From assembly GCA_964016885.1 (NCBI GenBank), contig OZ024740.1, positions 79,980,001 through 80,044,000 on the forward strand: 64,000 bases of DNA. Reading direction: 5' to 3'. Made by a program: the position numbers and the translations under genes. Below the pieces are notes generated by a model that worked only from the letters and a program-made list of their open reading frames with translations, searched no databases and was not told the DNA's origin. This stretch comes from Eledone cirrhosa. Lineage: Eukaryota. Shown piece by piece: positions 1 through 64,000 of this stretch; within the stretch, counting starts at the first letter, position 1; every line of letters starts with the position of its first letter.

Positions 1-2234
1 ATACATTTATGATCTGTGAAGGCGCTGGCTGAGTGGTTAGGAAACTGGATTCACAATTGTGAGGATGTGAATTTGATTCCTGGACTGGGTGATGCCTTAT
101 GTCCTTGAGTAAGACACTTTATTTCACGTTGCTCCTTCTACCTGGAGTTGTGACTGATAGAGAGTATTAGCAATTGGAAAGACCAATGGAAATATTGTTT
201 CCTTGGTCTGATTTGATGAAAGTTGATCGACTGTTGATTTATGATCTTGTCACTTCATACTACTTCCACACAAGACCAGTCTACAAACCTACTTCTTTCT
301 TTACTCATTCTCCACTAATCCTTCTGCTCAATCATTAATTCCAAGGATGTCAACTCCCTGCGACTCCTTTTTTATTCTACCCACTCCCTTTCTACATATC
401 AGTCATGGCCATTCCCTTTGATGATAGCAGGTTCCAGTAAAGGTTTAGGAGATTCTGGTAATATATGAATGAATATTTAAACTACCTGGAAGATTATGCC
501 ATGTAATATTTTGAATCCTGTTTTTTTTAAAAATATTAGTGCTGTTTTGTATGTAATGTATTTTTACTTAAAAACCATTGAATTTTTATGAGTTTTTGTA
601 ATATTATAATAGTGAGCAGTATCGTTAAAGAATGCCTTGTCAAGAAATAAGCTGAATATACACATTCTAATAGTATTAACTCTCAACGTCCTGTACCACA
701 TGAAGCTGCATTAGTAAGTGCAGGTTTGTATTTTTTAAGGATTGAAAAATGCAAAACAGTACTATGACTGCATCACATTAAAAATTGAAGTCTTTACTTT
801 AATACTGCAAATTTTCACAATTATCTAAAAATACTGTATACATTTGAATTAACAAACCTATTTTTAGATATTTTTCTGCTAAATCGGAACAGACTGTTAA
901 GTTTTGTAGCATTACTGGGAGATGGTTAGAATGTATATTAATGTAATGCAACTTCTTGGCAGGTTTAAAATAGTGGCTCTGTATAACTGTGCATATACAG
1001 TTTAGAATAGGTATCCCTGCATGTTAATAGAGACAACTAAATAGCTTGGTTCCAGGAAAGGCATCTATCTTGCTATAAAATAGTCTCAAAAAGGAACCAT
1101 ATGATGAGTATGAAGCCTGTTATGGGGCCCAAAATGCTAACCCCTGATTTAGCAAGGAAAACGGTCTTAAAGCACTTATTTGTGTTGTTTACTATAGGGG
1201 CATTATTTACAAGTACCTAAATCTTGAGTTATATATTAGAAATTTACTCTACTTTTATCTGTGACTTCAAATCTAGTTGAATACATTGAACTCTTACTTA
1301 ACCACCATATCTCACTAAATGAATGGTCCACCATTATGGTAAAGATCAAACTGTCTAGCAGAATCTTTTTTTTAGTAAATCTTAAGTGTACATTTTACAA
1401 GACTTTTGGACAACCTTGTGCAATTTTGAATGAAAGACCAGAATTTGTGAATTCTTGTAGGCAGTTCTATTGATATTTATGAAATTCCCATATGCCAACT
1501 GGTTAAAACAGTTTATTTTCACAAATTGTAAAATGGTCACATATTGAGGACCCCTCCTCCCCAATACTTCAAGTTGTTCATCAACATTAAAACTGCATTA
1601 ATACTTTTAATATCAATTTACCTGGAACCGATTCTATTAATATGTTCAAATTTAAATTTAAACTAAAATCTCATTATCGCATGACAAATTTCAGTATCAG
1701 TACTCAAATATTTATTTTTATTAAGTTGGAAGTTAGTTATTTCACTAAACCTCTCACAGTTCTTGATTATTTTGATAATTAAAACACAGAAGCAGTATAT
1801 TCTTTATATGTTCACTAAAGAGTTAACAGTAATCACCTACTTGCTCTTGTGTGTTTTACACATACGATACTGATGTCATTAAAATATCATATATTTTTCA
1901 TGAGAATAGATGAATATATCAGGTGTTCTGTAACTGGCAATAGAACAGATGAATGTCTAATGCATTTTCTAATGGTATTTTGGCAACTAATCAAATTCTG
2001 TTGACTGATCATATTTCAATGTGTTTACAAGTGTTTTTGTTTATACGTATTGTCACACTACTTTCTTTCTTCAATCGCCTGACTAATTGGCAACATGAAA
2101 CTTAGAGCAATGATCCAAGACACTTCAGCTTCCATTAATAATAATAATAATAATAATATCCATTGATCTCTTTCTCTCTGTGTTCATGTTAGTTGTTATC
2201 CATTACTTAACAACCCTAACATGGCATGTATGTG

Positions 2235-2281
<47 letters not shown>

Positions 2282-4859
2282 CCACACACTTATATTTACA
2301 AATTTATTTGCTCTCCTCTTCAATTGGATAAGTGCCCTCCCCTTCTAAAACAAAAAAAATAATATATCTAAAAAAACAAAGATAAAAAGATAAGGATTTC
2401 TCCCCCTCACCTCTCTATCATACCAAATACTTCTCAGCTGATCACATTTGTGTCAATATTGTAAATGGACAAACACAAGGCTAGCCCTGATAATAGAACA
2501 AATATAATGGCAAGATTTGTTTTTCAATACCAGAAGTTGTTGTTTAGCTGTAGATCAGTACTGATTAAGTAGACCTATGATAAGGGTTTTGAATTGTATA
2601 GTCGTTTGAGCCTAGGACCAAATGCCTTGTGGTCTTTATTCTGGCTCTTTATATGCTGAGTTTAAATCCTGCTCAGGTAAACTTTGCTTTTTGTCCTTTT
2701 GGAGGTCCAGCGTGTTGGATTGGTGGAATTGTTAAATTGTTGTTTGAGATGCTTTGCTGTATTTGTCCCAACTCTTTACCCTGGAGCCTTACTTTATCAG
2801 AGATTTGGCTGCTATTTCTAGCTGGTTGAGCTGCCATTGTCAGGTAACATTCCCAGGGGATCAGGTATCTATTGCAAACAGTTAGGTGAATGAAGGCAAT
2901 GATGAATAAAAGATTTTTACCTGATGCCCAATAAAATATATAAGGATTTTAAACCACAGCTTATAAGGATGCATCAAATAATGTATCTAACTGGCAGCTT
3001 CTCTCTTTTAAAAATTTGATCAACTCATCTGCAAGAAACTATTCATCAATTCCGATATTTTGTTCAAAAGGCTTGTAAAATGTACATCTCTGACTTACTC
3101 CAGAAGAGATTCTTATAGACTGTGATTAATCTTTACTGCAATGATGGTCCATTCATTTTGTGAGGTATGAATAGTCACACAGTTGCTTGATCTGTCTGAA
3201 AAAAAAAAGACATATTTGATAACGTAGTCTTAGATGCATTATATCCACTGAAGAAAGATGAGCTGGTTTTAGTTGTAATATCTTTGATAATAGCACTACT
3301 GAGTGTAGGCTGATCTGAGGTTAGATAACAACTCCGATCTTTTAAGACATTATAATCTGAGGGAGATTTGGTTGCTATTTCTAGCAGATTGAGTGATTAT
3401 GTAGAGACTTAGCTCAATAGCCTCAGTTTACCCCATATGATTAACCATTACATGTCAAAGTGCATAGTATGATCATCAACTGGGTAGTAGTTTATCAGGA
3501 ACAACAGATTGTTGGAACTCACTTAGGGAATTCATTGATTGTCTATGTACTATATATGACCTCAATATATGAGAGAGATCGCTAGCATGGCTGAATGTTT
3601 AAGAAGTTTGTTTCACAATCATGAAGTTCTGGGTTTGATCTCATTATATGGCATCTTGGGTGAGTGTCTTACCATCACCTTAAGTTAACCCAAGCTTTGT
3701 GAGCAAAATCTGTTTGACAGAAACTGTTTAGAAGCCTGTCAAAAGCACTGTTTCTGTAATTCAGAGGGCCAGCCCTGTCACAGAATGCATCATACTAATT
3801 CTCCTTGAGAATTGAATTAATGAGAGATACTCAGCCACTTACATGCTAATTTCACCAATTGACACTTCATTGATGGAACAACTTAGAACAATCATCATTA
3901 GAATCCGGTAGAAGTCCATTATGCAAGATAGGTTTACCTTCTCTAGTACAGTATTCAATTAATATTCTTTCTTCCTATCATGTTTGTATGACATTGAGTG
4001 ATTGGTTGATAACACCAGGCCAACTACTGTCACCACTGCTTGATCTTTACCAACAGTTGCTAGTGACAATTTAGATTTACTAGGTAAACAATTTATGATA
4101 TTTTCCTGTAATTATATTTCTAATTCAACACAACTATGCTGCTCTTATCTCCTTCCTTACATAAATACCCGGTTATTAATTTATTTACAGACAAGTCCCT
4201 AGATGTAGTTTAGTTTCTGTTACTTCTAATTAGTTCTGGAGCTGTTTATAGTCTGATCATAGTTGCCATATTAAGGATCAGGGGTGGATGGGTTAGTATG
4301 GAGAGAGAGAGAGAGAGATGCCTAAAAAGTAGTTACGTATGTTTACAATAAAGGATTTCTCTCTGCTTATGAAAATCAGATTGTATGAAGTGGGGAAGAA
4401 TGCTTCTGCTTGTTACTGAGACAGTGTGATTGAATGTGGATGATCTGTGTGGTTGGCTGGAGGACAATGAGGTGTGCTTGATCTATGGCATGTTAATGTC
4501 GGATGAGAGCTAGAGTTCATATGAGCTGAGAGAGCATGGACATTAAAGATATCAGCTATTGTATGTAGGAGAGATGGTTATGTTGGTATGGATATACAAT
4601 GTGAATGGATGATGTATGGCAGGTAAATAAATAGAGAGTATCTATGGAAGAGGAAGATAAGGAAGACATGGTAGTCATATAATAGAAAACAAGAGTCCAA
4701 GATAAATGGTGATATCATTTAACATCCACTTTTCCATGTTAGCATGGAACACTCATTTAGCTAATAACATTTCTTCTTCTTTAAGGAAGATGTTGAAATA
4801 AAGGGGAATTAAAATTTGACTGAAGGATGAAAGATCAAATGTATTGTCCTCTTTCTCTT

Positions 4860-5660
4860 TGAGAGGGTTGTTGGGGGCAGTCTTCATACACCCCTTCTAG
4901 AGTGTCCTGTCAGAAGCAACTGTCTCCAACTGATACAGCTGGATTCCCAAGTATGACCAGCCAAGCTGATGAATGTTATCCAATCATCTTGCTTGGGGTC
5001 TACTCCTGGGTCTCCTGCCAGTTAGTTTTGCCTTTAAAATTTGTCCAGCAATTCTTACCTGAGACATTCTAACCACATGCCCATAGTATTGGAGCTGTGA
5101 TCTCTCAATTCAGAGAAGTAGCAGTTCTATCTTGAGTGACTCCTTGATTTCTGAGCTATGCACTTTATCGAGTAACATTACTCCAAAGGCCCTTCAGATG
5201 AACTCCATTTCAGCCACTTGTATTTGCGATTGTAGTATTTTAGTCATTACTCAAGATACGTGACCAGTGGTAAGGGTAGGCATGAACACTGAATTGAAGT
5301 TGGCAAGTTTGGCTTTTATACCTACCTCCCTTCTTCTGATTACTGAATGCTGAAGATGGTGTGTTACTGCACCAGCTCCTGCAATTCTTGGATTTAATTC
5401 AGCCTCCTGCTTCTCATCACTCATAAACATGGCCCTGAGATACTTGAACTTATCCACTTGCTTTAGTGGCACTCTGTGTTTTAGTCTTCACAGCACTGAT
5501 TTTCATTCCTGCCCTGTAACACTCTGCAGCAAACCTATCAAGTGTATATCAAATCACTTTCTGATGAGTTAAGTAGTACTAGGTCATCTGCAAATTCCAG
5601 CCAACTGATCCTCCTACTCCATTCTTGATACGTCTATCTGGCTATGCATATCAGTAGGTG
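4860..5660 (-). mobile_element. RTE-clade LINE 3' fragment, second family
   Basis: KQVDKFKYL...KAKLANFNSVFMPTLT, homologous to 43000-43810. Confidence 0.85.
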
Positions 5661-7482
5661 ACAGATAGCGATATGACCACCAGATATGATTGTTAGTTTC
5701 AATATAAGTGGGCTCCTGCCAGATGAATAAGCAACCCTGGACTAATAGCGGTAAGCTATTAGGAGAGATGGAATAATGGGTGACACTGTTAGCTCTCAAG
5801 AACACTAACAATCCAGTGATGTAGTTATGACAAGGCCAGTAAATAATATCACTGGAATTTAAAATGACAATAATGTGGACATGTATACAGATGATAGATT
5901 TTTTTTTAGTGCTTTAGAGTGTCACCAAGACTAGTGGGAGGGAGGGAATAAAGGAAGGGGAATGTATCTTTCATCCAGGGACTTGTTTCAAAGGTTTACA
6001 ATAAAGTAGACTAAACGTACCCAAAGTCAAAGTGGTGCTGTTAAACCAGGCAACGGATTAAGTCTGTTACCTCCCACAGTTGGATTTGAACTTAATACAA
6101 AGACCTTGAACAAATATCACAAGATATTTTGTCCAATGCTCTAACAATTCTGTTAATCCATTGTCATTTACTGGTACTTTTTGTCTACTCCAAAAGGATG
6201 AAAATTTACCCTAGAGGGATTTGAACTCAGTATGCAGAGAGTTGCAACAAATACTATAAGGAATTTTGTCCCATGTTCCCCAAACTTTTCCCTGTAGCAA
6301 CTAGATCCAAATATCTGGCTGCTCAGAAAAGAAAAAAAAAAGAAGAAAACTATGAAGCCATATTAAACCTATCTTCTAATTCTAAGAATTACTGAAACAA
6401 TTCAGATTTACTTTGATGTATTCCTTTCAACTCTGCTGAGTTCTTTTCCATTTTGTCATGTTTTGTTTTATTTACACTACATATGTTTCATATTCCACCC
6501 TCGTATCACATGCAACAATCTTGGTATCATGTCTGTTAACAATCAGACAATGCTTTCTCCCACAACCTTACTTATTTTTAATGTTAATTATTTGGGATTC
6601 AATTCATAGCAAAAATTGCCTTTTTTTCTTTCTTTTTGATTAGAGTTGTGTCCCTTGTCATTGTTAGGTTTAGTTAATCGTTGTTCAATAATGATTATCT
6701 CTCCTTAATATGGGGATTATAAAAAAAGTTTTTCTTGATTCGGAGGTCTAACTGGGTGTATCCCAGTTCATGTGACATTAAGTGAATGAGAGTAAAAGTG
6801 GACAAGATAGCAGTTTGTTACAAAGTAAATGCTCTGATAGCTGCTACTGATAGGCATTTTGGCATTTTTTCAGCAATGTGAACAGTAGCAAAATGAAATG
6901 AAGTGTCTTACTCAAGGACATTATGCACCATCTGGTATGGGACTTAAACCCATGACCTTACAATTTTGAAACCAACACTCAAAGCACTTGGCCATGTGTC
7001 TTTACTTTGATACTGGTATAGTATGTATTCATGAAAGTTATTGTACTTAACACTTAAGTATCTTGGCCATTACTTCATTATATATTTCTTTTGATTGTCT
7101 GTTGTGCTGAATGGCTGTGTATTAAGTATGTAACCCCTTCACTGCTTGCACCATATTTACAATTATACAACGATAGTCATCCCCACCATGAAGGATAACG
7201 CAGTCATAGATATAATCATCATCATTATCATTGTCATCATCATCTTCATAATCGGTCCACTTTCCATGTTAGAATAGGTCCGTTTGGTTGTTACAGTCCA
7301 ATTCAATTCTTATTTGGAGGTAGTCAGAGGACCACATCTTTGTACATTCCATTTTTGGTATGGTTTCTATGGCTGGATGCCCTTTCCAACCCCAACCATT
7401 TTATAGAGTGTACTTATACCCCCCCCCCCCCCCCATAAATGTGTTCCTATGACAACAAAAAATATAAATATGAAAACAATAA

Positions 7483-8077
7483 TGATTTCTACTTTTAGGC
7501 ATAAGGCCAGTAATTTTGGTGGGAGAGGGGAAAATCGATTAAATTGACCTCAGTGCATGACTGGTACTTTATTTTATCGACTCCATTAGGATGAAAGGCA
7601 AAGCTAACTTTGGTGGGATTTGATTTCAGAATGTAAACCGCAGTAACAATATGCCGCAAAGCATTGTGTCCAATTCTGCCAATCCACTGCCCTAAATATA
7701 AAAACAATAATTGTTTCTACTTTTGGCACAAGGCCAGCAATTACCCAGTACATTACTGGTACTTTATTTTATTAACTCCGTAAGGATGAAAGGCAAAGTT
7801 AACCTCAGCGGGATTTGAACTCAGACCATAAAGGGCCGTAACTCTTTGCTGCAAAGCATGGCGTCCGACCCTCTACTGATACTGCCAATTCACAATAATT
7901 GTTTCTACTTTTGGCACAAGGCCAGCAATTACCCAGTGCATTACTGGTACTTTATTTTATCGACCCCGTAAGGATGAAAGGCAAAGTTAACCTCGGTGGG
8001 ATTTGAACTCAGAATGGTAAGGGCCGTAACCCTATATGTCAAAGCATGCCGTCCGACCCTCTACTGATACTGCCAAA
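7483..8077 (-). mobile_element. Three head-to-tail copies of tRNA-head SINE family A
   Basis: On minus each copy has an A box (TGGCAGTATCAG-like), a B box GAGTTCAAATCC, body gcctttcatccttacggggtcgataaaataaagtaccag and an (ATT) tail. Further copies at 11258-11630, 12180-12350, 16279-16390, 20205-20410, 25258-25370, 42355-42535, 47260-47560, 48348-48465 and 51378-51585. Confidence 0.9.
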
Positions 8078-8186
8078 TGATATTTAAACATGCTTGAATT
8101 TAGCCATGCTGATGGGTAAAACAAATTAAAGAACACATACACATACTATATCTATTACACACACACACACACACACTGACATATGT

Positions 8187-8238
<52 letters not shown>

Positions 8239-10016
8239 TCTTCTTTTCTTCCTACACTCTATAATATTCCTCTCTCTCTCTCTCTAAACTCCCACACTTC
8301 CTGTTTTCATCCACAATTTCCTGAGTAAACTTATGTGGTGAGTGTTTTTCTCTGTATGAGTGTCAAGGTGTTTATTTGTCAGTATGAATATGTGTGTGTA
8401 TTTTGTTGTATGCATGGGTGTGATTGTATGTATATCTGAGTGGGTATAATTTTTTTCTACATTTGACTTGTGTGTGTATGCAAGCATATGTGTTTGTGTA
8501 TGAATGTGTGTTAGTGTTTTGTATGTGTGGGAATATTTATGAATGACTGTGTAGGAGTATATGTGAATGACTGTTGTTTTATGATTGGATATGATATTGA
8601 TGTTGTTTAGCCCTAGGTCAGTCCCAATTATGATCAAAGGTCCTCCATCTATACCCATCTCATCTTTTTAGACATAATTATCTTAGACTACAATATTTCA
8701 TCTGTCCTTCCATGTTAAAAGAAAGTAGGGTGTTATTTGAAGAAGATTTGACTGCCATTTTTAGCAATGAGTGACAACATAGAAACTGTCTGACACCATG
8801 TTATGGCTGAATATGTGTTGTTCCCTCATTGGTTCTTTCACAGTGTATATGGGGTATGTGTGTATGAGCAGTGTGGGTGCCTGAGAATATGTATGTATGT
8901 CATGCAGGGCATTCCTGACATGACCATCTCATCTATTTTTCAGGTATAGTGTATCTATATCTATGAAGGGCTTATCCAATATTATTTTCCATTTTTTAAA
9001 AAGATTTTAGGGTATAATCTGAGTGAGATTTCACTGGTATTTTATTTGAAAATTAAAGTTGTTATTCACAGGTGTATAAATAACATTATAAATTGTTCAC
9101 AATTCTTTCAGAAGTTTTAAATATATACATAAATAACATTACAAATTACTCATAATTTTTTTAGGATGAAAATAGAGTCACAAATATAAACACTTATAAT
9201 AAATATAATTAACTATTGCTAGGAACTTCATAAATACAACACACCAAAATATATGACCAGAGTGAGAGAAAGGAAAAAAAAAAAGGGGGGGAAACAAAAA
9301 CAAAAGCAACCATCAATTCACCACCAAGTGTGACAATCTATTAAGTAGATCAATATAGTTTTATTATTTTCATAATGTATGTAGCTACATCTCTCAGCCC
9401 ACTCATCAGCAGAATCACTGATGTAAAGAATTGTTTGTATTTATTGGTTGTTTGTATATTTATGTGTAGGTGAAGATGTACACATAACTCTGTTGATATT
9501 ATCATTAGTCTGTTTAGCTACTCCCTCTCTGTCTATAGCATCCTCTTCCTTTTCCTCTTTCCCTTCCTATCTCTATTTCCTACTGATACTTTACTGTTAG
9601 TTTTATCCCACCTACCTCAGTCCAATCATATGCAATCTACCCCCCCCCCCCCACTCCCTCATCTCCAATACTGTGATATTACATTTCTGATATAATATAG
9701 CATGAAAGAACCTAATTCATTATCTTTTATGTTCTATTGATTCCTCAATCCATTGATCCACTAATCTGCTGATCCATTAATTCTTTAACTCAACACATTC
9801 TTCATTTTTTTTTTCTTTTTTTTTTTTTTACAGTTTTGTTATATTTTATATTCATCTCTCTAGATCATTATCACCATCATTTTTACACCTGTCTTTCCTT
9901 ACATCTTGTCACTTGTTGCATTTCTTTGTCATCTATGTAGAATTCAGCATTCTGAGATCAGCTGTCACCTCTACTGTCTGTGTCTTCCTTGGTCTTATTT
10001 TTCCATTGATTCTATC

Positions 10017-10391
10017 TATTCTCAGGTCTCAAATAATTCCCCGCCCCCATTAATTTTTCAGATTTTTTTCCAACAACCCCGCTCTTATTCCAACTTCCTC
10101 GCTTATTAAATTTTGCTAATCTATCTCTGCCGAAATTTTATTCCTGCAACAATTAATTTTATTTATTTATTAAAAAACACTATACATGACAAAATAGTAC
10201 ATTTCTAGAAATCCCATACGTTCTAAAATAAATAGGATGGGTTGGGGTCTCAATATGTAAACTAAACGACTAATTCTGGTTTAAAAAAAAAAATCAGCGG
10301 AGACAACATAGAAAAATTACTGATTTTCTAACTCCCTTATTCCAACCCGTCCGCTTATCCAACCCACCCTATTATTTGGGACCCAAGAGTA
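10017..10391 (+). mobile_element. TA-flanked MITE with ~20-bp TIRs (Tc1/mariner/pogo-like)
   Basis: Ends are tattctcaggtctcaaataa and ttatttgggacccaagagta. An inverted homologue lies at 21277-21700. Confidence 0.8.
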
Positions 10392-10619
10392 CTTGAATCT
10401 CTTGGTACTTCTTTACATAACAGTCACTATTCATACACATTACATACCTGTATCAATGCAGTTGTCTCGTCCTATGTTTGACTTCTCTTATACCCAATTT
10501 TTTTCTCTCAGCTTATCTGTACTTTGTTGTCATGCTCACTTATGTCACACAAGTAATAAAACATGCTCACTTTATTTCTTTCTAAACTTTGCACTCTCTC
10601 TGCATTTAATGGCCATGTT

Positions 10620-10900
10620 TTTCTACCATGGATCATCACACACCCTCTGCATTCAATGGCCACGTCTCACTACCATGTAACACACACCCTCTACATCCTA
10701 TACCCATGTCTCACTAATGTCTTTTTACCATGTAACTTCACTCACCCTCTGCATTCAAAAGTCATGTCTCACTACCATGTAACATCATACACCCTCTTCA
10801 TTCAATACCCATGTCTCACTACCATGTAATATCACATATCCTCTTCATTCAATACCCATGTCTCAATACCTTGTAACATCACACACCCTCTACATTCAAT
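10620..10900. repeat. ~47-bp tandem repeat, about 6 copies, derived from RTE coding sequence
   Basis: The unit contains ccatgtctcactaccatgtaacat, the reverse complement of codons for MLHGSETW. It abuts the RTE fragment at 10900-11085. Confidence 0.85.
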
Positions 10901-11116
10901 GGTCATGTATCACAACCACATAACATTGTATGTCCTACACAAGCATCAAGCAATTTACCTTTTACTTGAAGAGAGAATCCCTTTGTTACCAGGAGAGGTA
11001 ATTGTTCCCTGAACTTTTTCCACTCTGTTTTTATTTGGGCTACTATGCTTTGAGAACCCCTACCTCCACTTCTGATTAGGTCAGTGTTAACTTTTGCTTT
11101 AGCATAGCAAATGACC

Positions 11117-11764
11117 TTAACCCTTTTGATACCAGTCTCGCTGAAATCACCCTTTGTTTTATGATACAAAACTGTTTTAAAGTGATTGTATTTATCTAAA
11201 ACTTTCCATCATAAATTTATATGAGAACCTTTATTTAGTTATGTTCCAAACACCATCTTAATAATTGTTTCTACTTTTGGCACAAGGCCAGCAATTATCC
11301 CAGTGTATTACTGGTACTTTATTTTATCGACCCCGTAAGGATGAAAGGCAAAGTTAACCTTGGTCGGATTTGAACTCAAAATGACAAGGGCCGTAACTCT
11401 ATGCATCAAAGCATGGCGTCCGACCCTCTACTGATACTGCCAATCCACCACCCTTTCTTAATAATTGTTTCTACTTTGGGCACAAAGCCAGCAATTAGCC
11501 AGTACATTACTGGTACTTTATTTTATCGACCCCGTACGGATGAAAGGCAAAGTTAACCTCGACGTGATTTGAACTCAGACCATAAAGGGCCGTAACTGTT
11601 TCAAAGCATGGTGTCCGACTCTCTGCCAATGACAGTTAGTTATCTTGCTAAACCTCTCCAAATTCCTGATTATGTTCAAAATTAACTGAAAATCACTGGT
11701 AGTATATTTCAACAATTGAAAACCATAGTGTATTTCAATAGAAACATGGTAACAAAAGGTTTAA
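11117..11764 (+). mobile_element. Older TTAA MITE interrupted by two tandem SINEs (11258-11630)
   Basis: Ends are ttaacccttttgatacc and ggtaacaaaaggtttaa. Related decayed copies lie near 48040-48330, 50590-50860 and 53543-53900. Confidence 0.7.
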
Positions 11765-12049
11765 AACGTTTGTAGAGCATGTTATTTATACACAACACAG
11801 TACCACATTCTTTTGGCAGTCATTAGAATGTCTGATAGTGCTTTATGGTATTTGTTTCAGCTCTCTGCTCTCTGAGTTCAAATCTTACCAAGGTTAACTT
11901 TGCCTTTTATCCTTTTGAGGTCGATAAAAAAAAGTTCCAGTCTAGTACTGGGGTCAATTATTTCACTATATCTCTGTCTTACTTCCTCTCTCTCTCTCAC
12001 TTTCTATTCTTTTCTGGAAGAAATCTGCTGTATTCAGACCTGGAGAGGG

Positions 12050-12086
12050 ATGGGCTCTGCCAGGCTTAAAATGCCCAAGAAATGCA
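12050..12086 (+). CDS. Candidate first coding exon of the RasGRP-like gene (MGSARLKMPKKC)
   Basis: A pyrimidine tract and AG end at 12020, ATG is at 12050 and a gtatgt donor starts at 12087. The 37 coding nt leave phase 1, which joins in frame to the phase-1 exon at 22495. No homology support, so tentative. Confidence 0.35.
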
Positions 12087-13187
12087 GTATGTCACTACAG
12101 CAGTCCTACGATTCCACCAGATGTTGCTGGACCATAGCATACCATGCAATCTGGTTTCTGATATTATCTCGTTATTTTTATCGGTAGAGGGTCAGACGCC
12201 ATGCTTTCCAGCATAGTTACGTCCCTTTACAATCTGAGTTCAAATCCTGCCGAGGTTGACTTTGCCTTTCATCCTTACGGGGTTGATAAAATAAAGTACC
12301 AGTAATGCACTGGATAATTGCTGGCCTTGTGCCAAAAGTAGAAACAGTTATTTTTTTGTTTAATCAATCCATCACTATATAAAGAAAATCACATAAATCA
12401 CTTTTGAAGTTTAAAACTGTGCACACAAGAATTTAAATACTGTAAGATATTTAATCCAGCGCCGTACCATTCCTGATAATCTACTCCCACAAACATTCAG
12501 TAGATTGATGTTGTTAAAGGTTTCTATATTTATGAAAGAGCTAACATGAACTTTCTACGATGAATGTCCTACAAAAACATTTTATAACTATGACATTTTA
12601 TAACTATAGTGTATGTGTGTGTGTGCATGTGTGATGGGTTGTGCGTGTGCATGTGTGATGGGGTGTGTGTGTGTGCATGTGCGATGGGGGGTGTGTGTGA
12701 TGGTATGTGCGTGTGTGAGATGACATGACTCGTGGTGCTGGTATTGGAGCTTGTGTTTGCATGGTGGTGATGATGAAGAGTAATGTCAATGAGATACTGG
12801 TGGTTGAGGTGGTAGTGGTGATGATGATGATAAAAGCATGTTGATCTTGTTTTTCAGTAATATTTATGGTGATGGTCATGATGGTGATAAGGATGACAAT
12901 GTTTTTTGGTGATATAGTGATGATGACAATGTTTTTTGATAATATTTATGATGATGATGATAAGGATGACGTCAATGTTTTTTAGTGATATTGATGATGA
13001 TGATGAAGGTAGTTATAATGTTAAGAACAATAAAAATGTCTGACTACAAATGATAACAACCAAGACAATGTTGGTGGTGATGATAATAGTGAAGAATGAA
13101 TTGCTGAAATAATCCTTATCTGTAAACATTGAATCAACACAACTATTATTCAGTATTCTGATGGTTTTATGTGATTACTTCGATTAA

Positions 13188-13741
13188 ACACAGACAGACA
13201 CACACAGACACAGACACACACATACATACACACACACACATGTAGAGACACACACACACATGTAGAGACACACACACACACACATGTAGAGACACACACA
13301 TGTAGAGACACACACATATAGAGACACACACACACATAGAGACACACACAAATATAGAGATGCAGACACACACAGACAGACAGACATGCACAGACAGACA
13401 CACGCACAGACACAGATAGACATGCACAGACAGACAGACAGACATGCACAGACACATATAGACATGCACAGACACACAGACAGACACACAGACAGACAGA
13501 CAGACGCACGCAGAGACAGACGCACGCAGAGACAGACGCAGAGACAGACGCAGAGACAGACGCAGACAGACAGACAGACAGACAGACAGACGCGCAGACG
13601 CACAGGCGCAGACGCACAGACAGACGCACAGACACAGACACAGACGCACAGACACAAACGCACAGACGCACAGACACAGACACACAGACACACAGACGCA
13701 CAGACACAGACACAGACGCACAGACACAGATGCACAGACAG
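13188..13741. repeat. Compound (CA)/(GACA)/(GACGCA) microsatellite
   Basis: Read directly. Similar low-complexity blocks at 12606-13020, 17975-18040, 18540-19410, 24924-25004 and 53235-53372. Confidence 0.95.
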
Positions 13742-14334
13742 AAAAAAAAACTTATAAAAATAACAAAAAAAATAATAAAGATTTTGGGCCACTGGGATTT
13801 AATTGCTCCTCACCCCTTAATAAATAACATTAATCACAGCAAGTTTTATTTTATGCCCTCCTATATATAAGCTATTATAACCTACAAATGTATACTTATT
13901 TTTCTTTCATTTTATTTTTATTCTTATTTGTTATTTTTTAATGTTTTTCCTTTCTTTTTATTCTTTGACAAATTTCCATATTTGAATAATTCTAGTTTTA
14001 ATTCAAAATAAAAATGGTCATATATATAAAAAGCTATTTTTCATGTTTTATTGCAGTGTTATATTGTCAGAGAAATAGTAAAATTATTCAAACTATCTGG
14101 ATTGTTTTAGTTTAAACCAATTGAACAAAGCACATAAGCATTTCTAAAAAAAAAAAAAAAACACACAAAAACTAAAAAAAGCACACAAAAACACAAAAAA
14201 CAAACATAAAACGAACAAAAGCAAAAATAAAAATTGTAAAAACATATCTGAAAATATTTGTAAAAAACATCTTTTATAAACAAAATATTTAGCTAAACAA
14301 AACATAACTCCCCCTATCCCCAGATAAAATAAGA

Positions 14335-14711
14335 TTAACCCTTTAGTTACCAACCTGGCCAAAACTATCTCTGGTTCTATGAAATATAACCACCCATTTT
14401 AAAAGTTTCCAATTTAAATAAAAATCTTCCAATATAATTTTATATAAGAATCTTATATTAAGTTACTATCTTAGTGATGAAATGATTAATAATTTTAGTA
14501 AAACCAGCCCTGGTTCCATGAAATAAAACCACCCATTTTACAGGTTTCCAATTTAAATAAAAATCTTCCAATATAATTTTATATAAGAATCTTACATTAA
14601 GTTATTATCTTAGTTATGAAATATTTAATAATTTTAGTAAATCCCTCAAAATTCTTCATTAACTAATTAAAATAGTGTGTTTCATTAGAAATGCAGTCAT
14701 GAAAGGGTTAA
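14335..14711 (+). mobile_element. piggyBac-like MITE, family 2, with an internal ~140-bp duplication
   Basis: TTAACCCTTTAGTTACC ... GTCATGAAAGGGTTAA. The internal block occurs twice. Confidence 0.85.
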
Positions 14712-14964
14712 AAAAATAAACTCTAACTAGACAATAGTTCACTGAAGAAAATATATTGTTTTTCCATTAAAGTTACAATATGTTTCTATATAAAAGAAAG
14801 AAAATAAATCCACATTGAATTATTTGTTTGTTTTAATTTAAGACGGGACAGCATGTATTTTATCATTGGTTAATCTTAGAAGTCAGAGGAGAAAATACAG
14901 CACCCTGTATATTATACTTATGGAATTCTGTTAGAATGTTGGCTATACATCCTACCATCTCTAG

Positions 14965-15375
14965 TTGTAGTGTTTGTGTCACAAAAAATGCACCCTGTTC
15001 ATTTTGTATAGTGGTAGTGCTTGTGCCATGATAAACTGTATCCAGTAAACACTGTTAAGTGCTAGTGTTGGTGTCATAATAAAATGTATCCAGTACATAT
15101 TGTAAGTGGTAGTGTTTGTGCTATGATAAAATGTACTCAGTACACTCTGTAACATAGTAGTGCTTGTATTACAATAAAATGTATCCAATACACTCGCTAA
15201 GTAGTAGTGTTGTTGCCATGATAAAATTTACCCAGTACACACTGTAAAGTGGTATTGCTTGTACCATTATAAAATGCACCCAGTAGACTTTGTAACTAGT
15301 AGTGTTGGTTTCACAATAAAATGTACCCAATACACTCTATAAGTGGCAGTGTTGGTGCCATGATAAAATGTGGTT
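14965..15375 (+). repeat. ~47-bp degenerate tandem repeat, about 9 copies, from the RTE/SINE tail unit
   Basis: Unit gtagtgttggtgccatgataaaatgtacccagtacactctgtaaagtg runs into gtggttggtgttag. A shorter array of a related unit lies at 38510-38710. Confidence 0.85.
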
Positions 15376-15714
15376 GGTGTTAGGGCATCCAACAGTATTC
15401 ATGCCACAATTGGAATGTATGAGCAAGAGTTAGTCCCTCCCCAACCTGTCTTGTTTCGGACTATGATAGGTCCTCCAACCTATGAAAGCATTGAAAGCAG
15501 ATGCAATATGACAATGATGATGATGATATATAGGTACAAAGATAATCAGCTGCAGCATGTGTGAGAGAGAAGACTGTGCTGGTATGGACATGTGATGTGT
15601 ATGCAGCATAAGGTTTGAGTGAATAAAGGTCAAATGATTTAAATGAAAAGAACTGACAGAACAGGAAGATTGGGGAAGAAATGGTGTAGACTAATAGTGG
15701 GATGCTGAAACACA

Positions 15715-15923
15715 TTAACTCTTTAGCATTTAAACTGGCCGTATCTGGCCAGAATTCTCACACTTCTTTCTGTTCAAACTGGCTGTAACCAGCCACTCAT
15801 ACTGATGTTAAAGTATTGTTCTCTAAATAAATAATATCAAAATCTCATAGATTTGATATTGTATGAGATAGTGTTTACCATTAAAATATCATAGTAAATA
15901 TAATGTAAATGCTAAATGGTTAA
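15715..15923 (+). mobile_element. piggyBac-like MITE, family 1, inserted in an RTE fragment (right-truncated copy at 51049-51265)
   Basis: ttaactctttagcattta ... taaatgctaaatggttaa. Confidence 0.85.
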
Positions 15924-16835
15924 AGATGGCAAGGTATGAAAAGAAGTGCCACTTTTCATTCCTTGCTATCGCTTTAACCAACATAGTAAAATGAATGCAT
16001 GATGATGTATGTATGTATGTTCATTTGTTTTGGTTATATTAATTTATAGACATTACAATACAACAGGAGGAAATGTAATAGTACCACTGATGATGTCAAA
16101 GGTGTGTGATGAAAGAACTTTGATAGACTATATTTATATCTATATTTTTAACCATTGGTCAATCAATGATAAACATTGATTGATTGCATGCTAAATTAAC
16201 TAGAGGGATATAAAATATAAAGAAGCAAAAACCAATCCAAACCAAACAGTGATTGTGTTTTATTATTATTTCTGGCAATAGGGTGGTGGATTGGCAGTAT
16301 CGGTAGTGTCGGACACCATGCTTTCCAGCGTAGTTACGTCCCTTTATGGTCTGAGTTCAAATCCTGCTGAGGTTAACTTTGCCTTTCATATAGAGTGCAT
16401 AGCTTAGTAATCAGAAAGTCACTCCAGGTAGAGCTGCTACTTCTCCGAATTGAGAGATTACAGCTTTGATATTATGGGCATGTGGTTAGTGTCTCAGGAA
16501 AGAATTGCTGGACAGATTTTACGGGCAAAACCAACTGGCAGGAGACCCAGGAGTAAACTCTGAGCAAGATGGTTTGATAACATCCATGAGCTTGGCTGGT
16601 TTCGCTTGGGGGATCCAGCTGGATCAGTTGGAGATGGTTGCTTCTGACAGGACCTGCTGGAAGGACTGTTTGAGGACACTGTCCACATGACCCTCTCAGG
16701 AATATGTGGGAGAAGATGTGTGTTTATGTGTGTTGCAAGAGATGTCAACATGAATGGACCTGTTATTTTTATCTAAAGACATTTTTTCCAATTCCATCCC
16801 GCCCGTCCCCTCAATCTATTTTATTTCTCATTCTT

Positions 16836-16871
16836 TCTTCTGATGAAGGACTAGCGTCCGAAACGTTAAGA
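16836..16871 (+). ncRNA. Minimal type I hammerhead motif
   Basis: UCUU-CUGAUGA-A-GGAC(UAGC)GUCC-GAAA-CGUU/AAGA, with palindromic stem III (ACGU). Predicted cut after 16867. Confidence 0.75.
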
Positions 16872-17157
16872 CCCTCTTCCTGCTATATCAAGCGTTAACG
16901 TAATATATACCTTCCATATACTGTACCGATTGTGTTGTTATTTCTGTTTACATACATATATATATATATATAGAGAGAGAGAGGTAGAACACTGGAAGGT
17001 AATATCTGTAGTGGTAGAGCACTCAGTCCATGGGACGAGTTTGATAGAACTAGTAACACAACAGTTGGTTCACTATACCGAGAACAATTGTTTAATCTTG
17101 TGTGGATCTTCAGCTCGGACTGGGCATGGTTATACATGGGTTATAACCATGACCAGT

Positions 17158-17198
17158 CCAAGCTGAAGATCCGCTTAAGGTGAAACAATTGTTCTCGG
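17158..17198 (+). ncRNA. Minimal hammerhead-like motif in the right arm of a palindrome (mutated mirror copy at 17078-17118, minus)
   Basis: CCAAG-CUGAAGA-UCC(GCUUAA)GGU-GAAA-CAAUUG-UU/CUCGG. The mirror copy has a perfect CCGAG/CUCGG stem I but GAAA is changed to UAAA. Stem II is weak. Confidence 0.6.
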
Positions 17199-17227
17199 TA
17201 TGGTGAACTAACTGTTGTGATACTAGT

Positions 17228-17262
<35 letters not shown>

Positions 17263-17971
17263 GTGAATTAGTTTCTAGAACGTTAAGGCCATCTTCTTGC
17301 TATTTCAAGCATTAAACTAGTATATTCCTTCCATATACTGTACCGATTGTGTTGCTGTTTCTGTTTACCTTTTACATACATATATATATAAAATGATCAT
17401 CGTCGTTTTTATGTCCACTTCTCCATGCTTGCATTGGTTGAACTGGTCCTTTTCAGTACAGCATCTCTCCACTCATCGCATTCCTTTGTCATCTCTTCTG
17501 TGAGTTTCAGTGATTTGAGATCAGCTCTCACCACCTTTGCCTAGGTCTACCATGATCTACTTCCGTTTCCTTCTACTGCGATTTCCTGGCACTTCTTCAC
17601 CTAGTGATCACAATTCACGTCCATACCACTACACTCTTCTCTCTTGCACACTACCTCTGATTCCTCTTAAACTCAGTTCATCTCTCAGTTCACCCAAGCT
17701 CTACCGTTCTCTCACATTAACATTGCACATCTGATGAAGCATGGTTGCTTCATTTCACTCCAGCCTGCACATGTCTTCTGAAGTCACTGCCTATGTTTCA
17801 CTACCATGTTTTATTCATTGGACTGTGCCCATACTGTGGCACCAATCAGTTCAACATAAAGGGTTCAGCCAAAAATATTCACAGCAATTTCTATTTGTTA
17901 AACTTTTAATTTACGAGGAGTAAACCACCGTATAAATGCACGCGCACTTACACGTGCACTTACACACGCAC

Positions 17972-18041
<70 letters not shown>

Positions 18042-21000
18042 TTAGGTTCTACAGTTTCCATCTATAAAATTTTACTCTTAAGGCATTGGTCACCCTGCGC
18101 CTATAGTACCTAATTCAAGCCCCCCCCCCCTCTCTCTCTCTCTCTCAACACTTGTTCAAGATACCACACAGTAGGACTGAACCCCAAACCACTTGGTTGC
18201 AAAACAAGCTCTGCAGCAAGAGCTTTAGTATATCTTAATGCTTCTTCTGTTGTTATTGTTGTTGCAACATCTATATCTCTTTGAATCTTTATCTAACTCC
18301 ATTTTGCAATTGCTAACTGCTGCTGCTCATTTTACTGCTACTTATACTACTACTGCTATTACTACCACAACTACTATTGCTGCCGATTTTACTGCTGCTG
18401 CTTTTACTACTACTATTACTGTTACTACTATTGCTGCTGCCTATGATGTTGCTGTTTTCTTCAAATGCATCTTGCTGTAAATGCAATACTGAGAACTACT
18501 ATTGGTGTTTAGTTCGCACTAAGTGCTGCAGCTAGATGTGATGGTGCATCTCATACTGCTGCTGTTAATGATGTCTGGTGCTGTTGATGATAATGGTGAT
18601 GGTGTTGTGGTGATGGTGGCGTTGTGGTGATGGTAATGATGGTGGTGTTGTAATATTGGCAGTGGTGATGGTGGTGTTGTAATGGGAGTAGTGGTGTTGT
18701 GGTGTCAATGGCGGTGGTTAATTTTAACTCCATGTCAGACTTGATCAAGTTGGCTTATGATCAAAAGCTTTCCAGCTGTGATCATCCTGTCTTTTTGTAT
18801 AGCAATGACTAAATTTCTATTTTAACTTTATATATACACAGAAAATAGCAAAACAAAACATAGTGAGTTGGTTGTGCATTTGAGGGAATTTGGCTCCCAT
18901 TTCTGGCAGATTGGGGTGACCACATATAGGGTCATCGTTTCATGGCAGTGGTAGAATGGGTGTTGCTGATGATGCTGATATTGATGTTAATGATGGTGAT
19001 GGTTATGTCAGATGTAAGGTGAATGATCATGATGATAATGGTAGTATTTGCAGAGGTGGGATTGATGATAATGGTGGTGATGATTGAGATGATAATGATG
19101 GTGATGATGATGGTGATGGTGGTGATGGTGTAAATGGTGATGATGATAATGGTGGTAGTGGTGGTGGTGGTGATGGTGATGGTAGTGGTGGTGATGGTAA
19201 TGGTGGTTGCACTACCGCAGTTTGATAAGACGCATGCATTTTTACATCCAGAATGAAACTGCATTTGTGTGTCTGTACTTGTGTGTGTGTTTGTGCACGT
19301 GTGTGTCACTCTGTGTGTTTGTGTAAGTGTGTGTCTGTGTACTTGTGTGTGTTTGTGTGTGCCTGTGTGTGTCTGTGTACTTGTGTGTGTGTTTGTGTGT
19401 GTCTGTGCATTTGTTTGGGTTCACTTTGCTTCGTTATTCATTTATCTGATGCATCCCATCACCATGGTAACAAATACTATATCATTAAAAAAAAAAAAGC
19501 GACAACATTTTCTATAATCACTATTTGTGGTTGAGATTTGAACTCACTATTGCAAATTCAGGAAACATAATCAGCTTTGCAGTGTTCCCACTTATTCCTT
19601 TTAACTAAATAATTAGTGAATCAGAAGAAGGGGCAGCACCCACAGGTTTTGTAGTCATTCCTCCCATATTTCTGAGATTGAAATATGTTTTTTATGAATG
19701 AGAAATACATGGTCATCTGACCTGGCATTGCTCACAACAGAATCACTCTTCTAACCCATACCAGCATGGAAACATGGACATTAAACAATGATGATGAAAC
19801 ATTCATGACTCTTGTCGAGACGAAGTGAGAGTATATTAAAATTCATAGAAAAATGAGAAAACTCAACTCTAGAACAGCTGTTAAAACAGCCAAATGCTGT
19901 CAAAGACAGTGATAGGCAAAAATGCCTGAAGACATAGACTAGCAGACAACGGTTGGCAGCGAGTCAATCTATGAGGTGGGCGACAGGCAGATATATTTTT
20001 TTTCATTTGTATATGTAATTTTTTAAAATCTCATATATATCTTTATTGATTAAACACGATATATTAATACATAAACACAATTTATATATTAATATATAAA
20101 CACAATTTATATATTAATATATAAACACAATTTAGCAGTAGAACTAACATAGCATGGTTCATAATATGAAAGCATATTCAAAATATTTATGTAAAATGTT
20201 TTTTTAATTTAGGTATAGTCAACAATTTGGGGGAAGGGGAAAGTCTTTTAAATTGACCCAGGGTATTACTAGTACTTATTTTATTGACACTGTGAGAACG
20301 AAAGGCAAAGCTAATCACAGTAGGATTTGAGCTTAGAACATAAAGGGCTGAAACTATATGCCACAAAGCATGTTGTCCGAAGCTCTACCATTATTACCAA
20401 TCTACGACCCTTATATTTATGTATAATAAACATTAATGACAAATCTCTTGTATGTTTATTATATATGAACATATTGAATGTGTCTTCATATACACCTCTA
20501 TTATAAAAACAGTTTAGTTTTTTTTATAAAGTGGGAGAAAAAAGTCTGTGCAGGAAAACTACAGTGGTGATTTGTTGGAAACTAGGATTTTTTAAAACAG
20601 AGTAATCCCTGTTGAAACATCTAAGGGACCAGGTGGTGTTGTTAAACAGGGAGACTGGTATAGAGGAGGCTCCAACCTCAAAAACTTTGAAAAAAAGATA
20701 AATATAAAAACAAAATCTCTGGTAATTTCAGATATTTTAGGAAGATGTTTTGTACATATGACAGATCCTCTTGGTTACTTATAATTGCAATTTTATTTCT
20801 TTTGTCATGTGATAATGCTTCTTAAAATTATAGTTGTTTGAGAAGAGTGAAAATACCTGTAAGTTTGATATTCAACATCGTATCATCATATTCTTGCAAC
20901 TGGTTTAGCCAGTTGTTGGGGTGCCACTCTAGATGCTTTCACTCGACGCCACTGGTCTCTATTGTCCATCATGTACATAAATGTCTTGGTGTTGTGACTA

Positions 21001-21276
21001 GACCAGTCCAGTCTATTCATATTTAACATATGAATTCTAATAAAATGTAGTCCTGTTTTTTTGTTGATCAATTTCTTAAACCTGCCTCTTGGTTTAAAAT
21101 TGGCTCATTTAAAAATGTAATCTTCATTTTCTAGGAAGCATGGTAAATTTTCAAGAATTATTTAACCCCCCCCCCCACCAAGTGTCTTAAATGGTGAAAA
21201 CTACAATAAGTCAATACTATACCTCTATTTACAACTAAGTGATGTACGAGGGGTAGATGGGTAGGTAGGTACTCTG

Positions 21277-21700
21277 ACTCTCAGGTCCCAAGTAATAGGG
21301 AGTGGGGTGGAATAAGTGGGGTTGGGTGTGGGTAGGTGGAATAAGTGGGTGGAGTGATTGGAAAATCGGTAATTTTTCTAGGTTTTCTCCGTTGATTTAA
21401 AAAAAACCCAAAAAACAATTAGTCGTTTAGTTTACATATTGAGACCCCAACCCATCCTATTTATTTTATAACATGAGATTTCTAGTAATGTACTTTTTTT
21501 GTCATGTATAATGTTTTTTAATGTATAAAGAAAATTAATTGTTGCAGGAATGTTACCACCTAAAATAAAATTTTGGCAGAGATGATTAAGCAAAATTTAA
21601 TAAGTTGGGTGAGGTGTTTGAATAAGAGCAGGGGGTTTTGAAAAAATCTGGAAAATTAATAAGCAAAGGCAGAGGAATGATTATTCGAGACCCGAGAGTA
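21277..21700 (-). mobile_element. Second copy of the TA-flanked MITE
   Basis: Reverse-complement similarity to 10017-10391. Ends ttattcgagacccgagagta. Confidence 0.8.
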
Positions 21701-22494
21701 GGTATCTAGGATGTGAAGTGAATAAATTTCATTTTATATATCATGCCTTCATGTTTACTGTCAAACTTACCAGTATTTACTATTTATTTGCAGTTTTATC
21801 AGCAAAGTTCAATAGTTCATCATACAAAATCTAACACATGGGTAAGTATAACAATTATAATATTAAAAAAAAAATTTCTTGGATTTATTTGAGTAGCAGT
21901 GATTGGGTATAAGGTTTGAAAGGGCAAATCACTGGTTTATTGTACAAAATGATGTATGTATGATTAGTGTAGGTGTCCCATCTATATATAAGGTATACTG
22001 TCCTAAGGCTAACAACTAAAATGTGGTCACTATTTTCAGAATAGTTGTTCAGAATGGAATCCAGCCCCTCTCCAGGAGTGAGCACAGGTGATTTCTTCCA
22101 AAAAAGCTGAAAGAGAGAGCATGGAAGAGTTAAAGTGAGAAAGAATGAATCACCCTGCTGTCCATGATTAATATTTTTTTTTTATTGACCTCGAATGTAT
22201 GTTTTAATGCCTCTTGAAAAAATATTAAATATTTATTTTGCATGAATAGCGTACTATAATGCGTGTGGTTTTTAATTTTTATTTATTTATTGGGAAAATT
22301 AGACTTGAATTACGTGAATTTGCTTTATGCGCTGTGTTCTTGAATGCATCTTTGCGTAAAAAGCAAACAGATTGTGTATATATGTATATTTATAAGTATA
22401 TGAATATTTATATAAGTTTATATGTTTATATGTATAGGTGTGTGTATATATTTTCAAAACTCTTATCTATTTTTATTTTTTCTATCTTTTATAG

Positions 22495-22848
22495 AGGTAA
22501 CCTGCCGCCATGAGCCACTTGGCTTTAATACATCGTGTTCATCTCAAGTCACTTCACTAGGTTGCAACTCCACTCCAACTCAAGTTCCACCTCTGCCTTC
22601 TCCTCCACTCCATACCATGGTTCCAACAACTCAACCAACACCAGCCAACACAACAGTAACTGGAGCTGACATGACAGTGACAACAACAAGCCTGGCACCA
22701 ATAAATCCCACTGACTCATCTGTAGAACAGGCTGTCTTGAGTATTCCTACTTCTGATTATCTGGAAGAAGAAAAACCTCTCTTACCAGGAATTAGTGTTC
22801 GTGCTGCTACTTTGGAAAAACTGATTCAAATCTGTGTAGAGAGTTTTT
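22495..22848 (+). CDS. RASGRP: RasGRP-like exon: P/T-rich N-terminal extension and start of REM domain
   Basis: Acceptor ttttatag, donor gtgagt at 22849, 354 nt in phase 1-1. Ends VRAATLEKLIQICVESF, resembling the RasGRP REM start. Confidence 0.85.
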
Positions 22849-24917
22849 GTGAGTATAGAAAATGTATAACAACTCTCTAAATTCTCTTGCTAATTCCTAA
22901 ACATCTTCACTTTATTTAGGTTTCTCCGGCAACCCAGATCTGTAACAATTCAGCTATTATTGTTTTAGATGCAGTCTAGGATGTCTGTCTTCTAGATTAT
23001 ATCTAAAAACAGGCCATCCAATTGGTATAAAGATGCTCGTCAACACATCCCAATCTCAGATCCACAAACATTCTGATCCTCACTGTTTTATCTGCTGCTA
23101 CTACAATGACTTTTGTTCTTCTGAGCTGATAGTCTTGTGTCCCCTCCACTCAGATCCTTGTGACCCACTTACCTTCTCCTTTTATCATCTATAAAAGAGG
23201 CTGTCTACTCTGTAAAGTGGTAGTTCAGATGACACAACAAAAAACTACCTGGTCAATCCTGTTATATGGTTGTTTTGGTGCCATGGTAAAAAGCACACAT
23301 CCACACTGTAATGTGGTTGGTGTTAAGAAAGGCATAGAAACCAATCACACGCACTAAATAAAAATACAGAATGATTGGCAGGTAGGTCCTGGTAAAGTAA
23401 TCTAAAACCAGAAAAACTTCACAAGCATCTTACCCTGAGGGTAGAGTTTTTGTTAAGCAACCTTAAGCTTAAGGGCTCAACAAATACTACCCTTTCTGCA
23501 GTTTCACAAGCAAAAGATCAGAATTGACTGTCTCAATATATTAAGGCAGTCCATTCTGCCAGAAGGGCTCAATCATTAAAGGGGTTTCTATTATTATTAT
23601 AAGAAAAGGATATATTAACCTGTTATTGAACAGCATGTGATTCAATCAAGTCAGCATGGTGTACAATACTGCACATACGTAGATCTATCAATAGGGTAAA
23701 TATTTGTAGATCACAGACAAAGTGACAAGTTTAAAATTGACACTAGAAATAGCAGAATGGATTGCCATTTAGGTGGTCAATTCTGTTCTTTTGCTCATGA
23801 AACTGAAGTAAGGGGATATTTGTTGAGCCCTCTAGCTTTAGGTTGCTTAATGAAAACCCCTAGGATTAGATACTTGTGAAGTTGTTCCTATTGTACATTA
23901 CTTTACCTTATGTCTCCTCTCCTTCCTTTCCACTCACTCTTCTGTGACAAACTGATGACCAGCAGAAACCTCCCTATCCTTAATACAGTATCACACTCTT
24001 TCATGTCCCATAACGCACAGCTCTACCACATCCACAGCACCTCTGCCTCACCACGTACACGCTGAAATGTCTATGATAAGCCAAAACACCACACCTCGCA
24101 CTCACATTAACCATCACTCCCCACCACCACCACCTCGTCACTATGCTTATCCCCCCACCTATCACACATGCCAAAACATTCCTCATAGCTAAACCACCAG
24201 TGAAAACAACATAAACTGACCACCATATGACCATGAAACTTTACAGACATTTCTATGCTTTATATGTTCATTCTGTCATTACAATAGCAGAAGTCCGACA
24301 AGCTTTTGATTCCAGAGTCAGGCCAGATTGATACAGATTGAACCTTGAGCTGATCAATAGCGAAACATGCGTCACCAATCAATAAATATAATGAAGGCTT
24401 AAAAAATCGTCTTTGTATTCATCATCATTTCATTTCATTTTACGTCCGCTTTTTTCCTGCTTGCAAGGGTGGGACGGGAACTGATTCTGGCTTGATTTCT
24501 ACAGCTGGATGCTCTTCCTAACACCAACCTCATTTACAGTGAGTGCTGGGTGCTTTTTTGCCGTGGCACCTCCACGACCACTTTGCAGTGGAATGATATG
24601 GACCCCAGTCCCTATTATCTCATTTCTACAGCTGAGTAAACTGGAGCAATGTGGAATAAAGTGTCTTGCTCAAGGAAACAACACGTCACCCGGTCTGAGA
24701 ATTGAACTCACAACCTTTCGATTGCAAAGCCAATGCTCTAACCACTAAGCCATGTGCCTCCATCCACTAAATGTGGTTGGTGTTAGGAAGGGCATCCAGC
24801 TGTAGAAAACTGTTCTATAGGAGCGAGACATGGTCACCCGATCAATCTTGCCTCAAGTGGGACTATTCCCATCTAACTCATGCTAGCATGGAAGATAGAC
24901 ATTAAATGATGATGATG

Positions 24918-25010
<93 letters not shown>

Positions 25011-28000
25011 CTGGTTTTATATATATCAGTAGAGTAAAAATAAATGTGTGATTTAGTATTCTCATCAGAGCCGAAAGAGAGACTTATGACATTTTAACTC
25101 AGAAATCAAAACACATCACCGAAGTGATAGACCTGCAGTAAAGGTGGAATCTTGATATTAAAAAGGTTCAAGTTATAAATCGTTAGACTTCCATTTTGTT
25201 TATGTTCGAAAATGAACATACAAGTGACTTTCATATATATATATATTGCAAGCATTATATCCTTACGGGGTCGATAAAATGAAGTACCAGTCACGCACTG
25301 GGGTTGATTTAATCGACTTTCCCTTCCCTCCAAATTGCTGGCCTCGTGCCTATATAAGAAACCATTATATGTTTATCACATAGTGTTCCAAATTTAATGA
25401 TGAAAAAATGGTCAGACATTTGTACTAACATGATCTGTTATTAATAGAAACTTTATGCTATTTTCAGCGAGTCATTTTGACGTAGACATGCATTGAATAA
25501 TGAGCCAGCTATTAAGAAGTATGTCACTGTACTACTAAATATACTTCAAGCAAGCAATTATTAGTTATAAGAAGTGACTAAAAGAGTTGGCCCTAGAAAG
25601 GGCATCAGGCTGTAAAACATTAAATGAAAAAGGGCCCCATGATAAGTGTGAAGTGAATCATGGGGTCTGCAAGGCTAATCACTTCTTTAGCTGTAAAAAT
25701 GGCCTTAGAATATTTGTATTATTTTATAACTTTATATATACTTTGATGTTGGTAGTTCTGTGGTTTGTTAACATTAATACACCAAAGTGCAGTCGTCGGT
25801 ATATTATATGCAAAGGTGCATCGTTTAGGGGTAGGGTGTTCAGCTCATGATAGTAAGGTTGTGAGATTAATTCCTTGACTGGGCAACATATTGTGTTCTT
25901 GAGCAAGACACTTTATTTCAAATTACTCTAGTCCACTCAGCTAGCCAAAATGAGTTGTACCTGTAATTCAAGGAACCAGCCCTGTCACATATTGTGTCAT
26001 GCTAAATCTCCCTGAAAACTACCATAATGGTGCTCATATCTGTGGAATAATCAACCATTTGCATATTAATTTCATGAATTGACAATTTCCTTGTTTGAAT
26101 CAGCTGAGCACTCAGAAACAAGAGATCATATTTCTTTTTTAGTATTAATATGCTTATAGCTGTTTTAAATTATTCTGTAACTCATCTGTACAGTGTATAT
26201 TTACATTTCATTCATTAGATTGTGGCCATGCTGGAACACCACTCTTAAGGCATTTAGTTGATTATATCGACCCCTGTACTTATTTATTTGATCTGTAGTT
26301 GTTGAAATTATGGGATATAAACAAATTATAAATGCAAATACAGACATACACACACACAAGCACACAACTCATGCCAGCATGGAAACCTTGATATAAAAGG
26401 ATTATGATGATGAATATATATATATATATATATATACACACAACATACTTCTACACAGTTACACTTACACTGTATTGGTCAACCCAAGGCTATAGTTGCA
26501 GTCACATGTACTAGGCAGCCATGCTGTGGGTCTAAACCTGAAACCATGCAGTTGCAAAGTAAACTCCTTGACCACACAGCCATACTTATTAAAATTTCAC
26601 TTGGTAGTTACACACCTCTACTCCACTACCTACATCATGGAGACAGCCTCAACTACTATTCTGTCCAAAGCATTGAGGCTTATCAGACCAGTGTATAGCC
26701 CAGTTTCATTGGCATTAAGCAACTGAATGTATATGACTCTTTGAATGGGATGCCAGTCATTTGCAAGGTTGAACCTCAGCTAATATTGGTATTAATTTTT
26801 TAGTGTTGAGTAGACTGGAACAATGTGAAATGAAGCATCTTGTTCAAGAACACAACACACCACTTTGTCTGGAAATCAAGCCCATGACCTTATGGTTGTG
26901 AAATTTAACAACTAAGCCATGTCCCTTTAACTTTAACTCCTTTATAATACTTATTTTTTATGTAAACATGTTTTATAGAAAATGACAAGAACTCTAGGGT
27001 TTCTGCCTACCAAATTATAATCATGCTGTATTGGTCAACCCAAGGCTATAGTAGCAGACACATGTACTTGGTGTCATGCTGTGAGACTAAACCTGAAACC
27101 ATGAAATGTTTCTTTAGAGGAATATTACTCAAGACAATATTTACTACAGAGTTGTTGGATGATCAAATAAAGTGGTGGGGGCGGTGGATGATCAAAGCAT
27201 GTGTGTTGCTAGTAATAAAGAAACGCTACTATAAGTAACCTGACCACATACATGAGTGTCTGTCTGTGAAACATATATTTATCATTGTGTATTTTGTTCT
27301 TTTATTCAACCCTTGTGCAAAACAAATCTGTTTACTAGTCAAAAGAACCTGACTATAGGTAAACATGTCGCTGTCGTTAATGAAGGATGATGAGCTGACT
27401 TAGCAACTACTGTTCTTGTCTAGGTAGACAAGAACAGCAGTGGATACCTTTATACTCATTGCACTGTAGACTCTTTTCTGCTATCTATATAAAGATAATC
27501 TTTATCCTTCATGCCTTAGGTCACCATACAGGACAGAACTCAAGGTCTCCTTCTACGGTAGATCTGTCAAGAATGAATCACACCCCAAATATCTATATCT
27601 TGGTGTAACATTGAATTGCAACCTGACCTATCAAGAGGGTTGCCATAAATGGGTGTCCTTTAATCAGATCCACACAAACATGCCAGGACAGCTCGTCATT
27701 TCCATCAATGGAAAATGAAAGACAGCCTAGCATGTGACTGTGGGGGGCCTGACCAGATAATACTGCATGTTGTTCAGGATTTCCCCCTCAGGCATTTTCC
27801 TGGTGGCCTTGAGGCAATCCATAATGCTGCAAATGATGCCTTGGTCTGGCTCACTGGTCTTGACCTGCTTCTCTAGATACTATGCATATATCATATGACA
27901 AGAAGAACCATTCAGTGTATGTAACTCCTCTAGAATGCCAACATTTCAGGATAAGTGTATCCAGCTGCAAAGAATAACTGGAGAAGACTTAGGCTTTGTC

Positions 28001-30906
28001 AACCTCAATACAGGCAACTCATCTAAAAGGGGAGTAGCACCAAATACTGACCAATACAAAGTCGAAGGAGTCACTTTAGTCCCATAACAAGTAACCTATT
28101 GAGTGCTGGTGGCATGATACAATACACCCAGTTCATGCTGTAAAATATTTAGCAAAAGGTAAAGCATTTAACTATAAACATATGTGAAATAAAAAAAATG
28201 ACTGAAGTAAATGGACTTGCTACAAGTAAGATCATAGGTAACCCATACAGGAGAGCAGTAAATCTGAATAACAACTGCTACAGGTTAGAGGGGACTCTAG
28301 TGTTGGTGTAATAATAAAATGCACCCAGTCCACACTGCAATGTTATTGGTGATGAGAGGTTTACATAGCTGAAAAGACTGTGCAAAAAACACAATAACAA
28401 AATTGGTTGGTTGTCTTTTGTTGTGTGTGCTGGATGACTATGGACTTCAATGAGTTGTTAGCTTGTGACCTTTTCAACGTATGCCAGCATGATAAATGGA
28501 TGCAAAATAGTGAAGGTAATGGCAATGACTATATGATTGCATGCGTAATATAAATTGTCAACGATGGTTTCATAAAATCTTTAATTTATAAAAGTTTCTA
28601 TTTTTTGGTTGATCACATTTATTCAGTACATCATTAGTAATGAGATATTAATCTCCATAGAGATTTGCTGTGTTATCGACACCCTATTTCATTCATATAG
28701 TGTTCTATCGATAGTTTTTTGTATTGTTAGTGTCGTTACCATTTTAAATAGTTCATAAACGGCTTTGTACTTTTCCAAAATAGTTGTTATACAATAAAAT
28801 GCATAAAAATAGAAATTTATGAATGTTCTCTTTCAGTTTTATGTATATATTCCCTAGTTGATGCTAAGGTATTTAGAAATTGTGTAAAGAGCATTACATT
28901 AGCTAATTACCACATGACTTAATTACTTTTATATAATTTGCTAATAGCATTATTCTTTAAATGTTATTTTTACTATTGGACAATGGTTCCACAATGGATA
29001 TTACTACCAGCTGCAGAAATTGCTCTGTATATGAGCCAACAAAATACTTTTATGTGGTTGCTTGCCCTACTAGAAATAGCAGCCAGAATATATTGGTATC
29101 ATCATAATAGCATGCTTGGTTCAGAGCATAATTTCTCTCACAGTAGCATGATACCATCTTTGATCTGCAATTCAAGTGTGTAGGTAATAGAGTAAATCTG
29201 GTTGGTTATCATTATTTTCCACCTTCACATGAAGAATTTGATTTCAGAATGCAAAGGGCTGGAACAGATTATGCAAAGCAACTCACCTAACACTATAACA
29301 GTTCTACCGATCCACAACCGCTGGACTGGTACTCTATTTATAAAAAAGGGAAGGGGGTGCAAATTTGAATCACAGAGTGCAGAGAGCCAGAACAAATATT
29401 TTAAAGCCTTAACAATTTACTAATTCACTATGTTCATTATATAGCATAATGTCAGCTTAAAATATAGCCTTAGCTGCACTCTGTCTGAAAACCTAAAACA
29501 AAAGCTAAATGACTGCAGCTGGCCAGAAAGTGTTTGGTTGTAGGTTTGCTCAATCAAAGCTGATTTGAAACTAAACATCAATGTCATAAGCTAATGAAGG
29601 AGACTTGTCACTGTTGTTTGGTCTGCTATGAATAGGCAAATCGCTCTGCTATTACAGCTTGCTCTAGCCATTCAAAAAATGGAAAAAAAAACATTAGATA
29701 ATGTATCCCTATGTACACCATTCTTGAAAAAATAAAGACAGGGTGGTCATTGCTGAAATGCTTTCGATGATATGTCTCCTGGATCAGAGCTGACTTGGGC
29801 TAAACATCAACAGCATGGCTTTATGTGACAAAGTAATCAAACTACATTACTAGGATGATGGCTAAAAGGTAAATTTCTGTTTCATACACAGTATTCCTGT
29901 GTTTAATTAATTCAGCAATACCTTGATGTTTTCAATTTTAAATCTTCATTAGGATTAGGGTTCTTGATACTTTTGCTGAAGTTCATCATCATCATCATCA
30001 TTTAATGTTCATTTTCCCTGCTTGCTAAGATTGGAGAGGCCATTAGAGACCAAGTGAGTACTTATGTAGAGTTACTAACCTATTATATAGGCTGGAGGTC
30101 TGCATCTTACATACATTATCACTCTCTATAGAGTGCACTGGATGTATTTTACCTTGGCACCAAGAAGTTGTTGTACTACTGATACACCTGAAGAGTTTGC
30201 TTGGTTTTTTAATTTTTTTAATTGTAGTTGTAGCTGTTATTTAGACCCAGTCAGTTTTTATACAGCAGATCTATGATCAAACATAGTAACATAGTATAGC
30301 AAACAAAATCAGAATAGTGTGGAAAACGTCCAGGAAGGTATTATCTCTGCTGGTCACAAATGGGGGGGGGGGGGTGTCTTCTGTATTACCGCGTGACGCC
30401 CGAAGTCACGGTCGTATGTCATCGCCTTTGAGAGGTGTAATTGGGTAAGGTCGGCTTTTATCACATCATCCCAGGTCTTCTTGGGTCTCCCCACTCTGCG
30501 GTTTCCATCGACTTCTAGTGCTTTGCACCTTTTTATGCAGCTTCATCCTTCATACCCATCACATGTCCATACCAACGCAACCACCTCTCTCTCTATATAT
30601 ATATCAGTTATGATGACGAGTGTTTTGGTTGATTTGATCAACAGAACAGCCTGCTCAAGAAATTATGCAAGTGGCTGAGCATTCTACAAGCATGTGTACT
30701 CTTAACATCGTTCTCAAAGTGATTCATTAGAATGTGATGAGGTTGGCCCTTCCAATTGAAGATACAACTTATTTTTGCCAGCTGAGTAGATTGGAGCAAC
30801 ACAAAATAAAGTGTCTTGCTCAAGGACACAACACACCACCCAGAATTGAACTCACAATTACATGTTGGTGAGTCAAAAACCTTATCCACTAGGCCATGCA
30901 CCTTCA

Positions 30907-31880
30907 CTTATTTATTTAATAATAATGATAATGAAAATATTGTGTACAGTGCTCAGGTGCACTACAACTCATCAAAAGTGTATGTATAGTACATAGGGTA
31001 ATGTACAAACGTCAGGAAAATGAACAGTGCATGAGTCATGATATACACATGTGTGCATATGTATGGAAGGAGGACATTAGGTGTAGTTTTGGCGAATTTC
31101 GGGAAGCATGAGGGTTTTAAAGGATGCAGTGTCTTGGCAGCTAACAACTGACGCAGGCAGTTTGTTCCATGCTTCAGCAACTCTAAGCGTGAAAAAATGT
31201 TTCTGAAAGTCATGGGAGCTGTGCTGTTTTCTGACTTTGTAGGCATGTCCACGTGTGTTAGATACATGGAGATCAAAAAGGTACTCAGGGTTGTTGTTGG
31301 AGAGATGGTTAATAACTTTGTGGGTGTTTACCAAGTCCATTGCCAGACGTCGGAGCTGCAATGAATCCATGCCCAGGGAAGCAAGGCATTCAGAGTATGG
31401 TAGGTGTCTGATGGAGGGTATGCGCGTGGTTGTACGTCTCTGAACAGTTTCCAGGAGGTCAATGTTCTGAGCAAGATAGGGGTTCCAGACTGATGATGCG
31501 AATTCCAAGTGTGGTCGTACCATAGCTGTATACAGCTTTAAATAGATAGCTGGAGAGCGGCTAACAAAGGTCTTGTTGAGTAATGCCAAGACACCCTCGG
31601 CCTTCTTGACAATTTTAGAGATGTGCATTGTCCAACGCAAATCGCTGCTGACAGTAATGCCCAGGTCACGTTCACAAGAGGACTGCTTGATATCAGTGTT
31701 GTGGAGGGAGTATGTGGACGCTGGATTTTTCCTCCCAAAATGCATGGTGGTACACTTGTCCACAGCCAGCTTCAGTTGCCAGTCTGTGATCCATTGCTGC
31801 ATTGTATCCAGGTCAGATTGTAGGAAAGAGTTATAGATTCAGGATCTGTCCTTTTGATTTCAAGATACAGCTTTATATCT
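30907..31880 (-). mobile_element. 5'-truncated CR1-like LINE (RT C-terminus and 3' UTR)
   Basis: ORF 31077-31802 has ERDLGITVSSDL, LYTAMVRPHLEFASSVWNPY, LETVQRR, NTRGH and FFTLRVAEAWNKLP. An (ATT)-rich tail follows. Confidence 0.92.
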
Positions 31881-32339
31881 AAACTGGAGATAATCAGCAC
31901 ATTTATTCTTAACAATTAAATTCAATAGGAGAGAAATCTTGGTGTTTTTAAATCCTCTTAAAGTAACACAGTGTGTAAGTTACAACTATTTACAATACAG
32001 GCAATGAAGAACCATTGTTCAAAGATCATATGTTGCTAGTATTCCTTTAAGATAAATACTAAAACAGAAAAATAATATCCTAGAACATTGTTTTATAAAG
32101 AACTTGATTTCAAGATTTCTAATAGAAAGATTTAACTGGTCTCATTTACGATTTAATTTTTATTTTATTTTATGGTTTAACCAGAAAATGGACACTTCAT
32201 TTTATAAAGCTGTTTGGGAGGAGGAAATCATGACTCATAGCTAATACTTATATCACACATCTCGTGTAAATGTTTACAAAGGAGCAGTTATGGTAAAAGT
32301 GCCTAAGAGCTAAGTGGTGCTGTGATATTTGGTAGCAGA

Positions 32340-32785
32340 TTAACCCCTTTGATATCAGCCCTCCATAAATTGCCCCTGGTTGTATGAAACAAAACCACCC
32401 ATTTCAGTCTTCCTATTTAAATTAAAATCATCCAATATTATTTTATAATTATGTTAAAAATATAATCTTAATGAAATAATTAATAATTTTCGTAAATCAT
32501 TCCAAATTCTCCATTAATTAACTTAACCGCTTCATGAACATATTTCTAATGAAATACACTGTTTCAATTATGACTGAAGAATTTTGATGGATTTCTTAAA
32601 ATTATTAATTATTTCATTACTAAGATGTAAGGTTCTTATATAAAATTATGATCGAAGATATCAATTTAAATTGGAAATCTTTGAAAGGGTGACTTTATTT
32701 CATAGAACCATAGCCAGTTTAGGCCGGGTTGGTAACAAAAGGGTTAATGTTTATTTCATTATAAATATGGCAATGAAAGGGTTAA
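32340..32785. mobile_element. Nested piggyBac-like MITEs, family 2 (inner copy at 32523-32747 in reverse)
   Basis: Outer ends ttaacccc...aaagggttaa, inner ends ttaaccgc...aaagggttaa. Four TTAA junctions. Confidence 0.82.
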
Positions 32786-33885
32786 GACTAGTCACTTAAG
32801 AAAAATTAATTACAGCCATACACCCAATGAGCTTCTATTATTCAATTTCCCTCATGTCCATTAGCTGAAGAGTTAAGGTTTTTTTAAAGCTAGCTTTAGA
32901 TCTTAGTATCTTTATTCATTTGAATATAGTAATTTTATGTCTCCTTAGGTAGGTACATTTACTACTTACCCTTAATTATCATCTCAGAATAATTTGTTTT
33001 ATTTCATAAATTCACTTACTCTAACAAACATACATTTTTGTGTGTCTACATAGTTATTGGAGCAACAATATTTTGGCAGTTATGCAGAAAATGCATTTCT
33101 ACTGAAAATATCTAAAATGGAGGAAATGTCTGAAGTTGTCTCCCATACTTGTTGAAGTAACTGTAGTGATCCTCACTCATTTGTGTTTAAGAAATATTTG
33201 TATTCTCATCTTTTGTATTGAGCAAGATAAGTAACTTCTTAGAGGCTCTCTAATGTAAGCTGGTAAAGAAGAGCTTATTAACTTGGCTCAAGGCATTCTG
33301 ACAATTTATTTATACATTAACTCTATATGTAAAGAACAACAACAAAAAAAATGAAGCACTGCCACATTGCTAAAGACTTGGCTTGTTTCCATTTCATTTA
33401 GGTCTTATTTCAGTGAACTAAAGAAGATATTGTTAGAGATATCATCTGTTTTAACCAGAGAAAGAAAGAGAGGAGGATACTGAAATATTGTAATTTGTCA
33501 GAGAATTACCTTTTTCAGCCTGGGAAATTGGAGATGCTTTGGGGATCTGTGCCACTGATAACAAACATTTTGTCATCATTGGTGGATTGTCGTACAGAAA
33601 TATCAGAGGGTGCTCAACTGTTTTATCACTTCAGCCTCTCTATCACCTATGGTAATGCATTGAGTATTCTCAGTTGCCTCAAAAATAGTCACATTGTCAT
33701 TTCCTGCTGTAGTCGAAGGAATGTGCATGTCCTTTCTTTTTTTTCCTTTCTGATTTTATTTTATTTTATTTTATTTTCATTCACTTGATTTGTCTTATAA
33801 ACGTTACATAATTTAATCAGAAAACATTAATTATTATTTTGAAGTCGACAATATATTCTATAATAAGTTTTGTATTTTCTTTCAG

Positions 33886-33991
33886 GTCCTGGTGGTAGTT
33901 TGTCAGGTGATTCCTACTATCCACGCGTTTTACTTCTCATGCATAAATGGTTTATACCATCTCAGGAACTGGCAGAACATCTTGTAGAATT
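33886..33991 (+). CDS. RASGRP: RasGRP-like exon, REM domain
   Basis: Acceptor ttttctttcag. Encodes (C)PGGSLSGDSYYPRVLLLMHKWFIPSQELAEHLVE(L) and is followed by the U12 donor GTATCCTTT. Confidence 0.92.
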
Positions 33992-34215
33992 GTATCCTTT
34001 GACATTTTTATAAAACTTTAAATCTTTTCAATAATTACTTCCATGTTTTATATAGAACCCTTGTATATATTTTATATAGAATTAAACATTTTTTTTTTTA
34101 TATAACCCTTGTATTTAAATTGTTCATAAATCTTTATAGATTTATCATTTTGGTATTTCTGTTTTAGTATTCCTCACTGTATATTTTTTACTGTATATTC
34201 TCTGAAGTTCCCTCA

Positions 34216-35594
34216 GTGTATCCCCTGTACTTTCCACAATATATCCCCTGTACTTCCCACAATATATCCCCTGTACTTTCCACAATATATCCCCTGTACT
34301 TCCCACAATATATCCCCTGTACTTCCCACAATATATCCCCTGTACTTCCTACAATATATCCCTTGTACTTTCCACAGTGTATCCTCTGTACTTTCCACAG
34401 TGTATCCTCTGTACTTTCCACAATATATCCCTTGTACTTTCCACAGTGTATCCCCTGTACTTTCAACAGTGTATCCCCTGTACTTTCAACAGTGTATCCC
34501 CTGTACTTTCAAGAGTGTATCCTCTGTATTTTCCACAGTGTATCCTCTGTACTTTCCACAGTGTATCTTCTGTACTTTCCACAATATATCCCTTGTACTT
34601 TCCACAGTGTATCCCCTGTACTTTCCACAGTGTATCCTCTGTACTTTCCACAGTGTATCCTCTGTACTTTCCACAGTGTATCCTCTGTACTTTCCACAGT
34701 GTATCCTCTGTACTTTCCACAGTGTATCCTCTGTACTTTCCACAGTATATCCTCTGTACTTTCCACAGTATATCCTCTGTACTTTCCACAGTGTATCCTC
34801 TGTACTTTCCACAGTGTATCCTCTGTACTTTCCACAGTGTATCCTCTGTACTTTCCACAGTATATCCTCTGTACTTTCCACAGTATATCCTCTGTACTTT
34901 CCACAGTGTATCCTCTGTACTTTCCACAGTGTATCCTCTGTACTTTCCACAGTGTATCCTCTGTACTTTCCACAGTATATCCTCTGTACTTTCCACAGTA
35001 TATCCTCTGTACTTTCCACAGTGTATCCTCTGTACTTTCCACAGTGTATCCTCTGTACTTTCCACAGTATATCCTCTGTACTTTCCACAGTATATCCTCT
35101 GTACTTTCCACAGTGTATCCTCTGTACTTTCCACAGTGTATCCTCTGTACTTTCCACAGTGTATCCTCTGTACTTTCCACAGTGTATCTTCTGTACTTTC
35201 CACAATATATCCCTTGTACTTTCCACAGTGTATCCCCTGTACTTTCCACAGTGTATCCTCTGTACTTTCCACAGTGTATCCTCTGTACTTTCCACAGTGT
35301 ATCCTCTGTACTTTCCACAGTGTATCTTCTGTACTTTCCACAATATATCCCTTGTACTTTCCACAGTGTATCCCCTGTACTTTCCACAGTGTATCCCCTG
35401 TACTTTCCACAGTGTATCCTCTGTACTTTCCACAGTGTATCCTCTGTACTTTCCACAGTATATCCTCTGTACTTTCCACAGTATATCCTCTGTACTTTCC
35501 ACAGTGTATCCTCTGTACTTTCCACAGTGTATCCTCTGTACTTTCCACAGTATATCCTCTGTACTTTCCACAGTATATCCTCTGCACTTTGCAC
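34216..35594 (+). repeat. 23-bp minisatellite, about 60 copies, consensus gtRtatcctctgtactttccaca
   Basis: Read directly from the sequence. It explains the stop-free ORFs in all six frames. Confidence 0.98.
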
Positions 35595-36000
35595 TGTGTT
35601 TTTATATATTTCATTTCATTAATGTACCTCACATCATCTATTTCATTTACATCATCATCATCATTAGGTATTGCCTGCTCTCAGTACATTTACTACCATC
35701 TCAGTCCTTTTTGTGCTGTCAATAGCTGTTCCCTGTATTTTTAATCTGTCCAATACTTGATATTATCCAATCACATAATTCTTGGTTTTCCTCTTCTCTC
35801 TTCCCAACCATTTTGCTTTCTATTAATACTCTCTGTAAACCATTTTATTTTAATTAAATGTCTATGAACAATACACAGCTAAAACCCTCAAACTGCCAAC
35901 AATTTAAAAGCTCACAATCTTTGACTTTTTATAGTGATCATTATATATATATATATATATATATATAGGAATGAGTAGGACCCCGACGGCTGAGCTCAAG

Positions 36001-36062
36001 CCGTTTCGACGGCTAATTCTGGACTAAAATTGATATTAGTCCAGAATTAGGCGTCAAAACGG
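36001..36062. repeat. 27-bp-arm hairpin in a GC-richer island between (TA)n tracts
   Basis: ccgtttcgacggctaattctggactaa pairs with ttagtccagaattaggcgtcaaaacgg. The arms end in GAAACGG-like tails that read outward. Confidence 0.75.
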
Positions 36063-36333
36063 TACCCACTCTACTACCCTAAGTATTGAGTACTTTGGTG
36101 CGTTATGGTCCATCTGGTTCCTTACCACATTTCCTTCGTTATATATATATATATGTATATATATATGAAAGAAATCGGATTTCGCTTCAAGCATAGCTTT
36201 ATACAATATGTATAAATATTTTGTATCTCCAAAGAATCATATGCAAATGAGATTAATCACCTCATTTACATAGATGAGAAAAGTATATATTCTCAACTGT
36301 CTTCTAGTCTAGCAGTCGCAAGCTGTGTGAGGG

Positions 36334-36377
36334 ACCGTCCTGACGAAGGCCAGTTAAGTCTGAAATGCATAGACGGT
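36334..36377 (+). ncRNA. Minimal type I hammerhead ribozyme (Penelope-like), intact core
   Basis: ACCGUC-CUGACGA-AGGC(CAGUUAA)GUCU-GAAA-UGCA-UA/GACGGU. It has a 6-bp stem I, a 4-bp stem II and a palindromic stem III (AUGCAU). Predicted cut after 36371. Confidence 0.85.
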
Positions 36378-36477
36378 TGTCCCCCTTGCTTCTGCTGGAC
36401 ATCACCGGAGGGCGTTAGCCCCCCGGTGTTTGCATAGCTACGGCTTCCTAAAACTGTATTTCTTTGGAGATACGAAA

Positions 36478-36512
<35 letters not shown>

Positions 36513-36559
36513 CTCATTTGCTATTGAAACAATAAAAGCTTAACTGTAGGTCATATACT

Positions 36560-36610
<51 letters not shown>

Positions 36611-36839
36611 TGTAGTTAATATGAAGTACTGTGAAGGCTTAGTGGTTAGAGAGTTGTATTTGCAATTGTGAAGTTGCGAGTTCAATTCTCGGACCAGGTG
36701 ATATGTTGTTCTTCTGCCAGGATTTGCAACCTGTAGATAGTATCAGCAATGGAAAAATTGTTTCCTTGGTCCGACCCCACTCGACAAGAGAATGAGGTAT
36801 GGGATCTTGTCGATCGATCAGAGAGAACTGTGAGACATG

Positions 36840-37620
36840 TAATAATTTTTAAAAGCAGTAGAAAAATAGGAAGGGCAAATGATAACAAATGAAACAAAAC
36901 AAAGTAATGTTTTATCCAGTGTATTTTAGCATGATATTTCAGGGATTTTATCCTCTTTTCCGAAGCAAAGCTGAAATAGTCCAAAACAAAACAAGCGATT
37001 GAAGTTTTCTTCCTTGACTGGTCTGTGTCTGCAAAACACATGCGCGAGGTCACTTCAGTAACTATTTGGCTGCATGCATTTCTGACTTATTATTTATCCC
37101 TAGTTTTATTTGGCTGATGCTAATGGCCCCTTTCATCCTTAAATTGCTTATATTCTTCTCTGTCGCCTCTATGGTGGCCTCATTGTATTGGCTGCGACAT
37201 CTATCAAGATGTTTTTTAATGGAAGAGGCTCTCATTGTCATATGTTCCTTGATCCTTATGTGTAGCCTCCTTATTGTAATTCCAATGTATGAGGGGCTAC
37301 ATTTTTTTAATGTGATCTTATAGACCACATATGCTCCTATGTGTTTAGATATCACTATGTGGGTTGGTGTCTGTAGAGCAGTCCCCTCAATGAGGGTCCT
37401 GAGCATGTCAACTGTATATTCAAATCCTCTGTACAGATGGCAGCTGTTGTCTTCTTATTGTTTTGTCTTGGACTATTTCAGCTTCATATCTGAGAAGTGG
37501 GTAATGGCTCTGAAATATCATGCTAAAATACACTGGGTAAAACTATACTTTGTTTTGTTTATTTGTCATCATTTAATCTTCTTATTTTTCCACATTGTAC
37601 CGGCTTTTAACAATTATCAG
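36840..37620 (-). mobile_element. 5'-truncated Penelope-like element: GIY-YIG endonuclease remnant between inverted terminal repeats
   Basis: ORF 37062-37406 (-) contains VVYKITLKKCSPSYIGITIRRLHIRIKEH...IKKHLDRC...INNKSE, the Penelope GIY-YIG pattern. 36840-36995 is the reverse complement of 37456-37620. Confidence 0.88.
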
Positions 37621-38025
37621 TGTTTTACTATATATATATATATGACTGAACACGGAAAATAACTGTGAACACAGTCAATTGCTATAAATAATAGGTTAGC
37701 AAATCAGGTAAAATACGCCTATAGACAGAAAAAAGTCTTCATCTGTTAGCCTCCTTTATACAATTGCTATCGGAGGTGTATATCTCCTTGGTAATATTTT
37801 ATCCATCAGAACAGGCAACCTGATGTATGAGCTGTCTACAAAAAAGCATCAGTATTGAAGTTTTTGAATATTCACTTTAGTTGGGACTTTCTCTTGCAAT
37901 TCTCTGTACATACATTTCTTTGGTAGTTGACCACTTTTTGAACTTGGAGTTGATCCTACTCCAAAAGCAATTTAAACTGTTGAGAACATTTTTATAGGAA
38001 TTAATTTTAATGTAAATATTCCTTG

Positions 38026-38319
38026 GTGAAGGCATATGGTTTAGTCGTTAGAGAGTTGGATTCATAATTGTGAGGTTGTAAGTTCAATTCCTGAACTGGG
38101 TGATGTTTGTTCTTGAGCAAGACACTTTACTTCACATTTTTCCAGTTCATTCAGCTGTAGAAATGTGTTGTGACATCACTGTTTGCCAAGCTGTATTGGC
38201 CTTTGCCTCTCCATTGGGCATCATCGGTGATGTGAAAAGAGATACTGACATGCATAGGTGACTGGTGGTCTTCCACAAAATACTTTGTCTGGGCTTCTCC
38301 CTGAGAGGTCTTTACCCTT
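38026..38319 (+). mobile_element. tRNA-head SINE family B with 13-bp TSD taaatattccttg
   Basis: Head gtgaaggcatatggtttag...gttcaattcc and body ttgagcaagacacttta. TSD at 38013-38025 and 38320-38332. Other copies near 16-140, 6880-7000, 24620-24760, 25815-26100, 26700-26925, 30640-30906, 36630-36720, 44310-44450, 50365-50470 and 61740-61990. Confidence 0.9.
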
Positions 38320-38347
38320 TAAATATTCCTTGACTTAAGTCACTTAG

Positions 38348-38461
38348 ATATCTTGGTGTAGAAGATACAATTACCTGTGAAACTGTTAAGTGTTCACACA
38401 CCCCACAGGAACAAGATTGTTCTTTACAGGTTTACAAGGCTAAAATATGCCATGTTTTCAG
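38348..38461 (+). CDS. RASGRP: RasGRP-like exon, REM domain with Cys/His-rich segment
   Basis: 114 nt in phase 2-2 encoding YLGVEDTITCETVKCSHTPQEQDCSLQVYKAKICHVF(R). Donor gtaagt at 38462. Confidence 0.9.
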
Positions 38462-38919
38462 GTAAGTGGTTCTTACATATTTCTGAGAAACATACACACA
38501 TATCTGACAAACCCTGTAAGGTGGTCATGCTGGTGATACAACAAAAAGCCCCCAGTCCCCCCTGTAAGGTGGTCATGCTGGTGATACAACAAAAAACCCC
38601 AGTATACCCTGTAAGGTGGTTGTGCTGGTGATATGACAGTTTCCATTCCACCCTGTTAACTGATCATTTTGGTGCCACGATAAAAAGCCACCAGCCAACA
38701 CTGTAATGTGATTTCTGTTAGGAAGGGCATCCAACTGTAGCAACCAAGCCAAAATACAGATCGTACGAGCAAGGCATGGTCACCTGACCTGACTTGCTTC
38801 TTATTGGGACAACCTGTCTAACCTATGAAAGCGTGGAAATTGAATGTGAAATGATGATGATGATGAAAATGTTATGTATATTTCATTCATTATTATTATT
38901 GTATATATATATACAATAA

Positions 38920-39390
38920 TAAGGCCGGTTATATGATGCCTGTGTGAGGTGTGTGATGCTGCATGGTAGTGAGACATGGGCAGCAACTGCAGAGGATAAG
39001 CGATGGCTTGAGAGAAATAAAGCAAGCATGCTCCGTTGGATGTGCAATGTCAATGTACGTGAACGACCAAGCATGGATGTGTTGAGAAACTGTGTTTAAG
39101 AGGGATAGGTTATAGTGTGCGGGAGAGAATACTGCAATGGTATGGACATGTGATGTGCATGGAGGATGACCGCTGGGTAAAGAAGTACCAAGAAATGCCA
39201 GTAGAAGGAAGACGCAGTAGAAGAAGACCACAAAAAACATGGGCGGAGGTGGTGACAGCAGACCTCAGATTGCTGAAGCTCACGGAGGAGATGATGAAGG
39301 ACTGTGACAAGTGGAGAGATGCTGTGCTGAATAGGACCTGTCCCACCCTTGCAAGCAAGGGAAAGCGGACGTAAAATGATGATGATGATA
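38920..39390 (+). mobile_element. RTE LINE 3' fragment
   Basis: RLYDACV..MLHGSETW, WYGHVM, GRRSRRRPQKTW and a (TGA)n tail. Confidence 0.88.
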
Positions 39391-39490
39391 GTAATAATAA
39401 TAGTAATAATAATAAACATGAAGACTAAAATCCGAAGAGGGCTCGATAAGGATAATATATATATCAAATATATAAAAACTATAGAGCAAA

Positions 39491-39625
39491 TATTTATTAA
39501 AATAACAGATTAAAGTTTAAGCAAAGAATCACTGCTTTCACTGTTAACGGGATCTTCTGAAGATCCCGTTAAGGGTGAAAGCAGCAATTCTTTGCTTAAA
39601 CTTTAATTTATTATTTTAATAAATA
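39491..39625. repeat. Fold-back palindrome with 67-bp arms and a 1-nt centre, built from a hammerhead-like repeat
   Basis: 39491-39557 is the near-exact reverse complement of 39559-39625. The centre lies inside CTGAAGA, followed by TCCCGTTAAGGGT-GAAA. (TA)n lies on the right. Confidence 0.9.
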
Positions 39626-40329
39626 ACTATATATATATATATATATAATCATCATCATCATCATCACCTTTTAATGTCCATTTTTTCCATTCTAGCATGG
39701 GTTAAATGGCTTGTTCCATTTGAGGCGAATAGGGTCATGTTTTGTTCACACAGAACTGTTCCTTGCTTAGTTTCTAATGCCAACCACTGAGTGTTCTTAT
39801 CTCTTTGAGAGGAGGAGGAAAGAAACAATGGGTGCGGTTGAGAGGCCCCTTCAGTCATGCCATTGTAGGGCAACCTCTCTAGTGTTGGTGATCTACATGA
39901 TAAATGTACCCAGTACACACTGTAAAGTGGTTGGTGATAGGAAAGGCATCCAGATGTAGAAAGCTTGCCCAACAAAAGGCTTGGATGACCCCTCAGTCAT
40001 GTTAATGACATGACAACCTACCTAGTGTTAGTGACCTACATGATAAATGCATTGTGTGTGTATGTACATCCATGTCTGTATTTAATTTTGTGTCTCTGAG
40101 AGATAATTAAAATAAGTAACAGACTTGAAAAAAGAAATACTGGGTTCCATATGATGGACCAAGCTTCTTTAAATCAGTGCCCCAGCATGGCCACTGTCTG
40201 ACTGAAACCAGCAAGAGAATATGAGAATATATGTTGGTGCAGTTGCATGTGGGTAAAATTCTCTCTGTAGCAGCCTTATTTTATTGTATGTTCAAATGTC
40301 ATTGAATTTCTGTGATGTCTTTTATACAG

Positions 40330-40461
40330 ATATTGGATTCGAACGTTTCCTTTCCACTTTGACCTCGACAAACGGTTAAAAGCAATAGTGGAAAGATTTG
40401 GTCAAATTCTTGAAGCAGAAGGCAATACCAATTTCTCCGAATTAATTGATCTTTCTAAAGT
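40330..40461 (+). CDS. RASGRP: RasGRP-like exon, end of REM domain
   Basis: Acceptor ttttatacag. Encodes YWIRTFPFHFDLDKRLKAIVERFGQILEAEGNTNFSELIDLSK(V). Donor gtgagt. Confidence 0.93.
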
Positions 40462-40989
40462 GTGAGTGAAGAAATAATTCATTATATTTGTTAAAATACA
40501 TGTATATACTCTGTTGTCAAGTATATATAGTTTTCACCATATGGTGTATATGGTTTTTCACTATATTGTGTATGTAGTTTGTCAGTATATTGTATATATG
40601 AGTGTTAACCTTCCTAAGACCAATAATTTGGGGAGTATACATTCGCCATTGTGGGTAAATGAATAAAAGTGTATAAATATGTAAATAAAGAATAAGAACG
40701 ACTATAGTCATTATACCCTGTTTAAACACTACATATAGTACTAACTACACATATAGTATTAACTATACATATAGTACAAAAGAAAACAATGATTTGAGGA
40801 AAAAGGAAAAAAGAAATTGAGAAATGGAATGTATATTTCCATATATGTATATTCCATTTGTGCAAAAGAATGAAGGATGACAGGAAAACATATCATTTAT
40901 ACAAATGATATAAGCATTAGCTGTTGTCTCAACTAATGACAATTTGTATGTATGCAAATATGTATGTGTGTGAGTGCAACTACTTTGGT

Positions 40990-41470
40990 GTTCATTCACC
41001 TCTGTCTCTTTCACTCTTTACCTGTTGTGAGGTTTAGTTTTTTGAGATTGGTCTTAATTACCAAGTCCCAAGTCTTCCTGTGTCTCTCATTTCTATGGGT
41101 CCTAGCTACTGAGATTTCTCTGCATTTCTATATGCAGCTGCTATCTTCCATATGCATCACATGGCCATACTAATGCAATCTTCTCTCTTGCACACTATAT
41201 CCAATTTCTTTTATGCCAAGTTTTTCTCTTAGTTCACTTATGCTACTAACATTACACATCCATCACAGCATATTCACTCCATTTCTTTCTAACCTTCTTG
41301 GTCTTTTGTATCAAGGACCATGTCTCATGGACATGTAGTATTGCAGTTTGCATGCAAGCATCATAGTCTACCCTTCACTCTAAAAGAGAAGCCCTTTGTT
41401 GCCATTAGAGGTACCAGCTCACTAAATGTATTCCAGCCTCTACTTATTCTGGCCAGCACACTCTCAGAGA
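40990..41470 (-). mobile_element. Degraded RTE 3' fragment (similar pieces at 4380-4680 +, 10900-11085 -, 15540-15990 +, 17400-17810 -, 30375-30590 -)
   Basis: Recognisable PL..KGFSL, ETW and WYGHV coding remnants shared with the 55700 and 62351 elements. Confidence 0.75.
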
Positions 41471-41580
41471 ATCCTTAATGTCCCAAAATAACTCTTGACA
41501 AAGAAAAACTGCATAAAATTTGATTTGTATTTCTTGAATTAGTTGTTAATTATATATTTTTAAATTCTCTCTTTCCACAG

Positions 41581-41731
41581 ACCTTCTTATGACTGGATGC
41601 GTTGTATGTCTGTGAGAAATTCCTCTGTTCGACATTCCAGAAAAGTATCGCTTGTTTTTGACCATTTAAAACCAGAAGAATTGGCTGAACAACTAACATG
41701 TTTAGAATATAAAGTCTTTCGTAGAATTAAT
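41581..41731 (+). CDS. RASGRP: RasGRP-like exon, linker and start of CDC25/RasGEF domain
   Basis: Acceptor ctctctttccacag. PSYDWMRCMSVRNSSVRHSRKVSLVFDHLKPEELAEQLTCLEYKVFRRIN carries the RasGRP signature PSYDW...SL.FDHL.P.ELAE.LT.LE. Donor gtgagt. Confidence 0.96.
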
Positions 41732-41992
41732 GTGAGTAAACCATATAGAATTTTGGTTATTATTTAATTTTTCTTGGCAAAAATATAAAAGTTAATGATT
41801 TACAGTTATTTTGATGTTCATTTTCTGACTAAATTTTCATATTTGATACCTGGGACTGAACTGTGACACTGGTAAATCAACTTAACTCTCTGTGGTTCAG
41901 TTCATCAAATTTTGAAATAGTTACACGAAGATGCACAATCTATTAGTGAACACATTGCATACCAGTTACATATATATATATATATATTATAT

Positions 41993-42025
<33 letters not shown>

Positions 42026-42167
42026 TAAAGAGTTAAACAAGATTCAATGAGTACATCAAAGAATGAGTTTTACAGTAGATTGGAAGCACTCTACAAAAAA
42101 ATATTTTCCAGAGTTATTAATATTAAAATACAAATATTAATAAAATAGATTTCTTTTGATCAATTAA

Positions 42168-42220
42168 ATTTTATTATACATATTTCAGAGGTACAACAGT
42201 ACGTCCTCATCAGACAAAAT
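42168..42220 (-). ncRNA. Minimal type I hammerhead motif, left arm of a palindrome
   Basis: On minus: AUUUUGU-CUGAUGA-GGACGUAC(UGUU)GUACCUCU-GAAA-UAUGUA-UA/AUAAAAU. Stem I is 7 bp and stem II pairs at 7 of 8 positions. Confidence 0.78.
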
Positions 42221-42266
42221 ATAAACCATTTAACCATTTAACATCTCAGGGTATGTCATGTATCAT

Positions 42267-42319
42267 ATTTTGTCTGATGAGGACGAACTGTTGTACTTCT
42301 GAAATATGTATAATAAAAT
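42267..42319 (+). ncRNA. Minimal type I hammerhead motif, right arm of a palindrome
   Basis: Same motif as 42168-42220 with two stem II substitutions. Core CUGAUGA (42274) and GAAA (42301) are intact. Confidence 0.7.
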
Positions 42320-42589
42320 TTAATTGATCAAAAGAACATCTATTTTATTAATATTGGCAGTATCGGTAGAGGGTCGGACGCCATGCTTTCAAGCATAGTT
42401 ACCTCCCTTTATGATCTGAGTTCAATTCCCGCCGAGGTTAACTTTGACTTTCATCCTTACAGGGTCGATAAAATAAAGTACCAGTAATACACTGGGATAA
42501 TTGCTGGCCTTGTGCCAAAAGTAGAAACAATTATATATAATATTATATTATATTATATTATATATATATATATATATATCACCACCCCC

Positions 42590-42906
42590 ACCCCATCCAC
42601 ACCGCCCCCTTCTATGTAAAGTTATGTTGGTGCCACACCATCCAGGCCGAAACAAATGAGATCGTGTAGGTGTCACGACAAAAAAACGCACAGTCCACGC
42701 TGTAATGTGGCCGTGTAGGTAACACGGTAAAAACCTCCCAGACCCACACTGTAAATGTGGTTGGTGTTAGGAAGGGCATCCAACTGTAGAAAACCTGCCA
42801 GACAGTCCTATGCGAGCAAGACAATCACTCTTGCCTCAAGTGGGAAAACCCCCGTCCAAACCCATGCAAGCGTGGAACACGGACGTTAAACGTTGATGAT
42901 GATGAT
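42590..42906 (+). mobile_element. Isolated 3' end of the same young RTE as 55700-59790, in opposite orientation
   Basis: Near-identical reverse complement of 55705-56030. The ORF track gives almost the same 70-aa peptide at both sites. Confidence 0.93.
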
Positions 42907-42999
42907 ATATATATATATGCATGCTAGCAGGGAAAGCTGACGTTAAATGATGCTGATATATATATATGTGTGTGTGTGTGTGTGGGTGTGTCTTTGATA

Positions 43000-43810
43000 G
43001 TTGTTTGCCCACTTATTCCTGAGAGGGTCGGGTGGGGTCAGAGTCATCAAACACTCCTTCCAGCGGGTCCTGTCAGAAGCAACTGTCTCCAACTGATCCG
43101 GCTGGATCTCCAAGTGAGACCATCTTGCTCAGGGTCTACCCCTGGGTTTTCTCCTGGTTGGTTTTGCTCATAAAATCTGTCCAGCGATTCTTTCCTGAGA
43201 CATTCTAACCACCTGCCCATAATATCGGAGCAGTGATTTCTCAATTTGGAGAAGTATTGGTTCTACTTGATCTCCAAACTATGCACTCTGTCGAGTAAAA
43301 TTACTCCAAAGACCCTTCGGAGGAACCTCCTTTCGGCTGTTTGTATTTGCAATTTGATTCTTTCGGTCATTACCCAAGATTCATGACCATAGGTAAGGTT
43401 TGGCCTGAATACCGAATTGAAGATAGCGAGTTTGGCTTTTATGCCTATCTCCCTTCTGATTACTGAATGCTGAAGCTGGCACATTACTGCATCAACTCCT
43501 GCAATTATGCACTTAATTCAGCCTCCTGCCTTTCATCACTCATGAACATGGCCCTGCGATACTTGAACTTCTCTACCTGCTTTAGTGGGACTCCATTTAC
43601 ATGTACCATGCACTGTGCAGGCTTCCTTGAGAGGATGAGTGTTTCAGTTTATGCAGCACTGATTTTCATTTCAGCCATAGAACACTAGGCATCAAACCTA
43701 TCGAGTGCAGTCGTAACACCATATTGTCTACAAATTCCAGCCGACTGGTTTTTACATCCGCCAGTCATGATACCACTTCCAACCTAGCTGCGCATGTCAA
43801 TCGTGATACT
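43000..43810 (-). mobile_element. RTE-clade LINE 3' fragment, second family (other copies at 4860-5660 minus and 16395-16705 plus)
   Basis: KAKLAIFNSVFRPNLTYGHESWVMT...RRFLRRVFGVILLDRV. Clear nucleotide similarity among the three copies. Confidence 0.85.
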
Positions 43811-43879
43811 GCACAGAATAATATATAATGTGTAATTGTTATAAGTAATAAAACAATTTTTAACACTTGAGGAAAAATA

Positions 43880-44040
43880 TAATATAAAAATATTGTTTAT
43901 AATTTGGATCTAGCACTTTCATCTTTCATGAGATTTATCAAGATATATATTTAGGAGTTAATAACAATTAAATTTCTGTCTTGATATGTCTTGGGAAAGA
44001 CGAAAGCACTTGATCCAAATTATAAACAGTTTTATTATTA
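43880..44040. repeat. Diverged fold-back palindrome with a decayed hammerhead-like pair
   Basis: Arms at ~43894-43943 and ~43979-44028. The right arm has a GTCTT-GGGA-AAGAC stem then GAAA-GCAC, but its CUGANGA box is degenerate. Confidence 0.7.
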
Positions 44041-44051
44041 TATATGTTGAC

Positions 44052-44310
44052 CATCATCATCATCACCGTTTTATGTCCGTTTTTCCACGCTAGCATGGGT
44101 TAGACGAGTTGTCCTGTTGTGGGCAGTGTCTGGTCGGCTGACCATGCCTTGCTCATACAGGAACTGATTTTGGCTTGGTTTCTACAGCTGGATGCCCTTC
44201 CTAACACCAACCTCATTTACAGTGAGTGCTGGGTGCTTTTTTTCCGTGGCGCCTACACGTCCACTTTACAGTGTGGGCTGGGTGCTTTTTTGCCATGACA
44301 CCTCCACGAC
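44052..44310 (-). mobile_element. RTE 3' UTR copy or RTE-tailed SINE segment
   Basis: Near-identical to 62357-62617. Related tails at 24420-24580, 24770-24922, 38700-38865 and, inverted, at 63955-64000. Confidence 0.85.
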
Positions 44311-44478
44311 CACTCATTTTTACAGCTGAGTAAACTGGAGCAATGTGAAATAAAATGTCTTGCTCAAGGAAACAACATGTCACCCGGTCTGAGAATTGAG
44401 CTCACAACCTTTTGATTGCAAGCCCAATGCTCTAACCACTAAGCCATGCATGTTAAACAGTGTTTTATTATTTCTTAC

Positions 44479-44516
<38 letters not shown>

Positions 44517-44655
44517 TCTTTTACTTGTTCCAGCCATCTGGCTGAGGCTATGCTGGGGCACCACCCTTGAAAAAGGTTGCATGTATCTTTTGACCAGGAT
44601 TGAACCCAAGGTCAGGATCTCCATCATCTGTAGTGCCTGCCGCTAAGCCACAGAG

Positions 44656-44689
<34 letters not shown>

Positions 44690-44693
<4 letters not shown>

Positions 44694-44815
44694 AATAAAA
44701 AGTAAACAGAAATAACAAAGCAAATGATACAGTACATTGAAGAAATATATTAGTTTAACTTTTGAAATAGCAGGAAAAGTCTTAACATGTCGGACTTTAG
44801 TGCTTCATCAGAAGA
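44690..44815 (-). mobile_element. Decayed copy of the 16836 hammerhead-bearing Penelope-like terminal repeat
   Basis: On minus: ucuu-CUGAUGA-a-gcac-uaaa-gucc-GACA-uguu-aaga, followed by a tail similar to 16872-16960 that ends in (TA)n. Confidence 0.7.
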
Positions 44816-45555
44816 TAGTTTGAAATAGAAAATGAGGAAGGAATGGGAAAAAAAACGTGTATTCAGTCAGCCATTTTGGAGACATGATGTGATCTATACC
44901 ACATATGCATTTCTACTCATGTCTTTTTTTTACCATATTACATACTTTTGCAGAAGGAGTGATATGAAAATTGATAATTCATTTATATGTATGTGCATAT
45001 ATGCAGATATATATGTATATGCAAGTGTAGTAATATATGGATAGTTATAGATGCATTTGGATCTGATCAAACTTTCCTTTAAGAAACACAAGAAAAGTTG
45101 TTTTGTGTGAATATTCATATGTCTATGTATATACGTTTCTTTTAAGAAATATAAGCCATATATATGGTGCATTATAACATTGCTGTTCCAAGTTTTGGAA
45201 GTTTAATTTATGTATGTATTTATTTTCTTGTTTATTCATTCATTTACAAGCTATTCTTTTTTAATGTGTAGACATACATATTTATCTGAAATGGTATTGA
45301 ATCACACATGTAATTTCTGTATCAATTAACTTCCCTTTATCAAATGATGTCGATTTGATTTTTACTTTCTTTGGCTACCATGAGGTATTTTTTCCTCTGA
45401 ATTTATTTGTTCTAGCTATCTTTTTAAATTTTAACTATTATTTAAATTGAAATGTCTTGCAATCTTCTGAAATTTTTTTAATACTTTCCTCTATTGCATC
45501 CTTCACCACTATTTCCATCTTTTTCAGTTTTTCATGTTTTTTCTTTTCATTACAG

Positions 45556-45729
45556 TTCACTGATTTTAAAAATTATGCTTTAACTGCCTCTCTCAAAGAG
45601 AATCCTAAATTAGAACGATCTATAGCTTTATTTAATGGACTTTCCCAGTGGGTACAGTGCATGGTTCTGAACAGAACAACACCAGCTCAAAGGGCAGAGG
45701 TGATTGTGAAATTTATAAATGTGGCACAA
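45556..45729 (+). CDS. RASGRP: RasGRP-like exon, RasGEF domain
   Basis: 174 nt in phase 0-0 encoding [58 protein letters not shown]. Donor gtaaga. Confidence 0.96.
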
Positions 45730-45994
45730 GTAAGATATTTACTATTTGTTTCTTTTGTTAGTTTTATCAAGAAACCCTGACTATTACGATTATTATTATT
45801 ATTTCTCTTTTACTTTTGTTTTGCTGGTTTCCATCACTGAACTGTGACTAAACTGGGTCACCATCTTCCAGGGTTATAATATCAATTCTAGTGTATATAT
45901 TTTACAGCTCTTGGCAAAGAATGAAATGCAAGATGACTGGATATAAGCAGTAGTAACCAGCATGGATAAATATATCACCAGATATTTTAATTCA

Positions 45995-46441
45995 AAGCAG
46001 CATTATTTTGCCATCCTATGTGTTAGATTTACAATTGTGTATGTTGTGTGCATTGAAACCTTAAGCTTCTTAGGAATAGTGCTAATTGACTTTCTGGAGT
46101 TCTTATTGATAATTTTCTGTGCCTTTTGTACAAATTTGGGTGTTATGGTGGTATTAGGACCCTTAGCAGGTATTTCACATGTTGCTATTGCTGTAGGATC
46201 CCTGTCAGCAGCTTCTAGCACTTTACAAACTTTGACAACAAACAATCGTGCAATTTTCAAGAAGCAAGCAATTTCCAAATCACTATGCTCTGCATTTAAG
46301 GCAACAATTACTGTTCCTTTTCATTTGCTGAGTTAGCTTGATGTTTGTCATTATTTATCTCAAAAGAAATGATAACCAGAACAAATTAGAAAAAAAGTTA
46401 GTTATTAAAAATGTGTCCTCAAAGAACTGAGCTGCCCGGTA
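45995..46441 (-). mobile_element. Tc1/mariner-superfamily transposase N-terminal (HTH) fragment
   Basis: EIACFLKIARLFVVKV...TPKFVQKAQKIINKNSRKSISTIPKKLKVS resembles Tc1/mariner paired HTH regions. No DDE domain is present. Confidence 0.6.
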
Positions 46442-46689
46442 TAATACTAGTTATGTACTGAGGTAGAGCTAATCAAGTTAAAACCCTCCTTAAAATGTGT
46501 GGTCTTATGCCTATGTTAGAAATCAGTATTATTATTGTAACTGTAGGATGGTACCAAGAACCTGGAGAAGACTGTACTTTTTTTGCTGTATCGGAGTAGT
46601 CCAGTGTTGTGTATGGTGTGTTCTAAATCACACTCTATAGTGTAACCCCACCATTTTGGTTTATCTTTATTTGTTCTTATTGTTTCCCA

Positions 46690-47250
46690 GGCAGTTTGGT
46701 TTTATGTCTGGGAGAAGTACTACAGATGCCCCCTTCCTAGTGAGACAACTACAAGAGAAGTTTCTCATTAACAATAAGCTGCTATATTTAACTTTTGTTG
46801 ATCTAGAAAAGGCTTTTGACAGAGTACCTCAATCTGATACCTGGTAGTCCTTAAGAAAATTAGGTATAGAAGAATGGCTTGTGAGAGCAATGCAAGTCAT
46901 GTACAAATGAGCTGTCAGTAAAGTGAGAGTAGGAAGTGAGTTTAATGAAGAATTCAAGGTACAGGTAGTTCATCAGGGTTTGGTTGTCAGCCCTCTGCTG
47001 TTTATGAAAGTTCTCCAGGCTTTAACAGAGGAGTTTAAGACTGGCTGTCCATGGGAACTTCTCTGGTCTTTATAGCTGAATTCATAAGAGCTAGAGAATA
47101 CGTTCCAACTATAGAAACAGATTTTACCATCAAAGCTAAAGTATTGATAAGCGGGAAAGAAGACAGGACCCTGATCCCATCAGAGAAATGGCCCTGCTTG
47201 ATATACAGAAAAGGAGCAGGCATAAACATTATATAGTGTACACAATGTAA
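46690..47250 (+). mobile_element. Degraded RTE RT fragment
   Basis: QFGFMSGRSTTDA..VRQLQEKFL..FVDLEKAFDRVP, with stops and deletions. Confidence 0.9.
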
Positions 47251-47616
47251 ATCATGCTTTACAGTATTTGTTCTAGCTTTTTACATTGTGTTCAAAATTT
47301 ATTGAAGTCAATTTTGCCTTTTATTCTCCTTAGTTAATAAAATAAGGTACAAGTCAGGTATTTTCCCATCTCCCCCAAATTGCTGACCTTGTGCCTAAAT
47401 TTAAAACCATTAGAGTTGAAATCCCACCAAGGTCAATTTTGCTTTTCACCCTTCTGAGGTCAATAAAATAAAGTTCCAGTAATGTACTGGGTTGATTTAA
47501 TAAACTTTCGATTTCCCTAGAATTGGTGGCCTTGTGCCTAAATCAGAAATCATTATTATTGTAATTATTTTTATAATTATTTACTTTTTATTTTATGTTC
47601 TTAAACTATTTTCCAG

Positions 47617-47831
47617 AAACTTCGAAATTTACAGAACTTCAATACTTTAATGGCTGTGGTTGGTGGTCTGACACATAGTGCTCTTGCTCGACTTAGTAAG
47701 ACTAATGCTTGTCTGTCTTCAGATACACAGAAACTCCTCATAGAACTGACAGAATTACTGTCTACTAACAACAATTTTAGTAATTACCGGCGCCAATATC
47801 AACAATGTACGGGTTTTCGAGTACCTATATT
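47617..47831 (+). CDS. RASGRP: RasGRP-like exon, RasGEF catalytic core
   Basis: Encodes KLRNLQNFNTLMAVVGGLTHSALARLSKT...NNNFSNYRRQYQQCTGFRVPI(L), with the CDC25 motif NFNTLMAVVGGL. Donor gtaagt. Confidence 0.97.
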
Positions 47832-48631
47832 GTAAGTGGACAGAACACTTATTTACTAATTGTAAGCCTTTTTTTTTAAAGTTCTGTAGGTGTGGTAAGT
47901 TAGTGTTGCATTTTGGTTATGCTTTTTCTCTCTCTCTTCTTTATTAACATATTGTTTTTGCTCATACAGATTTTGCTTTGTTTTAAAACTAGTTTTCATT
48001 CAACTCCCCATGGTTTTATAGTTATGGATGCAGATAATCCTTTAAATACATACAAACCTTACAAACCAGCTTGAGACTGCCTGTAGTCCTAAGATAAACA
48101 CTGTTACATTTAAAAAAATTTTATATTTAAATTAAAAACTTCTATTATAATTTTTTGTAACAACATCCTGTTATTTTCCCAACACCAATTTAATACTATA
48201 ATGATGATGATCATCATTGTTTTGCTGCTATTAAATTAATTTACCAAATTCTTTCAAATTTCAAATTCTTTTCAAAGATGACTGAAACACATAAGCAATG
48301 TATTTCTTTAGGAAAATGGTAATAAAAGCACACAGAAATTCACTTTATAATAATTGTTTTTACTTTTGGCACAAGGCCAGCAATCACCCAGTGCATTACT
48401 GGTACTTTATTTTATCAACCCCGTAAGGATGAAAGGCAAAGTTAACCTCGGCGGGATTTGAACTTGAGGTTCTGGATTTGATTCCACTGAATGGTATCTT
48501 GAGCAAGTGTCTTTGGATCAACCCAATCCTTGTGAGGGAAATTGGGTTAATGGAAACAGTTTAGAAACCTATAACAGTGTTATGCTGAATCTCCTTGAGA
48601 ACTGCATTTAGGGTACACATATCTGAGATAT

Positions 48632-48872
48632 TTAGCCCTTTAGTTACCAACCTGGCCAAAACTGGTTCTGGTTCTATGAAATAAAATCATCCATTTTTAA
48701 AGTTTCCAATTTAAATTAAAATCTTCCAACATAATTTTATATAGGAACCTTACATTAATTTATTAGCTTAGTAAAGAAATGATTAATAATTTTAGTTAAT
48801 CCCTAAAAAGTCTTCATTAATTAATTGAAATAAGAATGTATTTGATTAGAAATATGGTCATGAAAGAGTTAA
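48632..48872 (+). mobile_element. piggyBac-like MITE, family 2, inserted into a SINE
   Basis: Matches the 14335 element, and SINE sequence continues on both sides. Confidence 0.82.
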
Positions 48873-51800
48873 TCACTCACATGCTAATTTCTTTAGAACA
48901 TTCATCAGAATTTAATGAAGGCTCATTTTATTGATGGGATAATTTTTTTTTTCTTTTAATTCTTTTTAGCAAATTATAATTCTGTCTCATTTGTGGCTCT
49001 ATTGTTTTTTTAACTTTCTATGGTGGTGTCTTGGAATGGCCATGGTCCAAAGGCTGGAAACCAGTAAAAGTGTGGATAAATGTTTGTGTTATTAAGAAGC
49101 TGGCTTAGCAATCAAATAGTTCTGAGTTTGATCCCACTTTGCAGCATCTTGGGCAAGAAGTATTTTCTACCATAGTCTCAGGTTGATCAATGTCTTGTGA
49201 GTGAAGTTTAGTTGACAGAAACTGTGTGAAGGCTATTGTACATCATTAACATAGTTCAACGTTCATTTTTCCATGCTCTCATGGGTTTGACAGGTTATGT
49301 TATGAAACAAGTCAGTCAGATGACCACATCTTCCTCTGTATTTTGGTTTGCTTTCTACAACTGGATATCCTTCCTAATGACAATCATGTTACAGTGGAGA
49401 CTGGGTGCTTTTTATCTTGGCACCAAAATGAGCATTTAACTGGGTGCTTTTGTTGTTGTGGTACTAGATCACCATACAGGTAGGACATAAACCATGCCGT
49501 AAACTCAGCCAATCTGAGATTTGTTTAAAAGGTAGGAACATAAAACTCTGAGTTACATGATGCTGTAAGTTAGAACTATGTATAACTCTCTATATTAAAT
49601 ATTTACTATTTAGAAGAAGGGTTTGATATGTTGGTAGATGCCATTTTAGTGGTTATGTGGTTGGTTATTGTGGTTTTTATAATTGTTGTTAAGTTGTCAA
49701 TTGTTGGTCATTGAGTTGTAGTGGGTTTTACATGTTGATTAATGTTGTTAAAAAACGACCAGGAACAGTGAATTTAAGACCAACAAGGAAGCCAAATTGT
49801 TAATTTTTATTTTTTTTATTTGAGGCATGGTGTATGATGACACCACAAAATGTATGTAACACAACCAGAATATGTAAAAGGTTTCATATAACACAGTGTT
49901 TCAACAAGTTGCTGGATGTAGTGTTCAGATAAAAGCATTTTATTGCAATGTGTTAGAAATTTCTGAGTGAATGCAGATACATTGATTGAGATAAGATGTT
50001 GCCTTACACATGACAGATTTACTGGCCTAGTTGCAGCATATCCTTAATGAGTGGTGACTGCTACAGCCAGGCATTGGTTGTCAACTCTGCTAGAGACCAA
50101 CAGAGTGAGAAGAAGAGAGTAAAACTAGCTTGATTTGGTTTAAATACCCATAGATTTCATGATAGCTATTTCCGGTTATGAAGTTATATACGCACACACA
50201 GAGAATGAACTTCTGCCCTGTTTCCATCTATCAAATTCACTTATAATGTATTGGTTGGCCTGTATTCAAAGATATTGAGAATAAGAGAAATATTCTACTT
50301 ACACACACATTTAAAAGTAAGTTATGTGTGTGTGTATGTGTGTGTGTGTCTTTTGTTGTTGATTGAAGGCACATGGCTTAATGGCTAGTGTGTTCAGCTC
50401 TTAATTGTAAGGTTGTGGCTTCGATTCCTGGTAGTGTGTTGTGTCCTTGAGCAAGACACTTTATTTCAAAAGTGACTGGTCTATTAGAAACCTCTAATCC
50501 ATGATTTAATTCATAAAAACATGCATGGTAACTCAGCAATGGAGTAGGATTTGAACCTTGTTTTTGTCTATCCACCCAGATAATCTGTAGTAAGCAGAGT
50601 TATCGGCCTTGTTCAGCCACTTTACTATATTGCTAATGAAAGACACTGCCTATGGTTTTGAACTGATTTTGAAAATAATCAGGAATTTAAATGGATTTAG
50701 TGAGAAACCAACTTTCTCATGGTTGGTGTTTAGAGCAGAACTTAAAGGTCTTTGCATAAAAATATTAAGGAAGGTTTTTTAGATAAATATAAACATTTAA
50801 AAATAAACAGTTTTGTATCAAAGAATCAAGAGTGGTTTCAGGTAGTTTGGTATGAAGTGTTAAACCAATGCAACCAGTAGGATAGTGTAGGTTGCTAGCA
50901 TCTGTGACAAGGCAAGTATTGTACCTCCTAACTAGTGAACTGCTATCATTCTCTCAATCCCTTCCATCGGTCCACCATTGAATCCCTTACCATCAAGCAT
51001 ATATATTGTATTTTCAGAAAATACTGATGCAATTAAAATAAAATACATTTAACCATTTAGCATTTAAACCGGCCGTATCCGTCCAGAATTCTCTCACCTC
51101 TTTCTGTTTAAATCGGCTGTAACTGGCCACTCATACTTATGTTAAAGTATTGTTCCCAAAATAAATATCATCAAAATCTCATAAATTCGATATTATGTGA
51201 GATTATTATGTGAGATAAAGCCTTTACCACAAAAATAGAATAATAAATATAGAGTAATGTAAATGTACTCAAATTTATTTTAAATTGCCTGTTTTTAATT
51301 TGTTCCAGTTTTTCAGAAAGAGTATTAAAACATCCATTGAACCCCCTCACTTGTTATTATTACTAAGTTATTTAATGGCAGTGGATTGGCAGAATTGGTA
51401 GTGCCAGCCACCATGCTTTGCGGCATAGTTATGGCCCTTGATGTTCTGAGTTCAAATCCCACTGAGGTTAGCTATGCCTTTGATCCTTATAAAATAAAGT
51501 AGCAGTAACACACTGGGGTCAATTTAATTGACTTTCCTCTCCCCATCAAAATTGCTGGCCTTGTGCCTAAATCTGAAACCATTATTACTAGATTACTGAG
51601 TTTTTCTTGGCCAGTTTGTAAATCTCTGACACATTTTGATTAATTTAGGTTTTGAAAAACTTCTTCCACAACTGGCCTTTGAAATAGTGAGAGTTAAATG
51701 ATTGTATACAGGATAGGGTATGCTATTTTAAAGAAATTTATTACTGCTACCCTATTAAATTTTGTTGTCTAAGAATTTTGTACTCCCTAAAAATGTTGTG

Positions 51801-54731
51801 CCACTTAAGAATTTTGCACCTAGGACAACTGCCCTTATGACCTTTTCCATGCTATACCACTGAATAAAGCAGTCATTGTTTAATCATTTATTACCTGAGT
51901 TCTAATACTGCTTTGGTTGACTTCATCTTTTACCACCCTTGAGCTAATAACATAAATATATAGTACTTGTAATGTAATGAGGTTGGTTCAATGAACTACC
52001 CACCCAGTCTGTAATAATAGTTTAACTCCACCACTTTGTTCTTTATGCTTTTTAAGTGGAACTAATCCTGTTGGAAGCATTTCAACTGGACTCCTAGTAG
52101 CCACCCTCCCTGCCTCTATTTTTATCTGCAGATGTTCAGGCTGGGTAGCAGCAACATCAGTCTCACTACCCATGTCCTGACTAAATTGTAAATAAATAAA
52201 TAAGGATTGCACTGATGAGTGGTGGTGAAACCAAAGGTAGTGGTGATGGTGAAGAAGCTATGTTCAATCTAGATTATATACTCAACTAAGGTAAAGGCTG
52301 TGGAAACTTCTGCAAAGTTGGTGGGGCGGGGGAAGAAGAAATCACTATAGGTTTTATACTCCACTAATATTTCAATGACAATACATTTAATCTTCTTTCA
52401 GCCCTCAGTCCAATTTTAGTTTCCCCTTCTACATTAATTTTAACTTTTATTTCAATATCTTCCTAATTGTTGTTTGTACCTCCTGGAAAATATCACTGAA
52501 AAAGCCCTGCTATCTTTTTCTCTTAATCTTGTATTTGATATTTGAAGTTCTGTATTAATTAGTGAAATATTTTAACTAGTAACTATTTTATCTAAATGTC
52601 ATAGAACTGTTTCTAACTTTTGGAATATTAAAAAGATATTATTTGCAATTAGCTCTTGATGTTTCTTGTTTGCTTTTCTTATTGTTTTTTATTTATTTGA
52701 GATCATCACCATGATTTTTACACCTGCTATTTCATGTTAGCATGGGTTGGACAACATTTTTGAGGCAGTTTCTTTCTATAGACTCCTTGTATGGTACATG
52801 CTGTTCATCTTCACCAAGCCATTATACTGTGGGACATATTGGTTACATGGGACATAAATAACACAGCTTGCATTAAATCAGCGGTGTGCAACATATTCCA
52901 TTGGTGGGCCACTTTTGAACATTGGAACAACTATTAGGGCCATTAATACTTATTAAGCACTATTCCAAAGATTCACCACAACTTCTTTCCATAACATGGA
53001 ACTGGGAAATTATAACACACAACCCTATCAGTGAAGCCCTTTAGTATAGGTCAACTAACAGAAAATTGTATTACAGTTCCGAAAAAAATTCTAAATAAGC
53101 CTAATAGGTAAAAATTAAAAACAGTCATTGTGGGCCACACTGACTGGTCTGGCAGGCTGGATTGTGGCCTTCGGGCCGCCTGTTGCATGCCCCCTGCTTT
53201 AAATGGTGTTAATACAAAGACACATGGATGAACTTGGCACACACACATATACACACACACACATGTGCACACATGCAACACATGCGCACATACATGTGCA
53301 CACTCGCACATGCACACTCACACACGTGCACACATACACAGGCACACTTAAACACATGCAAACACACACACAAAAAGGGCATTGGTTGGCCTGAGGCTAT
53401 TGTAAACATCATCATCATCGTTTAACATCCATTTTCCATGTTAGTTGCCCAAACTGTTGTACAGTGGGATAAAACTTGAATTAATGTAGTTGGGAAACCA
53501 ACTTCTCAATAACACAGCCACGCCATAAGAATTAAAAGCAATTAACTCTTTCAATTCTAACTCACATGAGACAACCCATGATTCTATGATATAAAATATC
53601 CCATTTTATATTGTTTTCATTGGGGATTGAACTTTGAACAGTCTATGCCATTTAAAATAGACAGTTATTAAATTATATAACCAGCATTTGTACCATTCAA
53701 CCACCAAGACTTAGATTTTATATTGTTTTGATTTAAATTGCTACCTTTCTTCATAATTTTATGAAACAACTTTAATGTTCCAGACAGAAGTTTAATAATG
53801 GGGAAGCTAGTTATTTTATTAAATTTATCTAAATTCTTAGTTATTTTCAAAATTATTTGAAACTGTTTTTCATTAGAAATAAGGTAACAAAAGGATTGAC
53901 TCATCTTAAAATATATCATATTAATCTACAAGGGAATCATTATGTGGTTGTTCAGCTTGCTAAAAACATCAGCCAAATTTCCTTCAAATCTTACATCATT
54001 CTTAAAAAAATAGGAAGAACAGCATTAGATAATGTAGTCCTAAATACACTATGGCTGAGAAAAAATATAAAGATAAAATGATAGGATGGTTATAGCTGGA
54101 ATGACTTTTGATTGTAGAGCTGAGTCTAAAGAACAACTACAACAACCATAAATTTTGTTTGGTTGGAAGAGTTTAGTTCTATAAAATTGACCATCTCCTA
54201 TAAACCAGATCTTAAAGCTTGGGAATATTAAGAGACATCATCATCATCATCAACAGCAGCATAATTGTCACATTTTATGACTGTCTTTATATTTCAGTCT
54301 ACAAGTGTTTTAACGATCATTTTCCCTGTTAAAACAAGGCTTAGTTTTGTGAACAGGCTTCTTCTCATGGAGTTTGTTTTGAGGCACTGTATAGTCAATT
54401 ACTCTTCCTGGCAGCAAGCCTTTTAGTTTGCCTTATAGACACACAGGGAATTAATGTACCTATTTTAAACAGGATAAAAACCAGGAATTATTTGATTTCA
54501 TTATTTTCCGTGGGGCACAGACCCAACACCGCCGTGACTTAGGCCCAGAGCCCATCACCCTCCCCCTTACTCCTCCCCATTATTCTGTGACACTAGAGCC
54601 CTTACCTTTCCCTTCCTTTTCCGTTTTCATAACCATAGAAGACACTTGAATATTCCATGTAACTCTGCTTTGTGTAGTGAGTACTGTATATATTTGCTTA
54701 TATATGTTCAACATTTGAATAAATTCTCTAA

Positions 54732-54950
54732 TTAACCCTTTAGCATTTAAACTGGCTATATCCGGACAGAATTTTCTCACCTGTTTCTGCTCAAAGTATC
54801 TATAACCAGTCACTCATACTGATGCTGAGGTATTGTTCTCAAAATAATATTAAAACCTCATAGCTTCGATACTATGTGAGATAATTATGTGCGAAAAGGC
54901 TTTACCTTGAAAATACAATAGTAAATATGATGTAAATGCTAAAGGGTTAA
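54732..54950 (+). mobile_element. piggyBac-like MITE, family 1
   Basis: TTAA-CCCTTTAGCATTTA ... TAAATGCTAAAGGG-TTAA. Confidence 0.9.
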
Positions 54951-55012
54951 ATGTAAATTAAATCAAAATAAACTCATTCTCTTATAATGTGTAAACTATG
55001 TTTTATTTCCAG

Positions 55013-55199
55013 AGGGGTTCACTTAAAGGATTTGATATCCCTTCACACAGCACTTGCTGACAAAGTTGATGGAGTCACCACCAGCTTAATTCACTTCCGT
55101 AAAATGGTTCAACTTTATCAAATCTTTAAAGAACTTACTTGCCTACAAAACGAAAACCTTCCACTTGATACCAATATGGACCTTGTTAATACTCTTCGG
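55013..55199 (+). CDS. RASGRP: RasGRP-like exon, RasGEF domain C-terminal part
   Basis: Encodes GVHLKDLISLHTALADKVDG...LIHFRKMVQLYQIFKELTCLQ...NMDLVNTLR. Acceptor ttttatttccag, donor gtaagt at 55200. Confidence 0.96.
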
Positions 55200-55431
55200 G
55201 TAAGTACCTTACCATAGTAGTGTGAATAGAGTTTGTGTTACTTAGCTTTTTTATATTGCACAGGTTTTGATGTACTGAATACTGGTGAGAACTCAACTGA
55301 CACATGTAAACTGTGGATGGTTGTTATCCATGGTCTAATCCTTATCTGTTCACATTAACTTATATATCACCTTTCCATGTAACCTTATTTCTCAGTTTTC
55401 CCTGTGTAATATCAAATAAATATGCACTGTA

Positions 55432-55660
55432 TTAACCCTTTAGCATTTAAACTGGCTGTATCCGGCCAGAATTCTCTCACCTCTTTCTGTTCAAAGCAGC
55501 TGTAATCAGCCACTCATACTTATGTTAAGCTATTGTTCTAAAAAAAAATAATATCAAAATCTCACAGATTCGATATTATGTGAGATAATTATGTGAGATA
55601 AAGCTTTTACCCCGAAAATACAATAGTAAATATAGAGTAATGCAAATGCTGAAGGGTTAA
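55432..55660 (+). mobile_element. piggyBac-like MITE, family 1
   Basis: Same TIRs and TTAA ends as 54732-54950. Confidence 0.9.
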
Positions 55661-55699
55661 GTGCAGACTGACTTTGGTTGTTTATGCTTACTCTACAGT

Positions 55700-58600
55700 T
55701 CATCATCATCATCATCATCAACGTTTAACGTCCGTGTTCCACGCTTGCATGGGTTTGGACGGGGGTAGTCCCACTTGAGGCAAGAGTGATTGTCTTGCTC
55801 GCATAGGACTGTCTGGCAGGTTTTCTACAGTTGGATGCCCTTCCTAACACCAACCACATTTACAGTGTGGGTCTGGGAGGTTTTTACCGTGTTGCCTACA
55901 CGGCCACATTACAGCGTGGACTGTGTGTTTTTTTGTCGTGACACCTACACGATCTCATCTGTTTCGGCCTGGATGGCGCGGCACCAACATAACTTTACAT
56001 AGAACGGGGTGGTGTGGATGGGGTGGGGGTGGTGGCGGGACGGGGTGTATTTTGTTAGAGATGCCTACTGGCAAGGCGGGTCTTCTCTGTTACTGAATAC
56101 CGCCAAAGGTCTCGGTCCAGTGACATTGTCTTGGAGAGGTGTAAGTGTGTGAGGTCGGAGTTTATCAGCTCGTCCCAGGTTTTTCTAGGTCTGCCTATTC
56201 CGTGGCTACCGTCTATCTTTATTGCCCTGCACTTTGTTATACAGCTATCGACTTTCATGTGCATCACGTGTCCATACCAACGTAGCCTTCTCTCGAGTAA
56301 ACAACATCTGATCCCTCTTATCTCTAATTTTTTCCTTAGTTCGTTTATACTTTGCCGTTCACGTATATATTACTGTTACACATCCAGTGGAGCATGCAAG
56401 CTTCGTTCCTCTCTAGTCTGCGTATATCCTCTGCACACAATGCCCAGGTCTCACTGCCATGCAACATTGCTGTTCGTATGCAGGCATCGTACAACCTGCC
56501 TTTCATTTTTAGGGAGAACCCTTTAGCAGCTAATAGTGGTATAAGCTCTCTGAACTTTTTCCAACTCTAGCTACAGTACTTTCAGAGCACCCTCCCCCAC
56601 TGCTGATTTTATCGCCCAGGTAACGGAAGCTGTCCACTATTTCTATAGAACCCTCTGCGCAATTGAAAGAGCTAGTATTTTGTGGGCACTTGCTGCTACT
56701 TATTGCACCAGAACACCGGCCACATGTAAAATCTATGTTCTTAGTTAGCTTACCTGTGATCCCACTACATCTTTTATGCACCCATACTTTGCATTTAGGA
56801 CATAAAATGGAGTTTCTACCTACGCCTTTCCTACACACCGAGCACGACCATTTCCCAGAAGGGACCGCCGTCTTGTTTTCTTTCCTACAAACTAGAACTT
56901 TGGTCTTAGCCAGGTTAATTTTAAGTCCTTTTGACTCTAGGCCGTGCTTCCATGTTTGGAATTTCTTCCCTAGCTCGGCCATTGATTCCGCTATGAGTGT
57001 CAGGTCGTCTGCGTATAGGAGTTCCCATGGGCAGCCTGTCTTGAACTCCTCTGTTATATCCTGAAGGGCAATAATAAATAGTAGGGGGCTGAGAACAGAG
57101 CCCTGATGGACGCCAACTTTTACGCTAAACTCTTCACTATATTTGTTGTTAATTCTAACCTTGCTGACTGTTTCTTTATACATGGCTTGTATAGCCCTCA
57201 CAAGCCATTCGTCAACGCCTAGTTTTCTAAGAGCCCACCAGATAATGGAGCGGGGTCTCTGTCGAAGGCTTTCTCCAAGTCGACAAAATCTAAGTAGAGG
57301 GGTTTACCTTTAGCTAGGAACTTCTCCTGTAGTTGTCGTACTATGAAAAGAGCGTCTGTGATACTTTTGCCTGACACAAACCCGAACTGCATTTCATCTA
57401 GGTCAATTCTCTCTCTGATTAGTTGCGCTATTACTTTTTCCGTGACCTTCATGACCTGGTCGATTAATTTAATGCCTCTATAGTTACTCCTATCTAGGGC
57501 GTCTCCTTTACCCTTATAACAGTTAACGATGATGCTGCTATGCCAGTCCTTCGGAACAACCCCATTCTGTACGACTTGGTTAACTATGCGAGTGACCATG
57601 GTGTGTCCCACCGTGCCAGATGCCTTCAGCATCTCAGCAACTATTTCCGAAGGCCCAGCCGCCTTACCCGTCTTCATATCCTTGATTGCCTTACTTATTA
57701 TACTCCCCTCGACTAACACTGCTGGTCCCTCTATTGGGTCGATATGGGGGAGACTGTCTTTCTCCCATTTATTCTCCTCATTTAGTAGCCTTTCATAGTG
57801 ACACTTCCAAGCTACCTTCTTATCAGTGTCGGTGATGGCAAGTATGCCATCATCGTTAAGTACACACTTCTCCCCGACAATATCACGGTTTTCCTTGACG
57901 CATTGCCTAGCAATCCTGAACACCTCACGTTTTTGGTCATCGCGTTGTAGAACATGCTTGAACTTTCTTTCCTCAGCTTCCCTTCTTGCTAAGTACACTT
58001 CTCTCCTAGCTTCCCTCCTGGCCACTTGATAGTCTACTCTACTTCCCCCATCCCACCATACTTTCCAAGCCTGCTTTTTGGCCTTAATTGACCCCTCCAC
58101 CTTACTGTTCCACCACCATGTTACTCTCCTCCTGCCTACAGGCCTGCTCCAGCCACAGACTTCGTCTGTCGCCAACAGCAGGTTTGCTTTCAGAAATTCC
58201 CACTGTCCCTCTATATTGTCCGACTCTAAATGTTCTTCCTTACTGTCGAAAGCATCAAGTAATATGTTTTGAAATTTATTTTTGGCTGTGGGGTCCTTTA
58301 GCTTCCATATTTTTCTCCTGAGGATAGTCCTCTTCTGCTGTCGAGTACGTCTCGTCCTGACTATGAGGTCGCTAATTATCAGTCTATGTTGGGAGGTGCA
58401 TTCTTCATGGGGGAGGGATTTAGTGTTTACAACAGACACTCTGTCACGTCTTCTGGTAAGGATATAATCTACCTGGCTTGTGTGTTCCCCAGATCTATAG
58501 GTGATCAGGTGATTGTCACATTTTTTGAAGTTAGTGTTACAGATAGTTAGGTTATTTGCATCACAGAATTCCAGGATTCTGGAGCCTTCCTCATTTCTAG

Positions 58601-59790
58601 TACCAAACCCATAGCCTCCATGGATTTCGTCGTAGCCGTCACAATGTTGTCCAACGTGACCATTTAGGTCGCCTGCAATAATTATATAGTCACTGTCAAA
58701 TATTTGGGAGGTAGTGAGCATCAGTGTCTCATAGAATCTGTCTTTTATAGTGCCGGGCAGTCCGGATTGGGGTGCGTACGCAGATATTACTGTCACCGTA
58801 GTTCTATTGAGGACAAGTCGTATTTTAATTATTCTGTCGTTCACTCTATTTACGTCTATTATCTTATCTGCCCACTTTTCTGCTACCATGATTCCTACTC
58901 CACCCAGCCCATCGTCGTTTCCCACCCAGAAAAGCTTATAACATCGTTTTTTTTACCCTCAATGAATCTAGCAGACCCACCCCTCCACCTGGTCTCTTGA
59001 ATACAACAAACATCGACCTCCTTACGTTCAAGCATTTCTACAACCTCGTTAGCGCGACCCTTTAGGGTGCCTACATTTATGGTACCAACTCTGAAGTTTT
59101 GGATTGTGTTTGGAGGGTGGGGGTGGTGGGGGGCGGGGGGAGATGGGGTTATGTTAGCCATCCGCGGGCGAAACAAAGAGGAGTGCTCGCATTCTCGTCC
59201 ACGAGGTGAATTTGACTTTAACTTTGGCATTTTCGCTCTGAGCGTCCAGATTTTTCTCTCCCTTCCACTCTCCAAGATTCCGCAGTCCGTCCATCCATCC
59301 ATCCATCCATCATATATCGAAGGCAACCGTGCAAGCGATAGTATAGGCCTCTGGCTTATGATTGGTCCGCGTAATAATAATAATGGTGATGCGTGTGGGG
59401 GGGGGGTCTCTGGCTTATAATAATAATAATGGTGATGCGTGTGTGGGGGGGGTCTCTGGCTTATGATTGGTCCACGTATTAAGAATGGTGGTGTGTGGGG
59501 GCGGGTGGGAGGGGTGTGGGGTAGCTAGCTGGAAGGTTATGAGTGTTTAACAAAAAGCAAAACTGCAAGATTTGTTCTGTTCAATACGACAAAAACACCG
59601 TATTTAAACCTTAATAAATAACAAAAAATACAGATTTCGGATTTTGCGAGATTGGATGTTTGGACTATCTACGAAATTGTGGCGTGGAGTAGATAGGAAA
59701 AACGTGAACGTTACGATTACATGGTTACACCGTAGTAGGAATAGTTGAAGCAGCAATTGTTTGGCGAAAGTGAATAAACATGAACGGGAA
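55700..59790 (-). mobile_element. Near full-length RTE-clade LINE (APE endonuclease, RT, PHD-like finger), frameshifted
   Basis: Endonuclease motifs GTINVGTL, CIQETRW, AGDLNGH, SQVDYIL. RT motifs QFGF, FVDLEKAFD, HQGSVLSP, YADDL. (TGA)n 3' tail at 55700. Frame breaks near 58950, 57250 and 56560. 5' boundary uncertain. Confidence 0.96.
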
Positions 59791-60002
59791 TTTATCTTAT
59801 ATATATATATATATATGTGTGTGTGTAGCTAAGAGAGAGGGGAAGGGGAAGGGGAAGAGAGAGAGAGTGGGAAGGGGGAGAGAGAGAGAGAGAGTGGCTG
59901 ACCGCAACCCCTCGTGAAGAAGATGGTGGGTGAAGGGTGTATGAGCGGGATTTTTGACTTTTGAGGTAGCATGATATATATATTTAAAGTAATTTATAAG
60001 AA

Positions 60003-60195
60003 GTAGAATGGGAAGGATTTTGTTTTTTTGTTTGAGAATACGATAGAATTAAGGAATTGGAGGATACGATAGAATTAAGGAATTGGAGGATACGATAGAA
60101 TTAAGAATGGGAAGGATTTTGTTTTTTGTTTGGGAATACGATGGAATTAAGGAATTTAAGGAATTGGAGAATACGATAGAATTAAGGAATTGAGG
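60003..60195. repeat. 26-bp tandem repeat inside a ~100-bp duplication, next to the RTE 5' end
   Basis: gagRatacgatagaattaaggaattg occurs about 5 times. agaatgggaaggattttg occurs at 60005 and 60104. Confidence 0.8.
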
Positions 60196-62350
60196 AGTTG
60201 TATATGTATATTAACAAATTTTATTGTTTCAATACATCGTATTTATAACTGGCCATTACAAGTTCAATACAATTTTATTTACTATGAATTCAACACATAC
60301 ATTAAAAATTCTAATTATAACACAAATTTTAATGCACATCTTAGAATAACACAGTTTCATGTCAAGTGACTGAGAGAGCTTCAAAATGGTTATTCTGACA
60401 GAAGTATCAGCCAAATTTCCTTAAAATTACTTTCTACTATTGTACAAAAGGACGCATTGCTATACCTGAATATAAAATAGAATGATCATGTTTAATAACA
60501 GGTCTGATAACTAACATTGGGTCTGATCTGAAGCCATACAAAGACATCATCAAGGTTAGGATACATCTTCAGAGTACTCAAGTGGTGCTACTGACCTCTA
60601 AGATGAACTGGGTAACTGCATCTTGCTTACATACGATTCCATGCTCTACCAAGTGTATTTTATTGTTATACTATAACTAGGGAGGTTGTTATGTCTTTGA
60701 CACAACTGAGATATGCTCCCGACAACATATTTGGCATATTTTGGATATCAACTGATATATAAATAATCTAAGAGAGCATCTGTTGTTTTTCTACATGTGA
60801 AAACTGGATGAGACCCAACTAGATTGAAGGTGCTATTTGCCTATTGTTGGACGTGTTTCTTTCAAAATTGCATGTACACATGAACACACACACACATGCA
60901 TATATACACATACATGTTATATGTTGGTTTGACTGGAACTCAGTTCCACATTCCACTGAAGGTGAAGCTTGGATTCTCAGTCAACCCAATATGCATAATA
61001 TATTTAGTTCTACCACCAGTATTGAGTTCCTCCACCTGTAAATGTGTGTGCGTACAGAGACAGAGAAAGAGCATGAGAGAGCATTATATCAGTTACATAG
61101 TAAAGGATTCAATACAAGTAAAACAGTACACTTAACTATCTTTCAATTTTGTATGAAATGGGGATGTATTTATAATTGTTATTAAAACACACACCATCAC
61201 CATAATCATCATCATCACCATCACAATCATCATCATCACAATCATCATCATCATCATTTAACGGCCGTTTTGCCTGCAAGCAACGTGGTGGTGGCAGTAG
61301 TAGTGGTGATGTTGCTGTTGTTGTGATGTTGCTGTTGTTGTTCATCCATAAGTCAGTTCTGATTGAACAAACCTTTAATAAGCGTTCTAGCCATGACCAT
61401 CCTATATTGCTTTCAGTTAATGCCTTCCAAACTAATTTGTCCAGTATGTCTATTTTTAAGATTTTACAATTTGATTTGAAAGAGATAGAAATTTGGCTGT
61501 TATTTCTAGCAGACTTAGCTATCTCAGGCATACATTACTGATAATGGAGAGATACTCTTGATAGAATTATGAAAATAGAAGATATTAGATAAAGGAAAGG
61601 AAAAAATTGAAGTCCCCAAAACTAGAAATATACCATACACAGAAAGTTTTTCCAAAATACAGAAGGGTATTGAGATGAAAAGTAATTCCAGTTGTTAAAC
61701 AAGAGAGGTCTGAAGAGGAAGTTTGTCTAAAGTCTGTCTTAAGCCAGAAGGCTCATTTGGCTGGTGCTTATCCCGGTTTCGTGGCGTGAAGCGACTGAGA
61801 GTACAAGACTCTCTCCTGGATAGGATGCCAGTCCATCACAGGGTTAAACCCCCAGCTAGTGCTGGTACCCATTTTCAGCTGAGTGTACTGGAGCAATGTG
61901 AAATGAAGTGCTTTGCTCAAGAATACAACACGCAACCCACGACATTTGGATCATAAGTCCAACACCCTTTCCACTAGGCCATGTGCCTCCACTGAAGAGG
62001 CAGACAGAGGGCTTAATCTTAGCTGTATAAGATCAAGCAATCAAATGAGATACATCAGAAAAAATATAAATAAGGAAGACATCTTGGTTGCATGTAGAGA
62101 GATGATGGCACGTGTGGTTTCTGAATGCAAGATGATTACTTAGTAGGATTATATGAACATGGGGACATGACAAAATTCATACAATTTTACAATGGTGAAT
62201 TTGTAAAAAGTTTCAATTTGAGTATGTGGAAATGTGGTCTGGTGTAACCATAAAACAGAACATGTCCTTGTAATATGCATGTAAAAGTACTTTGGAATAC
62301 AAAGCTTCAAATGCATTCGTTAATGGAACATTCATGGCCAGATATTGTTA

Positions 62351-63587
62351 TTCTCAATCATCATCATCATCATCACCGTTTTACGTCCGTTCTTCCATGC
62401 TAGCATGGGTTAGACAGGTTGTCCTGTTGTGGGCAGTGTCTGGTCGGCTGACCATGCCTTGCTCATACAGGAACTGATCTGGCTTGATTTCTACAGCTGG
62501 ATGCCCTTCCTAACACCAACCTCATTTACAGTGAGTGCTGGGTGCTTTTTTGTGGCGCCTACACGTCCACTTTACAGTGTGGGCTGGGTGCTTTTTTGCT
62601 GTGGAACCTCCACGACCACCTTGCGGTGGGGGGAGTGGGGGCATATTGTTTATATGCTTCAGCATGTACCCATGGGAGGTCGGGTACCCTGTATTACTGC
62701 GTGACGCCAGAAGTCACGGTCGTGTGTCATTGTCTTTGAGAGGTGTAGTTGGGTAAGGTCGGCTTTTATCACCTCATCCCAAGTCATCTTGGGTCTCCCC
62801 ACTCCGCGGTTTCCATCAACTTCTAGTGCTCTGAACCTTTTTATGCAGCTGTCATCCTTCATACGCATCACATATCCATACCAGCGTAACCGCCTCTCCT
62901 GCACGCAGCATTTGATTCCTCTTATGCTCAGTCTCTCTCTCAATTCCTTTATGCTTTGTCGTTCACGTATATTACTGTTACACATCCATCGGAGCATGCA
63001 GGCTTCGTTTCTCTCTAATCTACGTAAGTCTTCCACCTTCAGCGCCCAGGTCTCACTACCATGCAACATCGCTGTTCGGATACACGCATCATACAGTCTG
63101 CCTTTCATTCTGAGGGAGAAGCCTTTTGCAGCTAGCAGTGGTAGTAGTTCCCTAAACTTCTTCCATCCCGTTCTTACCCTAGTTATTGTACTTTCTGAGC
63201 ACCCACCTCCGTTGCTAATTCGGTCACCTAGGTAGCAGAAGCTGTCTACTGTTTCTACAGGGCCCTCCCAGAGATTGGTGGTACTTGTTTCCTGTGGCTG
63301 TTTGCTTGCTGTTTCAGCACAGCTGCTGCATGTGAATCCTACATTCTTAATTAAGCTTCCTGAGATCCCGCTACATCTCTTGTGTACCCATTGTTTGCAT
63401 TTGGGGCAGAGAATGGAGTTCCTACCTACACCTTTCCTACATACTGAGCAAGGCCATTTCCCTGAGGGGATCTGGGTTCTGTTTTCTCGTCTACTTACAA
63501 GGACCTTAGTCTTTGTCATGTTGACTTTGAGGCCCTTTCTCTCTAGTCCCTGCTTCCAGGTTTGGAATTTATTCTCTAGTTCTCAAT
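62351..63587 (-). mobile_element. 5'-truncated RTE LINE with an open 286-aa C-terminal ORF and an 8-bp TSD
   Basis: ORF 62659-63519 (PHD-like finger, YLGD, HGSETW, RLRWYG) and a (TGA)n tail. ttctcaat is repeated at 62351-62358 and 63580-63587. Confidence 0.95.
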
Positions 63588-64000
63588 AAAGAGGAAAAAG
63601 TGTGTTGGTTAATTCATATTGCTTATCTGTTTCATACTAGAGTGGTAGACAAAGAATGTGAGAAAATAGAATAATATCAAGACCTAAAATATGAAATGTG
63701 TAGGTAATTTCATATTGCTGTAAAGTTTATTATCCCAATAGGGCATGACTTCCTGCAATCTTTGTAGATAACATACATGTATACTGTATTAAAACAATAT
63801 AACATAATACACAAGCAATGTTAATATATAAGACAAATGTACACTAATAAAACTATATAATATCAAATACATGTAATATTAGTATATAACAGCACATGTC
63901 ATGCACACTATATTAAAATCATATAATACATATAATACACATGCAATATTCATATGTGCCACGGCAAAAAAGCACCCAGCCCACACTGTAAAGTGGACGT

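What the first reader, a model, noticed from the sequence alone, without database searches (positions are those of the whole stretch)
34216..35594. Minisatellite of U12 donor-like motifs ~225 nt inside a U12 intron
Seen: most 23-bp units contain GTATCCTCT or ATATCCTCT, matching 8 of 9 positions of the U12 5' splice site RTATCCTTT in both its GT and AT versions, on the sense strand. The motif is usually preceded, one base earlier, by an acceptor-like ctttccacag identical to the last 10 nt of the real acceptor ending at 41580. Known: tandem U12-type 5' sites form the USSE, which binds U11 and regulates splicing of SNRNP48 and RNPC3. Inference: the array could bind or titrate U11/U12, offer decoy donors, or make splicing depend on copy number. 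It may also be a chance match, and the +8 C weakens U11 pairing.
Basis: partly seen in the sequence, partly recalled or inferred. Interest (0 to 1): 0.75.

Follow-up and report, generated by a model that had tools for sequence, protein, structure and literature searches.

The report
Donor-like minisatellite in RasGRP minor intron
A 23-base DNA repeat found at only one place in this animal's genome sits inside a rare minor-class intron of the RasGRP signalling gene, and most copies resemble that intron's start signal, but the one transcript assembly seen is cut at the normal site and look-alike repeats lie at many unrelated places, so the resemblance is likely a tolerated coincidence.

Summary
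A 23-bp array (60 in-register units, 34216-35594) starts 225 nt into a real U12 intron (33992-38347) of a RasGRP gene. The intron's position fits the human RASGRP minor intron. 39 of 60 units carry RTATCCTCT, none the perfect RTATCCTTT. RTATCCTCT is a real but uncommon U12 donor in mammals (34 versus 676 entries), so decoy binding is possible. Nothing found shows use. A spliced contig joins the authentic donor to 38348. The exact unit occurs only here. At least 29 other arrays carry tandem RTATCCTYT, some perfect, and the reversed control pattern is commoner. None of 28 checked lies behind an exon with a U12 donor. The 5' edge units are less donor-like, and a relative's contig departs 50 nt into the intron. 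The USSE test fails on host gene and context. Best reading: a likely young, neutral minisatellite with incidental donor likeness (about 0.67). Against it: such an array inside some U12 intron is expected only 0.02-0.05 times per genome (0.2-0.6 for any 8/9 match). The scan noted repeated U12 donors before in two other genomes (NOL11, ARL16); those notes describe copies of the donor itself.

The parts
33886..33991 (+). RasGRP coding exon (REM / RasGEF_N region), 106 nt, ends in phase 2 of the Leu before a conserved Tyr
   Evidence: tblastn of P0001; weak hits to RASGRP2 and RASGRP4 chains; edges from the spliced X4 contig
33992..34000 (+). Authentic U12 (GT-AG subtype) donor GTATCCTTT, the only perfect one on the + strand of the window
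   Evidence: used in the X4 contig
34100..34116 (+). Isolated unit-like patch, 15 of 17 identical to a minor unit variant and within 1 nt of the 23-nt register; possibly an older unit
   Evidence: the surrounding 33992-34165 is not significantly periodic
34166..34215 (+). Two degenerate edge units, the likely local seed of the array; the unit anchored at 34195 reads ATATTCTCT (7 of 9)
   Evidence: alignment to the array beats 299 of 300 shuffles and 300 of 300 genome stretches
34216..35594 (+). Single-locus 23-bp minisatellite, 60 units of 11 variants; 39 with RTATCCTCT; the first seven units read RTATCCCCT or ATATCCCTT; higher-order blocks; no stop codon and no yUnAy branch motif on the + strand
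37010..37018 (+). Second TTCCTTGAC branch-site look-alike inside the intron, just beyond one arm of a 103-nt inverted repeat; AC 20 and 22 nt after its A; no sign of use
38326..38347 (+). U12 branch site TTCCTTGAC and 3' splice site AG
   Evidence: the X4 contig resumes at 38348
38348..38461 (+). Next RasGRP exon (114 nt)
   Evidence: loose end of the X4 contig and matching depth
41571..41580 (+). Last 10 nt (CTTTCCACAG) of a real U2 acceptor of the same gene, identical to part of the unit

Best explanation
This is a single-locus, likely young and neutral minisatellite inside an authentic U12 intron of RasGRP; its units resemble a U12 donor likely by accident, and the one spliced contig seen uses the authentic upstream donor. 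Shown: the array, the intron and its removal at 33991/38348, the uniqueness of the unit, and the many unrelated donor-like arrays. Inferred: the array grew from the local seed at 34166-34215 by slippage and unequal exchange. A C-to-T change at +7 would have turned RTATCCCCT units into RTATCCTCT units, which then spread in blocks. The minor spliceosome would keep to the true donor because it comes first, pairs better with U11 and has an exon in front of it, as silent pseudo-donors do in F7 intron 7.
For: An exact 22-mer of the unit gives 36 hits in 3.0 Gb, all in this array. Triple tandem RTATCCTYT gives 1,981 matches against 7,424 for the reversed pattern. Searches list 30 distinct arrays (lists cut, so a lower bound); 13 of the other 29 have 10 or more motifs, including at least 1,260 perfect ATATCCTTT sites in one satellite. 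0 of 28 arrays with 6.8-9.9 kb of upstream DNA showed a convincing exon plus U12 donor, while the same heuristic found the RasGRP exon. 0 of 60 units reach the perfect donor, and the first seven units and the edge unit are 7 of 9 or poorer. The variant order shows repeated blocks typical of turnover. The X4 contig (3,375 nt) runs from exon 33886-33991 into exon 38348 and on through 40330-40461 and 41581-41731. The contig of organism B keeps exon and donor (33849-34041) and then continues 482 nt unlike this intron. The likeness to the true donor ends at the 9-mer: 44% of random tails score as well.
Against: The coincidence is not cheap for one genome. With about 46 such arrays and an assumed 500-700 U12 introns of 4.4-10 kb, 0.02-0.05 are expected on the sense strand of any U12 intron, and about 0.001-0.002 within the first 300 nt. 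For any 8/9 match the figures are 0.2-0.6 and 0.01-0.02. The neutral reading therefore leans on the number of genomes and motifs that the scan looked at. RTATCCTCT is a working donor elsewhere, and AGT before GTATCC is seen in 25 real donor entries. A 15-of-17 unit-like patch at 34100 exceeds all background tested. The RNA evidence is one simplified contig of depth 13.6, which hides rare isoforms. The upstream check was judged by eye and misses U12 introns whose donor lies more than 7-10 kb away.
Confidence: 0.67

Rival explanations
1. The array is a U11 decoy field. Nascent RNA with 39 usable donor-like sites would load U11/U12 unproductively or compete with the true donor, slowing removal of this intron so that RasGRP output would depend on copy number.
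For: The motif is a bona fide donor sequence in mammals (34 entries, among them human HTT and SLC44A4). This genome's U11 can form 5 in-register pairs with each majority unit. The units are on the sense strand, 225-1,600 nt from the donor and upstream of a branch site, and the array is only weakly structured (z -1.76 for six units). Chance of this placement per genome is low. U11 binding to tandem donors is functional in the USSE (PMC8329584).
Against: There is no perfect site in 60 units. The +8 C falls inside the +5 to +10 helix with U11 (PMC11874965), and the predicted duplex is -4.4 against -6.6 kcal/mol, a value that about a quarter of random 13-mers reach. The contig seen is spliced normally. 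No class-wide link to U12 introns was found. In F7, even identical pseudo-donors do not compete (PMC1557585 abstract).
Confidence: 0.13
2. The array descends from the authentic donor. It would be the re-amplified tail of an old junction-spanning minisatellite of the F7 type whose first units have decayed, so the likeness would be by descent and still passive.
For: Unit-like patches lie at 33991 (13 of 17), 34052 (13 of 17) and 34100 (15 of 17; 0 of about 60,000 random 17-mers and 0 of 300 AT-rich stretches reach 15). The donor lies 226 nt, about ten periods, before the first anchor. This would explain the low chance figure. Earlier scan notes describe donor-copying arrays in two other genomes (not checked).
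Against: 33992-34165 is not significantly periodic (58 of 300 shuffles and 33 of 300 genome stretches score as well), and the donor tail is not unit-like. The donor window ranks only in the top 2.7% of window sites for likeness to the unit. The units nearest the donor are the least donor-like.
Confidence: 0.15
3. The array supplies alternative exons. A unit's CAG would act as a U2 acceptor and a later unit's RTATCC as a U12 donor, giving a 1+23k nt exon that could replace exon 33886-33991 in frame when k is a multiple of 3 (70 nt).
For: Each unit has a pyrimidine tract as rich as the gene's real acceptors (13 of 17, against 11-14 of 17 for six real ones). The + strand has no stop codon. A CTCAC branch motif lies at 34173.
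Against: There is no yUnAy branch motif inside the array. The X4 contig includes exon 33886-33991 and none of the array. Replacing a conserved REM-domain exon by repeat-coded residues would likely break the protein.
Confidence: 0.05

Closest known systems
Human minisatellites that repeat a splice donor: F7 intron 7 (37 bp), CBS intron 13, IFI6 (6-16) intron 2, LMNB2 (PMC1557585; abstract and introduction read)
   Same: A tandem array of donor-like sites downstream of an authentic donor, with the most upstream site used.
   Different: Those arrays start at the exon-intron boundary and repeat the donor exactly, and F7's is a major-spliceosome donor. This array starts 225 nt inside, is not a copy of the donor and sits in a U12 intron.
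USSE of SNRNP48 and RNPC3 (PMC8329584, PMC3584512, PMC5473595, PMC6865273; passages read)
   Same: Tandem U12 donor-like motifs on the sense strand of non-coding RNA, with a U2-type acceptor-like sequence upstream.
   Different: The USSE has two motifs, is deeply conserved, keeps a conserved distance to its acceptor and lies in genes of U11/U12 proteins as a feedback loop. Here there are 39 imperfect motifs in a private repeat, in a signalling gene, inside a U12 intron, with no shown effect.
RASGRP1-4 minor intron (PMC6865273 passage; PMC6717393 supplement 1 rows)
   Same: All four human genes have a minor intron. The exonic triplets listed for RASGRP1, 2 and 4 (CCT, CAT, CTC) fit phase 2 of the residue before the conserved Tyr, as here (inferred).
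   Different: The mammalian donors begin with AT; this one is GT-AG and holds a 1.4-kb minisatellite.
Intronic tandem repeats associated with splicing in humans (spl-TRs, PMC10078293; passages read)
   Same: Repeat length near splice signals can change splicing.
   Different: No length variation or splicing effect is shown here.

Membership tests
U12-type (minor) intron | 5' splice site RTATCCTTT | tested here: met
   GTATCCTTT at 33992
U12-type (minor) intron | TCCTTRAC branch site close to the 3' end | tested here: met
   TTCCTTGAC at 38326-38334, branch A 14 nt before the end
U12-type (minor) intron | Removed from the transcript at these ends | tested here: met
   The X4 contig leaves the genome after the exon and continues with exon 38348; the run's kind is not on record, RNA is inferred from the exon joins
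U12-type (minor) intron | Removal depends on the minor spliceosome | not testable with these tools
   U11 genes are present, 2 matches over the cut-off; dependence needs a knock-down
USSE | Tandem U12-type 5' splice site motifs | tested here: met
   39 of 60 units match 8 of 9 positions, none 9 of 9; the USSE has two motifs (PMC5473595)
USSE | Host gene encodes a U11/U12 protein (feedback loop) | tested here: not met
   The host is RasGRP
USSE | Element and its distance to the upstream acceptor are conserved | tested here: inconclusive
   The contig of organism B departs at 34042 and runs 482 nt unlike this intron; one relative only, and its letters were not seen
USSE | Activates an upstream U2-type acceptor, giving an unproductive isoform | tested here: inconclusive
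   Only the normal isoform is seen, in one simplified contig
USSE | Bound by U11 snRNP | not testable with these tools
   Only pairing potential was computed: 5 in-register pairs against 6 for the true donor
Junction-spanning donor minisatellite (F7 type) | First unit spans the exon-intron boundary | tested here: not met
   The array begins 225 nt inside; 33992-34165 is not significantly periodic
Junction-spanning donor minisatellite (F7 type) | Pseudo-sites identical to the authentic donor | tested here: not met
   0 of 60 units have GTATCCTTT; the tail is no closer than chance
Junction-spanning donor minisatellite (F7 type) | The most upstream donor is the one used | tested here: met
   one contig
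Single-locus minisatellite | Head-to-tail units of 10-100 bp with interspersed variants at one locus | tested here: met
Single-locus minisatellite | Copy number varies between individuals (VNTR) | not testable with these tools
   No long reads of other individuals were served

The most novel reading that the evidence does not exclude
A mutable minisatellite has become a copy-number dial on a rate-limiting minor intron: 39 working-grade U12 donors soak up U11/U12 on the nascent RasGRP RNA, or pair with the second branch site at 37010 as a nested AT-AC intron, so that repeat length sets how much RasGRP is made. This would be the first U11-binding regulatory element outside SNRNP48 and RNPC3, and one built by a repeat.
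Probability: 0.1. Interest if true: 0.75.

Novelty: new member of a known kind. Interest (0 to 1): 0.27.

Why it matters
If neutral, it shows that a minor intron tolerates dozens of near-consensus donors just behind its own. It then makes a natural test piece for how the minor spliceosome chooses a donor, a question studied for the major spliceosome with F7. If the array binds U11 and tunes splicing, it would extend USSE-like control beyond the two known genes (PMC6865273) and tie a Ras activator's dose to repeat length. My searches found no paper on a minisatellite of U12 donors (listings and abstract starts only). The library lacks most subscription papers.

Tried and rejected
A dispersed satellite family: rejected. 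The only other BLAST place (C2, L013) is a different repeat of about 11 bp, 73-75% alike, and the exact 22-mer is private. Origin from the acceptor at 41580: not supported. It scores among the 17 best of 24,985 windows, level with or below unrelated sites; a pyrimidine-rich unit ending in CAG resembles acceptors anyway. Origin from the donor: kept only as a rival. Two other arrays had a perfect GTATCCTTT upstream (C2:391.97 Mb, C1:405.36 Mb), but both lie in stop-riddled sequence that looks like transposon remnants (likeness recalled, not searched). The C1:416 Mb satellite was dropped from the upstream count because its start was not reached in 70 kb. RNA duplex energy did not separate variants well: the poorer RTATCCCCT and ATATCCCTT units score -6.2 and -6.8 in shifted registers. 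No RNA holder was listed by record. X4 has no cover on 33997-34262 and X5 none on 34206-34262, the first two units; contigs do not show absence, so neither blank is used as evidence. RAD-seq run X6 had no depth on the exons. Pfam gave only a weak RasGEF_N hit for 1 of 4 single exons. No look-alike notes in relatives. A count of minor introns for this lineage was not found in PMC10639083 or its supplement, so 500-700 is assumed from the human figure of about 700 genes (abstract start of PMC12332006). The paper on USSE spacing was not held. PMC1557818 passages gave no figure for +8.

Full report
Observation. The array is real: period 23, 61 copies, 94% matches at 34196-35599, with 60 anchors in exact register from 34218 to 35575. 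39 of 60 units read RTATCCTCT (27 GT, 12 AT), 13 RTATCCCCT, 5 ATATCCCTT and 3 GTATCTTCT; none reads RTATCCTTT. 45 of 60 follow CTTTCCACAG by one base, and that 10-mer occurs elsewhere in the window only at 41571-41580. Contigs of two DNA-like runs of one sample bridge 33789-34262 without a difference and hold array variants, so the start of the array is not an assembly artefact.

Host gene and intron. The exon 41581-41731 matches RASGRP1 and RASGRP2 chains (E 3e-10 and 5e-10). Its nearest named relatives are molluscan RasGRP3-like proteins at 76-80% identity, and an unnamed protein P0001 is 96% identical. P0001 maps exon by exon from 22491 to 55205 and on beyond the window; I noted no second U12-type donor at the exon ends printed there. 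Earlier AI notes call this genome an octopod's (not tested by me). The intron 33992-38347 has a perfect donor, a TTCCTTGAC branch site and an AG 14 nt after the branch A. All human RASGRP genes carry a minor intron (PMC6865273, passage). The donor contexts listed in PMC6717393 supplement 1 fit the same codon position when set against the PDB alignments, so the intron is likely ancient. A 3,375-nt contig of run X4 covers 33886-33996 with one other letter and then continues as exon 38348; it also joins 40461 to 41581. The run is not on record as RNA; I infer that from the joins. The dominant message is thus spliced at the authentic sites.

Can the units act as donors? Possibly. In the mouse and human table of PMC6717393 (supplement 1, term counts) GTATCCTCT and ATATCCTCT occur 27 and 7 times, against 455 and 221 for the TTT forms. 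The genome's own U11 (2 matches) begins AAAAGGG. In register it forms 6 contiguous pairs with the true donor and 5, broken at +8, with the majority units. The +5 to +10 positions are the ones paired to U11 (PMC11874965, passage). Duplex energies are -6.6 and -4.4 kcal/mol, and 26% of random 13-mers reach -4. Each unit also has an acceptor-like pyrimidine tract (13 of 17), but the array has no yUnAy branch motif. AG and donor are one base apart, so it is not a zero-length recursive site.

Is it more than chance? The exact 22-mer is found only here (36 hits, control 0). As a class, however, tandem donor-like motifs are ordinary in this genome. Three RTATCCTYT in a row match 1,981 times against 7,424 for the reversed pattern; narrower spacings give 298 against 571 and 144 against 658. 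These counts are dominated by a few long arrays, so they show no excess rather than depletion. The cut lists name 30 arrays, on both contig strands. 13 of the 29 others have 10 or more motifs, and one satellite has at least 1,260 perfect ATATCCTTT sites. For 28 of the 29 I read 6.8-9.9 kb upstream. Twelve isolated RTATCCTY sites lay near 9 arrays; three passed a crude exon heuristic, and none was convincing by eye, whereas the heuristic found the RasGRP exon. In 60 evenly spaced 10-kb samples TRF gave 52 arrays of 3 or more copies and 18 of 10 or more; 1 of 52 and 0 of 18 had an 8/9 match. Random 23-mers give RTATCCTYT in 0.07% and any 8/9 match in 0.7%. With 46 arrays extrapolated from 25 on C1-C4 and an assumed 500-700 U12 introns of 4.4-10 kb, 0.02-0.05 such arrays are expected in the sense strand of U12 introns per genome, and 0.001-0.002 in the first 300 nt. 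Any 8/9 match gives 0.2-0.6 and 0.01-0.02. So the placement is uncommon for one genome and unremarkable across a scan of many genomes and many possible look-alike motifs. This is the main result against my reading.

Origin. The 48 nt before the array are two decayed units (1 of 300 shuffles and 0 of 300 genome stretches score as well), so the array likely grew in place. The first seven units are RTATCCCCT or ATATCCCTT; the donor-like variants appear later and recur in blocks, as turnover by slippage and unequal exchange would give. Descent from the donor was tested. A 15-of-17 patch at 34100 is beyond background, but 33992-34165 as a whole is not periodic (58 of 300, 33 of 300) and the donor's tail is no closer to the unit than 44% of random tails. 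In organism B one contig keeps the exon and the first 50 nt of the intron, with no difference listed in the donor, and then runs 482 nt unlike this intron; another matches the right flank at 35651-35928 with 24 differences. This is a weak hint, from one relative whose letters I could not read, that the region is not conserved.

Comparison. The USSE is a tandem U12 donor in SNRNP48 and RNPC3 that binds U11, activates an upstream U2 acceptor and is conserved with its spacing (PMC8329584, PMC3584512, PMC5473595; passages). This array fails on host gene and shows neither conservation nor effect, so it is not filed as a USSE. It works most like the F7-type minisatellites, whose repeated donors stay silent while the most upstream site is used (PMC1557585, abstract and introduction), but it is not a member, since it does not span the boundary or copy the donor. 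Earlier scan notes report donor-copying U12 arrays in NOL11 and ARL16 of other genomes and a satellite-swollen U12 intron in DCP2 of this genome; I did not check them. Searches for a published U12-donor minisatellite found none (listings and abstract starts only, 27 and 50 served the USSE papers). PMC10078293 (passages) shows that repeat length can alter splicing in humans.

Verdict. A real, private minisatellite in a real, ancient minor intron, likely a tolerated passenger (0.67). Descent from the donor (0.15), a U11 decoy (0.13) and alternative exons (0.05) remain open. Interest 0.27; it would rise to about 0.75 if a copy-number effect on splicing were shown.

Noticed in passing
G000:C1:416359865-416419984 (L064-L066, L153-L156): A 36-bp satellite of at least 60 kb carries a perfect ATATCCTTT in most units (1,260 sites counted). 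If it lies in a transcript on that strand it would be a far larger U11 target than the array studied; its gene context is unknown.
   Followed up: partly
G000:C4:114019212-114019709 (L146): A 31-bp array with 17 motifs, 9 of them perfect RTATCCTTT, each unit holding a small inverted repeat over the motif; no exon-linked donor seen upstream.
   Followed up: partly
window 37010-37039: A second perfect U12 branch-site look-alike inside the intron, with AC 20 and 22 nt after its A. TCCTTRAC occurs 5 times on the + strand of the window, so this may be chance.
   Followed up: partly
window 34130-35744: All three + strand frames are open across the array (484-531 codons) because the unit has no stop codon; no sign of coding.
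   Followed up: partly
window 38348-38356: The downstream exon begins ATATCTTGG, itself donor-like, so aligners can misplace this junction by up to 5 nt.
   Followed up: yes
window 39491-39625: A 135-nt near-perfect hairpin element (67-nt arms, 91%) beside TA runs, likely a MITE; high multi-copy depth in the laid runs.
   Followed up: no
window 36892-36994 and 37458-37560: 103-nt inverted arms, 84% complementary, around 463 nt inside the U12 intron; likely a non-autonomous DNA transposon.
   Followed up: no
L067 and L068 (G000:C4:182848605-182848738; C1:365616724-365616857): Two near-identical U11 snRNA genes on different chromosomes, both over the Rfam cut-off.
   Followed up: partly
L069-L128 (60 x 10 kb samples): The genome is very rich in minisatellites: 18 arrays of 10 or more copies in 600 kb, five of which fill most of a 10-kb sample.
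   Followed up: partly
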